DNA of 62,035 nt, counting the filler. It is 4 parts of 4 records of this genome, joined end to end, with 100 filler letters (N's around TTAATTAATTAA, not from the genome) between each part and the next. Parts side by side here need not be neighbours in the genome. Positions count along the whole stretch, not along the records: positions 37,825 to 45,513 come from SRR2962707_4819; 3 more parts are not named here. One strand, written 5' to 3'. The notes under the pieces are model-generated. The model did not search any database, was not told the DNA's origin, and was given only the letters and a program-made list of their open reading frames with translations. Of this stretch, positions 1 to 62,035 are shown piece after piece (position 1 is the stretch's first letter; each line of letters starts with the position of its first letter). A program made the translations under genes and the position numbers.

Positions 1-243
1 GTTGAAGCCGAGATCGTCGGCGAGGATCACGACGATGTTCGGTGGGCGCTGCCCGCCGGTCGCGCTCGCCGTCTCCGGCCCCTTCTCCCACACGATCTCG
101 CGGTTCGGCGCAACGGGTGTTGCGTCCCGCGCGCGGGTGGCGACGGCATAGAGAATAAGATCCTTGCGGAATGCATAGGCCGCTCCCGCCACCGTCACGA
201 GAACCATGACGGCTGCCAGCGACCAGATCTGCCACTTTTTCAT
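1..243 (-). CDS. Sulfatase (formylglycine-dependent arylsulfatase family), N-terminal part; runs off the window
   Basis: Manual translation MKKWQIWSLAAVMVLVTVAGAAYAFR...RPPNIVVILADDLGFN. PNIVVILADDLG is the sulfatase N-terminal signature; purine-rich RBS upstream. Not in the ORF track because it is partial. Confidence 0.85.
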   Translation of the reverse strand, partial: MKKWQIWSLAAVMVLVTVAGAAYAFRKDLILYAVATRARDATPVAPNREIVWEKGPETASATGGQRPPNIVVILADDLGFN

Positions 244-485
244 CTGCCCTCTCCCCTTTTCAAACTATTGGCATCATTAATGGCATAATTTTTTGGACCG
301 ATAAAGCGCGGCCGACGCAGCGGCAGGGAGGCCAAGGGCAGAAAGGCGCAACCGGCTGTTCGCAGGTGAACGGCTTTCCCGCCTCTCCCAAGTTCCGTAA
401 CGGCACCGATGAGGCTATCTTCACCGGCAGGAAAAGGCCGCCTCGTCCGGCAGGCCGCATGAACAGGCATTTGGGAGACGTCCGC

Positions 486-1463
486 ATGAAGACGCGCATC
501 ACGGAACTTTTCGGCATTCAGCATCCGATTATTCAGGGCGGCATGCACTTCGTCGGCCTCGCCGAAATGGCGGCGGCCGTGTCGAATGCGGGAGGTCTCG
601 GCATTATCACCGGCTTGACTCAGCCGACGCCGGAAGCGCTCGCGAAGGAAATCGCGAAGTGCAACGACATGACCGACAAGCCCATCGGCGTGAACCTCAC
701 CTTCCTGCCCGGCTTCGCCAATCCGCCTTACCCCGAATACATCCAGGCGATCATCGAAGGCGGCGTGAAGATCGTGGAGACCGCTGGCCGCAGCCCGGAA
801 GCCTACATGCCGCCGATGAAGGAAGCGGGCATAAAGGTCATCCACAAATGCACCTCCGTCCGCCACTCGCTGAAAGCCGAGCGCATCGGCTGCGACGCGG
901 TCAGCGTCGACGGCTTCGAATGCGGCGGCCATCCCGGCGAAGACGACATCCCGAACATGATCCTGCTGCCGCGCGCGGCCGAAGAACTGAAAATCCCCTT
1001 CGTCGCCTCCGGCGGCATGGGCACCGCCTCGCAGCTCGTCGCCGCGTTGGCGCTCGGCGCCGACGGCATCAACATGGGCACGCGCTTCATCGCGACGAAA
1101 GAAGCGCCCGTCCATGAAAACGTGAAAAAGGCGCTCATCGCGGCGAGCGAACTCGACACCCGCCTCATCATGCGCCCGCTCCGCAACACAGAGCGCGTGC
1201 TGGCGAACCCGGCGGTCGAAAAGATCGTCGAGATCGAGCGCGAAAAAGGCGCGAGCCTCGGCATCGAAGATATTCGCGAACTCGTCGGCGGCGTTTATCC
1301 GCGCGTCATGCAGGAAGGCGACATGGATGCCGGCGCCTGGAGCTGCGGCATGGTCGCCGGCCTCATCCACGACGTGCCGACCTGCAAGGAGCTGATCGAC
1401 CGCCTGATGTCGGAAGCCGAAACCATCATCCGCAAGCGTCTCGAAGGCCTCCTCGCGGCCTGA
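486..1463 (+). CDS. Nitronate monooxygenase / FabK-like FMN oxidoreductase
   Basis: HPIIQGGM, VSNAGGLG, DGFECGGH, ASGG and GTRF motifs; start moved to ATG 486 behind GGAGA. Confidence 0.9.
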   Translation: MKTRITELFGIQHPIIQGGMHFVGLAEMAAAVSNAGGLGIITGLTQPTPEALAKEIAKCNDMTDKPIGVNLTFLPGFANPPYPEYIQAIIEGGVKIVETAGRSPEAYMPPMKEAGIKVIHKCTSVRHSLKAERIGCDAVSVDGFECGGHPGEDDIPNMILLPRAAEELKIPFVASGGMGTASQLVAALALGADGINMGTRFIATKEAPVHENVKKALIAASELDTRLIMRPLRNTERVLANPAVEKIVEIEREKGASLGIEDIRELVGGVYPRVMQEGDMDAGAWSCGMVAGLIHDVPTCKELIDRLMSEAETIIRKRLEGLLAA

Positions 1464-1484
1464 TATCGAACGCCTGATCCAATA

Positions 1485-1510
1485 AAGGGGCGGCTCCCGG
1501 GCCGCCCCTT
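1485..1510. terminator. Hairpin between convergent genes, probable bidirectional terminator
   Basis: AAGGGGCGGC-tcccgg-GCCGCCCCTT, perfect 10-bp stem. Confidence 0.7.
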
Positions 1511-1538
1511 CCGCGTTCGGTATAACATCCGCTTCGCG

Positions 1539-3221
1539 TCAGGCCATTTTCGCGACCTCGAGTTTCAGTTCCTCGATCATCGCGTCGCGGATCTGGAACT
1601 TCTGCACCTTGCCCGTTACCGTCATCGGAAACTCGCCGACGAAGCGCACATAGCGCGGCACTTTGTAGTGCGCGATCTGCCCCTTGCAGAAGGCCTTGAT
1701 CTCGTCTTCGCTCGCGCTCTCGCCGGGCTTCAGCTTCACCCAGGCACAGATTTCCTCGCCGTATTTTTCGTCCGGCACGCCGACGACCGCGACATCCTCT
1801 ACCTTCGGAAGCCGGTAGAGATATTCCTCGATCTCGCGCGGATAGACGTTCTCGCCGCCGCGGATCACCATGTCTTTCAACCGGCCGACAATGTTGCCAT
1901 AGCCTTCCGCGTCGATCACCGCGAGATCGCCGGTATGCATCCAGCCGTCCGCGTCGATGGCCTCCGCTGTTTTCTCCTCATCGTCCCAATAACCGATCAT
2001 CACGGAATAGCCCCGCGTGCAAAGCTCGCCCGGCGTGCCGCTCGGCACCGTCTTGCCGTCGAGGTCCACCACCTTGCATTCGAGATGCGGCTGCACCCGC
2101 CCGATGGTCGAGACGCGCCGCTCCAGAGGATCGTCCTCGCCGGTCTGGAAACTCACCGGGCTTGTCTCCGTCATGCCGTAGGCGATGGTGACGTCCTTCA
2201 TGTTCATGTCGGAAATCACCCGCTTCATCACTTCGACAGGGCAGGGCGAACCCGCCATGCAGCCAGTGCGTAGCGACGAAAGATCAAACTTCGCGAAATC
2301 GGGATGCCCGAGTTCCGCGATGAACATGGTCGGCACACCGTAAAGCCCCGTGCAGCGCTCGCTCTCCACCGCCTGCAATACAGCGAGCGGTTCGAATGCT
2401 TCGGCCGGATAAACCATCGTCGCGCCATGCGTCAGGCAGCCGAGATTACCCATCACCATGCCGAAGCAGTGATAAAGCGGCACCGGAATGCAGAGCCGGT
2501 CGCCTTCCTTGAGGCCGATGCTCCGCCCGACGAAGAAACCATTGTTGAGAATGTTGAAGTGGGAAAGCGTCGCGCCCTTCGGCAGGCCCGTTGTCCCGCT
2601 GGTGAACTGGATGTTGATCGGGTCGCGGGCGTCGAGTTCGCCCGCCGTCCCGGCAATGGCGCGCCGGTCCTCAGTGCTCGCAAGCCCGGCGATCCCGTCG
2701 AAACCAAGCCAGCCTTTTGCAGGTGTGCCGCCGATCTGGATCGCATGTTTCAGATGCGGCAGGCGGGCGGAAGAAATCGCTCCCGCCGCTCGCGCGATCT
2801 CCGGCGCAAGTTCGTTCACCATCGCCACATAGTCGGAAGTCTTGAAGCGCTCCGGCGTGACCAGCGCCTTCACGCCCACCTTGTTCAGCGTGTATTCGAG
2901 TTCGGAAAGCCGGTAGGCCGGGTTGATGTTGACGAGGATGATCCCCGCCTTTGCCGTCGCGAATTGCGTCAGCGTCCATTCCGCGCAATTGGGTGCCCAG
3001 ATGCCGAGCCGGTCGCCGCGCCGGAGCCCGAGGGAAAAAAGACCGGCGGCCAGCGCCTCCGCCTTCTCGTTGATCTCGGCAAAGGTCCAGCGGATGTTTT
3101 GGTGGACGGAAACAAGCGCCTCGCCATCCGGCCATCGCTCCGCCGCCGCGGTAAGCGCCGCCCCGATCGTCTCCTCGCGAAGCGGCGGCGTCGCCGCGCC
3201 GCGCACATGAGCGTCCGTCAT
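1539..3221 (-). CDS. AMP-binding acyl-CoA synthetase (fatty acyl-CoA ligase, ACSF2-like)
   Basis: [20 protein letters not shown] and GKVQK motifs; start at MTDAH behind GGGAGG. Confidence 0.92.
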
Positions 3222-3271
3222 CTGGTCCTCCCTTTTCCCTCCGGCCATTATCGGCCGGAGAGCGGTCGTGC

Positions 3272-4360
3272 TCAATGGGGCAGGAGGTCGAGCGCCCCCG
3301 TATCGGTCACATGGTCCGCGCCGCCGCGCAGCATCTGGAAGAACATGTTGTCGCCGCGTTCCGTCCGCTCGACGATCATCGAGGCGGTAAAGGCCATGTT
3401 GAAGAGCGAGAAGCTGTAAAGCGCGTAGTGCTTCATCATCTCGTCGAAGGAATAACCGACAACGCCCAGTTCCCCGAGCCTGCGGTGATAGGTGCCGAGA
3501 AGCTCCTGTTCGTGCGCCAGCCGCTCCTCGCGGCTCAGCGCGCCGCTCAGAAAATACGAAACATCCGCCATGCAGCAGCCATAGCCGACCGATTGCCAGT
3601 CGACGACGGCGATGGGATAGCCGCCTTCCGCCGTGCCGAACATCATGTTGTCCGGCCGATAGTCGTTATGCGTCAGGCATTTCGGCCCGTCATAGCCGTC
3701 CTTGAAGAATTCATAGTTCCGCGTGATCGCCTCGCCGATTTCGACGCAGTCGGCCGGAATGCGGTCGCCATAGCGCTCGCGGAAGCCCTGCCAGAGTACT
3801 CTGATGAGATCGGGCTGCGTCCGCTTCGGCGCGGCTTTCGTCTCGAACAGCCATTCGACATTGTCCAGCGCATTGTCGTTCCAGTGCGAGGCATGAAACT
3901 TCGCCGCCTCTTCCAGTACCAGCGCCGCTTCCGCTACCGTCGTGCCGCGCATCTGGTCGCCGGGCACCGCGGGCGCAAGGTCTTCCATGATGAGCACGAA
4001 GTCGCTTGTGGCCGGGTCGACATCGGCATGAAGGCAGACGGGCGTCGTCAGCCCCGCGCTGTCCGCGATTTCGCGGTAAAAGTTCACCTCGCGGACGTAA
4101 TTGCCGAAATCGACGCCCGTTGCGCGGCTCACGGGATCGGACGAGGGAAACTTGCCGACAACGGTCGCAGGCGCGCCCTTCGCATCGCCGCTGTAACGGA
4201 GCTGAAATCTCACGCTCTCGCCGACTTGCCCCGTGCCCACGCGCTTGCCGGAAATTTCCGCCACGGTCGCGTCGTGTCCCCCCCGGCGCAGCGCTGCCGT
4301 CATCCAGTCGGGCGTGATTTCCGTCCAGCCGATGATCGGCAGGTGGAGCGTCTCTCCCAT
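3272..4360 (-). CDS. Phosphotransferase (APH/choline-kinase/EcKL-like)
   Basis: HNDYRPDN catalytic loop and VVDWQ metal-binding motif. Confidence 0.85.
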
Positions 4361-4389
4361 TGTCTCCTCCTCGTTCTTCGCTCCCGGTC

Positions 4390-4761
4390 TCAGCCGGGTA
4401 TTTTCGTCACTTCATGTACATAGACTTCGTTGAGCGCGATCCGGTCGCCCTCCAGCACCACGAGATCGAAGCCGCGCATCAGGCTCTTCGTTCCGTCCGC
4501 CGCCGAAATCGTGCAATACCAGCGCCCGCAAAATCCGTTCGCCGTCTTCCACGTCTCATGCGGCGCGTAACGCATCGGCGGCGTATTGTCGAAAAGCTGT
4601 TTGAGGTAGTCGTCCAGCGCCTTCTCGCCCGTCAGCCCGTCCGGCACCTGCGGATCGCGATAGACGGTGTCCGCCGAATAGAACTTCAAAAGTCCCGGAA
4701 CGTCCTTCTCCGTCCACTTCGCGAGCCAGCGCGCGTTGAAGTCCTCGATGTCGACGCTCAT
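4390..4761 (-). CDS. NTF2/SnoaL-like family protein
   Basis: 123 aa MSVDIEDFNARWLAKW...YRDP...GFDLVVLEGDRI; start overlaps the upstream stop (ATGA). Confidence 0.8.
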   Translation of the reverse strand: MSVDIEDFNARWLAKWTEKDVPGLLKFYSADTVYRDPQVPDGLTGEKALDDYLKQLFDNTPPMRYAPHETWKTANGFCGRWYCTISAADGTKSLMRGFDLVVLEGDRIALNEVYVHEVTKIPG

Positions 4762-6014
4762 TGGCTCTCTCCCGTTTCCGTTTCCTCCAGCACGAAGGCG
4801 CGCCGCTCGGCGGTAAACATTTCCGGCGGCAGCGTCTCCGGCCCCGCCATCACGGCAAAAACATGCCCGGCCAAAGAGGGGTCCGCCGCCGACCGCTCGA
4901 AATGCCGCCGCCGCCGGTCGCGCGCGGCGTCGCTGAATTCCGCATCGAGCGCGGATTGTATCTTCGCGGCAAAGCGAAGCCGCCGCATGCGCTCCGCGCG
5001 CTCTTCGGCATAGGGTGCGAGGAGGGCAGGGCCCCAATCGCCCGATCCCTTCAGCAGTTCCGTGACGATGCGCACATCGCGATAGGTGATCGAAAGCCCG
5101 AGCCCGATGATCGGGTCGTTCCAGCCCGCCGCATCGCCGACAAGCACCACACCTTCCGCGAAGGGCTCGTCCGTCCATGCATCATTGTTGAAATAGCTGA
5201 GCAGCGGCCCCGCGGGCGTCGCCGTCGCAAGCGCCGCGTTTGGCGGCGCGCATTTCATGCGAAACGCGTCAAGAAAAGCGCGCGCGCCGTCTTCGCCGGC
5301 AAAGCGCCGCCGTTCGTCGAGCGAGTAGCTGCCATAGACGCGCACGCGCCCGTCGCCTTGCGGAAAGGCGAGAAAGGCGAAATCGTCTTCCGTTCCGATC
5401 GCCTGCATGCTTGTGTCCCAGCCTTCCGCGCCCTCGACAAGCAGACCGGCGAACATGTGGTGCGGCTTGTCCTGGTGAAGCTCGATGCCGCAGGCGGCCC
5501 GCGTAGCCGACGCGCGTCCGTCCGCGCCGACAATCAGCCGCGCCGTTGCGGTCCGCGTCTCGCCGTCATGCGTGAACTCGACTTCCGGCGCGGCGCCGCC
5601 CGCGATGCGCTTGACGTTTACCCCGCGCCTAACTTCCGCGCCCGCCTGCGCCGCCACGTCGCAAAGCGTCTGGCAGTGTTTTGGATGGCCGATGCAGAGC
5701 GGCCCCGGCACGCCCTCCACGAAAATATCGAGCGGCAGCGCGGTTGCTTCTGCCTCTTCCGGTTCTCGCGTCTCGTCGTAAGTAACGTGGCGCGCAAGAT
5801 GAGGCCCGCCCGCGCCTCTGAGTGTGTCATAAAGGCCGAGCCGCTGCGTCTCCGCGACGCCCCAGGGCGCGATCCATTCGCCGCGCACATGGTCCTCGAA
5901 GACGGTGCTCTTTTCGAGCACCAGCACGCGGCTACCCGCTTTTGCCATGGTTGCGGCCAGCGCGGACCCGCCGATCCCGCCCCCCACGATGATGATGTCG
6001 TAATCCTTCGCCAT
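4758..6014 (-). CDS. FAD-dependent monooxygenase/oxidoreductase (UbiH/PHBH-like)
   Basis: GGGIGG Rossmann motif, IVGADG, VGDAAG...P..GLG. Confidence 0.88.
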   Translation of the reverse strand: MAKDYDIIIVGGGIGGSALAATMAKAGSRVLVLEKSTVFEDHVRGEWIAPWGVAETQRLGLYDTLRGAGGPHLARHVTYDETREPEEAEATALPLDIFVEGVPGPLCIGHPKHCQTLCDVAAQAGAEVRRGVNVKRIAGGAAPEVEFTHDGETRTATARLIVGADGRASATRAACGIELHQDKPHHMFAGLLVEGAEGWDTSMQAIGTEDDFAFLAFPQGDGRVRVYGSYSLDERRRFAGEDGARAFLDAFRMKCAPPNAALATATPAGPLLSYFNNDAWTDEPFAEGVVLVGDAAGWNDPIIGLGLSITYRDVRIVTELLKGSGDWGPALLAPYAEERAERMRRLRFAAKIQSALDAEFSDAARDRRRRHFERSAADPSLAGHVFAVMAGPETLPPEMFTAERRAFVLEETETGESQ

Positions 6015-6260
6015 GCTCGTCCGGCCTCCCTTTCGCGTTTCTTCTTTTGTTGCCCAATGGTGGAAGCCGAACCACCCATCCGCAAGCGCTTCGACATGTC
6101 TGTTACATAATCTGCGCCGTTTCCTGAGGGCTCTCCCGCGCCCGCGACCTCTTTCCGCAGCGTCCCCGCGCCGGGCAGGCTGGGAACCCGCTGTCCTGTT
6201 GGAGAAGCGCATTTGCTTATGATAAGCCCGGATCTGCCGATGCCGGGGAGGTGATGGGCT

Positions 6261-7298
6261 ATGACTGCGGAAATACTAGTCGATCTGCGCGCACTCGCCC
6301 TCTGGATGGATGGTGAGGGGCTGGGCTCCGGCCCGCTCGAAGACGCGACGCTGCTCGGCGGCGGTACGCAAAACATTCTGTTTCGCTTCGTGCGTTCCGG
6401 CCGGACATATGTGCTGCGCCGCCCGCCGCCCCACCTGCGCAAGAACTCCAACGAAACCATGCGTCGCGAGGCGCGCATGCTCGCCGCCATCGCCGATACG
6501 GATGTGCCGCATCCGAGGCTGATCGCCGCCTGCGCGTCGGAGGATGTCATCGGCGCCTCCTTCTATCTGATGGAGCCTATCGATGGCTTCAACCCGACGG
6601 TCGCGCTCCCCCAACTTCACGCTTCCGACCCCGCCATCCGACACCGCATGGGCCTCGCGCTTGTCGAGGGCATCGCCGCGCTCGGCGCGGTCGATTATCT
6701 GGCGGTGGGTCTCGAAGGCTTCGGCAAGCCGGACAATTATCTGGAGCGGCAGGTCGCGCGCTGGCAGGCGCAGCTGGAAAGCTACCGCGAATTCCCGTCA
6801 TGGCCGGGCCCGGAAGGCATACCCGGCGTCGGCAAGGTCGCGACATGGCTCGACGCCAACCGCCCGTCAAATTTTGCGCCCGGCATCATTCACGGCGACT
6901 ACCACCTCGCCAACGTCATGTACCGTCACAACGGCCCGGAACTTGCCGCCATCGTCGATTGGGAACTCACCACCATCGGCGATCCGCTGCTCGATCTCGG
7001 CTGGCTCCTGGCGACCTGGCCGCAAGGCGATGCGCCGCGCGGCGGCGGCGCGGTCGGCGTCCAGCCATGGGATGGCTTTCCGTCTGCGGATGAACTCGTT
7101 GCGCATTACGCTGCACGCACGTCACGCGACATGAGCCACATCGAATGGTACGGCGTTCTCGCCTGCTTCAAGCTCGGCATCATTCTCGAAGGCACCCATG
7201 CCCGCGCCTGCGAGGGCAAGGCGCCGAAGGAAACCGGCGACCAGCTGCACGTCAGCACCGTCGGCCTCTTCGAGCGCGCGCTTCGCTGGATCGGCTGA
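6261..7298 (+). CDS. Phosphotransferase, ACAD10/11 kinase-domain (LvaA)-like
   Basis: GGGTQN, YVLRRPP, HGDYHLAN, DWEL and GDPLLDLG motifs. Confidence 0.88.
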   Translation: MTAEILVDLRALALWMDGEGLGSGPLEDATLLGGGTQNILFRFVRSGRTYVLRRPPPHLRKNSNETMRREARMLAAIADTDVPHPRLIAACASEDVIGASFYLMEPIDGFNPTVALPQLHASDPAIRHRMGLALVEGIAALGAVDYLAVGLEGFGKPDNYLERQVARWQAQLESYREFPSWPGPEGIPGVGKVATWLDANRPSNFAPGIIHGDYHLANVMYRHNGPELAAIVDWELTTIGDPLLDLGWLLATWPQGDAPRGGGAVGVQPWDGFPSADELVAHYAARTSRDMSHIEWYGVLACFKLGIILEGTHARACEGKAPKETGDQLHVSTVGLFERALRWIG

Positions 7299-7324
7299 CC
7301 GAAATAAAACCCGGAGGAAAAGTC

Positions 7325-8062
7325 ATGAACGACACGGATTTCAGCGGCAAGACGGTTCTCGTCGTCGGCGGCTCCAGCGGCATCGGCAACGGCATCGCTC
7401 ACGCGTTCCGGCAGCGCGGCGCGGAGGTCCATGTCTGGGGGACGAGGGCAAGCGCGAAGGACTACGCCGCCGCCGACGGCTCTGACATGGCGGGGCTTCA
7501 CTACGCACAGATGGACATAGCGGACTTCGACGCCATCGAGGCCTACGCGCCGCCCTTCAAGTCGCTCGACGTGCTGGTGCTGAGCCAGGGCACCGTCATC
7601 TACAAGCGCGGCGAGTTTAAAATGGACGGCTTCCAGAAGGTCATGGACGTGAACCTGAACAGCCTCATGGCTTGCGCCATCAAGTTCCACGACATGCTCG
7701 CCGCCGCGAAAGGCGCGCTCATCACGGTCAGCTCCACCGCGGGTTTCCATTCGACGCGCGGTAACCCCGCCTACAACGCGTCGAAAACCGGCGCCGTCGG
7801 TCTCACCCGCACGCTCGGCGAAGCATGGGCAAGCGACGGCATCCGCGTGAACGGCATCGCGCCGGGCCTCGTCGACACCAAGCTAACGAAAGTCACGACC
7901 GACGACCCGAAGCGCCGCGAAATGGCGATCCGCGGCATCCCGGCAGGCCGCCTCGGCACGCCGGACGACATGGCGGGCGCCGCGCTCTTTCTCGCCTCGC
8001 CGCTCTCCGCCTATATTTACGGCCAGACGCTCATCGTCGATGGCGGCCTGATCCTCTCCTGA
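7325..8062 (+). CDS. SDR family oxidoreductase
   Basis: GGSSGIG, YNASK and NGIAPG motifs; GGAGG RBS. Confidence 0.92.
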   Translation: MNDTDFSGKTVLVVGGSSGIGNGIAHAFRQRGAEVHVWGTRASAKDYAAADGSDMAGLHYAQMDIADFDAIEAYAPPFKSLDVLVLSQGTVIYKRGEFKMDGFQKVMDVNLNSLMACAIKFHDMLAAAKGALITVSSTAGFHSTRGNPAYNASKTGAVGLTRTLGEAWASDGIRVNGIAPGLVDTKLTKVTTDDPKRREMAIRGIPAGRLGTPDDMAGAALFLASPLSAYIYGQTLIVDGGLILS

Positions 8063-8068
8063 TTGGCG

Positions 8069-8794
8069 TCAGTCGAGAAAGAAGCGCACCGGCACCATCA
8101 CTTCGAGCGTTGCACCCGAAATCTCCGGCGGCATCGCGGGCAGCGGGTCCGCGCGCTCGACCGTGCCGAGCGTTTCCTCATCGAGGAGCGTATATCCCGA
8201 ACTTCGCTCCAGCACGGATGACAGCACATTGCCTTGCCTGTCGATCCTGAAGCGCACATAGGCTGTGCCTTCCTGCGCGCGCCGCCGCGCCGAGCGCGGA
8301 TATTTCTTGTAGCGTTCGAGATGCGCCAGCAGCGCCTGCTGATAGGTCGGGATGGCGTTTTGCTCCGCCATGCTGGGCGGCGCGTTTACCGGCGCCGTCA
8401 CCGCTTCCGCCTTCGGCGCCTCGACGGCGCGCGGCGCGGTCTCTTCCTTCACCTTCTTCTTTTCCGGTTCGGGCTTCTTTTCAGGCTCCAGTATCGCGTC
8501 GCGCGGCAGCGGCGGCTCGGGAACGGGCACAGGTTCCGGCTCCACCACTTCCTCTTCCTTCGGGCCTTCCGGCACGGCCTTCTCCGGCTCCGGCGGCGCG
8601 CTCACCATCGGCGCAAGGTCGATCGTGATCGCCGCCGTCGTGTCCGGCGCCGCACTCCGGCTGAAATGCGCGAAGACGATGGCGGCCGCAAGCCCGGCAT
8701 GAAGCGCAATGGCGAAGATCGTGCCGCCTCGCCAGGCGGGCGCCTCGTGCATCGTTTCCCCGTTTGCCCCGCCGGAAGAAGGGAGGGTGCTCAT
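8069..8794 (-). CDS. tonB: Energy transducer TonB
   Basis: N-terminal TM helix with His, Pro/Glu-rich linker, C-terminal YPRSARRRAQEG...SSG domain. Confidence 0.92.
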   Translation of the reverse strand: MSTLPSSGGANGETMHEAPAWRGGTIFAIALHAGLAAAIVFAHFSRSAAPDTTAAITIDLAPMVSAPPEPEKAVPEGPKEEEVVEPEPVPVPEPPLPRDAILEPEKKPEPEKKKVKEETAPRAVEAPKAEAVTAPVNAPPSMAEQNAIPTYQQALLAHLERYKKYPRSARRRAQEGTAYVRFRIDRQGNVLSSVLERSSGYTLLDEETLGTVERADPLPAMPPEISGATLEVMVPVRFFLD

Positions 8795-9216
8795 GGGGTT
8801 CCCGGCGATTCGACCCCGACGAGTGCGATTTTGAGATAACCGGCCGCCCGCAACTCGTTCATGACGTCCATGAGACTGCCATACTCTACCGCCTTGTCGG
8901 CGCGCAGGAAAATCCGCTGTTCGCGGTCGCCCTTCGTTTGCGCCTCAAGCGCCGTGCCGAGCTGGCCTTCCGCCACCGGCTTTTCGCCGAGCACGAGGCT
9001 GAGGTCCGATTTCACCGACAGGTAGATCGGCTCCGTCGGGCGCGGCTGCGGTTCTGCGTTGGCCGATGGCAGGTCGACGGGAATGTCGACGGTCGCAAGC
9101 GGCGCCGCGATCATGAACACGATAAGAAGCACGAGGATCACGTCGATGAACGGCGTGACGTTGATTTCGTGCGTTTCGGCGAGCTCGTCGTCGCCGTGGT
9201 CGAGACGGACTGCCAT
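8791..9216 (-). CDS. exbD: Biopolymer transport protein ExbD
   Basis: EINVTPFIDVILVLLIVFM, IFLRADK. Confidence 0.95.
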   Translation of the reverse strand: MAVRLDHGDDELAETHEINVTPFIDVILVLLIVFMIAAPLATVDIPVDLPSANAEPQPRPTEPIYLSVKSDLSLVLGEKPVAEGQLGTALEAQTKGDREQRIFLRADKAVEYGSLMDVMNELRAAGYLKIALVGVESPGTP

Positions 9217-9220
9217 GGGA

Positions 9221-10156
9221 TCAGTCCGCCGCCTTGGCCAGCCGCGGCCGGCGGCCCTGATCGAGGTCGCGGCTGACGATCCGCAGCAGTTCGGCCGAGC
9301 TGTCGGCGACGAGGGCGCGGTAGCCCGCGATCGAACGCGCGAACGAGTTGTAGATCACGACGGCGGGAATGGCGGCGACAAGGCCGAGCCCCGTCGCGAG
9401 CAGCGCTTCCGCGATGCCCGGGGCAACGACGGCAAGGTTCGTCGTCTGCGTATGCGCGATGCCGATAAAGCTGTTCATGATGCCCCAGACCGTGCCGAAC
9501 AAGCCGACGAAGGGCGCGGTCGCGCCGATGGTCGCGAGAACGCCCGTGCCGATGCCGATGGTGCGCGCCGCGTTCGCCTCGATGCGCTGGAAGCGCCATG
9601 CGATGCGTTCCTTCACGCCTTCCTTGTCCGGCGCGTCGCCGGAGGCATTCACTTCCGCGATGGCGGCCTCGGCCAGCTGCGCCGCTGGCCCCTTGATCTT
9701 GCCGAGGCTCGAGCCCGCCTCGTCGAGCGACTTCGCGCCGGCAAGCGCGTTGTAGGCCTGCTTCGCGCGCCGCCGCGCTCCGTTGATTTCCGTCCACTTC
9801 GCAAACCAGATCGTCCATGTGACGACCGACGCGAAAATGAGACCGATCATCACCGCCTTCACGACGATGTCGGCCTGCATGAACATGCCCCAAGGCGAGA
9901 GGTCGGTCGGAAGCATCATCTCGGCTTGGCCTGCGCCCTCTTCAACAAGTCCCTCTTCAGTCAGAAGAACGCCGTCCCCGACGGTGCCGATGGTGTCTCC
10001 GCCCTCGACTTCCGCGGGCGCTTCGAGCGCCGTCCCGTCCGTTGCGGGTGCATCCTGCGCCTGCAGGGGCGCTGCGAGCAGGAGGCCGATAAGGGCCGCA
10101 CCGGCAAGTTTGAGGAGCCGGGGCATGAACCGGCCGAACGCCATATCGAAAATCAT
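9221..10156 (-). CDS. exbB: TonB-system energizer ExbB (start could be 10126)
   Basis: LATIGATAPFVGLFGTVWGIM, APGIAEALLAT. Confidence 0.93.
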   Translation of the reverse strand: MIFDMAFGRFMPRLLKLAGAALIGLLLAAPLQAQDAPATDGTALEAPAEVEGGDTIGTVGDGVLLTEEGLVEEGAGQAEMMLPTDLSPWGMFMQADIVVKAVMIGLIFASVVTWTIWFAKWTEINGARRRAKQAYNALAGAKSLDEAGSSLGKIKGPAAQLAEAAIAEVNASGDAPDKEGVKERIAWRFQRIEANAARTIGIGTGVLATIGATAPFVGLFGTVWGIMNSFIGIAHTQTTNLAVVAPGIAEALLATGLGLVAAIPAVVIYNSFARSIAGYRALVADSSAELLRIVSRDLDQGRRPRLAKAAD

Positions 10157-10283
10157 CTCGTCACCATTTCACTATGGGCGCCGTTGGCATTCCACGGCGT
10201 TCCGCACCGCCGCCGCAACGCAAAACAGGCGCCGGCACGCGGAGAAAATCTGCTCCCCTCGTATCGGGCTCATAGGCCACATC

Positions 10284-10487
10284 TGCGAGTAATTATCAAT
10301 CACCGGATGAGGCCGAGGCAGGGCTTTTCCGAACGTAGTCGATAATGAGTTGCAATATCAATGCATATGCGATCCTGCATCACGGCAGGGATAGTGGCGC
10401 AATTGCCACAAATGCGAATCATTAGCAACAAGATGGCCCAGATTCGGTAGCTACCCGGCAAAAAGGTTCTTAAGAACCATTTGCAAT
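10284..10487. promoter_or_regulatory. Cluster of Fur/iron boxes in the divergent exbB-receptor promoter
   Basis: GATAATGAGTTGCAATATC (10341-10359; 14/19 to GATAATGATAATCATTATC), AATGCGAATCATTAGCA (10411-10427), TGCGAGTAATTATCAAT (10284-10300), and weaker AAGAACCATTTGCAAT (10472-10487). Confidence 0.7.
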
Positions 10488-10511
10488 CTATGGTTAGGGG
10501 ATTCTCAGATA

Positions 10512-12821
10512 ATGAAAAACGAGACTGCACTGCTTTCGTCCGCATCGCGCCTCGCGCTCGTCGCAGGCATTACCGCATCGCTTTCCGCTTTTGCGACCGG
10601 CGCGGCGAATGCCCAGCAGCCCGCCCAGGCGGACGAACAGGAAGCCGAGCCCATCGTCACGGCGCCGCTCGACGTGCAGGGAAATGTCGATGGAGATTAT
10701 GTGACCGACCATCTTTCTTCGGCAAAGCAGACCGCGCCGCTCCTCGACACGCCGCAGACGATTACGGTCATTCCGCAGCAGGTCATCAAGGAGCAGGCCG
10801 CGCGCAATCTGACCGAGATTCTCCGCAATACGCCCGGCATCAGCTACAACGCGGGTGAAAACGGCTTCGGCACAAGCGCCAATAATTTCAGCCTGCGCGG
10901 CTTCGACGCGAGCGGCGACATCTTCATGGACGGCTCGCGCGATTCCGGCAGCTACACGCGCGATGCTTTCAACGTCGAGGACGTCGAGGTCTTCAAGGGC
11001 CCGGCAGCGGATAACGGCCGCGGCAGTGCGGGCGGGTACGTCAACATCATTACCAAGACGCCGGGCCTGCGGAACTTCATCGACGCCGATGTGAGCTATG
11101 GCTTCGACGAATATGACAGCGAGGATCGCCGTCGCGCGACATTCGACGTCAACCAGGTGGTCGGAGCCGGCGTCGCCATCCGCATCAACGGTCTCGTGGA
11201 AGACAGCGGCATCCCCGGACGAGAACACGCGGAAGCGAAAGCCTGGGGCCTCGCGCCGTCGGTCGCCTTCGGCCTCGGAACGGAATTCCGTACCGTGCTC
11301 TCCTTCGAGCATGTCGAGCGCGATGATCTGCCGGACTGGGGCGTCCCCGGTGCGGCTTATGCCGATCTGAATGCCACCAACCCGGACGGACAGGCAGCTT
11401 TCGATCCGGCGCTGGCAGGCCTTTCGCGCGACAATTTCTACGGTTTGTCATCGGACTTCGACGATGTGACGAGCGACGTCTTCCTCGCCCGCTTCGAGTA
11501 CGACCTTTCCCCCGCCGCGACGATCGACAACCAGACGCGCTGGTCCCAGGTCGATCGCACTGCGCGCTATACCGTGCCGACCGGCAATGCGGGCGGCGGT
11601 GTCATCAACACACAGACGCAGGCCTACGACCGCAAGAACACGACGCTCTCGAACCTCACCAATCTTTCCTACCGTTTCGCAACCGGCACGCTGAAGCACA
11701 CGCTCTCCACCGGCATCGAACTGACGAAAGAAGAGTCGGAGGCCGGTCGTTTCGGCACGGTCAACGACACGACGAGCGCCTTCAACCCCGATCCGAACCG
11801 CCGCGTCGGTGCGCCGCTGGTTCCGACCGCGACGAACGACGTCGAGGTCGAAACCGTAGCTGCCTATGTCTACGACACGATCGAGTTCGATCCGCAGTGG
11901 CAGGTCACGGGTGGCGTGCGCGCCGAGCACTACAAGGCCGACGTCTCCTCCTCGGACGCCACCATCGCCGGTTTTACGAGCTATGAGTCGAGCGAAACGC
12001 TTCTGGGCGGAAAACTCGGCCTGGTTTACAAGCCGGCATCCAACGCAAGCACCTACATCTCCTTCGGCGTGTCGGAAGATCCTTACGGTTCTTTCCTCTC
12101 AAACCCGGACATTTCCCGCACCGGAGACAACGCCTTTCCGGGTCTCGTACTCGGTGCCAAGCCGGTTACCTCCTACAACTACGAAGTCGGTGCGAAGTGG
12201 GACGTCCTTGATGAGCACCTCTCTCTCACAGCGGCCCTCTTCCACACCGTCCGGAAGGACGTTCCGATCGCAACCAGTTCGACAACGCTGGTCGGCTATG
12301 GCGAACAGATCGTCGAAGGCATCGAGATGGGGGCAGCGGGCAAGCTCACCGAGGAGTGGAACCTCTTCGCAGGCATCCTGCTCATGGACAGCGAGCGCAA
12401 GCACGACGCTGCTCTCGACGCCGCGCTTCTGGCGGCAAACCCCGGCGACTACGGCACGGCTCTGCGGACGAGCGGCGATGAACTGGCCTTCACGCCGAAC
12501 GTCACCGCCAATCTCTGGACGACCTATCGTCTGCCGGTCGGCCTCACCTTCGGCGGCGGTGTGCGCTATGTCGGCTCGTCCTATCTTGGCCGTCCGGACG
12601 ACGCGCTCCGCATCATACCGAACGGCAGATATGCCGAACTGCCGAGCTACACGGTCTTCGACGCCATGGTCTCCTATGAAGTGACCGAGAACGTCGACCT
12701 CCGTCTCAATATCGAGAACGTCACCGACCGGACCTATATTTCCTCCTCCAACTGGAATGGCCGCCGCGTGATGCTCGGCAATCCCCGGACCTTCATCCTC
12801 ACCACGAGCTTCAGCTTCTGA
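10512..12821 (+). CDS. TonB-dependent siderophore receptor (Fiu/PiuA-like)
   Basis: Signal peptide, LLDTPQTITVI, LRNTPGI, SLRGF, EVFKGP plug motifs, C-terminal Phe. Confidence 0.93.
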   Translation: MKNETALLSSASRLALVAGITASLSAFATGAANAQQPAQADEQEAEPIVTAPLDVQGNVDGDYVTDHLSSAKQTAPLLDTPQTITVIPQQVIKEQAARNLTEILRNTPGISYNAGENGFGTSANNFSLRGFDASGDIFMDGSRDSGSYTRDAFNVEDVEVFKGPAADNGRGSAGGYVNIITKTPGLRNFIDADVSYGFDEYDSEDRRRATFDVNQVVGAGVAIRINGLVEDSGIPGREHAEAKAWGLAPSVAFGLGTEFRTVLSFEHVERDDLPDWGVPGAAYADLNATNPDGQAAFDPALAGLSRDNFYGLSSDFDDVTSDVFLARFEYDLSPAATIDNQTRWSQVDRTARYTVPTGNAGGGVINTQTQAYDRKNTTLSNLTNLSYRFATGTLKHTLSTGIELTKEESEAGRFGTVNDTTSAFNPDPNRRVGAPLVPTATNDVEVETVAAYVYDTIEFDPQWQVTGGVRAEHYKADVSSSDATIAGFTSYESSETLLGGKLGLVYKPASNASTYISFGVSEDPYGSFLSNPDISRTGDNAFPGLVLGAKPVTSYNYEVGAKWDVLDEHLSLTAALFHTVRKDVPIATSSTTLVGYGEQIVEGIEMGAAGKLTEEWNLFAGILLMDSERKHDAALDAALLAANPGDYGTALRTSGDELAFTPNVTANLWTTYRLPVGLTFGGGVRYVGSSYLGRPDDALRIIPNGRYAELPSYTVFDAMVSYEVTENVDLRLNIENVTDRTYISSSNWNGRRVMLGNPRTFILTTSFSF

Positions 12822-12851
12822 GCAAGGTGACGGTTCGATGCAGAAACCAGA

Positions 12852-12878
12852 CCCGGCCGTTCGCGGCCGGGGTTTTTT
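12852..12878 (+). terminator. Rho-independent terminator after the receptor
   Basis: CCCGGCCG-TTCG-CGGCCGGG followed by GTTTTTT. Confidence 0.8.
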
Positions 12879-12957
12879 CCTGTCCGGCTGAAAACTGGCA
12901 GGCCGCGCCTCTCTCCCCTATACATGTGTGAAAGCGGACAGACGGAGCGCCCCGCCC

Positions 12958-13638
12958 ATGATGCTCACCATCCCCGATTTTATGACCCCGGATCAGGTGC
13001 GCCAGTGCCGTGCGGCGCTCGAAAAGGCGGACTGGCACGACGGCCGGGAGACCGCGGGCGATCTCGCTGCCCGCGTCAAGGCAAACCGTCAACTCGCCCC
13101 GGACGATCCGCTGGTGCAGCAGCTTGGCGATTTCATTCTCGAATGCCTCGGCAAGAGCGACCGCTTCATGGCCGCCGCCCTGCCGCTCAAGGTGTTGCCG
13201 CCCCGTTTCAACCGCTACGAGGATGGCGGCGCTTACGGCAATCACGTCGACAACGCCATCTTCAGCGTGCCCGGCACGCCGCACCGCATCCGCTCCGACA
13301 TGTCGGCGACGCTCTTCTTCAGCGAGCCGGACGAATATGACGGCGGCGAACTCGTCATCGAGGACAGCTATGGCAGTCACGCGGTCAAGTTGCCCGCAGG
13401 CCATCTGGTGCTTTATCCGGGCACCAGCCTTCACCGCGTAAACCCGGTAACGAAGGGCGTGCGCCTCGCTTCTTTCTTCTGGGTCCAGAGCCTCGTCCGC
13501 GAGGACAGCCGCCGCGCGCTCCTCTGGGAACTCGACGAGGCGATCCGCCAGGTCCGCAGCGAGAATGCCGAAAGCGAAGCCGCACCGAAGCTGATGGCCG
13601 TCTATCACAATCTGCTGCGCGACTGGTCTAACACCTGA
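12958..13638 (+). CDS. piuC: PKHD-type Fe(II)/2-oxoglutarate dioxygenase (PiuC/YbiX family)
   Basis: PPRFNRY, HVD...H facial triad, [22 protein letters not shown]; follows a Fiu-like receptor. Confidence 0.9.
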
Positions 13639-13648
13639 TGGCCTTGTC

Positions 13649-14773
13649 ATGAGCCATTTCCTGAAGCCGCCCTTCGAGCGCATCCCGCCGTCCATCGCAT
13701 GCGCTGCCGACTACGAGGCGCCCGCGCGTGAACGGATAGAAGAAGGCGTCTGGGCCTATCTGAATGGCGCGGCGGCGGACGGTCTGACCTTCGCCGCAAA
13801 TCTCAACGCCTTCCGCCGCCTCCGTCTCGCCCCGCGTGTGCTGGCGGACATGAAAGGCGGCCACACGAAAATCGAACTCTTCGGTAGCGAGCTTGCGCAT
13901 CCGGTTCTCGTCGCGCCCGTCGCCTTGCAGAAACTCGCGCATCCCGATGGCGAGATCGCGACCGCCATGGCCGCCTCCGCGCTCGGTGGCGCCATGGTGG
14001 TGAGCGCCGAGGCGAGCACCCGGCTCGAAGACGTCGCCGCAGCGTCGCCCGGCCCTCTCTGGTTCCAGCTTTATATTCAGCCCGACCGCGACTTCACGCT
14101 GGCGCTTGTCCGCCGTGCCGAGGACGCGGGCTGCCGCGCTCTCGTCGTCACCGTCGATGCACCGGTAAGCGGCATCCGTAACGATGAACAGCGCGCTCGC
14201 TTCGTGCGCCCTGCCTCCGTCGAGCCGGTGAACCTTGCCGGTATGCGAACCCCGCCGCCGCGCTCCGCCGCAACGGGAGAAAGTCCCGTCTTCTCTTCGC
14301 CACTTGTCGAGGCCGCGCCCGGCTGGCCAGAAATCGCCTGGCTCCTGTCGAACACGCGTCTGCCGGTGCTTCTGAAAGGCATCCTCCACCCCGACGACGC
14401 CACGCGCGCGGTCGAGGCGGGCGCAGCAGGCATCGTCGTCTCCAATCATGGCGGCCGCGTCCTCGACACGGCTCCCGCCACCATCGATGCATTGCCCGGC
14501 ATCGTCCGTGCCGTCGCGGGCCGTGTTCCCGTGCTGATGGATGGCGGCGTCCGGCGCGGCACGGACGTCCTGAAGGCGCTTGCTCTCGGTGCGAAGGCTG
14601 TCATGGTCGGCCGTCCCGTGGTTCATGCGCTTGCCGCCGCCGGGGCCCCCGGTGTCGCCCATCTGCTCCACATGCTGCGGGCTGAACTCGAAGCCGCAAT
14701 GGTCTTGACTGGCTGTCGCACGCTGGACGACGTGACCTCCGCCGTGCTTTGGCGCGATGAGACGCCGGGCTGA
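13649..14773 (+). CDS. FMN-dependent alpha-hydroxy acid oxidase/dehydrogenase
   Basis: WFQLY, VTVDAP, LKGI, SNHGGR, DGGVRRGTDVLKALALGA. Confidence 0.92.
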   Translation: MSHFLKPPFERIPPSIACAADYEAPARERIEEGVWAYLNGAAADGLTFAANLNAFRRLRLAPRVLADMKGGHTKIELFGSELAHPVLVAPVALQKLAHPDGEIATAMAASALGGAMVVSAEASTRLEDVAAASPGPLWFQLYIQPDRDFTLALVRRAEDAGCRALVVTVDAPVSGIRNDEQRARFVRPASVEPVNLAGMRTPPPRSAATGESPVFSSPLVEAAPGWPEIAWLLSNTRLPVLLKGILHPDDATRAVEAGAAGIVVSNHGGRVLDTAPATIDALPGIVRAVAGRVPVLMDGGVRRGTDVLKALALGAKAVMVGRPVVHALAAAGAPGVAHLLHMLRAELEAAMVLTGCRTLDDVTSAVLWRDETPG

Positions 14774-14875
14774 CCTTATTCCTGCTCCTCCCGCGTAAAT
14801 TGAACTTTTGCCACGCCGGTGCGCCGTATAGGCTTTCTTTGAGGGAGACGCCTTGAGGGGGAGGAGAGGATACCG

Positions 14876-15397
14876 ATGGGCAACGAAAACGCGCGTCCGC
14901 TGGAGATCATGCTCCCGCCGATAGCGCTCGAACCTGCGCTGGACTGCGTATCTCCCGAAGTGCGCGAGGGGCTCGCCTATTGGCGCGCCAAGACCGCCGG
15001 GCGCGAGATGCCTCTGCAATCCGACATCCGTCCCGAGGAAATCCCGCATCTCCTTCCCTATCTCAGCCTTTTCGAGTTGCGGCAGGCACATGGACGCCTC
15101 GAACTGTTTCCGCGCCTTGCGGGCTCGAAATTCGAGGAAGTGTTCGGCTCCCTTCACAACAAGCCGCTCGAGACGGTGGTGCCGGCCGAAATCGTCGACC
15201 GCTGGCAGGGTGCCGCGCGAACGCTGATTGAAGCGCGCGAGCCACTTCGCGCGACGGGCGACGTGCTCTACGAGGAGAAGACTTTCATCCGCTTCGAACT
15301 GGTCATCGCGCCCTTGTCCAGAACCGGTGAGACGCTCGATGTGATGCTTCTGATCTGCAGCTTCGGCATGGCGGGCGAGGTCCGGCCCTTCGCCTGA
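14876..15397 (+). CDS. Stand-alone PAS-domain protein (PAS_5-like)
   Basis: YWRAK...P...DI.PEEIPHLLP...RLAGS pattern typical of alphaproteobacterial PAS_5 proteins. Confidence 0.7.
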   Translation: MGNENARPLEIMLPPIALEPALDCVSPEVREGLAYWRAKTAGREMPLQSDIRPEEIPHLLPYLSLFELRQAHGRLELFPRLAGSKFEEVFGSLHNKPLETVVPAEIVDRWQGAARTLIEAREPLRATGDVLYEEKTFIRFELVIAPLSRTGETLDVMLLICSFGMAGEVRPFA

Positions 15398-15515
15398 GAA
15401 CACGCCTGCGAAACTTTGTCCTGCGGCATTGGCGATGTACTCTCCCCGGCGATGACGCGCCTTTGCCCGGCGTGCGGATGAGAGCGCAGCAAACGCGCCG
15501 GAGCGGGGAGACGAG

Positions 15516-17399
15516 ATGGAACAGCCGAAAGATGCAACCGAAGCCACGCGCCTTGCGCTGGAGGCGCTTGTCCGCACCCTCCCGCCCGAAACCGGCGAGG
15601 ACAACGAACTCGTCCGCAAGGGCTTCATCGCCACCATCCCCGACGCGAAAGTCCTGAACGAGGCCGGCCACGCCGTCTGGGACATGGGCACCTTCGCCTT
15701 CCAGGACGAAGATTGCGGCTGCCCCGAAACGGTGAATCCGAGCCTCTGGCGTCAGGCGAAGCTGAATTCCGTTCACGGTCTCTTCGAGGTCACGAAGGGC
15801 ATCTATCAGGTTCGCAACTTCGACCTCTCCAACATCACCTTCATCGAAGGCGACACCGGCTACATCGTCATCGATCCGCTGATCTCCGCCGAGCCCGCCG
15901 CCGCCGCGCTCAAGCTGATGCGCGAGCATCGCGGCGACAAGCCGGTCACGGCGGTGATCTACACGCACAGCCATGTCGATCACTACGGCGGCGTGAAGGG
16001 CGTTCTCTCCGACGACGACATCGCCGGCGGCCTCCAGATCATCGCGCCCGAAGGCTTCCTCGAAGAAGCGGTCAGCGAGAACGTGCTGGCGGGCAACGCC
16101 ATGGGCCGCCGCGCGACCTACATGTATGGCGCGCTCCTGCCGCGCAACGCGAAGGGCCATGTCGATGCCGGCCTCGGCAAGACCGTGTCGATGGGGCAGG
16201 TGAGCCTCGTCCCGCCGACGGTGAGCATTTCGCAAACCGGCACGACGATGACGGTCGACGGCGTCGAAATCGTCTTCCAGGTAACGCCCGGCACCGAAGC
16301 GCCCGCCGAAATGAATTTCTACTTCCCGCAGTTCAAGGCGCTCTGCATGGCGGAGAACTGCTCCTGCCAGCTCCACAATCTCTACACACCGCGCGGCGCG
16401 CAGGTCCGCGACGCGAAAGCCTGGAGTTGGTACATCGACGAGGCGATAGACCTCTTCGCGACGAAGACCGACGTCCTCTTCGCCAGCCATCACTGGCCGC
16501 GCTGGGGTTCGGATGCCGCCGTCTCCTTCCTGAAGAAGCAGCGCGACCTCTACAAATATGTCCACGATCAGACGCTGCGCATGGCGAACCATGGCGACAC
16601 GCCGCTCGAAATCGCCGAGAAACTTGCGCTCCCGCCGACGCTCGCCGCCGAGTGGTACACGCGCGGCTATTACGGCACGCTGAACCACAACGCCAAGGCG
16701 GTCTATCAGCGCTACCTCGGCTGGTTCGACGGCAACCCCGCGAACCTCCACAAGCATCCGCCCGTCGAAGCCGGCCGCCGCTACGTCGAACTGGCGGGCG
16801 GCGCGCAAGCGCTCATCGACACCGCACGCGCCGCCTTCGCGAAAGGCGACTACCGCTGGGTCGCCGAACTCGTGAACCATCTCGTCTTCGCCGATCCCGC
16901 AAACGTCGAAGCCCGTAACCTGCAAGCCGATGCGCTCGAACAGCTCGGCTATCAGGCCGAGTCCGGTCCCTGGCGCGCTTTCTATCTCACCGCCGCCATG
17001 GAGCTGCGCAATCCGCGCCCGCCGTCGGATACGCCGCGTCAGGGCGCCGCCGGGCAGATCCGTTCGCTCCCCGCCGAGCAATTGCTGGATTCGCTTTCCG
17101 TCCGCCTCAACGGCGAAAAGGCGGGCGCGCGCGAACTCGCGCTCAACATCTGCTTCACCGACACGAACGAGCGCTTCCTCGTCACCGTCGAGAACGCGGT
17201 CTTTCATCACTACCCGGACCGTGACGCCGCCGCCGCGCCCACCGTCTCGCTGACCCGCGCCGTCCTCGCCGATCTCGTCATCGGCGAGCGCACGCTGCCG
17301 GATGATGCCGTCGCGATCGACGGCGACAGCGAGCCCTTCGCCACTTTCCTTTCGCTCCTCGACCGTTTCGATTTCTGGTTTGAAATCGTCATGCCCTGA
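15516..17399 (+). CDS. Alkyl sulfatase (SdsA1/YjcS family, metallo-beta-lactamase fold with dimerisation and SCP2-like domains)
   Basis: VNPSLWRQAKLN, THSHVDHYGG, TPGTEAPAEM, HHWP, RGYYG. Confidence 0.92.
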   Translation: MEQPKDATEATRLALEALVRTLPPETGEDNELVRKGFIATIPDAKVLNEAGHAVWDMGTFAFQDEDCGCPETVNPSLWRQAKLNSVHGLFEVTKGIYQVRNFDLSNITFIEGDTGYIVIDPLISAEPAAAALKLMREHRGDKPVTAVIYTHSHVDHYGGVKGVLSDDDIAGGLQIIAPEGFLEEAVSENVLAGNAMGRRATYMYGALLPRNAKGHVDAGLGKTVSMGQVSLVPPTVSISQTGTTMTVDGVEIVFQVTPGTEAPAEMNFYFPQFKALCMAENCSCQLHNLYTPRGAQVRDAKAWSWYIDEAIDLFATKTDVLFASHHWPRWGSDAAVSFLKKQRDLYKYVHDQTLRMANHGDTPLEIAEKLALPPTLAAEWYTRGYYGTLNHNAKAVYQRYLGWFDGNPANLHKHPPVEAGRRYVELAGGAQALIDTARAAFAKGDYRWVAELVNHLVFADPANVEARNLQADALEQLGYQAESGPWRAFYLTAAMELRNPRPPSDTPRQGAAGQIRSLPAEQLLDSLSVRLNGEKAGARELALNICFTDTNERFLVTVENAVFHHYPDRDAAAAPTVSLTRAVLADLVIGERTLPDDAVAIDGDSEPFATFLSLLDRFDFWFEIVMP

Positions 17400-17454
17400 A
17401 AACGCCCGTCGAGGCGCCTCGAAATTCCGTCACAGCAATCTCCGGGAGAAACTC

Positions 17455-18477
<1,023 letters not shown>

Positions 18478-18635
18478 CGCCTTGCGTGGGGCAGGGCGGG
18501 GGACTGTCCCGTTTTGACTGTGTCTTGCGGGAGACAGTCGGGCGGATTCCGTCTCTTGCCCGCGCCCGCCTCTGGCTTACTTCCTGTATATTGGGAAGAA
18601 CGCTGCGTGGCAGGCGAAGAAAGAGAGTGGACGAA

Positions 18636-19001
18636 ATGACGGCGAAACAAGAACCCCGCAAGGGGATGGTTGTCCTGGGGTTCGCGCTCGGCGCGGCCCT
18701 CTCCCTCGCGCCCTTTGCTGCGCTTGCCCAGGAAGCGGCAGACGAAGCAGTCCCCGCCGAGCAGGGCGGCGACGTCACCTATGAATTGTCCGACCCCGTG
18801 GATTCGCCCCCGGTGAACTACCGCTCCGACTTCGACGAAGACTACGACACGCCGGAGCTTCACGACGCCGAGATGTATGCCGAGGAATATGAGAAGCAGC
18901 GCGAGGAAGAGCAGATCCGCAACAAGGAACAGCTCGACCGCATCAACGACTTCTCCTCGGGCGCCGTCACGACCGATGGTGTCATGGGCGGCTCGCGGTA
19001 A
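18636..19001 (+). CDS. Hypothetical secreted acidic protein
   Basis: Signal-peptide-like ...APFAALA/QE and an acidic mature region; its stop abuts the tamB stop. Confidence 0.6.
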   Translation: MTAKQEPRKGMVVLGFALGAALSLAPFAALAQEAADEAVPAEQGGDVTYELSDPVDSPPVNYRSDFDEDYDTPELHDAEMYAEEYEKQREEEQIRNKEQLDRINDFSSGAVTTDGVMGGSR

Positions 19002-22000
19002 TCAGTAGTCCCACTTCCAGTTGATGCCGACATCGCTCGAAGCGTCGTTGCCGACTTTCGTGTCGACGCTGATGTTGTCGGTCAGGTCGATCTCGACCTT
19101 CACGCCGGAATCGCTCGCCAGCGCCCCCTGTTCCACGCCCACGTAAACGCCGTCGCGGACATATTTCCCCGCCGCAACCGTCGTGCCGCCCGATGCGCCC
19201 TGGTCGATGCGCAGCACGTCGAGCCCGAGCGTGTTCTGAACTTCACTCAGGATTCCAAAGCCGCCCACGCCGCTCCCTGAAAGCTGCGCCGCCGTGTTCG
19301 CAAGCTGCGCCGCCTCGAAGGCCGAGAGTTCGCCGACGCCCTTCTCGAACAGGATGCGCGAGATGATTTCGTCGCGCGGCAGCGACGGCGACGAGCTGAG
19401 CGAAATCTTCGGCGACGAGCCGCGCCCGGTGACCGCCACCGTCGCCTCGAAATCGCTCCGCTCATAGTCGAGCGCAATGTCGATACGCGGATCGATGGGC
19501 CGCTCGCCCGCAAAGATCACGCGCCCGCGCGACAGCGTGAATGTCTTGCCCGCGAAGTCGAGCGTGCCGCGCTCGGCGGTGAGCCGCCCGTTCTCGATCG
19601 GGTCTTCCGCAAGCCCCGTCACCCGCACCGATCCCACCCAGAGCGAGTCGATGCCGCGTCCCGAAACGCGCGCGGGCGGATTGCCGATGGCGAGTGTCAC
19701 GTTGAGTTCGAGCGGCAGCGGCGGCGTCTCTTCCGGGTCTTCCACCGTGTCTTCCGCGCCCGGCCCCTCGACCTCGATCACGTCGATGGTCGCAACCCCG
19801 CCCGGCAGCCGCTCCGGCACGATGAAGCGCGCCTGCGTCGTCGTCAGGTTGCCGGTGAGCTTCAGCGGTTCTTCGAGGCTCGGCGGCAGCGCCGGTCCCG
19901 TCAGCGCAAGGTCGCCCTCGACCGCGATCACAAGGTCTTGCCGCCGCACCACCTGCATCGCGTTGAAGACGGTGCGTACATCGACGGCGGGTGCCGCATC
20001 CGCAGAGAGCGACACTGTGCCTTCGGCACTCATGCGCCCCTGGCCGCTGTCCCGCGCGCCCATTTCGAAGCGCATCTCTTCGCTGCGCTGCCCCACGACG
20101 CGGAGCGACAGGTCGCGCAGCAGCGTGCCGGTCTCGTAATTCTCGAACGTGCCGTTCTCGATGGTCGCCTCGCCGGAAACGAGCGGCGCCGAAATATCGC
20201 CATCCGCCGACACGGCGACCTTCGCATCGCCCGTCAGCCGCTGCCCCGGCAGGTCGGCCAGCGCCATCAGCGAGGCAACAGGTCCCTCCCAGGTCAGCCG
20301 CCCCTCCACCGGTCCGCGCTCCGGCAGCATCGGCCACGCGCCGCGCGGATCGCGGACAAGCGGCAGCGACGCATCGAGCAGGAACGGTTCCTCGGAAACG
20401 CCGTGGGCCTCCGCCGTCAGTTCCAGCCGCCGCTTCGCCCACTCCGCGCTGAACACGGCGTCGAAGGCGGGGCGGATATCGAGCCCCGCTTCGGCAAGTG
20501 TCGCGCCGTCGAAGCGGAGCCGCGCCGTTCCCGTCTCGCGCCCCGTATCGAGCGCAACCTCGCCCGCCATCGTGCCCGCCATCGCATCGACCGGCAGCAG
20601 CGGTGAGATGAGTTCGAGCGGCAACCCGGAAATTTCAAGCGCGATGTCGGCGTCGCGCGGCCGGATCGAAATATCGCCGGTCAGCCCGCCCGGGCCCTCC
20701 GCGCTGTCGAAGTCGAGGTCGATGCCGCGCACCCGCGTCAGTCCGTCCGTCAGTTCGAGCTTCACCGGCGCGCCGAGCGTCGCCGAAGCGTCACCGATCT
20801 TCGCATCGAACTTCGTGAGCGTGATGAGCGAAGGCTCGTAGGTCGCGTCGAGGTCGAGCATCACCGGCTGCGCCTTCAGCGACAGCCGCTCGCCATAAAT
20901 GCCGGCCGAAATCGCGAGCTTGTCGAGCGGCCCCTTCGCCACAGCCTTGATGCCCGTGAAGCGCGTATTGCCCGTGCCGCCGCCCTCGACGGAGAAATTG
21001 GCGTCGAGCGCGGCGTCCCCCGTCGCGTCGGTCAGCAGCGCCGCCGCCTTCACCCGGTCGAGCGTCGCCGGCCCGTTGATGTCCAGGTCGATCTGCCGCG
21101 CCTCGAAAATAAGCCGCGCATCCTGCTCGCCCTGCGAGGCATCGAGCGCGATCTCGATATCGGCGCGCCCTTCCATCGGCACGCCCGCAAGCTTGCCGAT
21201 GGGCTGCAGCGCCACGCGCTTGCCGCTCAGCGTTCCTTGCGCCAGCCCCTCCGCCGTCACCGCGATGGCGCCGGTGAGCTTTGCCCCGAACATGTTGGCC
21301 TCGATGCCGTCGAAGCGCGCGCCGCCTTCTTCCGGCAGCGTCACTTGCGTGTCGAGCGTCGCGCGTCCGTCGTCGCCGATGAGCCGGAAGGAGACGGGCC
21401 CCTTCCCCTCGCTCAGCGCCGCGCTGAGTTTCGCTTCCCGCGCATCGAAGCCGCCGAGCGATCCCTTGGTAAGCACCGCGTCGAGCGAGAGGTCCGGTGT
21501 CTCCAGCGTACCGCCGATTGCCGCCGTCGCGTTCAGCGCGCCGCTCGCGCTTGTGCCCGCGAGCGCGCCGACCTCCGCCATTGCGATCCGCGCTTCGCCC
21601 CGCACCGCATTGTCGGCGCGCAGCGTGAAGTCGCCTTCGAGGTCGAGCTTCTCGCCCGCCCGTGCCGTCAGTCCCGTCACAGACACCGCGTTCTCGCCGC
21701 CGAAGTCGATCCGGCCCTCGCCGTTGAGTCCCTCCGCCAGCAGCGCGTCGAGTTCGGCGCTTCCCGTGTCGATGGCGCTTGTCTCGATGGTGAGGTCCGC
21801 TCCCCCCGCGCCGCCGTCGAGCGCGATGTTGGCGAAGGTGAGCGTCGCCGTGCCGCGCATCGGCTGATCGAGCATGTCGCCCACGGGCCGCAGGTCGGTG
21901 ATCTCCGCGCGCCCTTCGCCCGAAAGCGTGAAGCCGTCTTCTATTGCCGCCGTGCCGCTGAAAATGACGTCGCCCGCTTCCGTCGCAACCGCCGCTTCGC

Positions 22001-23201
22001 CGATCTCGAAAGCATCGACCGCGGCATTGCTCCGCCCGTCGATCCGCCAGCCCACATCCTTCAGGAATGTTTTCGTATCGAGTTCGACCAGCCGGTCCGC
22101 GCCCTTGAAGCGGCCTTCGCCCTTCACGTCAAAGCCGTTGTCGAAGCGCGGGCCCGCGCGCACCGTGCCCGTCAGCGCAAGCTCGCCCGCGTCGAGGCGC
22201 GCGACATCGATCACATAGGCGCCGTCTTCCGCCTGCGTGATCTTCGCCGCGATCTGCGCGCTCTCCGGCCCTCCGGCAAAGTCGAGTTCGCGCGCGACGA
22301 GGTCGCCCGCAACCGTACCCTTCAGCGTCAGGCTCGTGCCTTCGCTCAAGCCGCCATGGGCGTCGATATCGGCCTTTATTGCCCGCCCGCCGTCAAGCGC
22401 CAGCGTTCCCATCGCCAGCCCTTCGCGCGCCTCGCCCTCCGCCTTCAGCGCGAGCCGTGTGAGCCCGTCAATGCCGAGCAGCTTCGCCGCGATACCGGGC
22501 GTGCCCGCCGCGCCGTCCTCGATATCGAGCGTGAGTTCGCCGCGCTCCGGTCCCGGTTGGTAGCGCACGAAAGCGTCGATCCGTCCGGGCGTCGCGTCCA
22601 TCCGCGCCGCCGTCAGCCGGAGTTCGCGCAAAGTGCCCGCCAGCACCGCGCCGCCTTCCGCGTCGAACACCACGCGCTCGCTCGCGAGGTCTTCGCCAAG
22701 CACCGTTTCCTTCAGCTTGAAACTGTCGATCCTGATATCGACGGGAAGCGTCGGCAGCGAGGGCAGGGTGAAGCCCTCTCCCGTCTGCTCGTCCACGGTC
22801 TCTTCGCCGCCGGGCACGCGCGCAACGGTGAGCCCTTGCGCATCGAGCCGCATCGCATGTACCTCGCCGCCCCAGAGCGCGAGCGGCTCCCAGTCGAGTT
22901 CCGCGCGCGCGAGCGTCAGCCATGTGCCGTCGCTATCGCTCACGCGGAGGTCTTCAAGCGTCAGCGTCCTCGGCCAGCTCCCGCCGATATAGCCGATCTC
23001 CACCACCGTGTCCCCGGTATTGATCGTGCCGAGCGCATAGGCGAGCAGCCCCTGCCGCACCGGCCCGATGTTGAGCGCGCCGATGCCGAGCGCGATCAGC
23101 GCCAGTGCGAGCCCCACGACAATGAACGCGAACGCCATCGCGGCGCTCGCGATGCGGGCCGCCGTGCCCCGGCGGCGGAGAGTTGTCTGTGTTTCCGCCA
23201 T
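19002..23201 (-). CDS. tamB: Translocation and assembly module TamB
   Basis: 1399 aa, N-terminal TM anchor, C-terminal DUF490-like end (LGLDVL...GKYVRDGVYV...WKWDY); directly downstream of tamA. Confidence 0.92.
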   Translation of the reverse strand: MAETQTTLRRRGTAARIASAAMAFAFIVVGLALALIALGIGALNIGPVRQGLLAYALGTINTGDTVVEIGYIGGSWPRTLTLEDLRVSDSDGTWLTLARAELDWEPLALWGGEVHAMRLDAQGLTVARVPGGEETVDEQTGEGFTLPSLPTLPVDIRIDSFKLKETVLGEDLASERVVFDAEGGAVLAGTLRELRLTAARMDATPGRIDAFVRYQPGPERGELTLDIEDGAAGTPGIAAKLLGIDGLTRLALKAEGEAREGLAMGTLALDGGRAIKADIDAHGGLSEGTSLTLKGTVAGDLVARELDFAGGPESAQIAAKITQAEDGAYVIDVARLDAGELALTGTVRAGPRFDNGFDVKGEGRFKGADRLVELDTKTFLKDVGWRIDGRSNAAVDAFEIGEAAVATEAGDVIFSGTAAIEDGFTLSGEGRAEITDLRPVGDMLDQPMRGTATLTFANIALDGGAGGADLTIETSAIDTGSAELDALLAEGLNGEGRIDFGGENAVSVTGLTARAGEKLDLEGDFTLRADNAVRGEARIAMAEVGALAGTSASGALNATAAIGGTLETPDLSLDAVLTKGSLGGFDAREAKLSAALSEGKGPVSFRLIGDDGRATLDTQVTLPEEGGARFDGIEANMFGAKLTGAIAVTAEGLAQGTLSGKRVALQPIGKLAGVPMEGRADIEIALDASQGEQDARLIFEARQIDLDINGPATLDRVKAAALLTDATGDAALDANFSVEGGGTGNTRFTGIKAVAKGPLDKLAISAGIYGERLSLKAQPVMLDLDATYEPSLITLTKFDAKIGDASATLGAPVKLELTDGLTRVRGIDLDFDSAEGPGGLTGDISIRPRDADIALEISGLPLELISPLLPVDAMAGTMAGEVALDTGRETGTARLRFDGATLAEAGLDIRPAFDAVFSAEWAKRRLELTAEAHGVSEEPFLLDASLPLVRDPRGAWPMLPERGPVEGRLTWEGPVASLMALADLPGQRLTGDAKVAVSADGDISAPLVSGEATIENGTFENYETGTLLRDLSLRVVGQRSEEMRFEMGARDSGQGRMSAEGTVSLSADAAPAVDVRTVFNAMQVVRRQDLVIAVEGDLALTGPALPPSLEEPLKLTGNLTTTQARFIVPERLPGGVATIDVIEVEGPGAEDTVEDPEETPPLPLELNVTLAIGNPPARVSGRGIDSLWVGSVRVTGLAEDPIENGRLTAERGTLDFAGKTFTLSRGRVIFAGERPIDPRIDIALDYERSDFEATVAVTGRGSSPKISLSSSPSLPRDEIISRILFEKGVGELSAFEAAQLANTAAQLSGSGVGGFGILSEVQNTLGLDVLRIDQGASGGTTVAAGKYVRDGVYVGVEQGALASDSGVKVEIDLTDNISVDTKVGNDASSDVGINWKWDY

Positions 23202-25081
23202 CAGAAGGCCTGCCCCAGCGAAACGTAAATCTGGAAGGCATCGTCGACATTCTTCCGAGGGTTGAGCGGCACCGCGATGTCCGCGCGGATCGGGCCAATC
23301 GGCGTGTAGTAGCGAAGCCCGAGCCCCGCGCCCCAGAGCAGCGGATCGCCGAACGAAGGCACCGTGTTCGAGAACGCCTGCCCGCCATCGATGAACGCGA
23401 CCGCGCCGATCGTCTCCGTGATCCGGTAGCGCGTCTCGACGCTCGCTTCCAGCACGGAGCGTCCGCCTTCCGGGTCGCCCGCATTGTCGAGCGGCCCCGC
23501 CATCTGGTAGCCATAGCCGCGCACGGAGCCGCCGCCGCCCGCATAAAAGCGCGTCGAGCCCGGCACGTCCGCCGTGTCCCCCGCCGCGATCAGCCCGTAG
23601 CGCCCGCGCAGCGCCAGTATCAGTTCGTCGGTGAACCCGAGATAGGTCGAGCCGCCCGCTTCCAGTTTCGTGAAGGTCGTCGGCTCCTCGTCACTCGCGC
23701 CGAAATAGGGCGTGCCCAGCAGCGTCGCGCGAATGCCCTCGCGCGGATCGAGCACATCGTCCGTGCTGTCATATTTGAGCATGACCGGCACGCCGAAAAG
23801 CTGGTAGCCGATCCGCCCGTTCGAATCCTCCGTCTCCGTCAGCTGGAACGTCAGCCCGAGCGACCCCGTCCAGCGTTCGTTCAGCACGCGCTCCAGCGAC
23901 ACGCCGGTCTTGATCCGGTCTTCGTCATAGGCGTCGCTTTCCTCATGCGCGATTTCCGCGCTCGCCAGCAGGCTCTGGTCGGGCCTCAGGAAATACGGCT
24001 TCCTGAAATCCGCCGTTGCCGATTGCTCGATCTGCGCAATCGAGAGCCCGAGCGTCAGCTTCTCCGCCCGGCCGAAAAGGTTGCGGTGTTCCCAGCTTCC
24101 CTTCACGCCCGCGCCTTCGGATGTCGACCAGCTCGCGCCGAGCCTGACGGTGCGCGCCTCGCGCTCGGTAAGTTCGATTTCCTGCGGCAGCGCGCCGCCT
24201 TCCGCATCGCCGGACGCAATCGAGATGCCGGAAAAGAGCCCCGTCCCGCGCAGCGCCTCCGTCGTCGCGTCCACTTCCGCGCGGTCATAGGTCTCGCCGT
24301 CGCGGAACGTCAGCAGTTCGCGCACGTAATCGGGGTCCGACCGCCCGTCCGCATTGCTTATCCGCGTATCGCCGAACACATAGCGCTGCCCCGCCGACAT
24401 ATAGAGCGTCACGCGCGCCGTGCTGGAAGACATGTCGACCACCGCGCGCCGCCGGTCGAGTTGCGCTTCGGGGTAGCCGTTATTGTGCAGCGTGGTCACT
24501 GCCTTCTGCGTGAGGTCGATGATGCGCTGCGCCGTCGCCGCGCGGTTGGGCTCAAGCCCGAGTTCGGCGCCCGTCGCGGGCCGCCCCTCGCCGCCGCCGT
24601 CATGGCCGCTATAGGCGATGTCGAACTGCTCGATCATCGTCCGTGTACCAAGGATAACGAAATAGACGACCTCGAAGTCGCCGCCTTCCGCCTGCCGCAC
24701 CGAAGATGAAATGCTGCCATTATAATAAGCTTCCGAGCGCAGCACCTCGTCGAGCCGCTTCTCGTCCTCCTGCGCGCGGCGGCGAAGCTGCGCCAGCGTC
24801 GCGGGCGGCGGCGGCCCGTCCGGCGCGTCGGTGCCGAGCTGGCGCGCATTCTCAAGCAGGTCGCGCAAATAGTCGGGAATGCGCCGCCCCGCGATCCGCG
24901 TCGTGAAGGTGATGCCCTCCCGCGCCTCGTCCCAGGAATAGCGCGCCTCGCCGTCGGTCTCCGCCGCCGTTTCCGCGCGCACGCCCGCCGCCGCCAGCAC
25001 GGCAACGGCGAAAACAAGGGCAAGGCTCCGCGGCGACTGTCTTTTCATGCGTCTTCCGCGGCTCTTGCTCGTCAAATCCAT
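23201..25081 (-). CDS. tamA: Translocation and assembly module TamA (Omp85 family); start may be 25048
   Basis: POTRA region, HRNLFG, RFYAGGGGSVRGY, TPIGPIRADIA, GQAF C-terminus. Confidence 0.92.
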   Translation of the reverse strand: MDLTSKSRGRRMKRQSPRSLALVFAVAVLAAAGVRAETAAETDGEARYSWDEAREGITFTTRIAGRRIPDYLRDLLENARQLGTDAPDGPPPPATLAQLRRRAQEDEKRLDEVLRSEAYYNGSISSSVRQAEGGDFEVVYFVILGTRTMIEQFDIAYSGHDGGGEGRPATGAELGLEPNRAATAQRIIDLTQKAVTTLHNNGYPEAQLDRRRAVVDMSSSTARVTLYMSAGQRYVFGDTRISNADGRSDPDYVRELLTFRDGETYDRAEVDATTEALRGTGLFSGISIASGDAEGGALPQEIELTEREARTVRLGASWSTSEGAGVKGSWEHRNLFGRAEKLTLGLSIAQIEQSATADFRKPYFLRPDQSLLASAEIAHEESDAYDEDRIKTGVSLERVLNERWTGSLGLTFQLTETEDSNGRIGYQLFGVPVMLKYDSTDDVLDPREGIRATLLGTPYFGASDEEPTTFTKLEAGGSTYLGFTDELILALRGRYGLIAAGDTADVPGSTRFYAGGGGSVRGYGYQMAGPLDNAGDPEGGRSVLEASVETRYRITETIGAVAFIDGGQAFSNTVPSFGDPLLWGAGLGLRYYTPIGPIRADIAVPLNPRKNVDDAFQIYVSLGQAF

Positions 25082-25197
25082 ACCTCTCCCACCTGCCAGC
25101 AAGGGCCGGAACCGTCAAGTTTAGTCCGCTTCTTGACCTTCCAGTTGCTGGAAGCCCCATATTCACCCCTAGACCCTGAAAGCGAAAGGCGAACCTC

Positions 25198-25366
25198 TTG
25201 GACAAGGAAGATAAGGCCCCCTGCTGTCATGGCCACCACGGCCACGATCAAGGCCGTCAGCCCCCGGCTCCCGCCGCCCCCGGCAGCAAATACACCTGCC
25301 CCATGCACCCGGAAGTGGTGAAGGACGGCCCCGGTTCCTGCCCGATCTGCGGCATGGCGCTGGAGC
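25198..25366 (+). CDS. N-terminal fragment of a probable heavy-metal (Cu) P-type ATPase, truncated by the contig end
   Basis: CCHGHHGH then YTCPMHPEV...[11 protein letters not shown] heavy-metal-binding motif. Confidence 0.7.
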
Positions 25367-25466
25367 NNNNNNNNNNNNNNNNNNNNNNNNNNNNNNNNNN
25401 NNNNNNNNNNTTAATTAATTAANNNNNNNNNNNNNNNNNNNNNNNNNNNNNNNNNNNNNNNNNNNN
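25367..25466. other. Artificial contig linker
   Basis: N44-TTAATTAATTAA-N44, with stops in all six frames. Confidence 0.98.
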
Positions 25467-25509
25467 GCTTCAGCTCGGTGATGTCCGGCTTCTGCAAATT
25501 GATGGTCAT
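25467..25509 (-). CDS. ftsZ: FtsZ N-terminus, truncated by the contig end
   Basis: MTINLQKPDITELK, the Rhizobiales FtsZ start; AAGGAAGGA RBS; downstream of ftsA. Confidence 0.85.
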
Positions 25510-25566
25510 GGCACCCGTTCCTTCCTTTGGCATGGCCGCACCGCCGCGTCGGCCAATTCTGTGAAT

Positions 25567-26895
25567 TCAAAAACTCTCTTTAAGCCACTGCCCCATGCGG
25601 GTCAGGCGGCCGCCGGCGCCGGTCATTGCGGCAAAGCCGCCCTCACCTGCGCCGTGTGATTCAAGGTGGGCAACCTGGGGATAAATCATCAGGCCCACAG
25701 CAGTTGAAAATGTCGGCCCCTTCGCCGCGGCCGGCAGTCCCGAGACACCGAGCGGTCTGCCGATGCGCACGTTGCGCGCCAGTATCCGCCGGGCAGATTC
25801 GGACAGCCCTGTCATCTGGCTTGCGCCGCCGGTCAGCACGACGCGCTTTCCGACAATAGAGCCGTAGCCCGATTGCTGAATCCGGTCGCGCAGCATTTCC
25901 AGTGTTTCCTCGACCCGGGCGCGCACGATGCGCGAAACAAGCCCGCGCGGCACATGGGTCGGCAAATCACGTTCATCTTCGCCAAAAGGCGGAATTGAGA
26001 TCACGTCGCGGTCTTCACCCGCCTGCGGCAACGCCGAACCGTGCACCACCTTGATGCGCTCGGCATCGTCAAGCCGCGTCGAAAGCCCGCGCGCCAGATC
26101 CATGGTGACATGATGCCCACCAAGCGCGATCGCATCGGCATAAACCAGTTTACCTTCGGAAAACACCGAGATCGTGGTGGTGCCGCCGCCCATGTCGATG
26201 GCAGCGCAGCCCATCTCGGCCTCATCGGAGACCAGCGCAGCAAGCCCGGAGGCATAAGGTGTCGCCACCATTGCCTCGACGGTCAAGTGAGCCCGGTTGA
26301 TCGACAGCTCGAGATTTTTCAGCGGCGCCCGGTCAGCAGTCAGCACATGCATGTCGACCCCAAGCAGGTCGCCATACATACCGGCCGGATCGCGAATGCC
26401 GCGCTCGCCATCAAGCGTGTAGCTCGAGGGCAGCGAATGCAGGATGGCGCGCTCATTGAGCTGGCTTTGTCGGGTGGCGGCATTGACCACCTTTGCCAGA
26501 TCGCCTGAGGCGATTTCATGTCCGCCGAGATTGACCGACGCCGAATGGGTTTCGCTGCCCAGCCGTCCAGCCGTGACATTGACGATGAGGCTTTCAACCG
26601 TCACGCCGGCCATCCGCTCGGCAGCATCAACGGCAAGCCGCACAGAGTTCTCCACCGCATCCATGTCGGAGATCACGCCGGCCTTGATGCCGCGCGACTT
26701 CTGATGGCCGATGCCGAGGATCTCGATGCTGTGGGTGCGTCCCGACAGCACTTCGGAAGCTTCAACAGGCGTCAGCCGGCCGATCATGCAGACCACCTTC
26801 GACGAGCCGATATCCAGCACCGTGACGATGCTGACACGCTTTGAAGACAGCGGCTTGAGCCGGGGCAACATGGAAGAGGGGCGGAACAGGCTCAC
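25567..26895 (-). CDS. ftsA: Cell division protein FtsA
   Basis: LDIGSSKV, DMGGGTT, VLTGG, WLKESF end. Confidence 0.97.
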   Translation of the reverse strand: MSLFRPSSMLPRLKPLSSKRVSIVTVLDIGSSKVVCMIGRLTPVEASEVLSGRTHSIEILGIGHQKSRGIKAGVISDMDAVENSVRLAVDAAERMAGVTVESLIVNVTAGRLGSETHSASVNLGGHEIASGDLAKVVNAATRQSQLNERAILHSLPSSYTLDGERGIRDPAGMYGDLLGVDMHVLTADRAPLKNLELSINRAHLTVEAMVATPYASGLAALVSDEAEMGCAAIDMGGGTTTISVFSEGKLVYADAIALGGHHVTMDLARGLSTRLDDAERIKVVHGSALPQAGEDRDVISIPPFGEDERDLPTHVPRGLVSRIVRARVEETLEMLRDRIQQSGYGSIVGKRVVLTGGASQMTGLSESARRILARNVRIGRPLGVSGLPAAAKGPTFSTAVGLMIYPQVAHLESHGAGEGGFAAMTGAGGRLTRMGQWLKESF

Positions 26896-27821
26896 GATTT
26901 TTGCCCCGCCTTGATCAGCTTTGCACGGCCTTCAAGCGCTTGCTTGCGGCGGTCATACGAGGCTTCGCTGAGCCGCAGCGTCACCCGGTCCTCGAGCCGC
27001 AGGTCAACAGTTGTGATATCGCGCGACAGCACATCGCGGCCCGCATCGAATTCCACGAAACGCTTCAACGCATCACCGACGTTTTCCGCCGGCAGGCTCA
27101 GCGTCACACCATTGTCGAGCCTGAGATCCCAGCGCCGGTCTGCAATCCTGATTGCAGCCTTCACGCGGGAGCGCAACTCAGGATAAAACAGCAGCCGCGC
27201 TTCAAGCTCATCGGCATGCAACGCAGCCCCAAGACCGACATAGAGCGGCAGATCAGCATGGCGCGCGCCACCCAGCGGTGCAATCACATCTCCGCGAACA
27301 TCAATCAGCGCCAACCGGTCGCCGTGCTGCCAGATGCCGACAGGCTTGCGTTCGGTCAACCGGACGGAAAGTCCGCGTGGGTAGATCTTCTGAACCTGGG
27401 CATCGGTGACCCAGGGCAGTTCGATCAGCTTTTCACGCGCCACATGCGCATTGATTGCCACGACCGAAGTCGAGCCATCGAGGCCCAGCTGCTGCAGGAT
27501 ATCAATGTCGGACGTCTCGACATTGCCGCTGACATGCACATCTTCGAGCGCAAAACCGGCACCTGTGGTGACAGCCTGGGTGACGGCCTGGGTGTGCCCC
27601 CCGAGTGCCATCCCGTAAAACCCGGTGGCTGCGAAGAAGGCGACTGCGGCAACAGAACCCGCATGCGGACGAATGCTCACGCGGCCAGTGGCCAGCGCCT
27701 TGGCATAGCGCGCCGGACGGCGCAGGAAACGCGGCAGAACAAACGCGCCGGAAAACGCAGCGCGTCCCGACGAGTTGACCGCTGAAGCGGCTCTGCCCTT
27801 GTTTCCCTTTATCGACGACAC
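26892..27821 (-). CDS. ftsQ: Cell division protein FtsQ
   Basis: TM plus POTRA (LPWV...YP), RRWDL, VDLR; lies between ddl and ftsA. Confidence 0.93.
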
Positions 27822-28747
27822 GAAGCGTCCTCCACCATCCAGCTGACAAATTCTACAAACGAATGCCCTGCCTGCAGGGCCATTTCAGGCGCCAGAGACG
27901 TCGGTGTCATGCCGGGCTGGGTGTTGATTTCGAGCCAGATGACCTCTCCTTCTTCGGAGAAACGGTCATCGTAACGAAAATCAGACCTGCTCACGCCGCG
28001 GCAGCCGATCGCTTGATGCGCCTTCAAAGCCAACTTACGTATTTTTTGGTAAACAATTGGTGAAATTTCCGCCGGACAAACGTGTTTCGAGCCTCCGGCA
28101 ACGTATTTTGAATCATAATCGTAAAAGCTGTGTCCTTGCGGCACTATCTCGGTGACCGCCAATGCCACATCCCCCATGATGCTGCAGGTCAGCTCGCGCC
28201 CCGCGATGTACCGCTCCACCATGACGATGTCGCCATACTTCCATTCATTCGAGGTAATCACCTGCGGCGGATGGGACTGCCCCTCGCTGACAATGACCAC
28301 GCCAAAACTGGAGCCTTCATTGACCGGCTTGACCACGTAAGGCGGCGCCATCGGGTGCGCCGAGGTGAAATCATGCCGGTTCATAACCTTTGACTCAGCC
28401 ACAGGAATGCCCACTGCCTTGGCGACGATCTTCGACACGCGCTTGTCCATGGCGAGCGCCGACGCGGTGACGCCGGAGTGGGTATAAGGGATGCCCAGAT
28501 ATTCGAGCACACCCTGGATGGTGCCGTCTTCCCCGTAGGGCCCATGCAGCGCATTGAAGCAGACATCGGGTTTCAACTCCGCCAGAACCGCGGCCACATC
28601 CTGCCCCACATCAACACGGGTAACCTGGTATCCGGCTTCCTCAAGTGCATCGGCGCAGGCCTTGCCCGATGCCAGGCTGACTGGTCTCTCGGAGGAGAAA
28701 CCGCCAAGCAATACGGCTACGTGTTTTTTTGATGTGTCAGCGATCAT
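27809..28747 (-). CDS. ddl: D-alanine--D-alanine ligase
   Basis: [36 protein letters not shown]. Confidence 0.97.
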
Positions 28748-29176
28748 GCCATTTCCTCATATCGAAGCCTGCCCGACGCGGACCAGGCCTGCAGCCGCTT
28801 TAACCAGCCCTTCAGTCAGATATTTGGCGAGAGCCAAAGCGCAGCCTTTACCCCGTCGATATCAAACGAAGATTGCGCCAAACCGCCCTCATCCATCCAT
28901 ACCTAAGCCGGCTACCGCTCAAACCCACCTTCCCGGCAAAGAAACAGACCGCCCGACCTGAAACAGCGGAAACTGCGATGGATTAAGATAACGCTATGTT
29001 AAATAACACTAATATATACATTCATTCATGATCGAACCGGAGACCGCCCAAAACCGCCCTCGCACGCAAGCTTCGTCCGCCAAGCAGCGGACCGCATGCC
29101 TGCACTGGCGCGGCAAGAGAAGCGCTCAGACCCGAGCGAACCTGGTGCGGTTAGCGGCAACGAAAGACCTCTTTCC

Positions 29177-31093
29177 ATGAAAATCGCCGCCATGGTCAAC
29201 CACTTCAGAAAACCGGAAGATCCCGCGCGACAGCAGGCAATTACGGAAGCCTATGTTCCGATCCTGCGGCCGATCCTTATACCGGCCTGCGCCTATTACA
29301 TTTTCGTCACCTGGGAGCATTGGCAGACCCAGACCGGGGTGCTGCTGGCCATGTATTCCGCCATCAGCACAACCACCGCCTTCAGTTTCTACCTGTTTCA
29401 CAGGTTCTTGTCGGACAACACCAGGCTACCGCTGCCAAGGCTTGAAGCAATCAGCCTGATGATGCATCTGTTCATGTATTTCAACCTGGTAAGCTACCTT
29501 CTCGTCTACAATGTCCAAACGCGTTACATCTATTTTGTTGTACTGTCCTTCATCTTCGCAATAACAGGCGCAACAACACGGACCATGCTGACAAGCGTTT
29601 CGCTTACATTGGGGACGCTCTACTGGTTTACCTCATCACTCCACAATGATCTCTTCGTAGAATATGCCTCCATTGCTGTTGCAACCGCTTTCGCGGCGAT
29701 CAGCATGGCCGGGCTGCTCCGGCGCGCCATCATTCGCCAGATCGATGCCCGGCTGCTTGCCGATCAACTGACGACGAAGGCTCGCGCCCTGGCCGACTCC
29801 GACATGCTGACAGGCGTTCCCAACCGGCGCGCGATCTTCGAGAAGGTCGACCAGCTCGTCCAGCACCGCAGGCCATTCTGGCTGGGAATATTCGACCTCG
29901 ACGGGTTCAAGGGCATCAATGATGTGTATGGCCACTCCATCGGGGACCGCCTGTTGTGCGCCGCTGTCGACCGGGCCAAAGAAATGGTTGCCGAAGGCGT
30001 GACTTTCGGCCGTATCGGCGGTGACGAATTTATCGTCATTATTCCCGGTGAAGTCACCGAGCTGGAAGTCAAGAAGATCGTCGACAGCCGGATCAGAGCC
30101 ATTTCCGAGCCCTATGACATTGACCGTCTGGAACTCTCGGTGGGGGCCTCTGCGGGTTTCACGCATTTTCCGCACATGGGATCTCACAGCGCGCAGCTTT
30201 ATGAGCAGGCCGACTTCGCACTCTACAAGGCCAAATCCCAGTTCCGCGGCCAATGCATCCTGTTTGACGCAGCTGAGAACGAGGAAATGAAACACGCAAT
30301 CGCCATTGAGCGGGAACTGCGTGAGAGCAACCTCGAGGAAGAACTCTATCTTCTCTTCCAGCCTCAATATTCGCCGAGCGAGAACCGTGTACTGAGCTTC
30401 GAAGCGCTAGCCCGCTGGCAGAACCCCAAGCTCGGTCTGGTTCGCCCCGATCATTTCATTCGCGTGGCCGAACGGTCCGGTCATATCCAGAAACTCACCG
30501 ACATCCTGTTCCGCAAGGGGCTCACCGAACTTGCAAAATGGCCTCACGACATCAGCCTGTCCTTCAACCTTTCGGCACGCGACATCTCAGACCAGACCTT
30601 TGTCCTCTCCCTGCTGGGCCAGATCATGAAGTCAGGCCTTTCGCCAAGCCGTCTGGAATTCGAGATAACAGAAACGGCAGTTATGTCAGATCTGGCCACC
30701 GCCAGAACCCTGATCAAGACGCTCAGGAGCAGCGGCTGCAAGATCGCCCTCGATGATTTCGGATCCGGCTATTCGAGCTTTGGCTATCTTGATGAACTCC
30801 CGCTCGACAAGGTCAAGATCGACAGAAGCTTCATCCGCAAGGTCCCCCACAGCAAGACCTCGCGCGAAATCGTTGCGGGTATCATCGGGCTGTGCCGCAA
30901 GCTCGATCTGCGGTGCGTTTTGGAAGGCGTCGAAACCGAAGACGAGATGGCGCTTCTGGCGGAACTCAAGCCCGATTTGATCCAGGGCTATCTGTACGGC
31001 AGACCGATGAGCGGAGAAGATGCCATGCAGATGGTCGCAGATCAGCAGCAGCCGATCGAGAATGAAAGGCGCAATCAGGTAAAGTCGGCCTAG
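29177..31093 (+). CDS. Membrane-bound GGDEF-EAL diguanylate cyclase/phosphodiesterase, paralog 1
   Basis: Multi-TM N-terminus, GGDEF, EAL, DDFGSGYSS, EGVE; 638 aa from ATG 29177. Confidence 0.92.
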   Translation: MKIAAMVNHFRKPEDPARQQAITEAYVPILRPILIPACAYYIFVTWEHWQTQTGVLLAMYSAISTTTAFSFYLFHRFLSDNTRLPLPRLEAISLMMHLFMYFNLVSYLLVYNVQTRYIYFVVLSFIFAITGATTRTMLTSVSLTLGTLYWFTSSLHNDLFVEYASIAVATAFAAISMAGLLRRAIIRQIDARLLADQLTTKARALADSDMLTGVPNRRAIFEKVDQLVQHRRPFWLGIFDLDGFKGINDVYGHSIGDRLLCAAVDRAKEMVAEGVTFGRIGGDEFIVIIPGEVTELEVKKIVDSRIRAISEPYDIDRLELSVGASAGFTHFPHMGSHSAQLYEQADFALYKAKSQFRGQCILFDAAENEEMKHAIAIERELRESNLEEELYLLFQPQYSPSENRVLSFEALARWQNPKLGLVRPDHFIRVAERSGHIQKLTDILFRKGLTELAKWPHDISLSFNLSARDISDQTFVLSLLGQIMKSGLSPSRLEFEITETAVMSDLATARTLIKTLRSSGCKIALDDFGSGYSSFGYLDELPLDKVKIDRSFIRKVPHSKTSREIVAGIIGLCRKLDLRCVLEGVETEDEMALLAELKPDLIQGYLYGRPMSGEDAMQMVADQQQPIENERRNQVKSA

Positions 31094-31553
31094 AGCCGGT
31101 TATGCAATTGGTTCGCCGCTTTCAAGATCTGGGAAGACCCGCTCAACAGTCCAACACAGCAAGGCTAGGATATTTTTACGCCTATCCGTAACAAACTCAA
31201 TCATGGGTTGCTTACAAAAAAGCCTGATGGGTAACTACGACTCGCCATCCTTAGCAATAGACCAGAAAACCTCTCCAGACATACAACCGCAATAAAGTGA
31301 CAGCTAAATATCAGGCTAAAACAGTACATTAACGTTTCCCTCCTACAGTACCAATCTGAACAGGGGCAGGGAATCTTCCGATGAATATGTCCGGAATACC
31401 GAAAGAGGTTTTGCATTGGCAAGTTGATGGGTCTGATTGTCTGACCCGGAAGCCGGATTCCTCATCAGTCCACCTAATGTCCGCAGCACGCGCTGGAACT
31501 GGGCACGACCTCGTACGCCTCTCCAAGAGCACTGACCTGAGAGCAAAACCCTC

Positions 31554-33470
31554 ATGACATTGGCCAGCCTGTTCGCGTTCTTCAAGGTACGAAACGATCC
31601 GGTGCGAAAGCAGGCCATGGCGGATGCCTACAGCCCTATTCTCAGAGCCATTCTGCTGCCCCTCAGTGCCTATTACGTGTTCATAACATGGGCCCACGCA
31701 CAGGACGAAACAGGCATAAATCTTATTCTGCTGGGCTCCGTCAGTGCAATCACAGCCGTCAGCTACTTTGTCATCAGGCAACAATTGCTCGCAAGAGACA
31801 AGGTGACGATAGACAGGCTGGAATTGTCAGGCCTGCTCATCAACGCACTTTTGTATCTCAATGTGCTTGGTTACTTCATGCTCCATTTCGAGCCATCCAA
31901 GCTCGTTTATTTTGCTTTGATGGCTATCCTCTTTTCAACCACCGGCGTCACCTTCCGCTCAATTCTGCTCAGCATCATTCCTTCTATGGCCACCCTCTAC
32001 TGGTTCGCCTCGCGCCTACCCGATGATCTCTTCCACCAGTACGTTTCGATTGGCGTGGCCACCGCCTTTGGCGCCTTCGGCATGGCGACGCTTTTGCGAA
32101 AAGCGATAAGTCGGCAGGTGGATGCGCGTCTGCTCGCCGATCAGCTGGCCGCCAAAGCCCACCGCCTCGCCGACACCGATATGCTTACGGGGATCCCGAA
32201 CCGTCGCGCCATCTTCCAGAAACTCGACCATTTGATTTTCCAGAAGCGGCCTTTCTGGATGGGCATTTTCGACCTTGATGGCTTCAAGGCCATCAATGAC
32301 GTCTACGGCCATATCATCGGGGACAAGCTCTTGTGCGCCGTCGTCGAACGGGCGACCGCTTTTAACATACCCAACGCTTCCTTCGGCCGTATCGGCGGAG
32401 ATGAGTTCATCGCCATTGTGACGGCAGACATGACAGAGACGGAAATCGCAAAATTCGGCACCGCGGTCATTGAGGCTATCAGCGCGCCCTACCCCATCGA
32501 ACTCATGGAACTGAGCGTCGGCGTTTCTGCCGGATTCTCCGAATTTCCCTGCATGGGCACCACTTCAGCCCAACTTTACGAGAAGGCCGATTTCGCCCTC
32601 TACAAGGCCAAGGCGCACCGTCGTGGCAGATGCGTTATCTTCGACACCGCCGAAGACGAGGAAATGAAGCAGGCGATCGCCATCGAGCGCGAGTTGCGCG
32701 AAGGCGACCTCGAGGAAGAACTCTATCTGCTGTTTCAGCCGCAATTCTCACCCAGACATCAAAGGGTTGTTGGCTTTGAGGCGCTTGCTCGCTGGCAAAA
32801 CCCGAAACTTGGGCTTGTGCGCCCGGACCTGTTCATCCGGGCAGCGGAGAGATCAGGTCATATTCGCAGGGTCACCGACATCCTGTTCAAGAAAGGGCTC
32901 GCCGAGCTCGCCTTCTGGCCCAGCGACATCAGCCTGTCCTTCAATCTGTCGGCCCAGGACATATCCGACCGCGCTTTCGTTCTGTCGCTTTTGGGCCAGA
33001 TCATGCGGTCCGGCATCTCCCCACACCGGATCGAATTCGAGATCACCGAGACCGCTGTGATGTCAGACCTCGAGGCATCTAGAACCCTGCTGGAAGAGCT
33101 TCGGGCCAGCGGCTGCAAGATCGCTCTGGATGATTTCGGCTCGGGATATTCTAGCTTCGAGTATATTGACCAGCTTCCGCTCGACAAGATCAAGATCGAC
33201 CGCAGCTTCGTCCGCAAGGTCTCACACAGCGTCACATCGCGTGAAATCGTCGCCGGCGTCATCAACCTGTGCCGCAAGCTAGACCTGCGATGTGTGCTCG
33301 AAGGCGTCGAGACCCAGGACGAGATGGCAATATTGACGGATCTCCAGCCAGACCTGATCCAGGGCTATCTGTACGGCAAGCCAATGAGTGCGAGTGATGC
33401 CATCCAGATGATTTCCGATCAGGGCACACCCGCAAGCGCCGAGCTGACGAAACAGACACGCTCAGCTTGA
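31554..33470 (+). CDS. Membrane-bound GGDEF-EAL diguanylate cyclase/phosphodiesterase, paralog 2
   Basis: Same architecture and length (638 aa) as paralog 1; all motifs intact. Confidence 0.93.
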   Translation: MTLASLFAFFKVRNDPVRKQAMADAYSPILRAILLPLSAYYVFITWAHAQDETGINLILLGSVSAITAVSYFVIRQQLLARDKVTIDRLELSGLLINALLYLNVLGYFMLHFEPSKLVYFALMAILFSTTGVTFRSILLSIIPSMATLYWFASRLPDDLFHQYVSIGVATAFGAFGMATLLRKAISRQVDARLLADQLAAKAHRLADTDMLTGIPNRRAIFQKLDHLIFQKRPFWMGIFDLDGFKAINDVYGHIIGDKLLCAVVERATAFNIPNASFGRIGGDEFIAIVTADMTETEIAKFGTAVIEAISAPYPIELMELSVGVSAGFSEFPCMGTTSAQLYEKADFALYKAKAHRRGRCVIFDTAEDEEMKQAIAIERELREGDLEEELYLLFQPQFSPRHQRVVGFEALARWQNPKLGLVRPDLFIRAAERSGHIRRVTDILFKKGLAELAFWPSDISLSFNLSAQDISDRAFVLSLLGQIMRSGISPHRIEFEITETAVMSDLEASRTLLEELRASGCKIALDDFGSGYSSFEYIDQLPLDKIKIDRSFVRKVSHSVTSREIVAGVINLCRKLDLRCVLEGVETQDEMAILTDLQPDLIQGYLYGKPMSASDAIQMISDQGTPASAELTKQTRSA

Positions 33471-33596
33471 GAAGACCCCAACCAAGACTTGCCTTTTCCG
33501 GGCAGACGCTTGCTCTGCCACAAAAGACCACAAGACATGACCTGCCGGCCACTTGCACCGACAGGCTTAGATCTCGCCAGGACAGTCCTGGGCGTT

Positions 33597-33621
33597 GACT
33601 GTTTTACCGAAACAAACAGTC
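33597..33621. terminator. Hairpin between convergent c-di-GMP genes
   Basis: GACTGTTT-taccgaaac-AAACAGTC. Confidence 0.4.
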
Positions 33622-34446
33622 TCAGGCAGCTTTGTGCTTGGACGTCCCCTTGCAAGCGCCTGCACCAGTCTCGTAGCAAAGCACGATCCGATCGCGGCCG
33701 CCGGCCTTGGCTGTATAGAGCGCCTTGTCGGCCCTTGAAAACACGTCACCAAACTGCTCCTCCGGCAAAGCCCGGGCCAACCCTCCCGAAACAGTGACGG
33801 AAAACCCGCCGTCCTTGGTCTCGATCCGCATGCCGGCTATTCTCCGGCGGGCGACCTCGCCAAGCGCCGCAAACTCCGCGAAAGACATGCCCCGGCAGAA
33901 CACGGCAAACTCCTCGCCGCCGATCCGGGCGCACAGGCAGCGATCGGAAAAAACCTCTGCAAGCATTTGGCCGACCTTGACGATCACCTCGTCGCCAGCC
34001 GTGTGTCCGTAAGTGTCATTGACCGATTTGAACCGGTCGAGGTCTATCACCAGCATTGCCTTGTCCTGCTCGCAGTGATCGAACTGCTCGAGAAAGGCAC
34101 GCCGGTTGGCAAGCCCTGAAAGCATGTCGGTCCGGCTGAGCTTCTCGAACTCCGCCCGCGACACACCCAGATCATGGATGGCAAAACCAACCGCAATATA
34201 GGCTGTCACCGATACAGCAAACGTGATCGGCGGCGTCAGCACTGTGGCGATGATCAGTGCCAGGCCAAGCCGGTAGGGCAACAGGTCGAACCCGTAGAGC
34301 AGGAAATGCGCGCAAAGATTGAGGCCATAGGCCAGAAGTGACACCTTGAACGCCACCCAGATCGACTTGCGGCAAACGTCGCGGTAGCTGGCAAATTCCC
34401 CGAACATCAGCTGATCGACAATCCATCTGCGGATAACGCTGACCAT
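33622..34446 (-). CDS. Membrane-anchored diguanylate cyclase (GGEEF)
   Basis: Two TM helices, DLDRFKSVNDTYGH, RIGGEEF, ADKALYTAK. Confidence 0.92.
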   Translation of the reverse strand: MVSVIRRWIVDQLMFGEFASYRDVCRKSIWVAFKVSLLAYGLNLCAHFLLYGFDLLPYRLGLALIIATVLTPPITFAVSVTAYIAVGFAIHDLGVSRAEFEKLSRTDMLSGLANRRAFLEQFDHCEQDKAMLVIDLDRFKSVNDTYGHTAGDEVIVKVGQMLAEVFSDRCLCARIGGEEFAVFCRGMSFAEFAALGEVARRRIAGMRIETKDGGFSVTVSGGLARALPEEQFGDVFSRADKALYTAKAGGRDRIVLCYETGAGACKGTSKHKAA

Positions 34447-34666
34447 GACACCACTCCTGTTTATCAGACATTTTTAGGGGTGCCCCGTTAAGATTTTATT
34501 TCCAATAAGACCTTTGACAGAATCCGGCGGCTTCACCCGAAGCGCCGAGACAGCCGGCGGCATGCCCGGATCCTCGGCTCAACGGCTTGCTCGGTCTTGT
34601 CGGAGGCCCGGTTCCATGTCACCTGTTTCACGTCATCCATCTGCCTTGCCAACCGAGACCCGCACC

Positions 34667-35779
34667 ATGAAACCGGAATGTAAAACCACCCCCTCGGGAA
34701 AACTGCGTGGCAAGGGGCTGGGGCTGCCGTTTGAAGGCGTCAGCGGAGCGTTCAACGCCATCACCGATGTGCCGGGCGTGACGGTCGGCTATACGACGAT
34801 TATTAAGGGGGACGGCGCGCTCAGACAGGGCGTTGGCCCGGTGCGCACCGGAGTGACCGCGATTGTGCCGCGTCCGCTGGACAACATCGATCAGCCGCTG
34901 TTCGCCGGTTTTTTCAGTCTCAATGGCAATGGCGAGCTGAGCGGCACCCACTATATCGAGGAGACCGGCAAGATGGCGCTGCCGATCACCATCACCAACA
35001 CCCATTCCTGTGGCATCGCCCGCGACGCGACAATCCGCTGGGCCGTCGAATTCCTGGCCGAGCGCTACCATGATGATTTCGCGCTGCCGGTGGCGGCCGA
35101 AACCTATGACGGCTTCCTCAATGACATTAACGGCTTTCACGTCGAGGCCCGGCACGTGGTCGAGGCGATTGACGCGGCACAAGGTGGCGCCATCGAGGAA
35201 GGCAGTGTCGGTGGCGGTACCGGGATGAAATGCTTCGGCTTCAAGGCCGGTTCCGGTACATCCTCAAGGCTGTTCAGCTATGGCGGCGAGGCGTTTACCG
35301 TGGGCGTCTTCGTGCAGGCCAACTTCGGCACCCGCCGCCACCTCACTGTGCTGGGCAAAAACATCGGCACTGACCCCGAGCTGCCTCCCATGATCACCAA
35401 CACGAAGGACACCGATCTCTCTTCGATCATCGCCGTCATCGCCACTGATGCGCCGTTCCTGCCGCATCAGCTCAAGCGCCTGGCGCGGCGCGCCAGCTTC
35501 GGCATCGGCAAGACCGGCGGCATGGCCACCCACGGTTCGGGCGATCTGTTTCTGGCGTTTTCGACGGCGAGCTCGGATCTTGGCGGCGGCGCCATCCGCA
35601 CCGTCCGTTTCGTCCCCGACGAAGACATCGATCCGTTCTTCGAGGCCGTGGTGCAGGCGACCGAAGAAGCGATCCTCAATTCGATGATCGCCAATGAGAC
35701 AATGATTGGCCGCGACGGCAATGTCGTGCCGGCGCTGCCGCATGAGGCGGTAAAAACAGCGCTGGGGCTAAATGATTGA
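34667..35779 (+). CDS. DmpA/BapA-like aminopeptidase (peptidase S58/P1 family)
   Basis: NAITDVPGV, RTGVTA, NGNGE, VGGGTGM, SIIAVIATDAP, GSGD. Confidence 0.9.
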   Translation: MKPECKTTPSGKLRGKGLGLPFEGVSGAFNAITDVPGVTVGYTTIIKGDGALRQGVGPVRTGVTAIVPRPLDNIDQPLFAGFFSLNGNGELSGTHYIEETGKMALPITITNTHSCGIARDATIRWAVEFLAERYHDDFALPVAAETYDGFLNDINGFHVEARHVVEAIDAAQGGAIEEGSVGGGTGMKCFGFKAGSGTSSRLFSYGGEAFTVGVFVQANFGTRRHLTVLGKNIGTDPELPPMITNTKDTDLSSIIAVIATDAPFLPHQLKRLARRASFGIGKTGGMATHGSGDLFLAFSTASSDLGGGAIRTVRFVPDEDIDPFFEAVVQATEEAILNSMIANETMIGRDGNVVPALPHEAVKTALGLND

Positions 35780-35805
35780 AGATCCGGACAGCGTGATGGC
35801 TGGCG

Positions 35806-36783
35806 TCACACCATCTGGCCCAAGAACTCCTGCACCACCTGCCCCGGTTCGAACAGCCCCAGCCGCTTGATTTCCCATTCGAGACGTATGCCTGAGTTTT
35901 CCAGCACCCGGGCCCGCACGGTTTCGCCGAGGTTTTCGAGCTCATAGCCCGACGCCGTACCGGTGTTGATCATGAAATTGCAGTGCATCGGCGACATCTG
36001 CGCCCCGCCGACGGTCAGCCCGCGGCACCCGGCCTCGTCGATCACCTTCCAGGCCGAATGGCCTTCGGGGTTCTTGAAGGTCGAGCCGCCGGTTTTCTCC
36101 CGGATCGGCTGCACCGTCTCGCGGTGATGCTGGACCGCATCCATCGCTTCGCGGATCTCGCCCTTGTCGGCGGCTGCGCCTTCGAAGATGGCGCGGGTGA
36201 AGATCAGGTCTTTCGGCGCGGATGAATGCCTGTAGGCATAGCCCATCTCCGCATTGCTCAGCACATGGCGCTCGCCCTTGCGGTCGATCGCATGCACCTC
36301 GACCACGCGTTCGCGGGTTTCCACGCCGTTGGCCCCGGCATTCATCCGAAGCGCGCCGCCGATGGCACCGGGAATACCGTGGTAGAAATGAAATCCGCCA
36401 AGACCGGTTTCCAGAGCCAAGGCAGCCAGATGCTTGTCGGGACAGACCGCGCCTGCTGCAAGGCGGGTATCCGACACCTGTTCGGCGCGGCCAAAGCCCT
36501 TGGCCGACAGCCGGATCACCACCCCCGGAATGCCGCCGTCGCGAACCAGAAGGTTGGAGCCGATGCCGACCGGCAGCACCGGTACGTCGTCCGGAAGGAC
36601 AGCCAGAAAGGCTGACAGATCATCCTCGTCAACAGGCTGAAACAGCACTTCCGCCGGGCCGCCGGTTCGGAACCAGGTGATCTTCGACATGTCGGCATTT
36701 GGCGTCAGCCGGCCGCGGATATCGCCCAGCTTGCCGTCCAGCGATGCCAGCAGCTTTTCACCATCGACCTGCAGCGGCTTCAT
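35806..36783 (-). CDS. murB: UDP-N-acetylmuramate dehydrogenase
   Basis: [35 protein letters not shown]. Confidence 0.96.
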
Positions 36784-37724
36784 GCGCTTCCCCCTGGGGC
36801 AGGCTTCAGCGCATTGAGTTCCTTGGGCAACTGGTTGGCCCATTGGGTAATCGTGCCGGCACCAAGACAGACGACATAATCACCCGGCTTGGCAATCTCG
36901 GCGATCAGCGGCGCGAGTGCACTCGGTCCGTCGATCAGTCGCGCGTCGCGGTGCCCGCCGGCCTTCATGCTTGAGACCAGAGAGGCTGAATCGATGCCCT
37001 CGATCGGGTCTTCGCCAGCGGCATAGACCGGCGCCATGATCACCGTGTTGGCGTCGTTGAAGCAGGCGGAAAAATCATCAAACAGGCTTTCAAGACGGGT
37101 GTAACGATGTGGCTGGGCGACAGCGATCACCCGGCCCTGACAAGCATCGCGGGCTGCCGAAAGCACTGCCTTGATCTCGACAGGGTGATGGCCGTAATCA
37201 TCAAAGATCTCGACACCGTTCCAGCTTCCGGTGTTGGTGAAGCGGCGCTTGACCCCGGCAAACTGACCCAAGCCCTTGGCGATCTGCTCCGGCGTCAGCC
37301 CCAGCTCGAACGCGACAGCAATAGCGGCCACTGCGTTTGCCACATTGTGCTTGCCGGGCATCGGCAGCCGCAGATCCTTGAGCTCGACTGTCTCACCGGT
37401 CTTGCGGCTGTTGATCACCACATCAAACACCGAAACCGGTCCGTCCATCCGGTGATTGGAAAAGCGCACATCCGATTGCGGATTCTCACCATAGGTGATG
37501 ACCCGGCGGTCCTCGATGCGGCTGACCAGCGCCTGCACTTCCGGATGATCGAGACACATCACGCCAAACCCGTAAAACGGCACATTCTCGACGAACTGCC
37601 GAAACGCTGCGCGGACCGCATCAAAGGTGCCGTAGTGGTCGAGGTGTTCGGGATCGATATTGGTGATGACGGCGATGTCTGCGGGCAGCTTGAGGAAGGT
37701 GCCGTCGCTCTCGTCGGCTTCCAC
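36780..37724 (-). CDS. murC: UDP-N-acetylmuramate--L-alanine ligase, 5' truncated
   Basis: [36 protein letters not shown]. Confidence 0.96.
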
Positions 37725-37824
37725 NNNNNNNNNNNNNNNNNNNNNNNNNNNNNNNNNNNNNNNNNNNNTTAATTAATTAANNNNNNNNNNNNNNNNNNNN
37801 NNNNNNNNNNNNNNNNNNNNNNNN
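37725..37824. other. Artificial contig linker
   Basis: N44-TTAATTAATTAA-N44. Confidence 0.98.
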
Positions 37825-37853
37825 TGGATGCCCGGGTCAAGCCCGGGCATGAC
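37825..37853. repeat. REP-like palindromic repeat arm at the contig start
   Basis: TGG-ATGCCCGGG-TCAAG-CCCGGGCAT-GAC; resembles the common alphaproteobacterial GGATG...TCAAG...CATGAC repeat. Confidence 0.7.
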
Positions 37854-37921
37854 GGATTGGTGGTGAGAGCGTCCTCACTCCAAATAAACTTATCCCCCTC
37901 TCTTCCTCCGTACCCATATTA

Positions 37922-38257
37922 ATGCGATCTCGCTCCACCGAAGGGCGCGTCCGGACTGGCCGAATGCGTGGAGAGGGTGTCGATGCCTGCGACGTGGGAA
38001 TTCCAGACCCGCGTCCCGGGGGATCCCGTCGGTTGGTGGATACTACGGTCCACGGGCGTCCCGGCCGATAAAAGCCGGGAGTGCGCCAGAGTTGGAATGG
38101 GGGATCCGAAAAATCGCCGCGCGGAGCGTCGGAGGAGGACGCACCCCGCCATTACAAAAAACAACGGCGGCGTCGCCGCCGCTCCGCGCATCCTTTCCTT
38201 GAAGGCCGCGACAAGCAAACCTCCGAAGGTTCACGCCTTGCGGAGTCGCTGGTGCAT
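37922..38257 (+). ncRNA. Putative large structured non-coding element of unknown class
   Basis: At least 8 nested or adjacent stems found by eye; no credible ORF; strand inferred from an upstream CATATT -10-like element (see findings). Confidence 0.5.
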
Positions 38258-38265
38258 GTTTTCGC

Positions 38266-39207
38266 TCACGCCGCTTCCGCCCTCGTCCGCTCAGCCAGCA
38301 CGCGCGCGGCGACACCCCAGGCGTCCAGCTGCGCGATGCGCGCCTCGCGCGAGACTTCCTTGCGGCCTTCTTCGGCGAGCTTCGACGAAAAGTGCCAGGT
38401 GTTGCCGCCGGGGTTCGCTTCCAGCACATAGAGCTTGCCGCTGTGCCGGTCGCGGATGATGTCGAGCCCCTGAAGCGGGACGCGCGGCATCGCGGCCGCG
38501 GCACGGCGCGCAAAGGCGAGCACGTCCTCTCCGGTGGTGAGTTCGCAGGTGAAATCCGGTTCGATATTGGAAGCGACGGAACAGGCTTCGCCGCCGGTCG
38601 CGTCGAGCGGCGGGCGTGAAGCTTTCGAGCGATAGGTCACCGAATGAAGCGGTTCGCCGAACAGCGTCAGCACACGGTAACTTTCGGGATAATCCCCGGT
38701 GTCGACAAAGCGTTGTACGAGAAGTGCCGCGCGGCCGCGATGACCGGGCGGGAAGAGCACCGGCGCCAGTTCCCTCACGCGCCGCACCGGCACGAGAAAC
38801 ACCGCATCGCCCAGAGAGGTCGCCAGAGGCACCGCTGTCTTGAGGATGACATGATCGCCCCAGAAGGAGGGATCGAGGCCGGTGCCGAGTTGGTAACGCT
38901 TCGCCGCAGGAACCGGAATGCCGGCTTCCACGAATTTCTTCATCTGCACGAGTTTCGGGATTGGGAGCCCGTGATAAAGCGGCCCGCGCTTCGGCCGAAA
39001 ATAGCGCGGCGGGAGCATCGAGACGGAGAATGCCGGGCGGCGCCAGAAGGTTTCCGGTAGTCCGTCCTGCCCATTCGTCATCTGGACGATCTGCACGTGG
39101 ATGTCTGGTGCCGCCTCGGCGATCCGCACCGCAATTTCCTCGAAGTCGCGCCTGTCCTGCGCGCCGGGCTGGTTGAGGAGGATCAGGTTTTTCGTCGGGC
39201 TGTGCAT
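38266..39207 (-). CDS. Orphan ATP-grasp-like protein
   Basis: LVQRFVDTG...SYRVLTLFG and GLDIIRD...LYVLEANPGG resemble the RimK-type ATP-grasp C-terminus; start uncertain (39207 vs 39315). Confidence 0.65.
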   Translation of the reverse strand: MHSPTKNLILLNQPGAQDRRDFEEIAVRIAEAAPDIHVQIVQMTNGQDGLPETFWRRPAFSVSMLPPRYFRPKRGPLYHGLPIPKLVQMKKFVEAGIPVPAAKRYQLGTGLDPSFWGDHVILKTAVPLATSLGDAVFLVPVRRVRELAPVLFPPGHRGRAALLVQRFVDTGDYPESYRVLTLFGEPLHSVTYRSKASRPPLDATGGEACSVASNIEPDFTCELTTGEDVLAFARRAAAAMPRVPLQGLDIIRDRHSGKLYVLEANPGGNTWHFSSKLAEEGRKEVSREARIAQLDAWGVAARVLAERTRAEAA

Positions 39208-39507
39208 CTCTCGGCATCGAAGGCAGCGGCGGGGTTTCCCGCAGATGGGGCCCTCATTATCCCGCCGTTGCAACGCGAGTTTCGTCCGTAGCGGCATGAA
39301 CATTCCGGCCATCATCCGCCGCCAAGAGACAGTCGCAAATCAATCGGTAAGCGGATTATATCCCGTCCTCGCTTCGTGTGATTCAACGTGATTAATACGG
39401 AGTCCTACTTCGTAATATTCTTGCGTGGCGATAAGAAATTCGAATTGACCGTCCCCTTTCGGGACCCCATAAAATAGGTGTTTCATATCCTAGGGGGGAA
39501 AACACAA

Positions 39508-40134
39508 ATGAAGCAGCTTTCCAAACTCGTGGCCGCAACGGCCCTCGTTTCGGTCATGGCGGCTCCTGCTTTTGCGCAGGAAGTCACGGCCGGTGACACC
39601 TACTTCAAGCTGTTCGGCGGTGCGGTCATCATGGACGACGTCAACGGTACGTCGGGCGGCGTTCCGGTCGAGATCGAATTCGACACCGGCTGGACGATCG
39701 GCGGCGCGGTTGGTTACAACCTCAGCCCGCAACTCGCGCTCGAAGGCGAACTCAGCTACCTCACTGCGGATCTCGATTCCGGGACGGCGGGTGGCGTGAC
39801 CGTTTCGATCGACGGTGACTACTCGACGTTCCTCGCGCTCGCGAACATCGTGTTCCATCCTTTCGCGGATGCCGGCTTCGATCCCTATATCGGCGCTGGC
39901 GCCGGTGTGGCCATCGCTGAACTCGACATCAATTCGATTGGCGGCGTGGCCGTCAATTCGAGCGAGAGCAGTGAAGACCTCGCCCTTCAGGGCACGGCCG
40001 GTCTGGACTTCGACATCGGAACGGGTTCGTCGATTGGCGCGCAGTACCGTTATCTCTGGACGGATACCGGCAGTGGCAACACCGACGAAATCTCCGGCCA
40101 TCTCTTCACGGTGCAGTTCACCACCGCGTTCTGA
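39508..40134 (+). CDS. Outer-membrane beta-barrel protein (OmpA-like transmembrane/opacity type)
   Basis: Signal peptide APAFA/Q, alternating beta strands, PYIGAGAG, terminal Phe. Confidence 0.88.
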   Translation: MKQLSKLVAATALVSVMAAPAFAQEVTAGDTYFKLFGGAVIMDDVNGTSGGVPVEIEFDTGWTIGGAVGYNLSPQLALEGELSYLTADLDSGTAGGVTVSIDGDYSTFLALANIVFHPFADAGFDPYIGAGAGVAIAELDINSIGGVAVNSSESSEDLALQGTAGLDFDIGTGSSIGAQYRYLWTDTGSGNTDEISGHLFTVQFTTAF

Positions 40135-40152
40135 TACCCGGAAATTCACGCG

Positions 40153-40182
40153 AAAGGGGACGGTTTTTCCGTCCCCTTTTTT
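40153..40182. terminator. Bidirectional terminator
   Basis: AAAGGGGACGG-ttttt-CCGTCCCCTTT then TTT, between convergent genes. Confidence 0.85.
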
Positions 40183-40212
40183 GTCCGAATTCCGCTGGCT
40201 TGAAGACGGATG

Positions 40213-42129
<1,917 letters not shown>

Positions 42130-42468
42130 TCGATGTTCCAGTTGAAGCCGCCCGGGCGCTGCCACGCCCGGCTTTTGCAATTTTTAACCTGAGGGCCTTA
42201 ACCACAAGTTTCCGGTTACAGATTTGTCAAATCCGGGGGAAACCGGCTGCCGCTTTGGGCCTCTAGCCGCAGAACCGCTACACGGACAAGTTTCAGCCTC
42301 CGATGTTTCCCGTTCGCAGGGAAAGATTTTCCATCCACCTCATTATGGAGCGGAACTTTTCCCGTTCAGGTCGGGTTCATTAAGGAACATTAAGATTGTT
42401 CATTGACGAGCTGGTGCATGGCGCCGCCGCCATCCGCCGATTGGGATGAATAGCCAAGGAATGGCGAC

Positions 42469-43389
42469 ATGATTGCTTCCAAAGCATTCGACCTGGCGAA
42501 GCTGATCGCCTGTCTGGTGATGATCGCGGTGGTCGCCGCCGTTCTGATGGCGCCATTCGTTCCGCCTGCCGACCTCATCAATTCGATCGGCCATCTCGCG
42601 GACAATGGCTACCCCTATCTCTGGGTACCGCTGCTCGCCATGGCCCTGGCGCTCGCCGTCCTGATGGTGAAGAGCCGTTGGACCGCCTCCCTCCTGCCCG
42701 CAACCGCGCTCGCCGCCATCGGTATCGGTATTCTTGTCGCAAGCCACAACTTGCGCGGCGATGCAGTCGCCTATGGCTCGGACCGCAACGAGCAGTGGGC
42801 GATGGCGCTCGAGAACAAGCCATATAATGCGGATGTTTCCTGGCTCCTCCCGGAGACCGTCCTGACATTCCGCGGCGGGGTCAATTCGCGTTGCTGCCGC
42901 GGCCCCGGCATCATCGGCAACGAGAAGAGTTATCCCGTGATGCAGGCGTTCGGCCTCCCGACACCCGCCTACCCCGACAACCGCACCTCGATTTCGGTCG
43001 GGGCCTACACGCTGGAACCGGGATCGGCGCTCCACGATTACATCGCCCTGGCACGGACAGAAGGCGACTGGCTCGCCTATTACGCCCAGTGCATCGTCCA
43101 GCCCGGCACGGCCATGACCCGGGTTGCCGACAGCTCCAGCTCGGGCGCGGCGGAAAACGTCGCCATCAGGCTGGCGTCCCGCCCGGCGCAGCGGCCCATG
43201 GCGTGTGAGACGGCGAGCGGTGTGGAAGCCCGATTTGGGATCGATCTGAAAGACGCCATTGCAAGTCGGATCGAGGCGTCGGGCGGCAAGCCGGCCGCGA
43301 CCCTCGATGAGAAAGGCCTCGCCGAAGCCTGCAAGATTCATCCGGACTGTGCCCGGTTCACGCAGGATTTCGCGATTCTTCTGGAATAG
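42469..43389 (+). CDS. Hypothetical membrane protein (three N-terminal TM helices plus a Cys-containing soluble domain)
   Basis: 306-aa ORF with AAGGA RBS and host-like codon usage; no family recognised. Confidence 0.65.
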   Translation: MIASKAFDLAKLIACLVMIAVVAAVLMAPFVPPADLINSIGHLADNGYPYLWVPLLAMALALAVLMVKSRWTASLLPATALAAIGIGILVASHNLRGDAVAYGSDRNEQWAMALENKPYNADVSWLLPETVLTFRGGVNSRCCRGPGIIGNEKSYPVMQAFGLPTPAYPDNRTSISVGAYTLEPGSALHDYIALARTEGDWLAYYAQCIVQPGTAMTRVADSSSSGAAENVAIRLASRPAQRPMACETASGVEARFGIDLKDAIASRIEASGGKPAATLDEKGLAEACKIHPDCARFTQDFAILLE

Positions 43390-43472
43390 GCGTGCATTTT
43401 CTTCCGTCGCAATCCGGTCAAAATCGAGCGCTAGATAGTTCCACCCATGGGGCTTGCGATGCGAAAGGCAAA

Positions 43473-44006
43473 ATGATGAAGAAAACCGGCATGTTTCTGG
43501 CGGCCCTGGCGATGAGCGCAATAAGCGCCGCACCCGCCTTTGCCGCCAATGTCTACGAGACGCTGAAAGGCGACCCGCAGTTCTCTACCCTGACGAAGAT
43601 CATCGAAGCGAACGATCTGAAGTTCCGCTACACCGGAGGCAGCATCACCGTCTTCGCGCCGACTGATGAGGCGCTGGCGGCGCAGCCCGGCGGCGTCGAC
43701 GATCTGCTCGTCGGCGACAATCCGAGCAACAAGGAAAATGCGCGCGCGCTTCTGCTCTACAGCATCGTGAGCGGACGCCACACGCCCTCGACCCTCGAAG
43801 GCAAGGTGACGGAAGCGACGACGCTCCAGCGCGGCAAGGTCAAGATCGACGGCACGCAAAGCCCGATCCATTATGGCGGCACGCAGTTCGGGGCCAATGT
43901 TTCGGGCGAGGCGATCGAAGCCTCGAACGGCATCATCATTCCGGTCGATGCGCTGCCGATCCCCGTTTTTGAAGACGAAACGCCGAAGGCGCCGACCCTG
44001 CAATAA
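43473..44006 (+). CDS. Fasciclin (FAS1) domain secreted protein
   Basis: Signal peptide, FSTL, ITVFAPTDEA, ASNGIIIPVD. Confidence 0.88.
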   Translation: MMKKTGMFLAALAMSAISAAPAFAANVYETLKGDPQFSTLTKIIEANDLKFRYTGGSITVFAPTDEALAAQPGGVDDLLVGDNPSNKENARALLLYSIVSGRHTPSTLEGKVTEATTLQRGKVKIDGTQSPIHYGGTQFGANVSGEAIEASNGIIIPVDALPIPVFEDETPKAPTLQ

Positions 44007-44027
44007 GGCGCGGTCAGAAACCGAACA

Positions 44028-44057
44028 AAAAAGGGAAGGCTACAACCTTCCCTTTTT
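44028..44057. terminator. Bidirectional terminator
   Basis: AAAAAGGGAAGG-ctacaa-CCTTCCCTTTTT. Confidence 0.85.
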
Positions 44058-44082
44058 CTGTGTCCGCTCTTGAAAAAGGAAG

Positions 44083-45513
44083 TCAGCCTTCCTTTTTCTT
44101 TTCGAGCGGTGGCGCGATGCGGATGTGAAGTTCCTTGAGCTGCTTCTGCTCGACTTCCGACGGCGCCTGCATCAGCAAATCCTGCGCCTGCTGGTTCATC
44201 GGGAACATCGTCACTTCGCGCAGATTTTCCACGCCCGCCAGCAGCATCACCATACGGTCGATGCCGGGCGCGAGGCCGCCATGCGGCGGCGCGCCATACT
44301 TGAAGGCATTGAGCATGCCGCCGAACTTCGCCTCAACGACCGACTTGTCGTAGCCGGCGATCTCGAAGGCCTTGTACATCACGTCCGGCTTGTGGTTTCG
44401 CACGGCGCCGGAAGAGAGTTCGACGCCGTTGCAAACGATGTCGTACTGGAAAGCGGTCATGCCGAGGATCTCATCGGCATCGCCCTTGTCGAGCGCGAGG
44501 AACTTCTCGGCCGGATAGTTCGGCATCGAAAAAGGATTGTGCGAGAAGTCGATCTTCTTCTCATCCTCGTTCCACTCATACATCGGAAAGTCGACAATCC
44601 AGCAGAACTTGAAGACGCCGTCTTCAACGAGGCCAAGCTCCATACCGGCGCGGGTCCGCGCCTGACCGGCAAAGCTCGCAAACTTGGAGGGAAGACCGGC
44701 GACGAAGAAGACGGCATCGCCTTCCTTCACCCCGAGCTGAGTGCGGATCGCTTCGGTGCGTTCCGGACCAATATTCTTCGCGACGGGGCCTGCGCCTTCG
44801 GTCGCACCACCTTCGTCGCGGAAGAAGATGTAGCCGAGGCCGGGTTGCCCCTCGCCTTGCGCCCAGGAGTTCATGCGGTCGCAGAAAGCACGGTTGCCGC
44901 CACCCGGCGCCGGGATCGCCCAGACCTCGACCTTCGAGTCCTTTTCGATCATGCCGGCGAAGACCTTGAAGCCCGAGCCACGGAAATGATCGGTGACGTT
45001 CTGCATTTCGATCGGGTTGCGCAGGTCCGGCTTGTCGGAACCGTATTTGCGGATCGCCTCGGCATAGGGAATGCGCGTGAACGGATAAGACGAGACCTTG
45101 CGGTCGCCCGCGAACTCTTCGAAGAGGCCGTGCAGCACCGGTTCGATAGCGGCGAAGACGTCGTCCTGAGTGACGAAGCTCATCTCGACATCGAGCTGGT
45201 AGAACTCGCCGGGCGAACGGTCGGCGCGGGCGTCCTCGTCGCGGAAGCAGGGCGCGATCTGGAAATAGCGGTCGAAGCCCGCGACCATGATGAGCTGCTT
45301 GAACTGCTGCGGCGCCTGCGGCAGCGCATAGAACTTGCCGGGATGCATGCGCGACGGCACGAGAAAGTCGCGTGCGCCTTCCGGGCTCGATGCGGTCAGG
45401 ATTGGCGTCTGAAATTCGTTGAAACCGGCCTCCGTCATGCGGCGGCGGACCGAGGCGATGATTTTCGAGCGGAGCAGGATGTTCTTGTGCAGCGTCTCGC
45501 GGCGCAGGTCGAG
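44083..45513 (-). CDS. aspS: Aspartate--tRNA ligase, 5' truncated
   Basis: [35 protein letters not shown]. Confidence 0.97.
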
Positions 45514-45613
45514 NNNNNNNNNNNNNNNNNNNNNNNNNNNNNNNNNNNNNNNNNNNNTTAATTAATTAANNNNNNNNNNNNNNNNNNNNNNNNNNNNNNN
45601 NNNNNNNNNNNNN
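45514..45613. other. Artificial contig linker
   Basis: N44-TTAATTAATTAA-N44. Confidence 0.98.
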
Positions 45614-46071
45614 CTGCCCATCTGCCAGAACAGCCAGTTCATGGTTTCGGTGCGTTTGGCCGGGTCCCTGGGCAGAAACGCATCAAACTTCTCCGCAAGG
45701 TAGAACAGAATGGAACCAGACTCGAAAACCCGGATGGCCGGGTCCACACTACGATCCAGCATGGCAGGGATCTTGGAGTTGGGATTCACCTTCACGAACC
45801 CGCTGCTGAACTGATCCCCTTCGGTGATGCGAATCAGCCAGGCATCGTATTCCGCCTCCTTGATGCCTTTTTCCAGCAGCTCCTCAAACATGACCGTTGC
45901 CTTAACACCGTTGGGCGTTGCCAGGGAATAAAGCTGGAACGGATGCTCCCCCACCGGCAGCTCTTTTTCATGGGTAGGGCCGGCGATGGGGCGGTTAATG
46001 TTAGAGAACTTGCCGCCGTTGTTCGGATCCCATTTCCAGACTTTCGGAGGTGTGTAAGTTGGGTCACTCAT
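45614..46071 (-). CDS. yghU: Glutathione-dependent disulfide-bond oxidoreductase (GST Nu class), 3' truncated
   Basis: YTPPKVW, NRPIAG, LYSLATPNG, NPNSKIP, FESGSIL, WLFWQMG. Confidence 0.92.
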
Positions 46072-46217
46072 TCCGTTTTCTCCCATTGGCTTTACAGGGT
46101 TAGTGGCATGACTGTAACCGAATCCGGCACGGGTACGCACGTGGAATACGTCTGCGCGGGATCAATAATCGGTCATCGGTATTGGGCTATACTCGGCTCT
46201 GGATCAACTGGACTGCA

Positions 46218-46955
46218 ATGGAACCTGCCATGGCGTGTCACGCCGACCGGACCGCTCCTGTCTTTCAAACGAAAGGCCTGACCAAAACCTACCGTCAGGG
46301 CGATGTGGAAGTGCATGCCCTGCGGGGGGTCGATATCAGCCTTTATCCGGGGGAGCTGGTAGTGATGCTTGGCGCCTCAGGCTCAGGCAAATCCACGCTT
46401 CTGAACATTCTGGGCGGACTGGATGTGCCCACTACCGGCGAAGTTCGTTATCAGGACATCGATCTGGCCGGCGCCTCAGACCGGGAGCTTACCCGCTATC
46501 GCCGGGATTATGTCGGGTTCGTGTTTCAATTTTACAACCTCATCCCCAGCCTGACCGCCCGCGAAAACGTCATCGCCGTGACCGAGATTGCCCGTGACCC
46601 CATGGCGCCGGAAGAAGCCCTGGACATGGTGGGCCTGGCCAGTCGCCTGGACCATTTTCCGGCTCAGCTTTCCGGTGGCGAGCAACAAAGAGTGGCCATT
46701 GCCAGAGCCATATCCAAGCGACCCCGTGTGCTGCTGTGCGATGAGCCTACCGGAGCCCTGGACTCGGCCACCGGTATTCTGGTCCTCGCGGCATTGGAAC
46801 GGGCCAACCGGGAAACCGGCACCACCACGGTGATCATCACCCACAATGCTTCAATCGCGAACATGGCGGACAGAGTGATCACCCTTTCGGATGGCGTAAT
46901 CAGCGGTGAGCACCGCAACTCAGAACGCCGGGACCCGAACACCCTGAGCTGGTGA
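46218..46955 (+). CDS. ABC transporter ATP-binding protein (MacB/LolD-like)
   Basis: [30 protein letters not shown]; start 46218 or 46230. Confidence 0.93.
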
Positions 46956-46959
46956 TACC

Positions 46960-49335
46960 ATGATTTTCGGGCCGAGCGCACTGCACACCAAACTGAGACG
47001 GGAAATCTGGCAGATGCGCGGCCAGTTGCTGGCGATCGCGCTGGTGATTGCGGGCGGGATCGCGGTTTGCCTGATGTCCCTGGTCAATTACTCCTCCCTC
47101 ACAGCCACCCGGGATCAGTACTATCAGGAGCACCAGTTTGCTGATGTTTTCGTTTCGGTAAAACGGGCCCCCCGCCATGTGCTGCAAACGGTTTCCGAGC
47201 TACCGGGTGTGACCCGCCTGAGCGGTCGGGTGGAAGGCGCCGCGAAGCTCAATCTCCCCGATTACGATGAACCTGTGTCGGCCCACCTGGTGTCTGTTCC
47301 TCCGACCGGCCAACCCGGGGTAAACCAATTGTATGTCCGGCAAGGTCGACTGCCAAGCGCCACCCACGCCAATGAAGTCGCAATCATTGGCAGCTTCGCG
47401 GATGCGCACCAGCTCACTCTGGACGACAGTTTCAACGCCATCATCAATGGCCGACAACAAACCCTGAAAATCGTGGGCATTGTCGAGTCGCCGGAATTCA
47501 TCTACGTGATACCTCCGGGGGGCATGCTGCCGGATTACCAGCGCTTTGGCGTGCTCTGGCTGAATCAGGAAGCACTGGCCGCCGCCATGGACATGCGGGG
47601 CGCCTTCAACAGCCTGGTACTGCAGATCGACCTACGGCATCCTGTGGAAGATGTGATCGACCCGCTGGACCGGTTGCTGGCGCGCTACGGCAGTACCGGT
47701 GCGTTCGCCCGGGCTGACCAGTTCTCACACCGTTTTCTCAGTGACGAGCTCGAGCAGCTGAAGGCCATGGCGATTATCTTTCCGTCCATTTTTATGGGCG
47801 TCGCCATGTTTCTGCTCAATGTGGTGGTGACACGCCTGATCAGTACCCAACGGGAAATCGTCGCCATTCTCAAAGCCTTCGGCTACAGCAATGGCCAGAT
47901 CGGCTGGCACTACAGCCAACTGGTGCTGGCCATTGCGTTTACCGGGCTCGCCATTGGCTGCGCCAGTGGCCTCTGGCTGGGGCATCGGTTGGGAGAGCTG
48001 TATATGGATTACTACCGCTTCCCTTCGCTACTGTTCCGAATCAATCCCTGGTGGCTGGCGTTACTGGCCCTGATCAGTATGGCAGTTGCACTGCTCGGCG
48101 GCTGGCGCTCCATCCGCGCGGCGGCCGCCCTGCCCCCGGCGGAAGCCATGCAGCCCGAGAGCCCCGCCCGATACCGGGTTACCGTTACCGAACGGATGCT
48201 GGGCTGGGTGCGCTTTCATCAGCCTTCACGCATGATCGTCCGGCAGCTTGCCCGCAAGCCTGGCCGAACCGCCCTCTCGGTATTCGGCATTGCCATGGCC
48301 ACGGCCATCGTGGTGGTGGGCAATTTCCAGTTCAGCTCTGTTTCGCTGATGGTGCACACCCAATTCGCCCGGGTGCAGAAGCAGGACCTGACCGCCACAC
48401 TCACCGACCCGGTCAACCCGACCGCACTGTATGGAATGGCGCGCCAATCCGGTGTGCGTTACGTCGAAGGACGCCGGGCCGTTACCGTAGAGCTGGTTAA
48501 CGAACACCGCAGATGGCGCACGGTGCTCACCGGCTTGCCCCGGGACGCCAAACTGCAATTCGTGGTTAACCAGGATCTGGAGAACGTGGCCATTCCTGCT
48601 GCCGGCCTGTTGGTAACCGACTTTCTGGCCAAGGCCCTGAATGTTGAGACCGGAGACACAGTTCGGGTGCGAGTGCTGGAAGGCCGACGCCCGGAACTGG
48701 ATCTCACGGTGGCTGGCATTACCAGCGAGTTCCTCGGTGTGGGCGCCTACATGAACCTGACCGCCATGAACAAGGCGCTTCGCGAAGGCCCGAGAGTGAA
48801 CCAGATGCTGATGAATCTGGCGCCGGAGCAAACCAACACCGTCTACCAGGCACTCCGGGATACGCCGGGAGTAATGGCCACCAATCTGCGACAGGCAATG
48901 CTCGACAGTTTCTTCGAGACGCTCGCGCGCACCTTCCTGACCTACACGTTCATCATCAGCCTGCTCGGCGGCATTATTGCTTTTGGTGTGATCTACAATA
49001 CCGCGCGGATTTCCCTGGCCGAACGGGGGCGAGACCTGGCGAGCTTGAGAGTACTGGGGTACAGCCACAACGAAGTCGCCCACATTCTGCTCGGGGAACT
49101 GGCCATACTGCTGTTACTGGGAATTCCTCTGGGTTGGGCGATTGGTTTTGGACTGGCAAGTTTTGTGGTTACCGCGATGCAGACCGAACTCTATCGCGTT
49201 CCCCTGGTCCTGACCGGCCAAACCCTGGCATTGGCGGCCAACGTGGTCATTTTGTCGGCATTGATTTCCGGCTTCATCACCTGGTGGCGACTTCGTAAAC
49301 TGGACCTTGTCGCGGTTCTGAAAACCCGGGAATAA
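46960..49335 (+). CDS. ABC transporter permease with duplicated MacB_PCD-FtsX modules
   Basis: Two repeats of periplasmic domain plus TM helices with [12 protein letters not shown] and [11 protein letters not shown] loops. Confidence 0.9.
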
Positions 49336-49350
49336 TTCACACACACTCAC

Positions 49351-50571
49351 ATGGGACCCAACATGGCGACACAACGCATCTCCAAAGGAAAATGGGCCTT
49401 CTGGCTTTTGATGGCCTCAGTAGCCGCCATCGTCTTCGCGCTTATCCTGCGGCCAGAGCCCGTTTGGGTTGACCTTGCCCCCGTCGAGCGCGGCCCCTTG
49501 GAAGTGACCATTCTTGAAGAGGGCAAAACCCGGGTCAAAGATCGCTATCTGATTTCCTCCCCCGTGGCCGGCTATATTCACCGGGTTCAGCTGGACGTAG
49601 GCGACGCGGTGATTCCCGGGGAGCTACTGACGTTTGTGGACCCGACGCCCGCCAGCATCTTGGACGCCCGAACCCGCGCCGAAGCCGAGGCTCGGGCAGC
49701 CGCCGCCCAGGCGGCACTTCAATCCATCCAACAAAAGGTTCAGGCGGCGGAGGCTGATGCTGAGTTCGCTCAGAATGAATACCAGCGCCTGCTCGCTCTG
49801 GAAGAATCCCGCTTTGTCTCCACCGAACAGTTACAACAGGCGAAATCCACGGCAGCCCGGGCACAGGCGATCCTGCGTTCCGCCCGCTTTGATGAAGAGG
49901 TGGCCGCCCATGAACTGGCCGCCGCTCAAACCCGGCTGCAGATTTCAACCGCGTCCTCCAATGGTCAGAAACCTGCCGAGCGGGTCGCCGTGCGCTCTCC
50001 GGTTAACGGCGCGGTTCTGGCTCTGGTTCGCCAGAGCGAGGGCGTCATCCAGGCCGGCGAGCCGATACTGGAGGTCGGAGACCCTGGCGCTCTGGAAGTG
50101 GTGGTCGAGGTCTTGAGTTTTGATGCCGTCAAACTGGAACCCGGCCTTGGCGTGCGACTGAGTGGCTGGGGCGGGCCGGTACTGGAAGCAACGGTTCGTC
50201 GTATCGAGCCTATCGGGTTTGAGGATGTATCCGCTCTGGGCGTGGAAGAACAACGGGTTCAGGTTATTGCCGATATGGTCAGCCCACGGGAGCAGTGGCG
50301 ACAGCTGGGAGACGGCTACCGGGTGGACGCTGACTTTATCCTGTGGCAAAGCGAAGACACCTTGCAGGTACCCACCTCAGCGATCTTCGAATACAACGGC
50401 GCTTCTGCGGTTTTCATGGTTGAGAGCGAAACGGCTAGACGCCAGACAGTCACGACAGGACCATCCAACGGTTTAATGACCCAGGTAACGCAGGGACTGC
50501 AGGAGGGCGTTCGAGTGGTCCGGCACCCCGGCCGTGGCCTGGAAGACGGCGATCAGGTCCGGGTGCGTTAA
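49351..50571 (+). CDS. Periplasmic adaptor (HlyD/MacA membrane fusion protein)
   Basis: TM anchor, lipoyl halves (SSPVAG, VRSPVNG), coiled-coil hairpin, LGDGYRVDA. Confidence 0.9.
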   Translation: MGPNMATQRISKGKWAFWLLMASVAAIVFALILRPEPVWVDLAPVERGPLEVTILEEGKTRVKDRYLISSPVAGYIHRVQLDVGDAVIPGELLTFVDPTPASILDARTRAEAEARAAAAQAALQSIQQKVQAAEADAEFAQNEYQRLLALEESRFVSTEQLQQAKSTAARAQAILRSARFDEEVAAHELAAAQTRLQISTASSNGQKPAERVAVRSPVNGAVLALVRQSEGVIQAGEPILEVGDPGALEVVVEVLSFDAVKLEPGLGVRLSGWGGPVLEATVRRIEPIGFEDVSALGVEEQRVQVIADMVSPREQWRQLGDGYRVDADFILWQSEDTLQVPTSAIFEYNGASAVFMVESETARRQTVTTGPSNGLMTQVTQGLQEGVRVVRHPGRGLEDGDQVRVR

Positions 50572-50607
50572 CAAATCCCGCACAAACCCTGACCCCAAAC
50601 GCCCCAG

Positions 50608-51816
50608 CTAACGTTCGCCCTGAGCTTTTACATCGGCGATCCATTTGCCATACCCCGCGGCTTCCATTTGCTCCAGCGGGATGAACTTCATGGCTGCGGA
50701 ATTCATACAATAGCGCAATCCCGTCGGCGCCGGACCATCGTCAAAGACATGGCCCAGATGAGAATCAGCATGGGCACTGCGAATCTCCGTCCGGGTCATG
50801 AAAAACGACTTGTCCTCACGTTCTACCACTGCCTCTGGCGTAATCGGGCGAGTGAAGCTCGGCCAGCCGGTACCGGACTTGTACTTATCCCGTGAGGAGA
50901 ACAGCGGCTCACCGGAAACGACATCCACATAAAGCCCCTCCCTGGTGTTGTCCCAGTAGGTATTGTTGAAGGCGGGTTCAGTACCATCCTCCTGCGTGAC
51001 CTCATACTGCATTTCCGTCAAACGCTGCCGAAGAGTCTTGTCATCCGGCTTCTGAAAACGTTCGGGGTTAAAACCCCCGCTTGCCGCCGCTTCTGTCGGA
51101 TCGTCCTCCGCAGGCATCGAGTCATTGACTCCGGTATTGGGCTGATAGCGCGAGAAATCCAGCTCATAATCCTCGCCATAGACCTCTTCAATAAACTGAT
51201 AACGCCCCGAATTGAAGGTATAGAACTTGTAGCGGACCGGATTCTTCTTGTAGTAGTCCTGGTGGTATTCCTCCGCCGGATAGAATCTCTTGAGCGGCTC
51301 AATGGGGATCACCACCGGTTTGTCATAGACGCCGGAAGCCTCCAGTGCTTGCTTTGCCGCCTCTGCGAGGCGCTTCTGCTCCTCGTTGTGGTAAAAAATG
51401 GTGGGCCGGTACTGCCGACCACGGTCAACGAACTGGCCCTCCAGGTCGGTCGGATTCATCATTCGCCAGAGACCGGCCAGCAAGCCCTCATAGGTCATTT
51501 TATCCGGGTCGTAATATACCTGGACGGCTTCAGTGTGGCCTGTGCGCCCGGAAGAGACCTGTTTATAGGTCGGACTTTTTTCTTCTCCACCAGCGTAGCC
51601 AGACACTGCCTCGACAACACCAGGAATCTTTTCGTAGCCGGCTTCCACGCACCAGAAACAGCCGCCAGCAAAGGTTGCCACGGCCAGATCCGGATCATCC
51701 GGTGCGTAGGCATTACCTGCACTATCCACTCGCTCTGCTGCCACCTGTGCCGCAAAAAGACCGGCGGCGGAAACCAGCGCCAGGGCGGAAAACAGGCCTA
51801 TAACTTTGCGTTTCAT
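50608..51816 (-). CDS. msrAB: Exported peptide-methionine sulfoxide reductase MsrA-MsrB fusion
   Basis: Signal peptide; [21 protein letters not shown] (MsrA); GWPSF, HLGHVF, RYCMNS (MsrB). Confidence 0.95.
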
Positions 51817-51886
51817 GACACTTCTCCTCGCTTGAATCCATAATCACAGCCTAGCGATCTGAATTCACAAAAACGTTCAGCAACTA

Positions 51887-51900
51887 TCACAAATCTATAA
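51887..51900 (-). promoter_or_regulatory. Candidate response-regulator box upstream of msrAB
   Basis: TCACAAATCTATAA (+ strand), 12/14 identical to 54163-54176. Confidence 0.45.
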
Positions 51901-51912
51901 CGCAGCGGAAAG

Positions 51913-53379
51913 CTAGCTGGAGGAAGCTAACGGTAGCCAGAGGGTAAAGACAGCACCGTTCGCATTGTGCGCTGAGAGCCTGCCTTGCTGCAGGACGACC
52001 AAGCGCTGGGCGATCGCAAGTCCCAGGCCGGCATGCCCGGTACGTTCGGCTCCCGCGGCCTGGTAGAAGGGGTCAAACACCTGGCCAAGGTCTTCTTGGC
52101 GGATGCCAGGCCCAGCATCGGCAACAGTGATCGCTGCTCCACCATCCCGTACTGACATCGTGAGTATGACTCTTGTATTCCGCGGAGAATGGGCGATGGC
52201 ATTGCTGATGAGATTGTCCAGAACCCGCTCTGTCATCGCGATATCCGCCAGCACGCTCTCGGTCTCTGTCGCCGAAATGATGAGCTCAATACCAGCTCGG
52301 TCCGCCGCTGGCCTATGCTTCTGAACGACGTCGTAGAGCAACTCGGCAATGACAAACGGCTCGATATCCGGCTGTTTTTCACGGGCGTCCAGGGCGGCCA
52401 GCTCGAACAACTCCTCAACCTGCCTGCCCAACCGGTGTGTTTCTGACAGGGCCACCGCCAGGAACCGGCCTCGCTCTTCGGCTTCCAGGGTCTCATGCTT
52501 CATCCGCAGCGCTTCCAGGTAGCCCTGAATAGACGCCAGCGGTGTTCGAAGATCGTGAGACACCTGAGCAACCAGCTGTCGACGCTGGGCGTCCTTGTGC
52601 TTCAGGAGATCCAGTTGCGCCACAATGCGTCGCGCCATGAGATCAAACCGAGAGGCCAGGTAATCAATGTCGTCGCCCTTCTCGGCCAGTGGAGGACTCT
52701 GCTCAGAGGACAATTCCCGTTCAAACGACTCCACCCGTTCAGTCAGCCGGGACAGCCGCCGCGTTAACATTCGGAAGAACACCAACCCGGCCAGGAGCCC
52801 GACGAGCAGGCTCACCGCCAGGGCGCCTGCGCCCATCTGCAACAACCGGTTGCTGTGCACCATGCTCTCCGCGAGGTCGAATTCTTCACCCCTCAGAACC
52901 ACATAAAGGTAGCCGGCAGGGTCGATTGCCGAGGGAACGGGGGTCACAGAGAAGACTTTTTGCCGATCGTGACTACGAGGGTCGTCCCCCGGCAGAGGAT
53001 AGGCGTCCGGGTTTTCGAGCAGTGTCTGGATTGGCCCGAGGGATACCCGATTACGCTTGATTCGGTCCGGATCGGCGGAATAGGCAAGAATGGCCCCATC
53101 GGTATCCAACAGGTAAATCTCAAGGCTGGGATTGATCGTCATATACAGCTCGAACAGCTGCTTCAGGGCATCCCGATTCAACTGGCCATCGGTGACCAGG
53201 TTTCGGTCAGAGACCAGATTCTGCGCCAGATTCCGGTTCAGTTGCTGGTTAACGGCAGCCGAATACTCCCTGACCGAGGCCAGGCTCAGCAAAGTGAATA
53301 GCCCGCCCACCACCAACAGCAGCAGGAACAGACCAATGGCCAGCCTCGCATACAGGGTTCGAAGCACGGAAAGGCCCAT
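51913..53379 (-). CDS. HAMP-domain sensor histidine kinase
   Basis: Two TM helices, periplasmic domain, HAMP, VSHDLRTPL, NLISNA, DAGPGI, GLGL. Confidence 0.93.
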   Translation of the reverse strand: MGLSVLRTLYARLAIGLFLLLLVVGGLFTLLSLASVREYSAAVNQQLNRNLAQNLVSDRNLVTDGQLNRDALKQLFELYMTINPSLEIYLLDTDGAILAYSADPDRIKRNRVSLGPIQTLLENPDAYPLPGDDPRSHDRQKVFSVTPVPSAIDPAGYLYVVLRGEEFDLAESMVHSNRLLQMGAGALAVSLLVGLLAGLVFFRMLTRRLSRLTERVESFERELSSEQSPPLAEKGDDIDYLASRFDLMARRIVAQLDLLKHKDAQRRQLVAQVSHDLRTPLASIQGYLEALRMKHETLEAEERGRFLAVALSETHRLGRQVEELFELAALDAREKQPDIEPFVIAELLYDVVQKHRPAADRAGIELIISATETESVLADIAMTERVLDNLISNAIAHSPRNTRVILTMSVRDGGAAITVADAGPGIRQEDLGQVFDPFYQAAGAERTGHAGLGLAIAQRLVVLQQGRLSAHNANGAVFTLWLPLASSS

Positions 53380-53381
53380 GG

Positions 53382-54083
53382 TTAATCCATAAACCGATAG
53401 CCCACGCCCCAGACCGTCTGAACGTAACGCGGTTCGGCCGGATCGGGCTCAATCTTGTTACGCAGGCGGTTGATATGGGTGTTTACGGTGTGCTCGTAGC
53501 CGTCGTGATTGTACCCCCAGACGGCATCCAGCAATTGGGCCCGGCTGAAAACCCGGCCACGATGGGAAGCAAAGTGCCAGAGAAGATCGAACTCACGGGC
53601 GGTCAGATCGAGCTCGCGGCACTCCAGGAACACCCGGCGCCGAACCGGATCAATCCGCAGCCCGTCCGCCTCAATCTCCGCCACATCGTCTTCGGCTGAG
53701 CTCTTCCGGGAGAGCGCGTCCACGCGCCGGAACAGAGCTTTGATGCGAGCGGACAGTTCCGCCACGCTGAAAGGCTTGGTGAGGTAGTCATCCGCCCCCA
53801 TTTCCAGCCCCAGCACCCTGTCCAGCTCGGTGCTCTTGGCGGTCAGCATGAGCACCGGCACATAACCCGCACTGGAGCGTATTTCCCGGCACACCGCCAG
53901 GCCATCCAGGCCCGGAAGCATGAGGTCCAGAATCACCAGGTCAATACCACCGTCCCGGAACCGCGCCAGGCCGCTGTCGCCCCGGTCCCGCAGAACCGCA
54001 GTCATGCCCAGGTCGGATACCTGCATGCGGACCAGTTCGCCGATACCGGGATTGTCTTCGATTATCAATACCGTGCGCGGCAT
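53382..54083 (-). CDS. OmpR/PhoB-family response regulator
   Basis: IIED, LDLMLP, LTAK, DDYLTKPF, HINRLRNK, TVWGVGY. Confidence 0.95.
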   Translation of the reverse strand: MPRTVLIIEDNPGIGELVRMQVSDLGMTAVLRDRGDSGLARFRDGGIDLVILDLMLPGLDGLAVCREIRSSAGYVPVLMLTAKSTELDRVLGLEMGADDYLTKPFSVAELSARIKALFRRVDALSRKSSAEDDVAEIEADGLRIDPVRRRVFLECRELDLTAREFDLLWHFASHRGRVFSRAQLLDAVWGYNHDGYEHTVNTHINRLRNKIEPDPAEPRYVQTVWGVGYRFMD

Positions 54084-54162
54084 GCAGCTGAGTGCTCCTT
54101 TCGGTCAACACTGGCTGTCAATCCAGTATTATCGTCAGTCCTCTGAGTCTATCGTGGAAAGT

Positions 54163-54176
54163 TCACAAAACCATAA
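54163..54176 (-). promoter_or_regulatory. Candidate autoregulatory box upstream of the response regulator
   Basis: TCACAAAACCATAA (+ strand), followed by a TCATAAA half-repeat. Confidence 0.45.
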
Positions 54177-54234
54177 ACTTCTTCATAAACTCCGGACACA
54201 GACAATATCGAACCTCAAGCAAGCGATCACCCAA

Positions 54235-55053
54235 TTACCACACCCCCATAGGCACAACATCAGCAACATAGTCCCTGAACCGGCGCGCAGGCCGCCCCAG
54301 CACTTGTTCAACCGTTGGAGTGGTGCTTTCATTGCGGCCATCAAGAATGTTCACAAACAGTTCGTTGATCAGCCACGCCATGTCGTCTGCCATACCCTGC
54401 GCCCTGGCGCCATCCAGATAGGCCTCCACCGGTAACGGCGTAAACCGGATCTCACGGCCACTGGCCGCAGCAATCGCATGCACACACTCCTCGAACGAGA
54501 GCAGCTCCGGACCGGTAACTTCCAATACCTGGTTTTTCAATGCGGGATTGGTCAGCGCCGCTACCGCCACACTGGCCAGGTCATCCACATCGATGAATGG
54601 TTCTCTGGCGTTGGGCCTGGGCAACACCAGCTCACCCGCCTGCAGGCCCTGCAGCATAAAGCTTTCACTGAAGTTCTGCATAAACCAGCTGGCGCGAACC
54701 ACGTTCCAGTCCAACCCGCTGCTTTCCAGCACCTGTTCTGCCCGCCTTGCGCCGGCCTCTCCACGCCCCGACATCAACACCAGGTGCGCCACACCCTGCT
54801 GTTTAGCTTCCGCCACAAAGGCACGCACATCCGTTTCCGCCGCCGGCACCGCGAGATCCGGGAAATACGTAACGTAGGCAGCACGCACTCCCTGAAGTGC
54901 CGCGGCCCAGGTACTGCGGTCTGCCCAATCAAAGGGGATGGGAGAAGAGCGTGACAGGCCGCGCGCCTCCAGCCCCATCTCACCCAGTTTTGCCAATACC
55001 CTGGAACCGGTCTTACCGGTGGCGCCAACAACAGCGATGACTTCTGATGTCAT
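54235..55053 (-). CDS. NmrA-like NAD(P)-binding protein
   Basis: GATGKTG, WFMQNF, FIDVDD, VTGP, VLGRP. Confidence 0.9.
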   Translation of the reverse strand: MTSEVIAVVGATGKTGSRVLAKLGEMGLEARGLSRSSPIPFDWADRSTWAAALQGVRAAYVTYFPDLAVPAAETDVRAFVAEAKQQGVAHLVLMSGRGEAGARRAEQVLESSGLDWNVVRASWFMQNFSESFMLQGLQAGELVLPRPNAREPFIDVDDLASVAVAALTNPALKNQVLEVTGPELLSFEECVHAIAAASGREIRFTPLPVEAYLDGARAQGMADDMAWLINELFVNILDGRNESTTPTVEQVLGRPARRFRDYVADVVPMGVW

Positions 55054-55168
55054 GGTTTGGTCCTCGTTAAACGATCACTGAAGGTTCCAGTTTACGAGGA
55101 CAAAAACTGATGCTTAATGCTTTTCTATCTACTATATTTTGCAGATCGTCCAAAACCCGTGAGAAACA

Positions 55169-56203
55169 ATGATCCCTGAACTTGAGCGGCGCATGCCGAC
55201 AACCTCCGATCCACTCGGCGAGACGCTGTGTTCACTTCGCATGGATGGTACCGTCTACGCGACTGCCGAACTGATTAGCCCCTGGGGCATGGAGATGCCG
55301 CCGCTCGGGGGCAAAATGATGTTTCACATCGTCACCCAGGGAAGCTGCTGGTTGCGTTTCAAAGACCAGGATAGCCTGCTCCTTAAAACGGGCGACATGG
55401 CGCTGGTACCCAAAGGGGAAGGCCACTGTATCTCCCATAGTAACAATCAGCCGTGCGAGCCCTTTTTTGATATTCCCGTCACCCGGCTGACAGACCGCTT
55501 TGAGTTCATGCGCTATGGCGGGGCCGGCACGGAAGAACAGCGCACGGGCGAAGAAGAAACCCGACTGACCTGCGGCGTGCTTGGCTTCGACCAGATTGCG
55601 GCTCAGAAGCTCATTCGTGAACTGCCACAGTGCATTCACATAAAAGGCGACGATGGCGCCCTGCCCGCCCAGCTTACAACGCTGATACAACTGATGGAGC
55701 AGGAAGCCCGCGCACTATCACCCGGCGGGGTCACGGTGATGGCCCACCTGGCAGATATCATCGTGATTCAGGCCATACGACACTGGATCAACTCCAGCGC
55801 GGAAGCCTGCAAAGGCTGGCTGGGCGCGCTGAAAGATCCGAAACTGGGCAAGGCTCTGGCGGCCATACACGCACATCCTGAGGCTGACTGGACAGTCAGC
55901 CGGCTGGCCAGGCACGCGGGCATGTCCCGCTCGGGGTTTTCCGCCCGGTTTACCGAGGTGATAGGCACTTCAGTAAAACAGTACCTGACCGAATGGAGGA
56001 TGAACCTGGCGCGTCTCAGAATTGGTCAATCACCCGTGACATTGACTGAGCTGGCTGAAGAGCTGGGGTACCAATCCGAAGCGGCGTTTTCGAGGGCTTA
56101 CAAGCGGGTTTTCGGGGTGCCACCACTGCGGCGGAAAGGCTGCGAAAGGTCATCACATAATGAGCCCGATTTTCCCGCCCACGGTTCTATGGTTCAGACT
56201 TGA
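55169..56203 (+). CDS. AraC-family regulator with cupin_6 domain (start may be 55193)
   Basis: DPLGETL, FHIVTQG, WTVSRLA...MSRSGF, GYQSEAAFSRAYKR; divergent from the NmrA gene. Confidence 0.92.
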   Translation: MIPELERRMPTTSDPLGETLCSLRMDGTVYATAELISPWGMEMPPLGGKMMFHIVTQGSCWLRFKDQDSLLLKTGDMALVPKGEGHCISHSNNQPCEPFFDIPVTRLTDRFEFMRYGGAGTEEQRTGEEETRLTCGVLGFDQIAAQKLIRELPQCIHIKGDDGALPAQLTTLIQLMEQEARALSPGGVTVMAHLADIIVIQAIRHWINSSAEACKGWLGALKDPKLGKALAAIHAHPEADWTVSRLARHAGMSRSGFSARFTEVIGTSVKQYLTEWRMNLARLRIGQSPVTLTELAEELGYQSEAAFSRAYKRVFGVPPLRRKGCERSSHNEPDFPAHGSMVQT

Positions 56204-56399
56204 GTACCTCAGACCGATCCCTCTCGTACTCTTCGTATGACTTACTGGAACGTTGGATGCACTCATCATACTGAGGGGGTGGCACACTGACACATTCCTG
56301 TCGGTTGTTTCGCTGCACATTGTCATACACGGCTTTGCTGCTACAGCCAGCAACCAAGACACACACCAGCAGTAAATACAGAGTTTTAGTCACGCTCAT
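56187..56399 (-). CDS. Small hypothetical lipoprotein
   Basis: Lipobox VAG-C, two further Cys, SYEEYER; overlaps the araC 3' end by 17 bp. Confidence 0.7.
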   Translation of the reverse strand: MSVTKTLYLLLVCVLVAGCSSKAVYDNVQRNNRQECVSVPPPQYDECIQRSSKSYEEYERDRSEVLKSEP

Positions 56400-56490
56400 C
56401 ATCATCCAGTTAGTGCGTAGAGTTTGTGGCATAGGAACCAAAGGGGCGCATTCCAGATCAACGTGATGCCGGCATCGTAGCCATACCTGG

Positions 56491-56958
56491 TTACATGCAC
56501 AATTCTCGCAAGTTCCTGATGACACGAACCTCAGTTCCCCGAGGTGCATTTTCCTGGGTCAACCAGATAGGCTTAAGACCTAACCGCATTGCGGGCTTCA
56601 TATCTTTAACGAAGCTATCGCCCACCACTGCCGTTCGAGAGGCAGGCAAACCCAAGTGGCTCAAGATCACTTCCAGAAATCCCGGGCTTCCTTTGGCAAG
56701 CCCAACGTTAGATTTACAGAAGTAGCCCGATAAAAACTCATCCAGCCCGACTCGACTGAACGCCCGTTTAATCTCTGACTCGGACGAGTCCTCCGCTCCC
56801 GTAGCCACATAGATGTTTGCAGACTGGGACAAACATTTTAATGCTTCCGGCGCACCATCAACTGTCTGGACCACCGGCCAATCACACATTTTCCGGGAGT
56901 TCCGGGGAAATCCACCATTAAAGTGTCCCCCCCAGTCGAAGAGATATGCGTCTATCAC
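56491..56958 (-). CDS. HAD-family hydrolase cassette with a locally frameshifted motif I
   Basis: YLFDWG..., VATGA, AK, VVGDSFVKD; preceded by GTTATGC; TAA stop lies within ATGTAAC. Confidence 0.75.
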   Translation of the reverse strand: MIDAYLFDWGGHFNGGFPRNSRKMCDWPVVQTVDGAPEALKCLSQSANIYVATGAEDSSESEIKRAFSRVGLDEFLSGYFCKSNVGLAKGSPGFLEVILSHLGLPASRTAVVGDSFVKDMKPAMRLGLKPIWLTQENAPRGTEVRVIRNLRELCM

Positions 56959-56973
56959 CAAACTTTCTTACGC

Positions 56974-57018
56974 GCATAACGCGGGGCGCACCGGCGACCT
57001 GAAACAACCTTTATGGCC
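56974..57018 (-). repeat. Degenerate, shortened attC
   Basis: Minus strand CCATAAA...GGTCGCCG GTGCGC CCCGC GTTATGC; R' intact, R'' AAC changed, centre shortened. Confidence 0.5.
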
Positions 57019-57021
57019 TCT

Positions 57022-57294
57022 TCATTCAGTTTGTTCAAACTTGCCAACGATTACCGACAATGCTTCGGTCTCTTCATCTGAAAGCCCATTATCCAAATCA
57101 GTTAGCAACCCATTGATCAAACAATACTCGGTTTCGTTTTTGATGGCCCCTCGTTTTAGGACTTTCTTATATTTCGACCAATAACGCTTACACAGAGAGG
57201 ATAACGAAACTATACCTCTTTACGACAACTCGTAATCGAGCTTCTTTACACTTTCGATTTCTAGGTGCGACGTATCTTCGATTGAATCATTTAA
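57022..57294 (-). pseudogene. 5'-truncated cassette gene remnant with an internal stop
   Basis: Manual translation ...NDSIEDTSHLEIESVKKLDYELS*RGIVSLSSLCKRYWSKYKKVLKRGAIKNETEYCLINGLL...FEQTE*; TAA at 57220-57222. Confidence 0.55.
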
Positions 57295-57311
57295 GGAAAA
57301 GAGAAAGCTCA

Positions 57312-58037
57312 TCAAACTATTTTTGCTCCCGTAAAGTTTTTCACGGGCATACGCCAGCTGCGGTACATGCTTTTACAACGGGACGTACCCCGCACTTCAA
57401 GGCGCCAGTAAAAACTGAACGGCTCATCGATTGGTAAGCCGGTGGGTAAATCAAAACTGAATTCGACGATTGTTTCTTGGCCTTCGGGCCTTAACCTGAG
57501 CTGCTGCTTTATACTCCAGTACTCGGCGTCGCTGTATGAATAATCGCTTTTTTTCCTGGCGTCTTTCTCGTAGCAAGCCAGTTTGATTTCGACAAATTCG
57601 CAGCCGCGTAACGGCCTAAGAAACCGAATGGCTCCCGAAGATGTTCCGCCAACTTCAGGAATCGTTCCCAGCTTCAGCAAGGCGGGACCATAAATGTAGA
57701 GTTTGCGGCTGGTGTTCAACTGCGAACCCAGAATGAAGATGCCAAAGAATGGGCCCACGACCAGAAAGGAAGAAACTCCGTCGCCCGGCGAAAAGACCAA
57801 GCCAACTGGCAACAGCAGAAAAAACAGCCCCAGTAAATAGGAGAACTTTGACCCTGCTGCCTGATTACTCCGTGTCCACCGGTCCACCCATGGATATCCC
57901 AGTTCCGGAGGACTTTTCTGTTTAAGGCCGGGTACCGGAATGCTGGCCTTGCATGCCAGTCGTGCACTCCGTTTTGAGCCACGGCTACTGATGGAAATAA
58001 TCTGTGAGTTTTCAGCGCTGCACTCTTTCCCTGACAT
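57312..58037 (-). CDS. Hypothetical membrane protein (two TM helices)
   Basis: 241-aa ORF; its ATG sits in a GTTATGT core (58034-58040). Confidence 0.55.
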   Translation of the reverse strand: MSGKECSAENSQIISISSRGSKRSARLACKASIPVPGLKQKSPPELGYPWVDRWTRSNQAAGSKFSYLLGLFFLLLPVGLVFSPGDGVSSFLVVGPFFGIFILGSQLNTSRKLYIYGPALLKLGTIPEVGGTSSGAIRFLRPLRGCEFVEIKLACYEKDARKKSDYSYSDAEYWSIKQQLRLRPEGQETIVEFSFDLPTGLPIDEPFSFYWRLEVRGTSRCKSMYRSWRMPVKNFTGAKIV

Positions 58038-58240
58038 AACAGTTGCTTTTCCCTGAAATAAACCAATATGGATCGTATTATCAATATAGATCTAGCCTGG
58101 ACGAATTTAATTGCCTTGCTAGAGAATACTTACGGCCGGGAAAAGGCGGATACCTGCCTCGACAATTATCCCAACCAAATTTTTAGCGCTGAACGCTCGT
58201 ACAGAGTACTTGGTCAACCAATGACGCATTGGGCGCGCTC

Positions 58241-59095
58241 TCAAATTGACCTTAGTACGTCACAAGTGATTGGAATTTCAATACCCGACTTCGAACTAAA
58301 GTCGGCCAAAACTTCATCGCGCCAGGCAAATGCCTCAGCGATCACGCCCTTCTCGAAAGCGCTGGCAGCGGCTTCATCTTCCAACAGTTCATCCCTGTAA
58401 GGAATCGGAAAGTCATCAACAAGCACCTCATTGTATGCAATAAGCTGATCATATTCGTCGCTGAATTTATAACCTATTCGTCGAGATTTCCGTTCGTTAT
58501 CAAGTTCAAACGGCACGATTGGCCCTCGCTTTCTCCAACTAACCAGATTTTCGGATGGGCCATATATTAAGGCGTCATCTTCACGATCGTGAAAATTGAT
58601 ATCACCGTCAAATAAAGCGGGAGTGCCCCACTCAGTGAAAGAGTTACTAACAGGAACCATAAATTCAGTAAACAGAATAGTTTTTGATTCCTGACGGCTT
58701 AACCGAGCAGTTCCCGAAAAAGCGTGCCCACGCTCTATCAAAACTCTGACCCTGTCGTGCCCATGTTTGGCGAAAATGTAACACCCTCCGTCAGAATTCT
58801 CGATGACCTTGACGCCATCTGGATCTTCACCGAGATCTGGCACACTTATCGTCGAGGACCACCGGGTACCCCTCATTAGATAATTGATGTAATGACATTG
58901 GCCCCACTCGTTCGAAACACGGTTTAAGCAGCGTTTGTAGATTCCTCCTTCAATGATTTCCCCATCCGGGGTGTAGAAAACCCAATCTGCCTCTTTCGGA
59001 TGCTGCATCGCGAACCAAGCCAGCGCCCCGATCACGGCAGCCGATACTAGTAAATTGACACCTGTGAGTTTTCGATCAGTCTTATCTGTGCCCAT
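58241..59095 (-). CDS. Hypothetical protein with an N-terminal TM anchor
   Basis: 284-aa ORF with AAAGGA RBS. Confidence 0.65.
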   Translation of the reverse strand: MGTDKTDRKLTGVNLLVSAAVIGALAWFAMQHPKEADWVFYTPDGEIIEGGIYKRCLNRVSNEWGQCHYINYLMRGTRWSSTISVPDLGEDPDGVKVIENSDGGCYIFAKHGHDRVRVLIERGHAFSGTARLSRQESKTILFTEFMVPVSNSFTEWGTPALFDGDINFHDREDDALIYGPSENLVSWRKRGPIVPFELDNERKSRRIGYKFSDEYDQLIAYNEVLVDDFPIPYRDELLEDEAAASAFEKGVIAEAFAWRDEVLADFSSKSGIEIPITCDVLRSI

Positions 59096-59278
59096 CGAAT
59101 GAATTCCTTTTCAAAAATTTTGATTGTCGACATATCGAACGAAGCTAGCCCTCTAATCACTTTTGGTGCTCTGGAACGCTACATATTGACCAATTAGCTA
59201 TCGATCTCTTTGCATATCACGTCGCCACAAGCAAATTAATAGCTTGCAAAATGATCTAAGCCACAACAATTGTATTTA

Positions 59279-59349
59279 AAACAAGCTCACATTTAAATCT
59301 GGTTTGGAGCACAGCGAACAATTAGTCCGAGAACACGCGTTTATTATTT
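59279..59349 (-). repeat. Degenerate attC
   Basis: Minus strand AAATAAT AAACG CGTGTTC TCGGAC...CGCTGTGCTCC AAACCAG...; stop of the upstream ORF lies in R''; its centre matches the centre of attC 61210-61281. Confidence 0.55.
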
Positions 59350-59655
59350 TTCCTCATAAGTTGTCACTTTCTTGAACCCCTCCATACTTCCGTCAAAAGG
59401 ACGATCAAACTGAGACGTGTCTTTAGAGCCAACTTTTTCGATGGAATACCAAGTAGCCTCGCATTCGTCGCAATTGAATAGAACTCCATTTGTGGTTGGA
59501 TCTACCCATTTATATAGCCACCCCTGATCACACCTGGAGCACCACCGTTTTGACTCTCTGCAGCGAGAGCAAACAAAATACTTTACTCCCTCTGGATTTT
59601 CGCCAACTTCAACTACCGTGGCATCTTTGCAAGCTGGACATACTATCTGGCTCAT
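59344..59655 (-). CDS. Cys-rich (4x CxxC) putative zinc-binding cassette protein
   Basis: CPAC, CSRC, CSRC, CDEC; preceded by GTTATGT and an AAGAGAG RBS. Confidence 0.7.
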   Translation of the reverse strand: MSQIVCPACKDATVVEVGENPEGVKYFVCSRCRESKRWCSRCDQGWLYKWVDPTTNGVLFNCDECEATWYSIEKVGSKDTSQFDRPFDGSMEGFKKVTTYEEK

Positions 59656-59668
59656 GCTGCTCTCTTAA

Positions 59669-59725
59669 ACATAACGCTTGCAGCATGTGCGCTCACGAAA
59701 TGTAGCCGAAGGCGTAACGTAGTAG
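59669..59725 (-). repeat. Half attC (R' side retained, R'' side lost)
   Basis: + strand ACATAAC GCTTG CAGCAT GTGCG...GCCGAAGGC...; no matching distal arm. Confidence 0.55.
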
Positions 59726-59838
59726 TCATCGCCGCGCTCGCATTTGAAATGAGTTACTATGCACCACGCGAACAAACAATTCATTGTAGATAGAGTCTGA
59801 ATCGCTGCCGACAAGAAGATCCCAGCCATCTATAGTTA

Positions 59839-59982
59839 CTAAAAACCAATGAAATCATGAGTGAACTCAGTGCGTTGCTCGGCCAAGTACTGGATTTCAA
59901 TTATCTTATTTCCTTCTGCCGCTTCAAAACACAGATGACATGAATTATTTTGCAAATCTATTAATTTTCTGACTAGTCTCAT
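59839..59982 (-). pseudogene. Short or truncated cassette ORF (47 aa)
   Basis: MRLVRKLIDLQNNSCHLCFEAAEG...DFIGF* starts 16 bp after a GTTATGA core; about 110 bp of unexplained sequence follow before the next attC remnant. Confidence 0.35.
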
Positions 59983-59997
59983 TATTGGTCCATTTAC

Positions 59998-60062
59998 TCA
60001 TAACATTGCAATAAACCGAGTGTGGTGCGCAGCAGTACACTCGGTTTATTGCCTGATCATGA
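59998..60062 (-). repeat. attC-like site with a perfect 16-bp stem and mutated R''
   Basis: + strand TCATAAC att GCAATAAACCGAGTGT-13nt-ACACTCGGTTTATTGC ctg ATCATGA. Confidence 0.65.
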
Positions 60063-60196
60063 ATCTCTTACGTTTAATGGTCACGCCCATTTTCTGGCCC
60101 AGAATAAAAACCTTTCTGGACCATTAAACAAATATCAATGATGACCCCAAGCTTCTACTCAGCAGTGTCCTTCCAGTCAGTCAGTCCCTCTTAGGC

Positions 60197-60246
60197 TCAA
60201 AACGCCGGCGGTAATGGGCGCCAACGGAGCACAGTGTAGTTGGCGT
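60197..60246 (-). repeat. Truncated attC (R' side)
   Basis: + strand TCAAAAC GCCGG CGGTAATGG GCGCCAAC GGAGCACAGTGTA GTTGGCGT. Confidence 0.55.
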
Positions 60247-60293
60247 GTAGTTATCGATGCGTGTTCACTAGACCCGGGGAAGTCCAGAACGAA

Positions 60294-60827
60294 CTACAAC
60301 AACTTGTCATGAAACGCCCAGTCTTCGCACGTCATTCGATATACCCGCACAGCTCGGGTATGGAATTCTCGAATCGTATAATCTCTGAACCCAACCTTCT
60401 CCGTCACCCTAACGGAGGCTGTGTGCTCCGGCTCGATAATAACAATTACCGACTCGCTGTGTATTTGATCGAAAGCATACTGGAGAACACCTTTTACAGC
60501 TTCTGTCGCATACCCCTGGTGCCAGAACCTGCGCGCCAGCCGATAACCTAGATTGAGTTCTTCGACATCGCCAACCAACTCAGGCCCAATGCCACAGAAG
60601 CCGATAAAATGCCCAGATTCCTTCTCACAGAATGCCCACGGCCCTATTTCATGAGCGGCGTAACACTCAAGGCACCAATCAACGAACTTTCGAGTAGCTT
60701 CCTCGTCGCAAACTCCGCGAACGGAGAATTTCATGACTTCCGGATCACTGAGCATTGCGGTGAGCACCGGGACATCCTGATGGGAAAGCTTCCGTGCAAC
60801 CAACCTCTCTGTTTCAAACAATGACAT
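60294..60827 (-). CDS. GNAT N-acetyltransferase (RimJ/RimL type) cassette
   Basis: ETERL, FIGFCG, LGYRL...W.QGYATEA, ASVRV.EKVGF. Confidence 0.9.
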   Translation of the reverse strand: MSLFETERLVARKLSHQDVPVLTAMLSDPEVMKFSVRGVCDEEATRKFVDWCLECYAAHEIGPWAFCEKESGHFIGFCGIGPELVGDVEELNLGYRLARRFWHQGYATEAVKGVLQYAFDQIHSESVIVIIEPEHTASVRVTEKVGFRDYTIREFHTRAVRVYRMTCEDWAFHDKLL

Positions 60828-60841
60828 CGTTCTCTCCCTGT

Positions 60842-60929
60842 GCTTAACGCCAGCAATAGACGGCGCCCTGAAAAGGGCGTCCGGTGGGGGGCCGTCGGGC
60901 CGGGAGCGAACTTGAATGACTGGTTAGCA
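60842..60929 (-). repeat. attC site (88 bp)
   Basis: Minus strand TGCTAAC CAGTC ATTCAAG...CGGACGCCCTTTTCAGGGCGCCG TCTATT GCTGGC GTTAAGC; stop of the upstream ORF lies within R''. Confidence 0.85.
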
Positions 60930-61199
60930 CTCAGGGACCTGATAAGTCCGATAGTTACCCGGCCCCAACCAAGTTACAGCCGTAAATGGGCAATCCATAT
61001 CCCCTTGCTCCTGAAGCTGTTGAAGCACGGCTGCTGGCGGCCACCCACTCGGAGCATCTACAAACGCGTACCCTTGTGCCAACAACCACTTTACCAACGT
61101 AACCAATTCGGCGTTGTCTCGGCACGAAACCTCGTACTCAGGCGTATCCGCAGTTTTGAGAGTTCCGCCCTGAATGTTAGTGACATACTTTTGAATCAT
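60924..61199 (-). CDS. Hypothetical cassette protein (91 aa)
   Basis: Bounded by GTTAGCA and TGCTAAC, perfectly complementary cores. Confidence 0.75.
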   Translation of the reverse strand: MIQKYVTNIQGGTLKTADTPEYEVSCRDNAELVTLVKWLLAQGYAFVDAPSGWPPAAVLQQLQEQGDMDCPFTAVTWLGPGNYRTYQVPEC

Positions 61200-61209
61200 G
61201 ACTCTCTGG

Positions 61210-61281
61210 TGCTAACGCCAGCGTCACGGATTGGTTTGGAGCGGCAGCGGAAAACCAATTCCGTTGACGCAATGGTTAGGA
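61210..61281 (-). repeat. attC site (72 bp), the best preserved
   Basis: Minus strand TCCTAAC CATTG CGTCAAC GGAATTGGTTTT CCGCTGCCGCTCC AAACCAATCC GTGACG CTGGC GTTAGCA, with extrahelical bases in the stem. Confidence 0.9.
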
Positions 61282-61707
61282 CTCTCGATGCCAATGCACA
61301 TACGCCGCGCCTTTGGAAGTCTTGAGCAATAGTACTGCCCCCGCACAGCCTGGGCATGCACCTTCCAACTCAAAGGCTTTCTCTATTTCCTTTACATTCG
61401 GCAATGGCGTTTGTTTTTTAACTCTGTCGAGATCAGAACGAGCTATCTGCAACATCTCTTTGACCGCGCCCAAATCAGCCATTTTTGACTCAGCCTTGTT
61501 CAGGTCCAAGGCCGAATCCGCGTGCACACATGCAACCCAAAAGTGATCTGACTTTTGGGCCGGCGATATAAAAGCCACGCGCACAAATCCAATTGACACG
61601 TCAGAACAGGAGGTGTCTTCCTCGTTGGTCTCAAAGGGATCGCAATCCAAGTCGTATTGGAGCCCAACTGCGATCTTCTGAACATCGTCTGGAGGAGTCA
61701 TGCACAC
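61276..61707 (-). CDS. Hypothetical cassette protein (143 aa)
   Basis: Starts immediately after GTTAGGG and ends in TCCTAAC. Confidence 0.65.
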   Translation of the reverse strand: MCMTPPDDVQKIAVGLQYDLDCDPFETNEEDTSCSDVSIGFVRVAFISPAQKSDHFWVACVHADSALDLNKAESKMADLGAVKEMLQIARSDLDRVKKQTPLPNVKEIEKAFELEGACPGCAGAVLLLKTSKGAAYVHWHRES

Positions 61708-61708
61708 G

Positions 61709-61794
61709 CCCTAACGCCAGCTATCATGCGCGCCCTTTGTATTGTAGGAACATCCGCAACGAAAAAGGCGTCACTGTGCCTGGCATAGTTATAC
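61709..61794 (-). repeat. attC site (86 bp) with an eroded L' box
   Basis: Minus strand GTATAAC TATGC CAGGCAC AGTGACGCCTTTTT...AAAGGGCGCGC ATGATA GCTGGC GTTAGGG. Confidence 0.75.
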
Positions 61795-62035
61795 AGACTT
61801 CGCTACCAACATTTCGGTAGCACCTTTTTGGAACCGGTAGCTAACAGGCTGCAACGCGACATCAATACCATTCGCGGATAATGCTGTCATGACCTGACCC
61901 AAATGCGTCGAGACCGCGCCATCCAGCGATACAACAGGAAAGATGCGAACTTCAGACGCAACTCTGCACAGTTCCCGAATTGATTCCAAGTGAGCCGTCC
62001 CATCTACATGGTCACTGTAGAGAAAAAGATAGTGG
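61789..62035 (-). CDS. Class I SAM-dependent methyltransferase-like cassette, C-terminal part (starts outside the window)
   Basis: HYLFLYSDH...HLESIRELCRVASEVRIFP...YRFQKGATEML; TAA stop lies in GTATAAC. Confidence 0.7.
   Translation of the reverse strand, partial: HYLFLYSDHVDGTAHLESIRELCRVASEVRIFPVVSLDGAVSTHLGQVMTALSANGIDVALQPVSYRFQKGATEMLVAKSV

Follow-up and report, generated by a model that had tools for sequence, protein, structure and literature searches.

Comparative evidence for an uncatalogued family of structured RNA genes in Parvibaculaceae

Does the spacer that faces the 3' end of a convergent 349-aa ORF encode an RNA of its own, or do the many stems that can be drawn in it simply follow from its base composition? 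The initial annotation, made from the letters alone, had described here a multi-domain structured element, either a non-coding RNA or a non-autonomous mobile RNA, without known family. The window (the whole stretch of DNA analysed, 62,035 nt) consists of four contigs joined artificially, with runs of N at 25367-25466, 37725-37824 and 45514-45613 and a linker that reads N44-TTAATTAATTAA-N44, so gene order across the three linkers is meaningless. Since 37725-37824 is such a linker, the element stands at the head of a 7.7-kb contig (37825-45513), and the Mur-ligase fragment that had been counted as its left-hand neighbour sits beyond the linker, on another contig. The ORF on the right (Table 1) has no Pfam family and matches only NCBIfam STM4014, below threshold; its relatives occupy 63 loci in Alphaproteobacteria and a few other groups, the closest being in Parvibaculum/Parvibaculaceae assemblies.

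Just outside the RNA unit, a palindromic repeat (GGATGCCCGGGTCAAGCCCGGGCATGAC...) occupies 37826-37871. A search of a plasmid collection gave matches confined to these first 46 nt, in 28 records, mostly from Rhizobium. In those plasmids the motif lies in unannotated spacers; it also occurs in locus L066 and upstream of a 75-nt RNA candidate in L143 that is described below, and it looks like a REP-type intergenic repeat.

Reading the sequence directly, we found all helices of the initial annotation to be complementary (Table 1). Folding energy does not set the element apart: for the + strand it is -147.4 kcal/mol, while dinucleotide shuffles average -144.8 +/- 6.2 (z -0.43) and 29/100 of them fold as well, and the minus strand has a z-score of -1.15, so neither strand folds better than shuffled sequence. 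As single-sequence folding is ordinary, and by the annotation's own reasoning would have counted against it, the verdict on the element rests on its homologues. The two z-scores are what one would see if the stems had arisen by chance in G+C-rich spacer DNA, a reading refuted by the comparative data and to which we give practically no weight. In one homologous locus (L003), where the adjacent protein is only 61% identical, the spacer 3' of its gene aligns with window positions 37869-38255 over 401 nt at 90.5% identity; strong covariation is found in both close and diverse sets of copies; and covariance-model matches reach E 1e-49.

The homologue search proposed in the initial annotation was productive. 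Besides L003, two further loci match the element over about 100 nt, and whole-genome BLAST found matches in 38/73 Parvibaculaceae genomes, with as many as 6 in one genome and frequently at the ends of contigs. The same query gave no match in 400 other sampled Alphaproteobacteria, with only two candidates scored per genome. A covariance model, R1, that runs from P1 to the 3' strand of P2 (205 positions, 56 pairs) located 1-5 copies in 41/73 Parvibaculaceae genomes; in a class-wide sample it matched one of 150 other alphaproteobacterial genomes, G194, which alone represents its family and order in the collection and holds three copies scoring 41, 38.6 and 28.3 bits. Searches at order level, where the collection is the same 73 genomes, and among relatives brought in no further genomes. 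The window itself holds one copy of the unit. The carriers are one group of marine and soil Alphaproteobacteria, with several copies per genome. The similar architectures suggested for other Alphaproteobacteria in the initial annotation are borne out for Parvibaculaceae and for one isolated lineage, and not elsewhere among the genomes searched. A literature search, which left supplementary files outside its reach, found no paper on this RNA.

We aligned 32 full-length homologues to the helices of the initial annotation, with small corrections, giving 78 hand-placed pairs. In this structure 90.4% of 2447 cells are paired, compared with 33.6-49.6% when partners are slid by 1-3 columns, and 38 of the 78 pairs change on both sides. 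None of 500 column shuffles reached any of five measures, a control that ignores relatedness and phylogeny. Predictions by RNAalifold agree in kind, with 59 pairs (20 compensated) from 10 copies and 57 pairs (25 compensated) from 32. When 29 diverse copies were aligned to R1, 46/56 pairs changed on both sides, in an alignment that leans towards the model because it was fitted to it. The RNAalifold energy is -84.7 forward and -63.1 in reverse, and the alignment holds 162 G-U/U-G cells against 9 A-C/C-A cells, which together place the RNA on the + strand.

Table 1. Coordinates of the features discussed (window positions unless a locus is named)
Feature	Position	Strand	Remarks
Promoter-like region	37882-37920	+	A-rich 37882-88; TTATCCCC box 37890-97; CATATT -10 box 37915-20
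Predicted RNA, ~320 nt	37927-38250	+	Predicted start 37927 +/- 2; predicted end after P9
P1, long bent hairpin	37929-37977; outer 37929-38/37968-77, inner 37947-54/37960-67	+	Loop ACUGG; 5' bulge CGAAGGG
Two-tier junction domain	37979-38118	+	P2 closes P3 and P5; P5 closes P6 and P7
P2	37979-84/38113-18	+	95% of cells paired
P3	37986-38020	+	92% of cells paired
P5	38021-27/38101-07	+	72% of cells paired; alignment imperfect there
P6	38036-53	+	100% of cells paired; 5/5 pairs covarying
P7	38055-87	+	61% (outer) and 83% (inner) of cells paired
P8	38119-38189; 10-bp closing stem 38119-28/38180-89	+	Around variable insert
Pyrimidine tract UCCUUU	38191-38196	+	Directly 3' of P8; complementary to P1 bulge GAAGGG 37940-45
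P9, 3' hairpin with one bulged G	38221-38245	+	3' edge of repeated unit
Terminator-like hairpin and T-run	38163-38183	minus	Inside P8
Stem CTCCAC/GTGGAG	37933-38/37968-73	+	Complementary as initially annotated
Stem GACGTGGG/CCCGCGTC	37991-98/38008-15	+	Complementary as initially annotated
Long-range stem GGATCCC/GGGATCC	38021-27/38101-07	+	Complementary as initially annotated
Stem GTGGA/TCCAC; second stem	38036-53; 38055-87	+	Complementary as initially annotated
Closing stem CGAT/ATCG	37981-84/38113-16	+	Complementary as initially annotated
Stem GCGCGGAGCG/CGCTCCGCGC	38119-28/38180-89	+	Complementary as initially annotated
3' hairpin	38220-46	+	Complementary as initially annotated
349-aa ORF	38266-39315	minus	Right of element, convergent; ends at 38266
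75-nt RNA candidate	L143 ~1010-1080	minus	
75-nt RNA candidate	L144 ~335-405		
G194 CxxC protein gene	L155 1881-2270		
G194 CxxC protein gene	L159 ~1887-2375		
G194 CxxC protein gene	L161 1259-1824	minus	Needs frameshift

The hairpin P1 is the most conserved part of the RNA family. In the 32 close copies 100% and 96% of its cells are paired, and once diverged copies are added 8/9 outer pairs and 4/4 inner pairs change on both sides. The junction domain behaves likewise in the diverse copies, where 28/35 of its pairs change on both sides. In P8, 98.4% of cells are paired and an A-U to G-C exchange is seen in 13/32 copies. The insert that P8 carries exists in at least three types, of which the window has the one with a GGAGGAGGA loop and an A-rich loop. 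At the 3' edge, P9 is paired in 99% of cells, with 4/9 pairs changing on both sides, and its approximately 10 G-U cells against 2 A-C cells again favour the + strand. Moreover, short variants of 113-135 nt keep P1, P2, P3 and P8 and have no P5-P7. The RNA family is modular, with an exchangeable P8 insert and short forms.

Two other contacts were considered. A possible kissing interaction between the P1 loop ACUGG and the P3 loop CCAG is paired in 70.7% of cells of the 32 copies, with zero compensation. The 5'-3' closure proposed in the initial annotation, ATGC(G)ATC with GGTGCAT, was rejected: the longest leader-tail helix averages 4.61 against 4.47 +/- 0.15 for permuted tails (31 copies), 57 of 300 permutations reach the observed mean, and the 5' arm lies upstream of the predicted start.

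The two ends of the RNA may nevertheless be tied together in another manner, by pairing of the P1 bulge with the pyrimidine tract after P8. Among the 32 close copies both segments are nearly invariant, and 89.6% of cells are paired compared with up to 83.7% when slid, a difference that does not decide the matter. In diverged subfamilies bulge and tract change together, in the versions GAAGGG/UCCUUC, AAAGG/CCUUU, GGAAG/CUUCC, GGGAAGG/CCUUCCC, GCGAAGGG/UCCUUCGC, GGAGGG/CCCUCC, GGAGGGG/CCCCUCC, GAGAGGG/CCCUCUC and AGAGG/CCUCU, and all three G194 copies have GAGGGG/CCCCUC. The longest bulge-tail helix has a mean of 6.11, compared with 5.50 +/- 0.16 for shuffled tails and 4.57 in the next window along, a count made over 47 rows that include six with a mislocated P8 arm. 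We consider a pseudoknot between the bulge and this tract likely.

How would such an RNA be made? The CATATT hexamer pointed out in the initial annotation is present, and the homologues keep it at a fixed distance: it and the upstream TTATCCCC box have the same spacing in 29/32 copies, while the sequence of the spacer varies (of the remaining three rows, two were mis-anchored by the regular expression and one lies at a contig end). Across copies TTATCCCC may read TAATCCCC or TTGTCCCC and CATATT may read CATACT, with an A-rich run ahead, and 6 nt separate the end of the -10 box from AUCUCGC. In five carrier genomes the exact box pattern occurs only before RNAs of this family and before one other small RNA. 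A scan for the sigma-70 consensus made no call in the window copy, where the -35 hexamer would be TCCCCC (37893-98) with a 16-nt spacer, a poor -35 region. In G194, a sigma-70 promoter of unrelated sequence was called at the same position in 3/3 copies, ending 7-8 nt before RNA position 1, once as TTGACA-16-GATAAT (11/12 matches) and twice as TCCACA-16-TACAAT (9/12). One of these copies has an upstream sequence unlike that of the other two, and similarity among the three is confined to the stretch between RNA position 1 and about +320. In the family at large, homology between copies begins at the promoter and stops just after P9. The best evidence for a transcription unit starting at about 37927 comes from G194, with promoters called at the same place and copies that are alike only from position 1. 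On these grounds the element is most likely transcribed on its own, and its start would lie near 37927, behind a putative promoter that belongs to the unit (TTATCCCC followed by CATATT). The initial suggestion, an RNA with transcription of its own or else a dispersed repeat, agrees with the conserved upstream boxes and with a dispersed unit in 1-5 copies per genome.

At the other end, no canonical intrinsic terminator was called on the + strand; all terminator calls are on the minus strand, inside P8 and 3' of it, and the window copy has 3 overlapping terminator-like sites there compared with 0.4 +/- 0.9 in shuffles. Such minus-strand sites are also found 3' of 3/3 G194 copies. Hairpin and T-run sites on the opposite strand would shield the gene from convergent transcription.

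Other readings of the boxes were tried. A heat-shock (RpoH-type) promoter was rejected, as in five carriers the groES promoters differ from the RNA boxes in -35 sequence and in spacing. Upstream of groES in 5/5 Parvibaculaceae (L150-L154) we observed CTTGACA-N16-CCTAT(C/T)T and, downstream of it, the inverted repeat TTGGCACTC-N9-GAGTGCTAA, which we take to be CIRCE-like. In two of the three G194 copies the TTATCCCC position is occupied by TTATCCACA (L159, and L161, where it is read from the TCCACA hexamer); this string, presumably the DnaA box consensus, makes a candidate DnaA box that we offer as a lead only; the text consulted in two reviews (PMC6393856, PMC4468827) contains no site sequences. 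The RpoE/ChrR motif TGATCC-N16-CGTA, in the form given in the text consulted (PMC5507510), does not fit the RNA boxes.

In two genomes, a second and unrelated RNA candidate, a hairpin of about 75 nt closed by GCUCCA/UGGAGC, lies behind a TTATCCCC...CCCCCATATT promoter (Table 1); it has no Rfam match at E <= 1.

Is this RNA already known under another name? The statement that it lacks a known family was upheld by Rfam 15 (4227 models), which gave 0 matches at gathering threshold in the whole window and, at E <= 0.1, none in 10 homologous loci. Between 37826 and 38400 there are 8 sub-threshold matches, the best with 18 bits against a gathering threshold of 50. Structured RNAs of 150-400 nt for which own transcription is usual, as is predicted here, include 6S, RNase P RNA and tmRNA. 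The element has no match to the 6S and RNase P models (RF00013, RF00010), and since the canonical genes lie elsewhere in 3/3 carriers, it is not a replacement for a housekeeping RNA. Rfam tmRNA models match nothing in the window, and ARAGORN found 0 tRNA or tmRNA genes in 15 homologous loci, including those with GGUUCGAnUUCC in the P8 insert. A CsrA sponge was also considered: CsrB/RsmZ are of similar size and GGA is enriched about 1.5-fold in this RNA (369 triplets vs 244 expected over 32 non-independent copies, 7-17 per copy, many of them in stems). Unlike those sponges, this RNA has long-range helices rather than a row of short hairpins, and PF02599 was found in 0/5 carrier genomes, with E. 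coli, B. subtilis and T. maritima positive as controls; we rejected the sponge reading.

Among stand-alone RNAs, raiA is another orphan of complex fold that was found in bacteria by comparative analysis. With ROOL, GOLLD and OLE, in the features covered by the text consulted (PMC12286853), the present RNA shares a stand-alone, multi-junction covarying fold, the absence of an obvious cis target and discovery by comparison, but it is smaller, occurs in several copies that evolve in concert, and is limited to a narrow clade. None of the raiA, ROOL, GOLLD and OLE models matched 37826-38400 at E up to 10. The cuckoo RNAs (alpha-r14 / SmelA075 / CcsR1-4; RF02344, RF02791) resemble it in being independently transcribed (here a prediction) and multi-copy in Alphaproteobacteria, with modular variants and differing intergenic 'nests' (PMC4615179). 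However, the same source, in the sections consulted, describes them as built from 2-4 simple hairpins that carry CCUCCUCCC in their loops and form no multiloops, and lists Rhodobacteraceae and four Rhizobiales families without Parvibaculaceae (PMC4615179). The present RNA, at about 320 nt, has two junctions and probably a pseudoknot. The sole CCUCCUCC string is on the non-RNA strand and in one P8 insert type only. The CcsR1 model scored 16.4 and 11.3 bits against a gathering threshold of 65.3, on the minus strand, while this RNA is on the + strand and has two junctions, and we rejected a cuckoo/CcsR identity. The element matches no catalogued RNA family, and we are close to certain that it represents a real family of structured RNA genes.

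Could the folded RNA be an mRNA instead? Type I toxin-antitoxin loci such as hok/sok and Ibs/Sib are multi-copy intergenic repeats with highly folded RNA, and a multi-copy, highly folded RNA of about 300 nt with an SD-like GGAGGAGGA in the loop at 38131-39 could recall them or some other small-protein gene. However, no ORF of at least 20 codons occupies a common position on either strand in the 32 copies, and loop indels are not multiples of three, from which we conclude that the RNA is not coding. The closest homologue lacks the ATG at 37922 and the GGAGGAGGA loop is limited to one insert type, so that we regard this explanation as very improbable.

The genes around the copies bear on a second alternative, that the unit works in cis, either as a 3'-UTR or bidirectional terminator between convergent genes or as a leader or riboswitch. 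The flanks vary by locus (beta-lactamase-like, NUDIX, NAD kinase, def, GNAT, alaS, cobT, corrin methylase, TSCPD protein), and no protein gene is common to them in Parvibaculaceae. Of 10 Parvibaculaceae loci, 7 have a convergent gene downstream, as the window does, 2 have a co-oriented one, and in 1 the orientation is unclear. The position between convergent genes in most loci and the built-in minus-strand terminator-like sites would suit a terminator, but a nine-helix junction fold far exceeds what termination needs. A leader or riboswitch in Parvibaculaceae was rejected on the scarcity of co-oriented downstream genes. In G194, a small ORF in the same orientation follows each of the three copies, an arrangement that would suit action in cis in that lineage. 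These ORFs are paralogues; their product is small and basic, with a pair of CxxC motifs and a conserved C-terminus, DPLRD(F/Y)TYW(V/I)QHE. The protein has no Pfam or PHROG family and one relative in a large protein database. In 73 Parvibaculaceae genomes the sole hit has E 0.0099 and 2 stops, and in want of a credible counterpart there the protein cannot be a general partner of the RNA. Together with the unrelated genes that adjoin the unit at different loci and the promoter boxes directly upstream of the conserved 5' end, these observations make a cis module of the neighbours improbable.

A third alternative, already raised by the words 'mobile RNA' in the initial annotation, is that the unit is selfish: a mobile element or repeat, non-autonomous, propagated as DNA or via an RNA copy, whose fold serves its own spread. 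Several copies per genome, many of them at contig ends, are compatible with this. Within a genome copies are alike over the unit only (369-468 bp; 91-93% in G038, 95-98% in G028), and those of G038 and G028 are 75-83% alike to the window copy; copies within a genome are thus more alike than copies between species, and P6 sequences are genome-specific, not site-specific. In two species the unit occupies the same convergent NUDIX/NAD-kinase spacer in opposite orientations (L065 and L070), and the G194 copies adjoin DUF5131 and methylase/Mrr genes. Furthermore, in runs containing the window DNA some contigs break inside the unit, and others diverge from 37881/37886 and from 38211; such breaks fit further copies in the source organism, and depth there is no measure of copy number.

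Several observations speak against mobility. In 31 copies the longest shared flank word, looked for as a target-site duplication, is at most 7 nt and occurs in a minority, most copies sharing none; in 29 copies the longest match between ends is 4-8 nt (mean 5.41 compared with 5.01 +/- 0.18 for shuffled ends), with no clear terminal inverted repeats; and no transposase, integrase or reverse transcriptase was found at the flanks examined. Some sites are common to several species: G004 and G005 both carry the unit at def, and three other genomes have it, as the window does, 3' of the 349-aa gene. Gene conversion explains the likeness within genomes equally well, and G-U-tolerant covariation over approximately 50 pairs together with a promoter is what a functional RNA gene needs. 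We judge a selfish element to be unlikely, and the mobile half of the initial proposal found no backing in target-site duplications or terminal inverted repeats.

This leaves the reading in which a gene complete in itself, at 37882-38250 on the + strand, probably encodes a non-coding RNA with a length of about 320 nt. We hypothesise, with some reserve, that this RNA may work in trans through its fold, which a protein or a small ligand would recognise, since its best-conserved part is a paired, bulged hairpin rather than a single-stranded seed and the rest is held by junctions. The RNA would then be a scaffold, a decoy or a catalyst rather than an antisense regulator. A more specific and more tentative possibility is that it represents a new complex-folded RNA class (a ribozyme, a ligand sensor or an RNP scaffold) that might travel as a sealed cassette of promoter, pseudoknotted nine-helix RNA with exchangeable P8, and built-in terminators, settling between convergent genes and kept uniform within a genome by gene conversion or by some form of DNA-level copying.

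It is rare to find a new bacterial RNA whose fold combines several junctions with a pseudoknot; earlier cases proved to be ribozymes, sensors of ligands or components of RNA-protein machines. The comparative data on the present family are unusually clean, with approximately 50 covarying pairs, a defined (predicted) start, natural deletion variants and exchangeable modules, and this makes the RNA directly testable. For the carriers, the repeat has a practical side, as it breaks short-read assemblies of their genomes. The family also raises the questions of how a promoter-to-terminator cassette is copied and kept uniform at scattered sites with no visible mobility gene, and of which factor reads the dedicated promoter of the unit. 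If the cassette reading is true, the different P8 inserts and the forms that lack P5-P7 would be functional variants of one platform.
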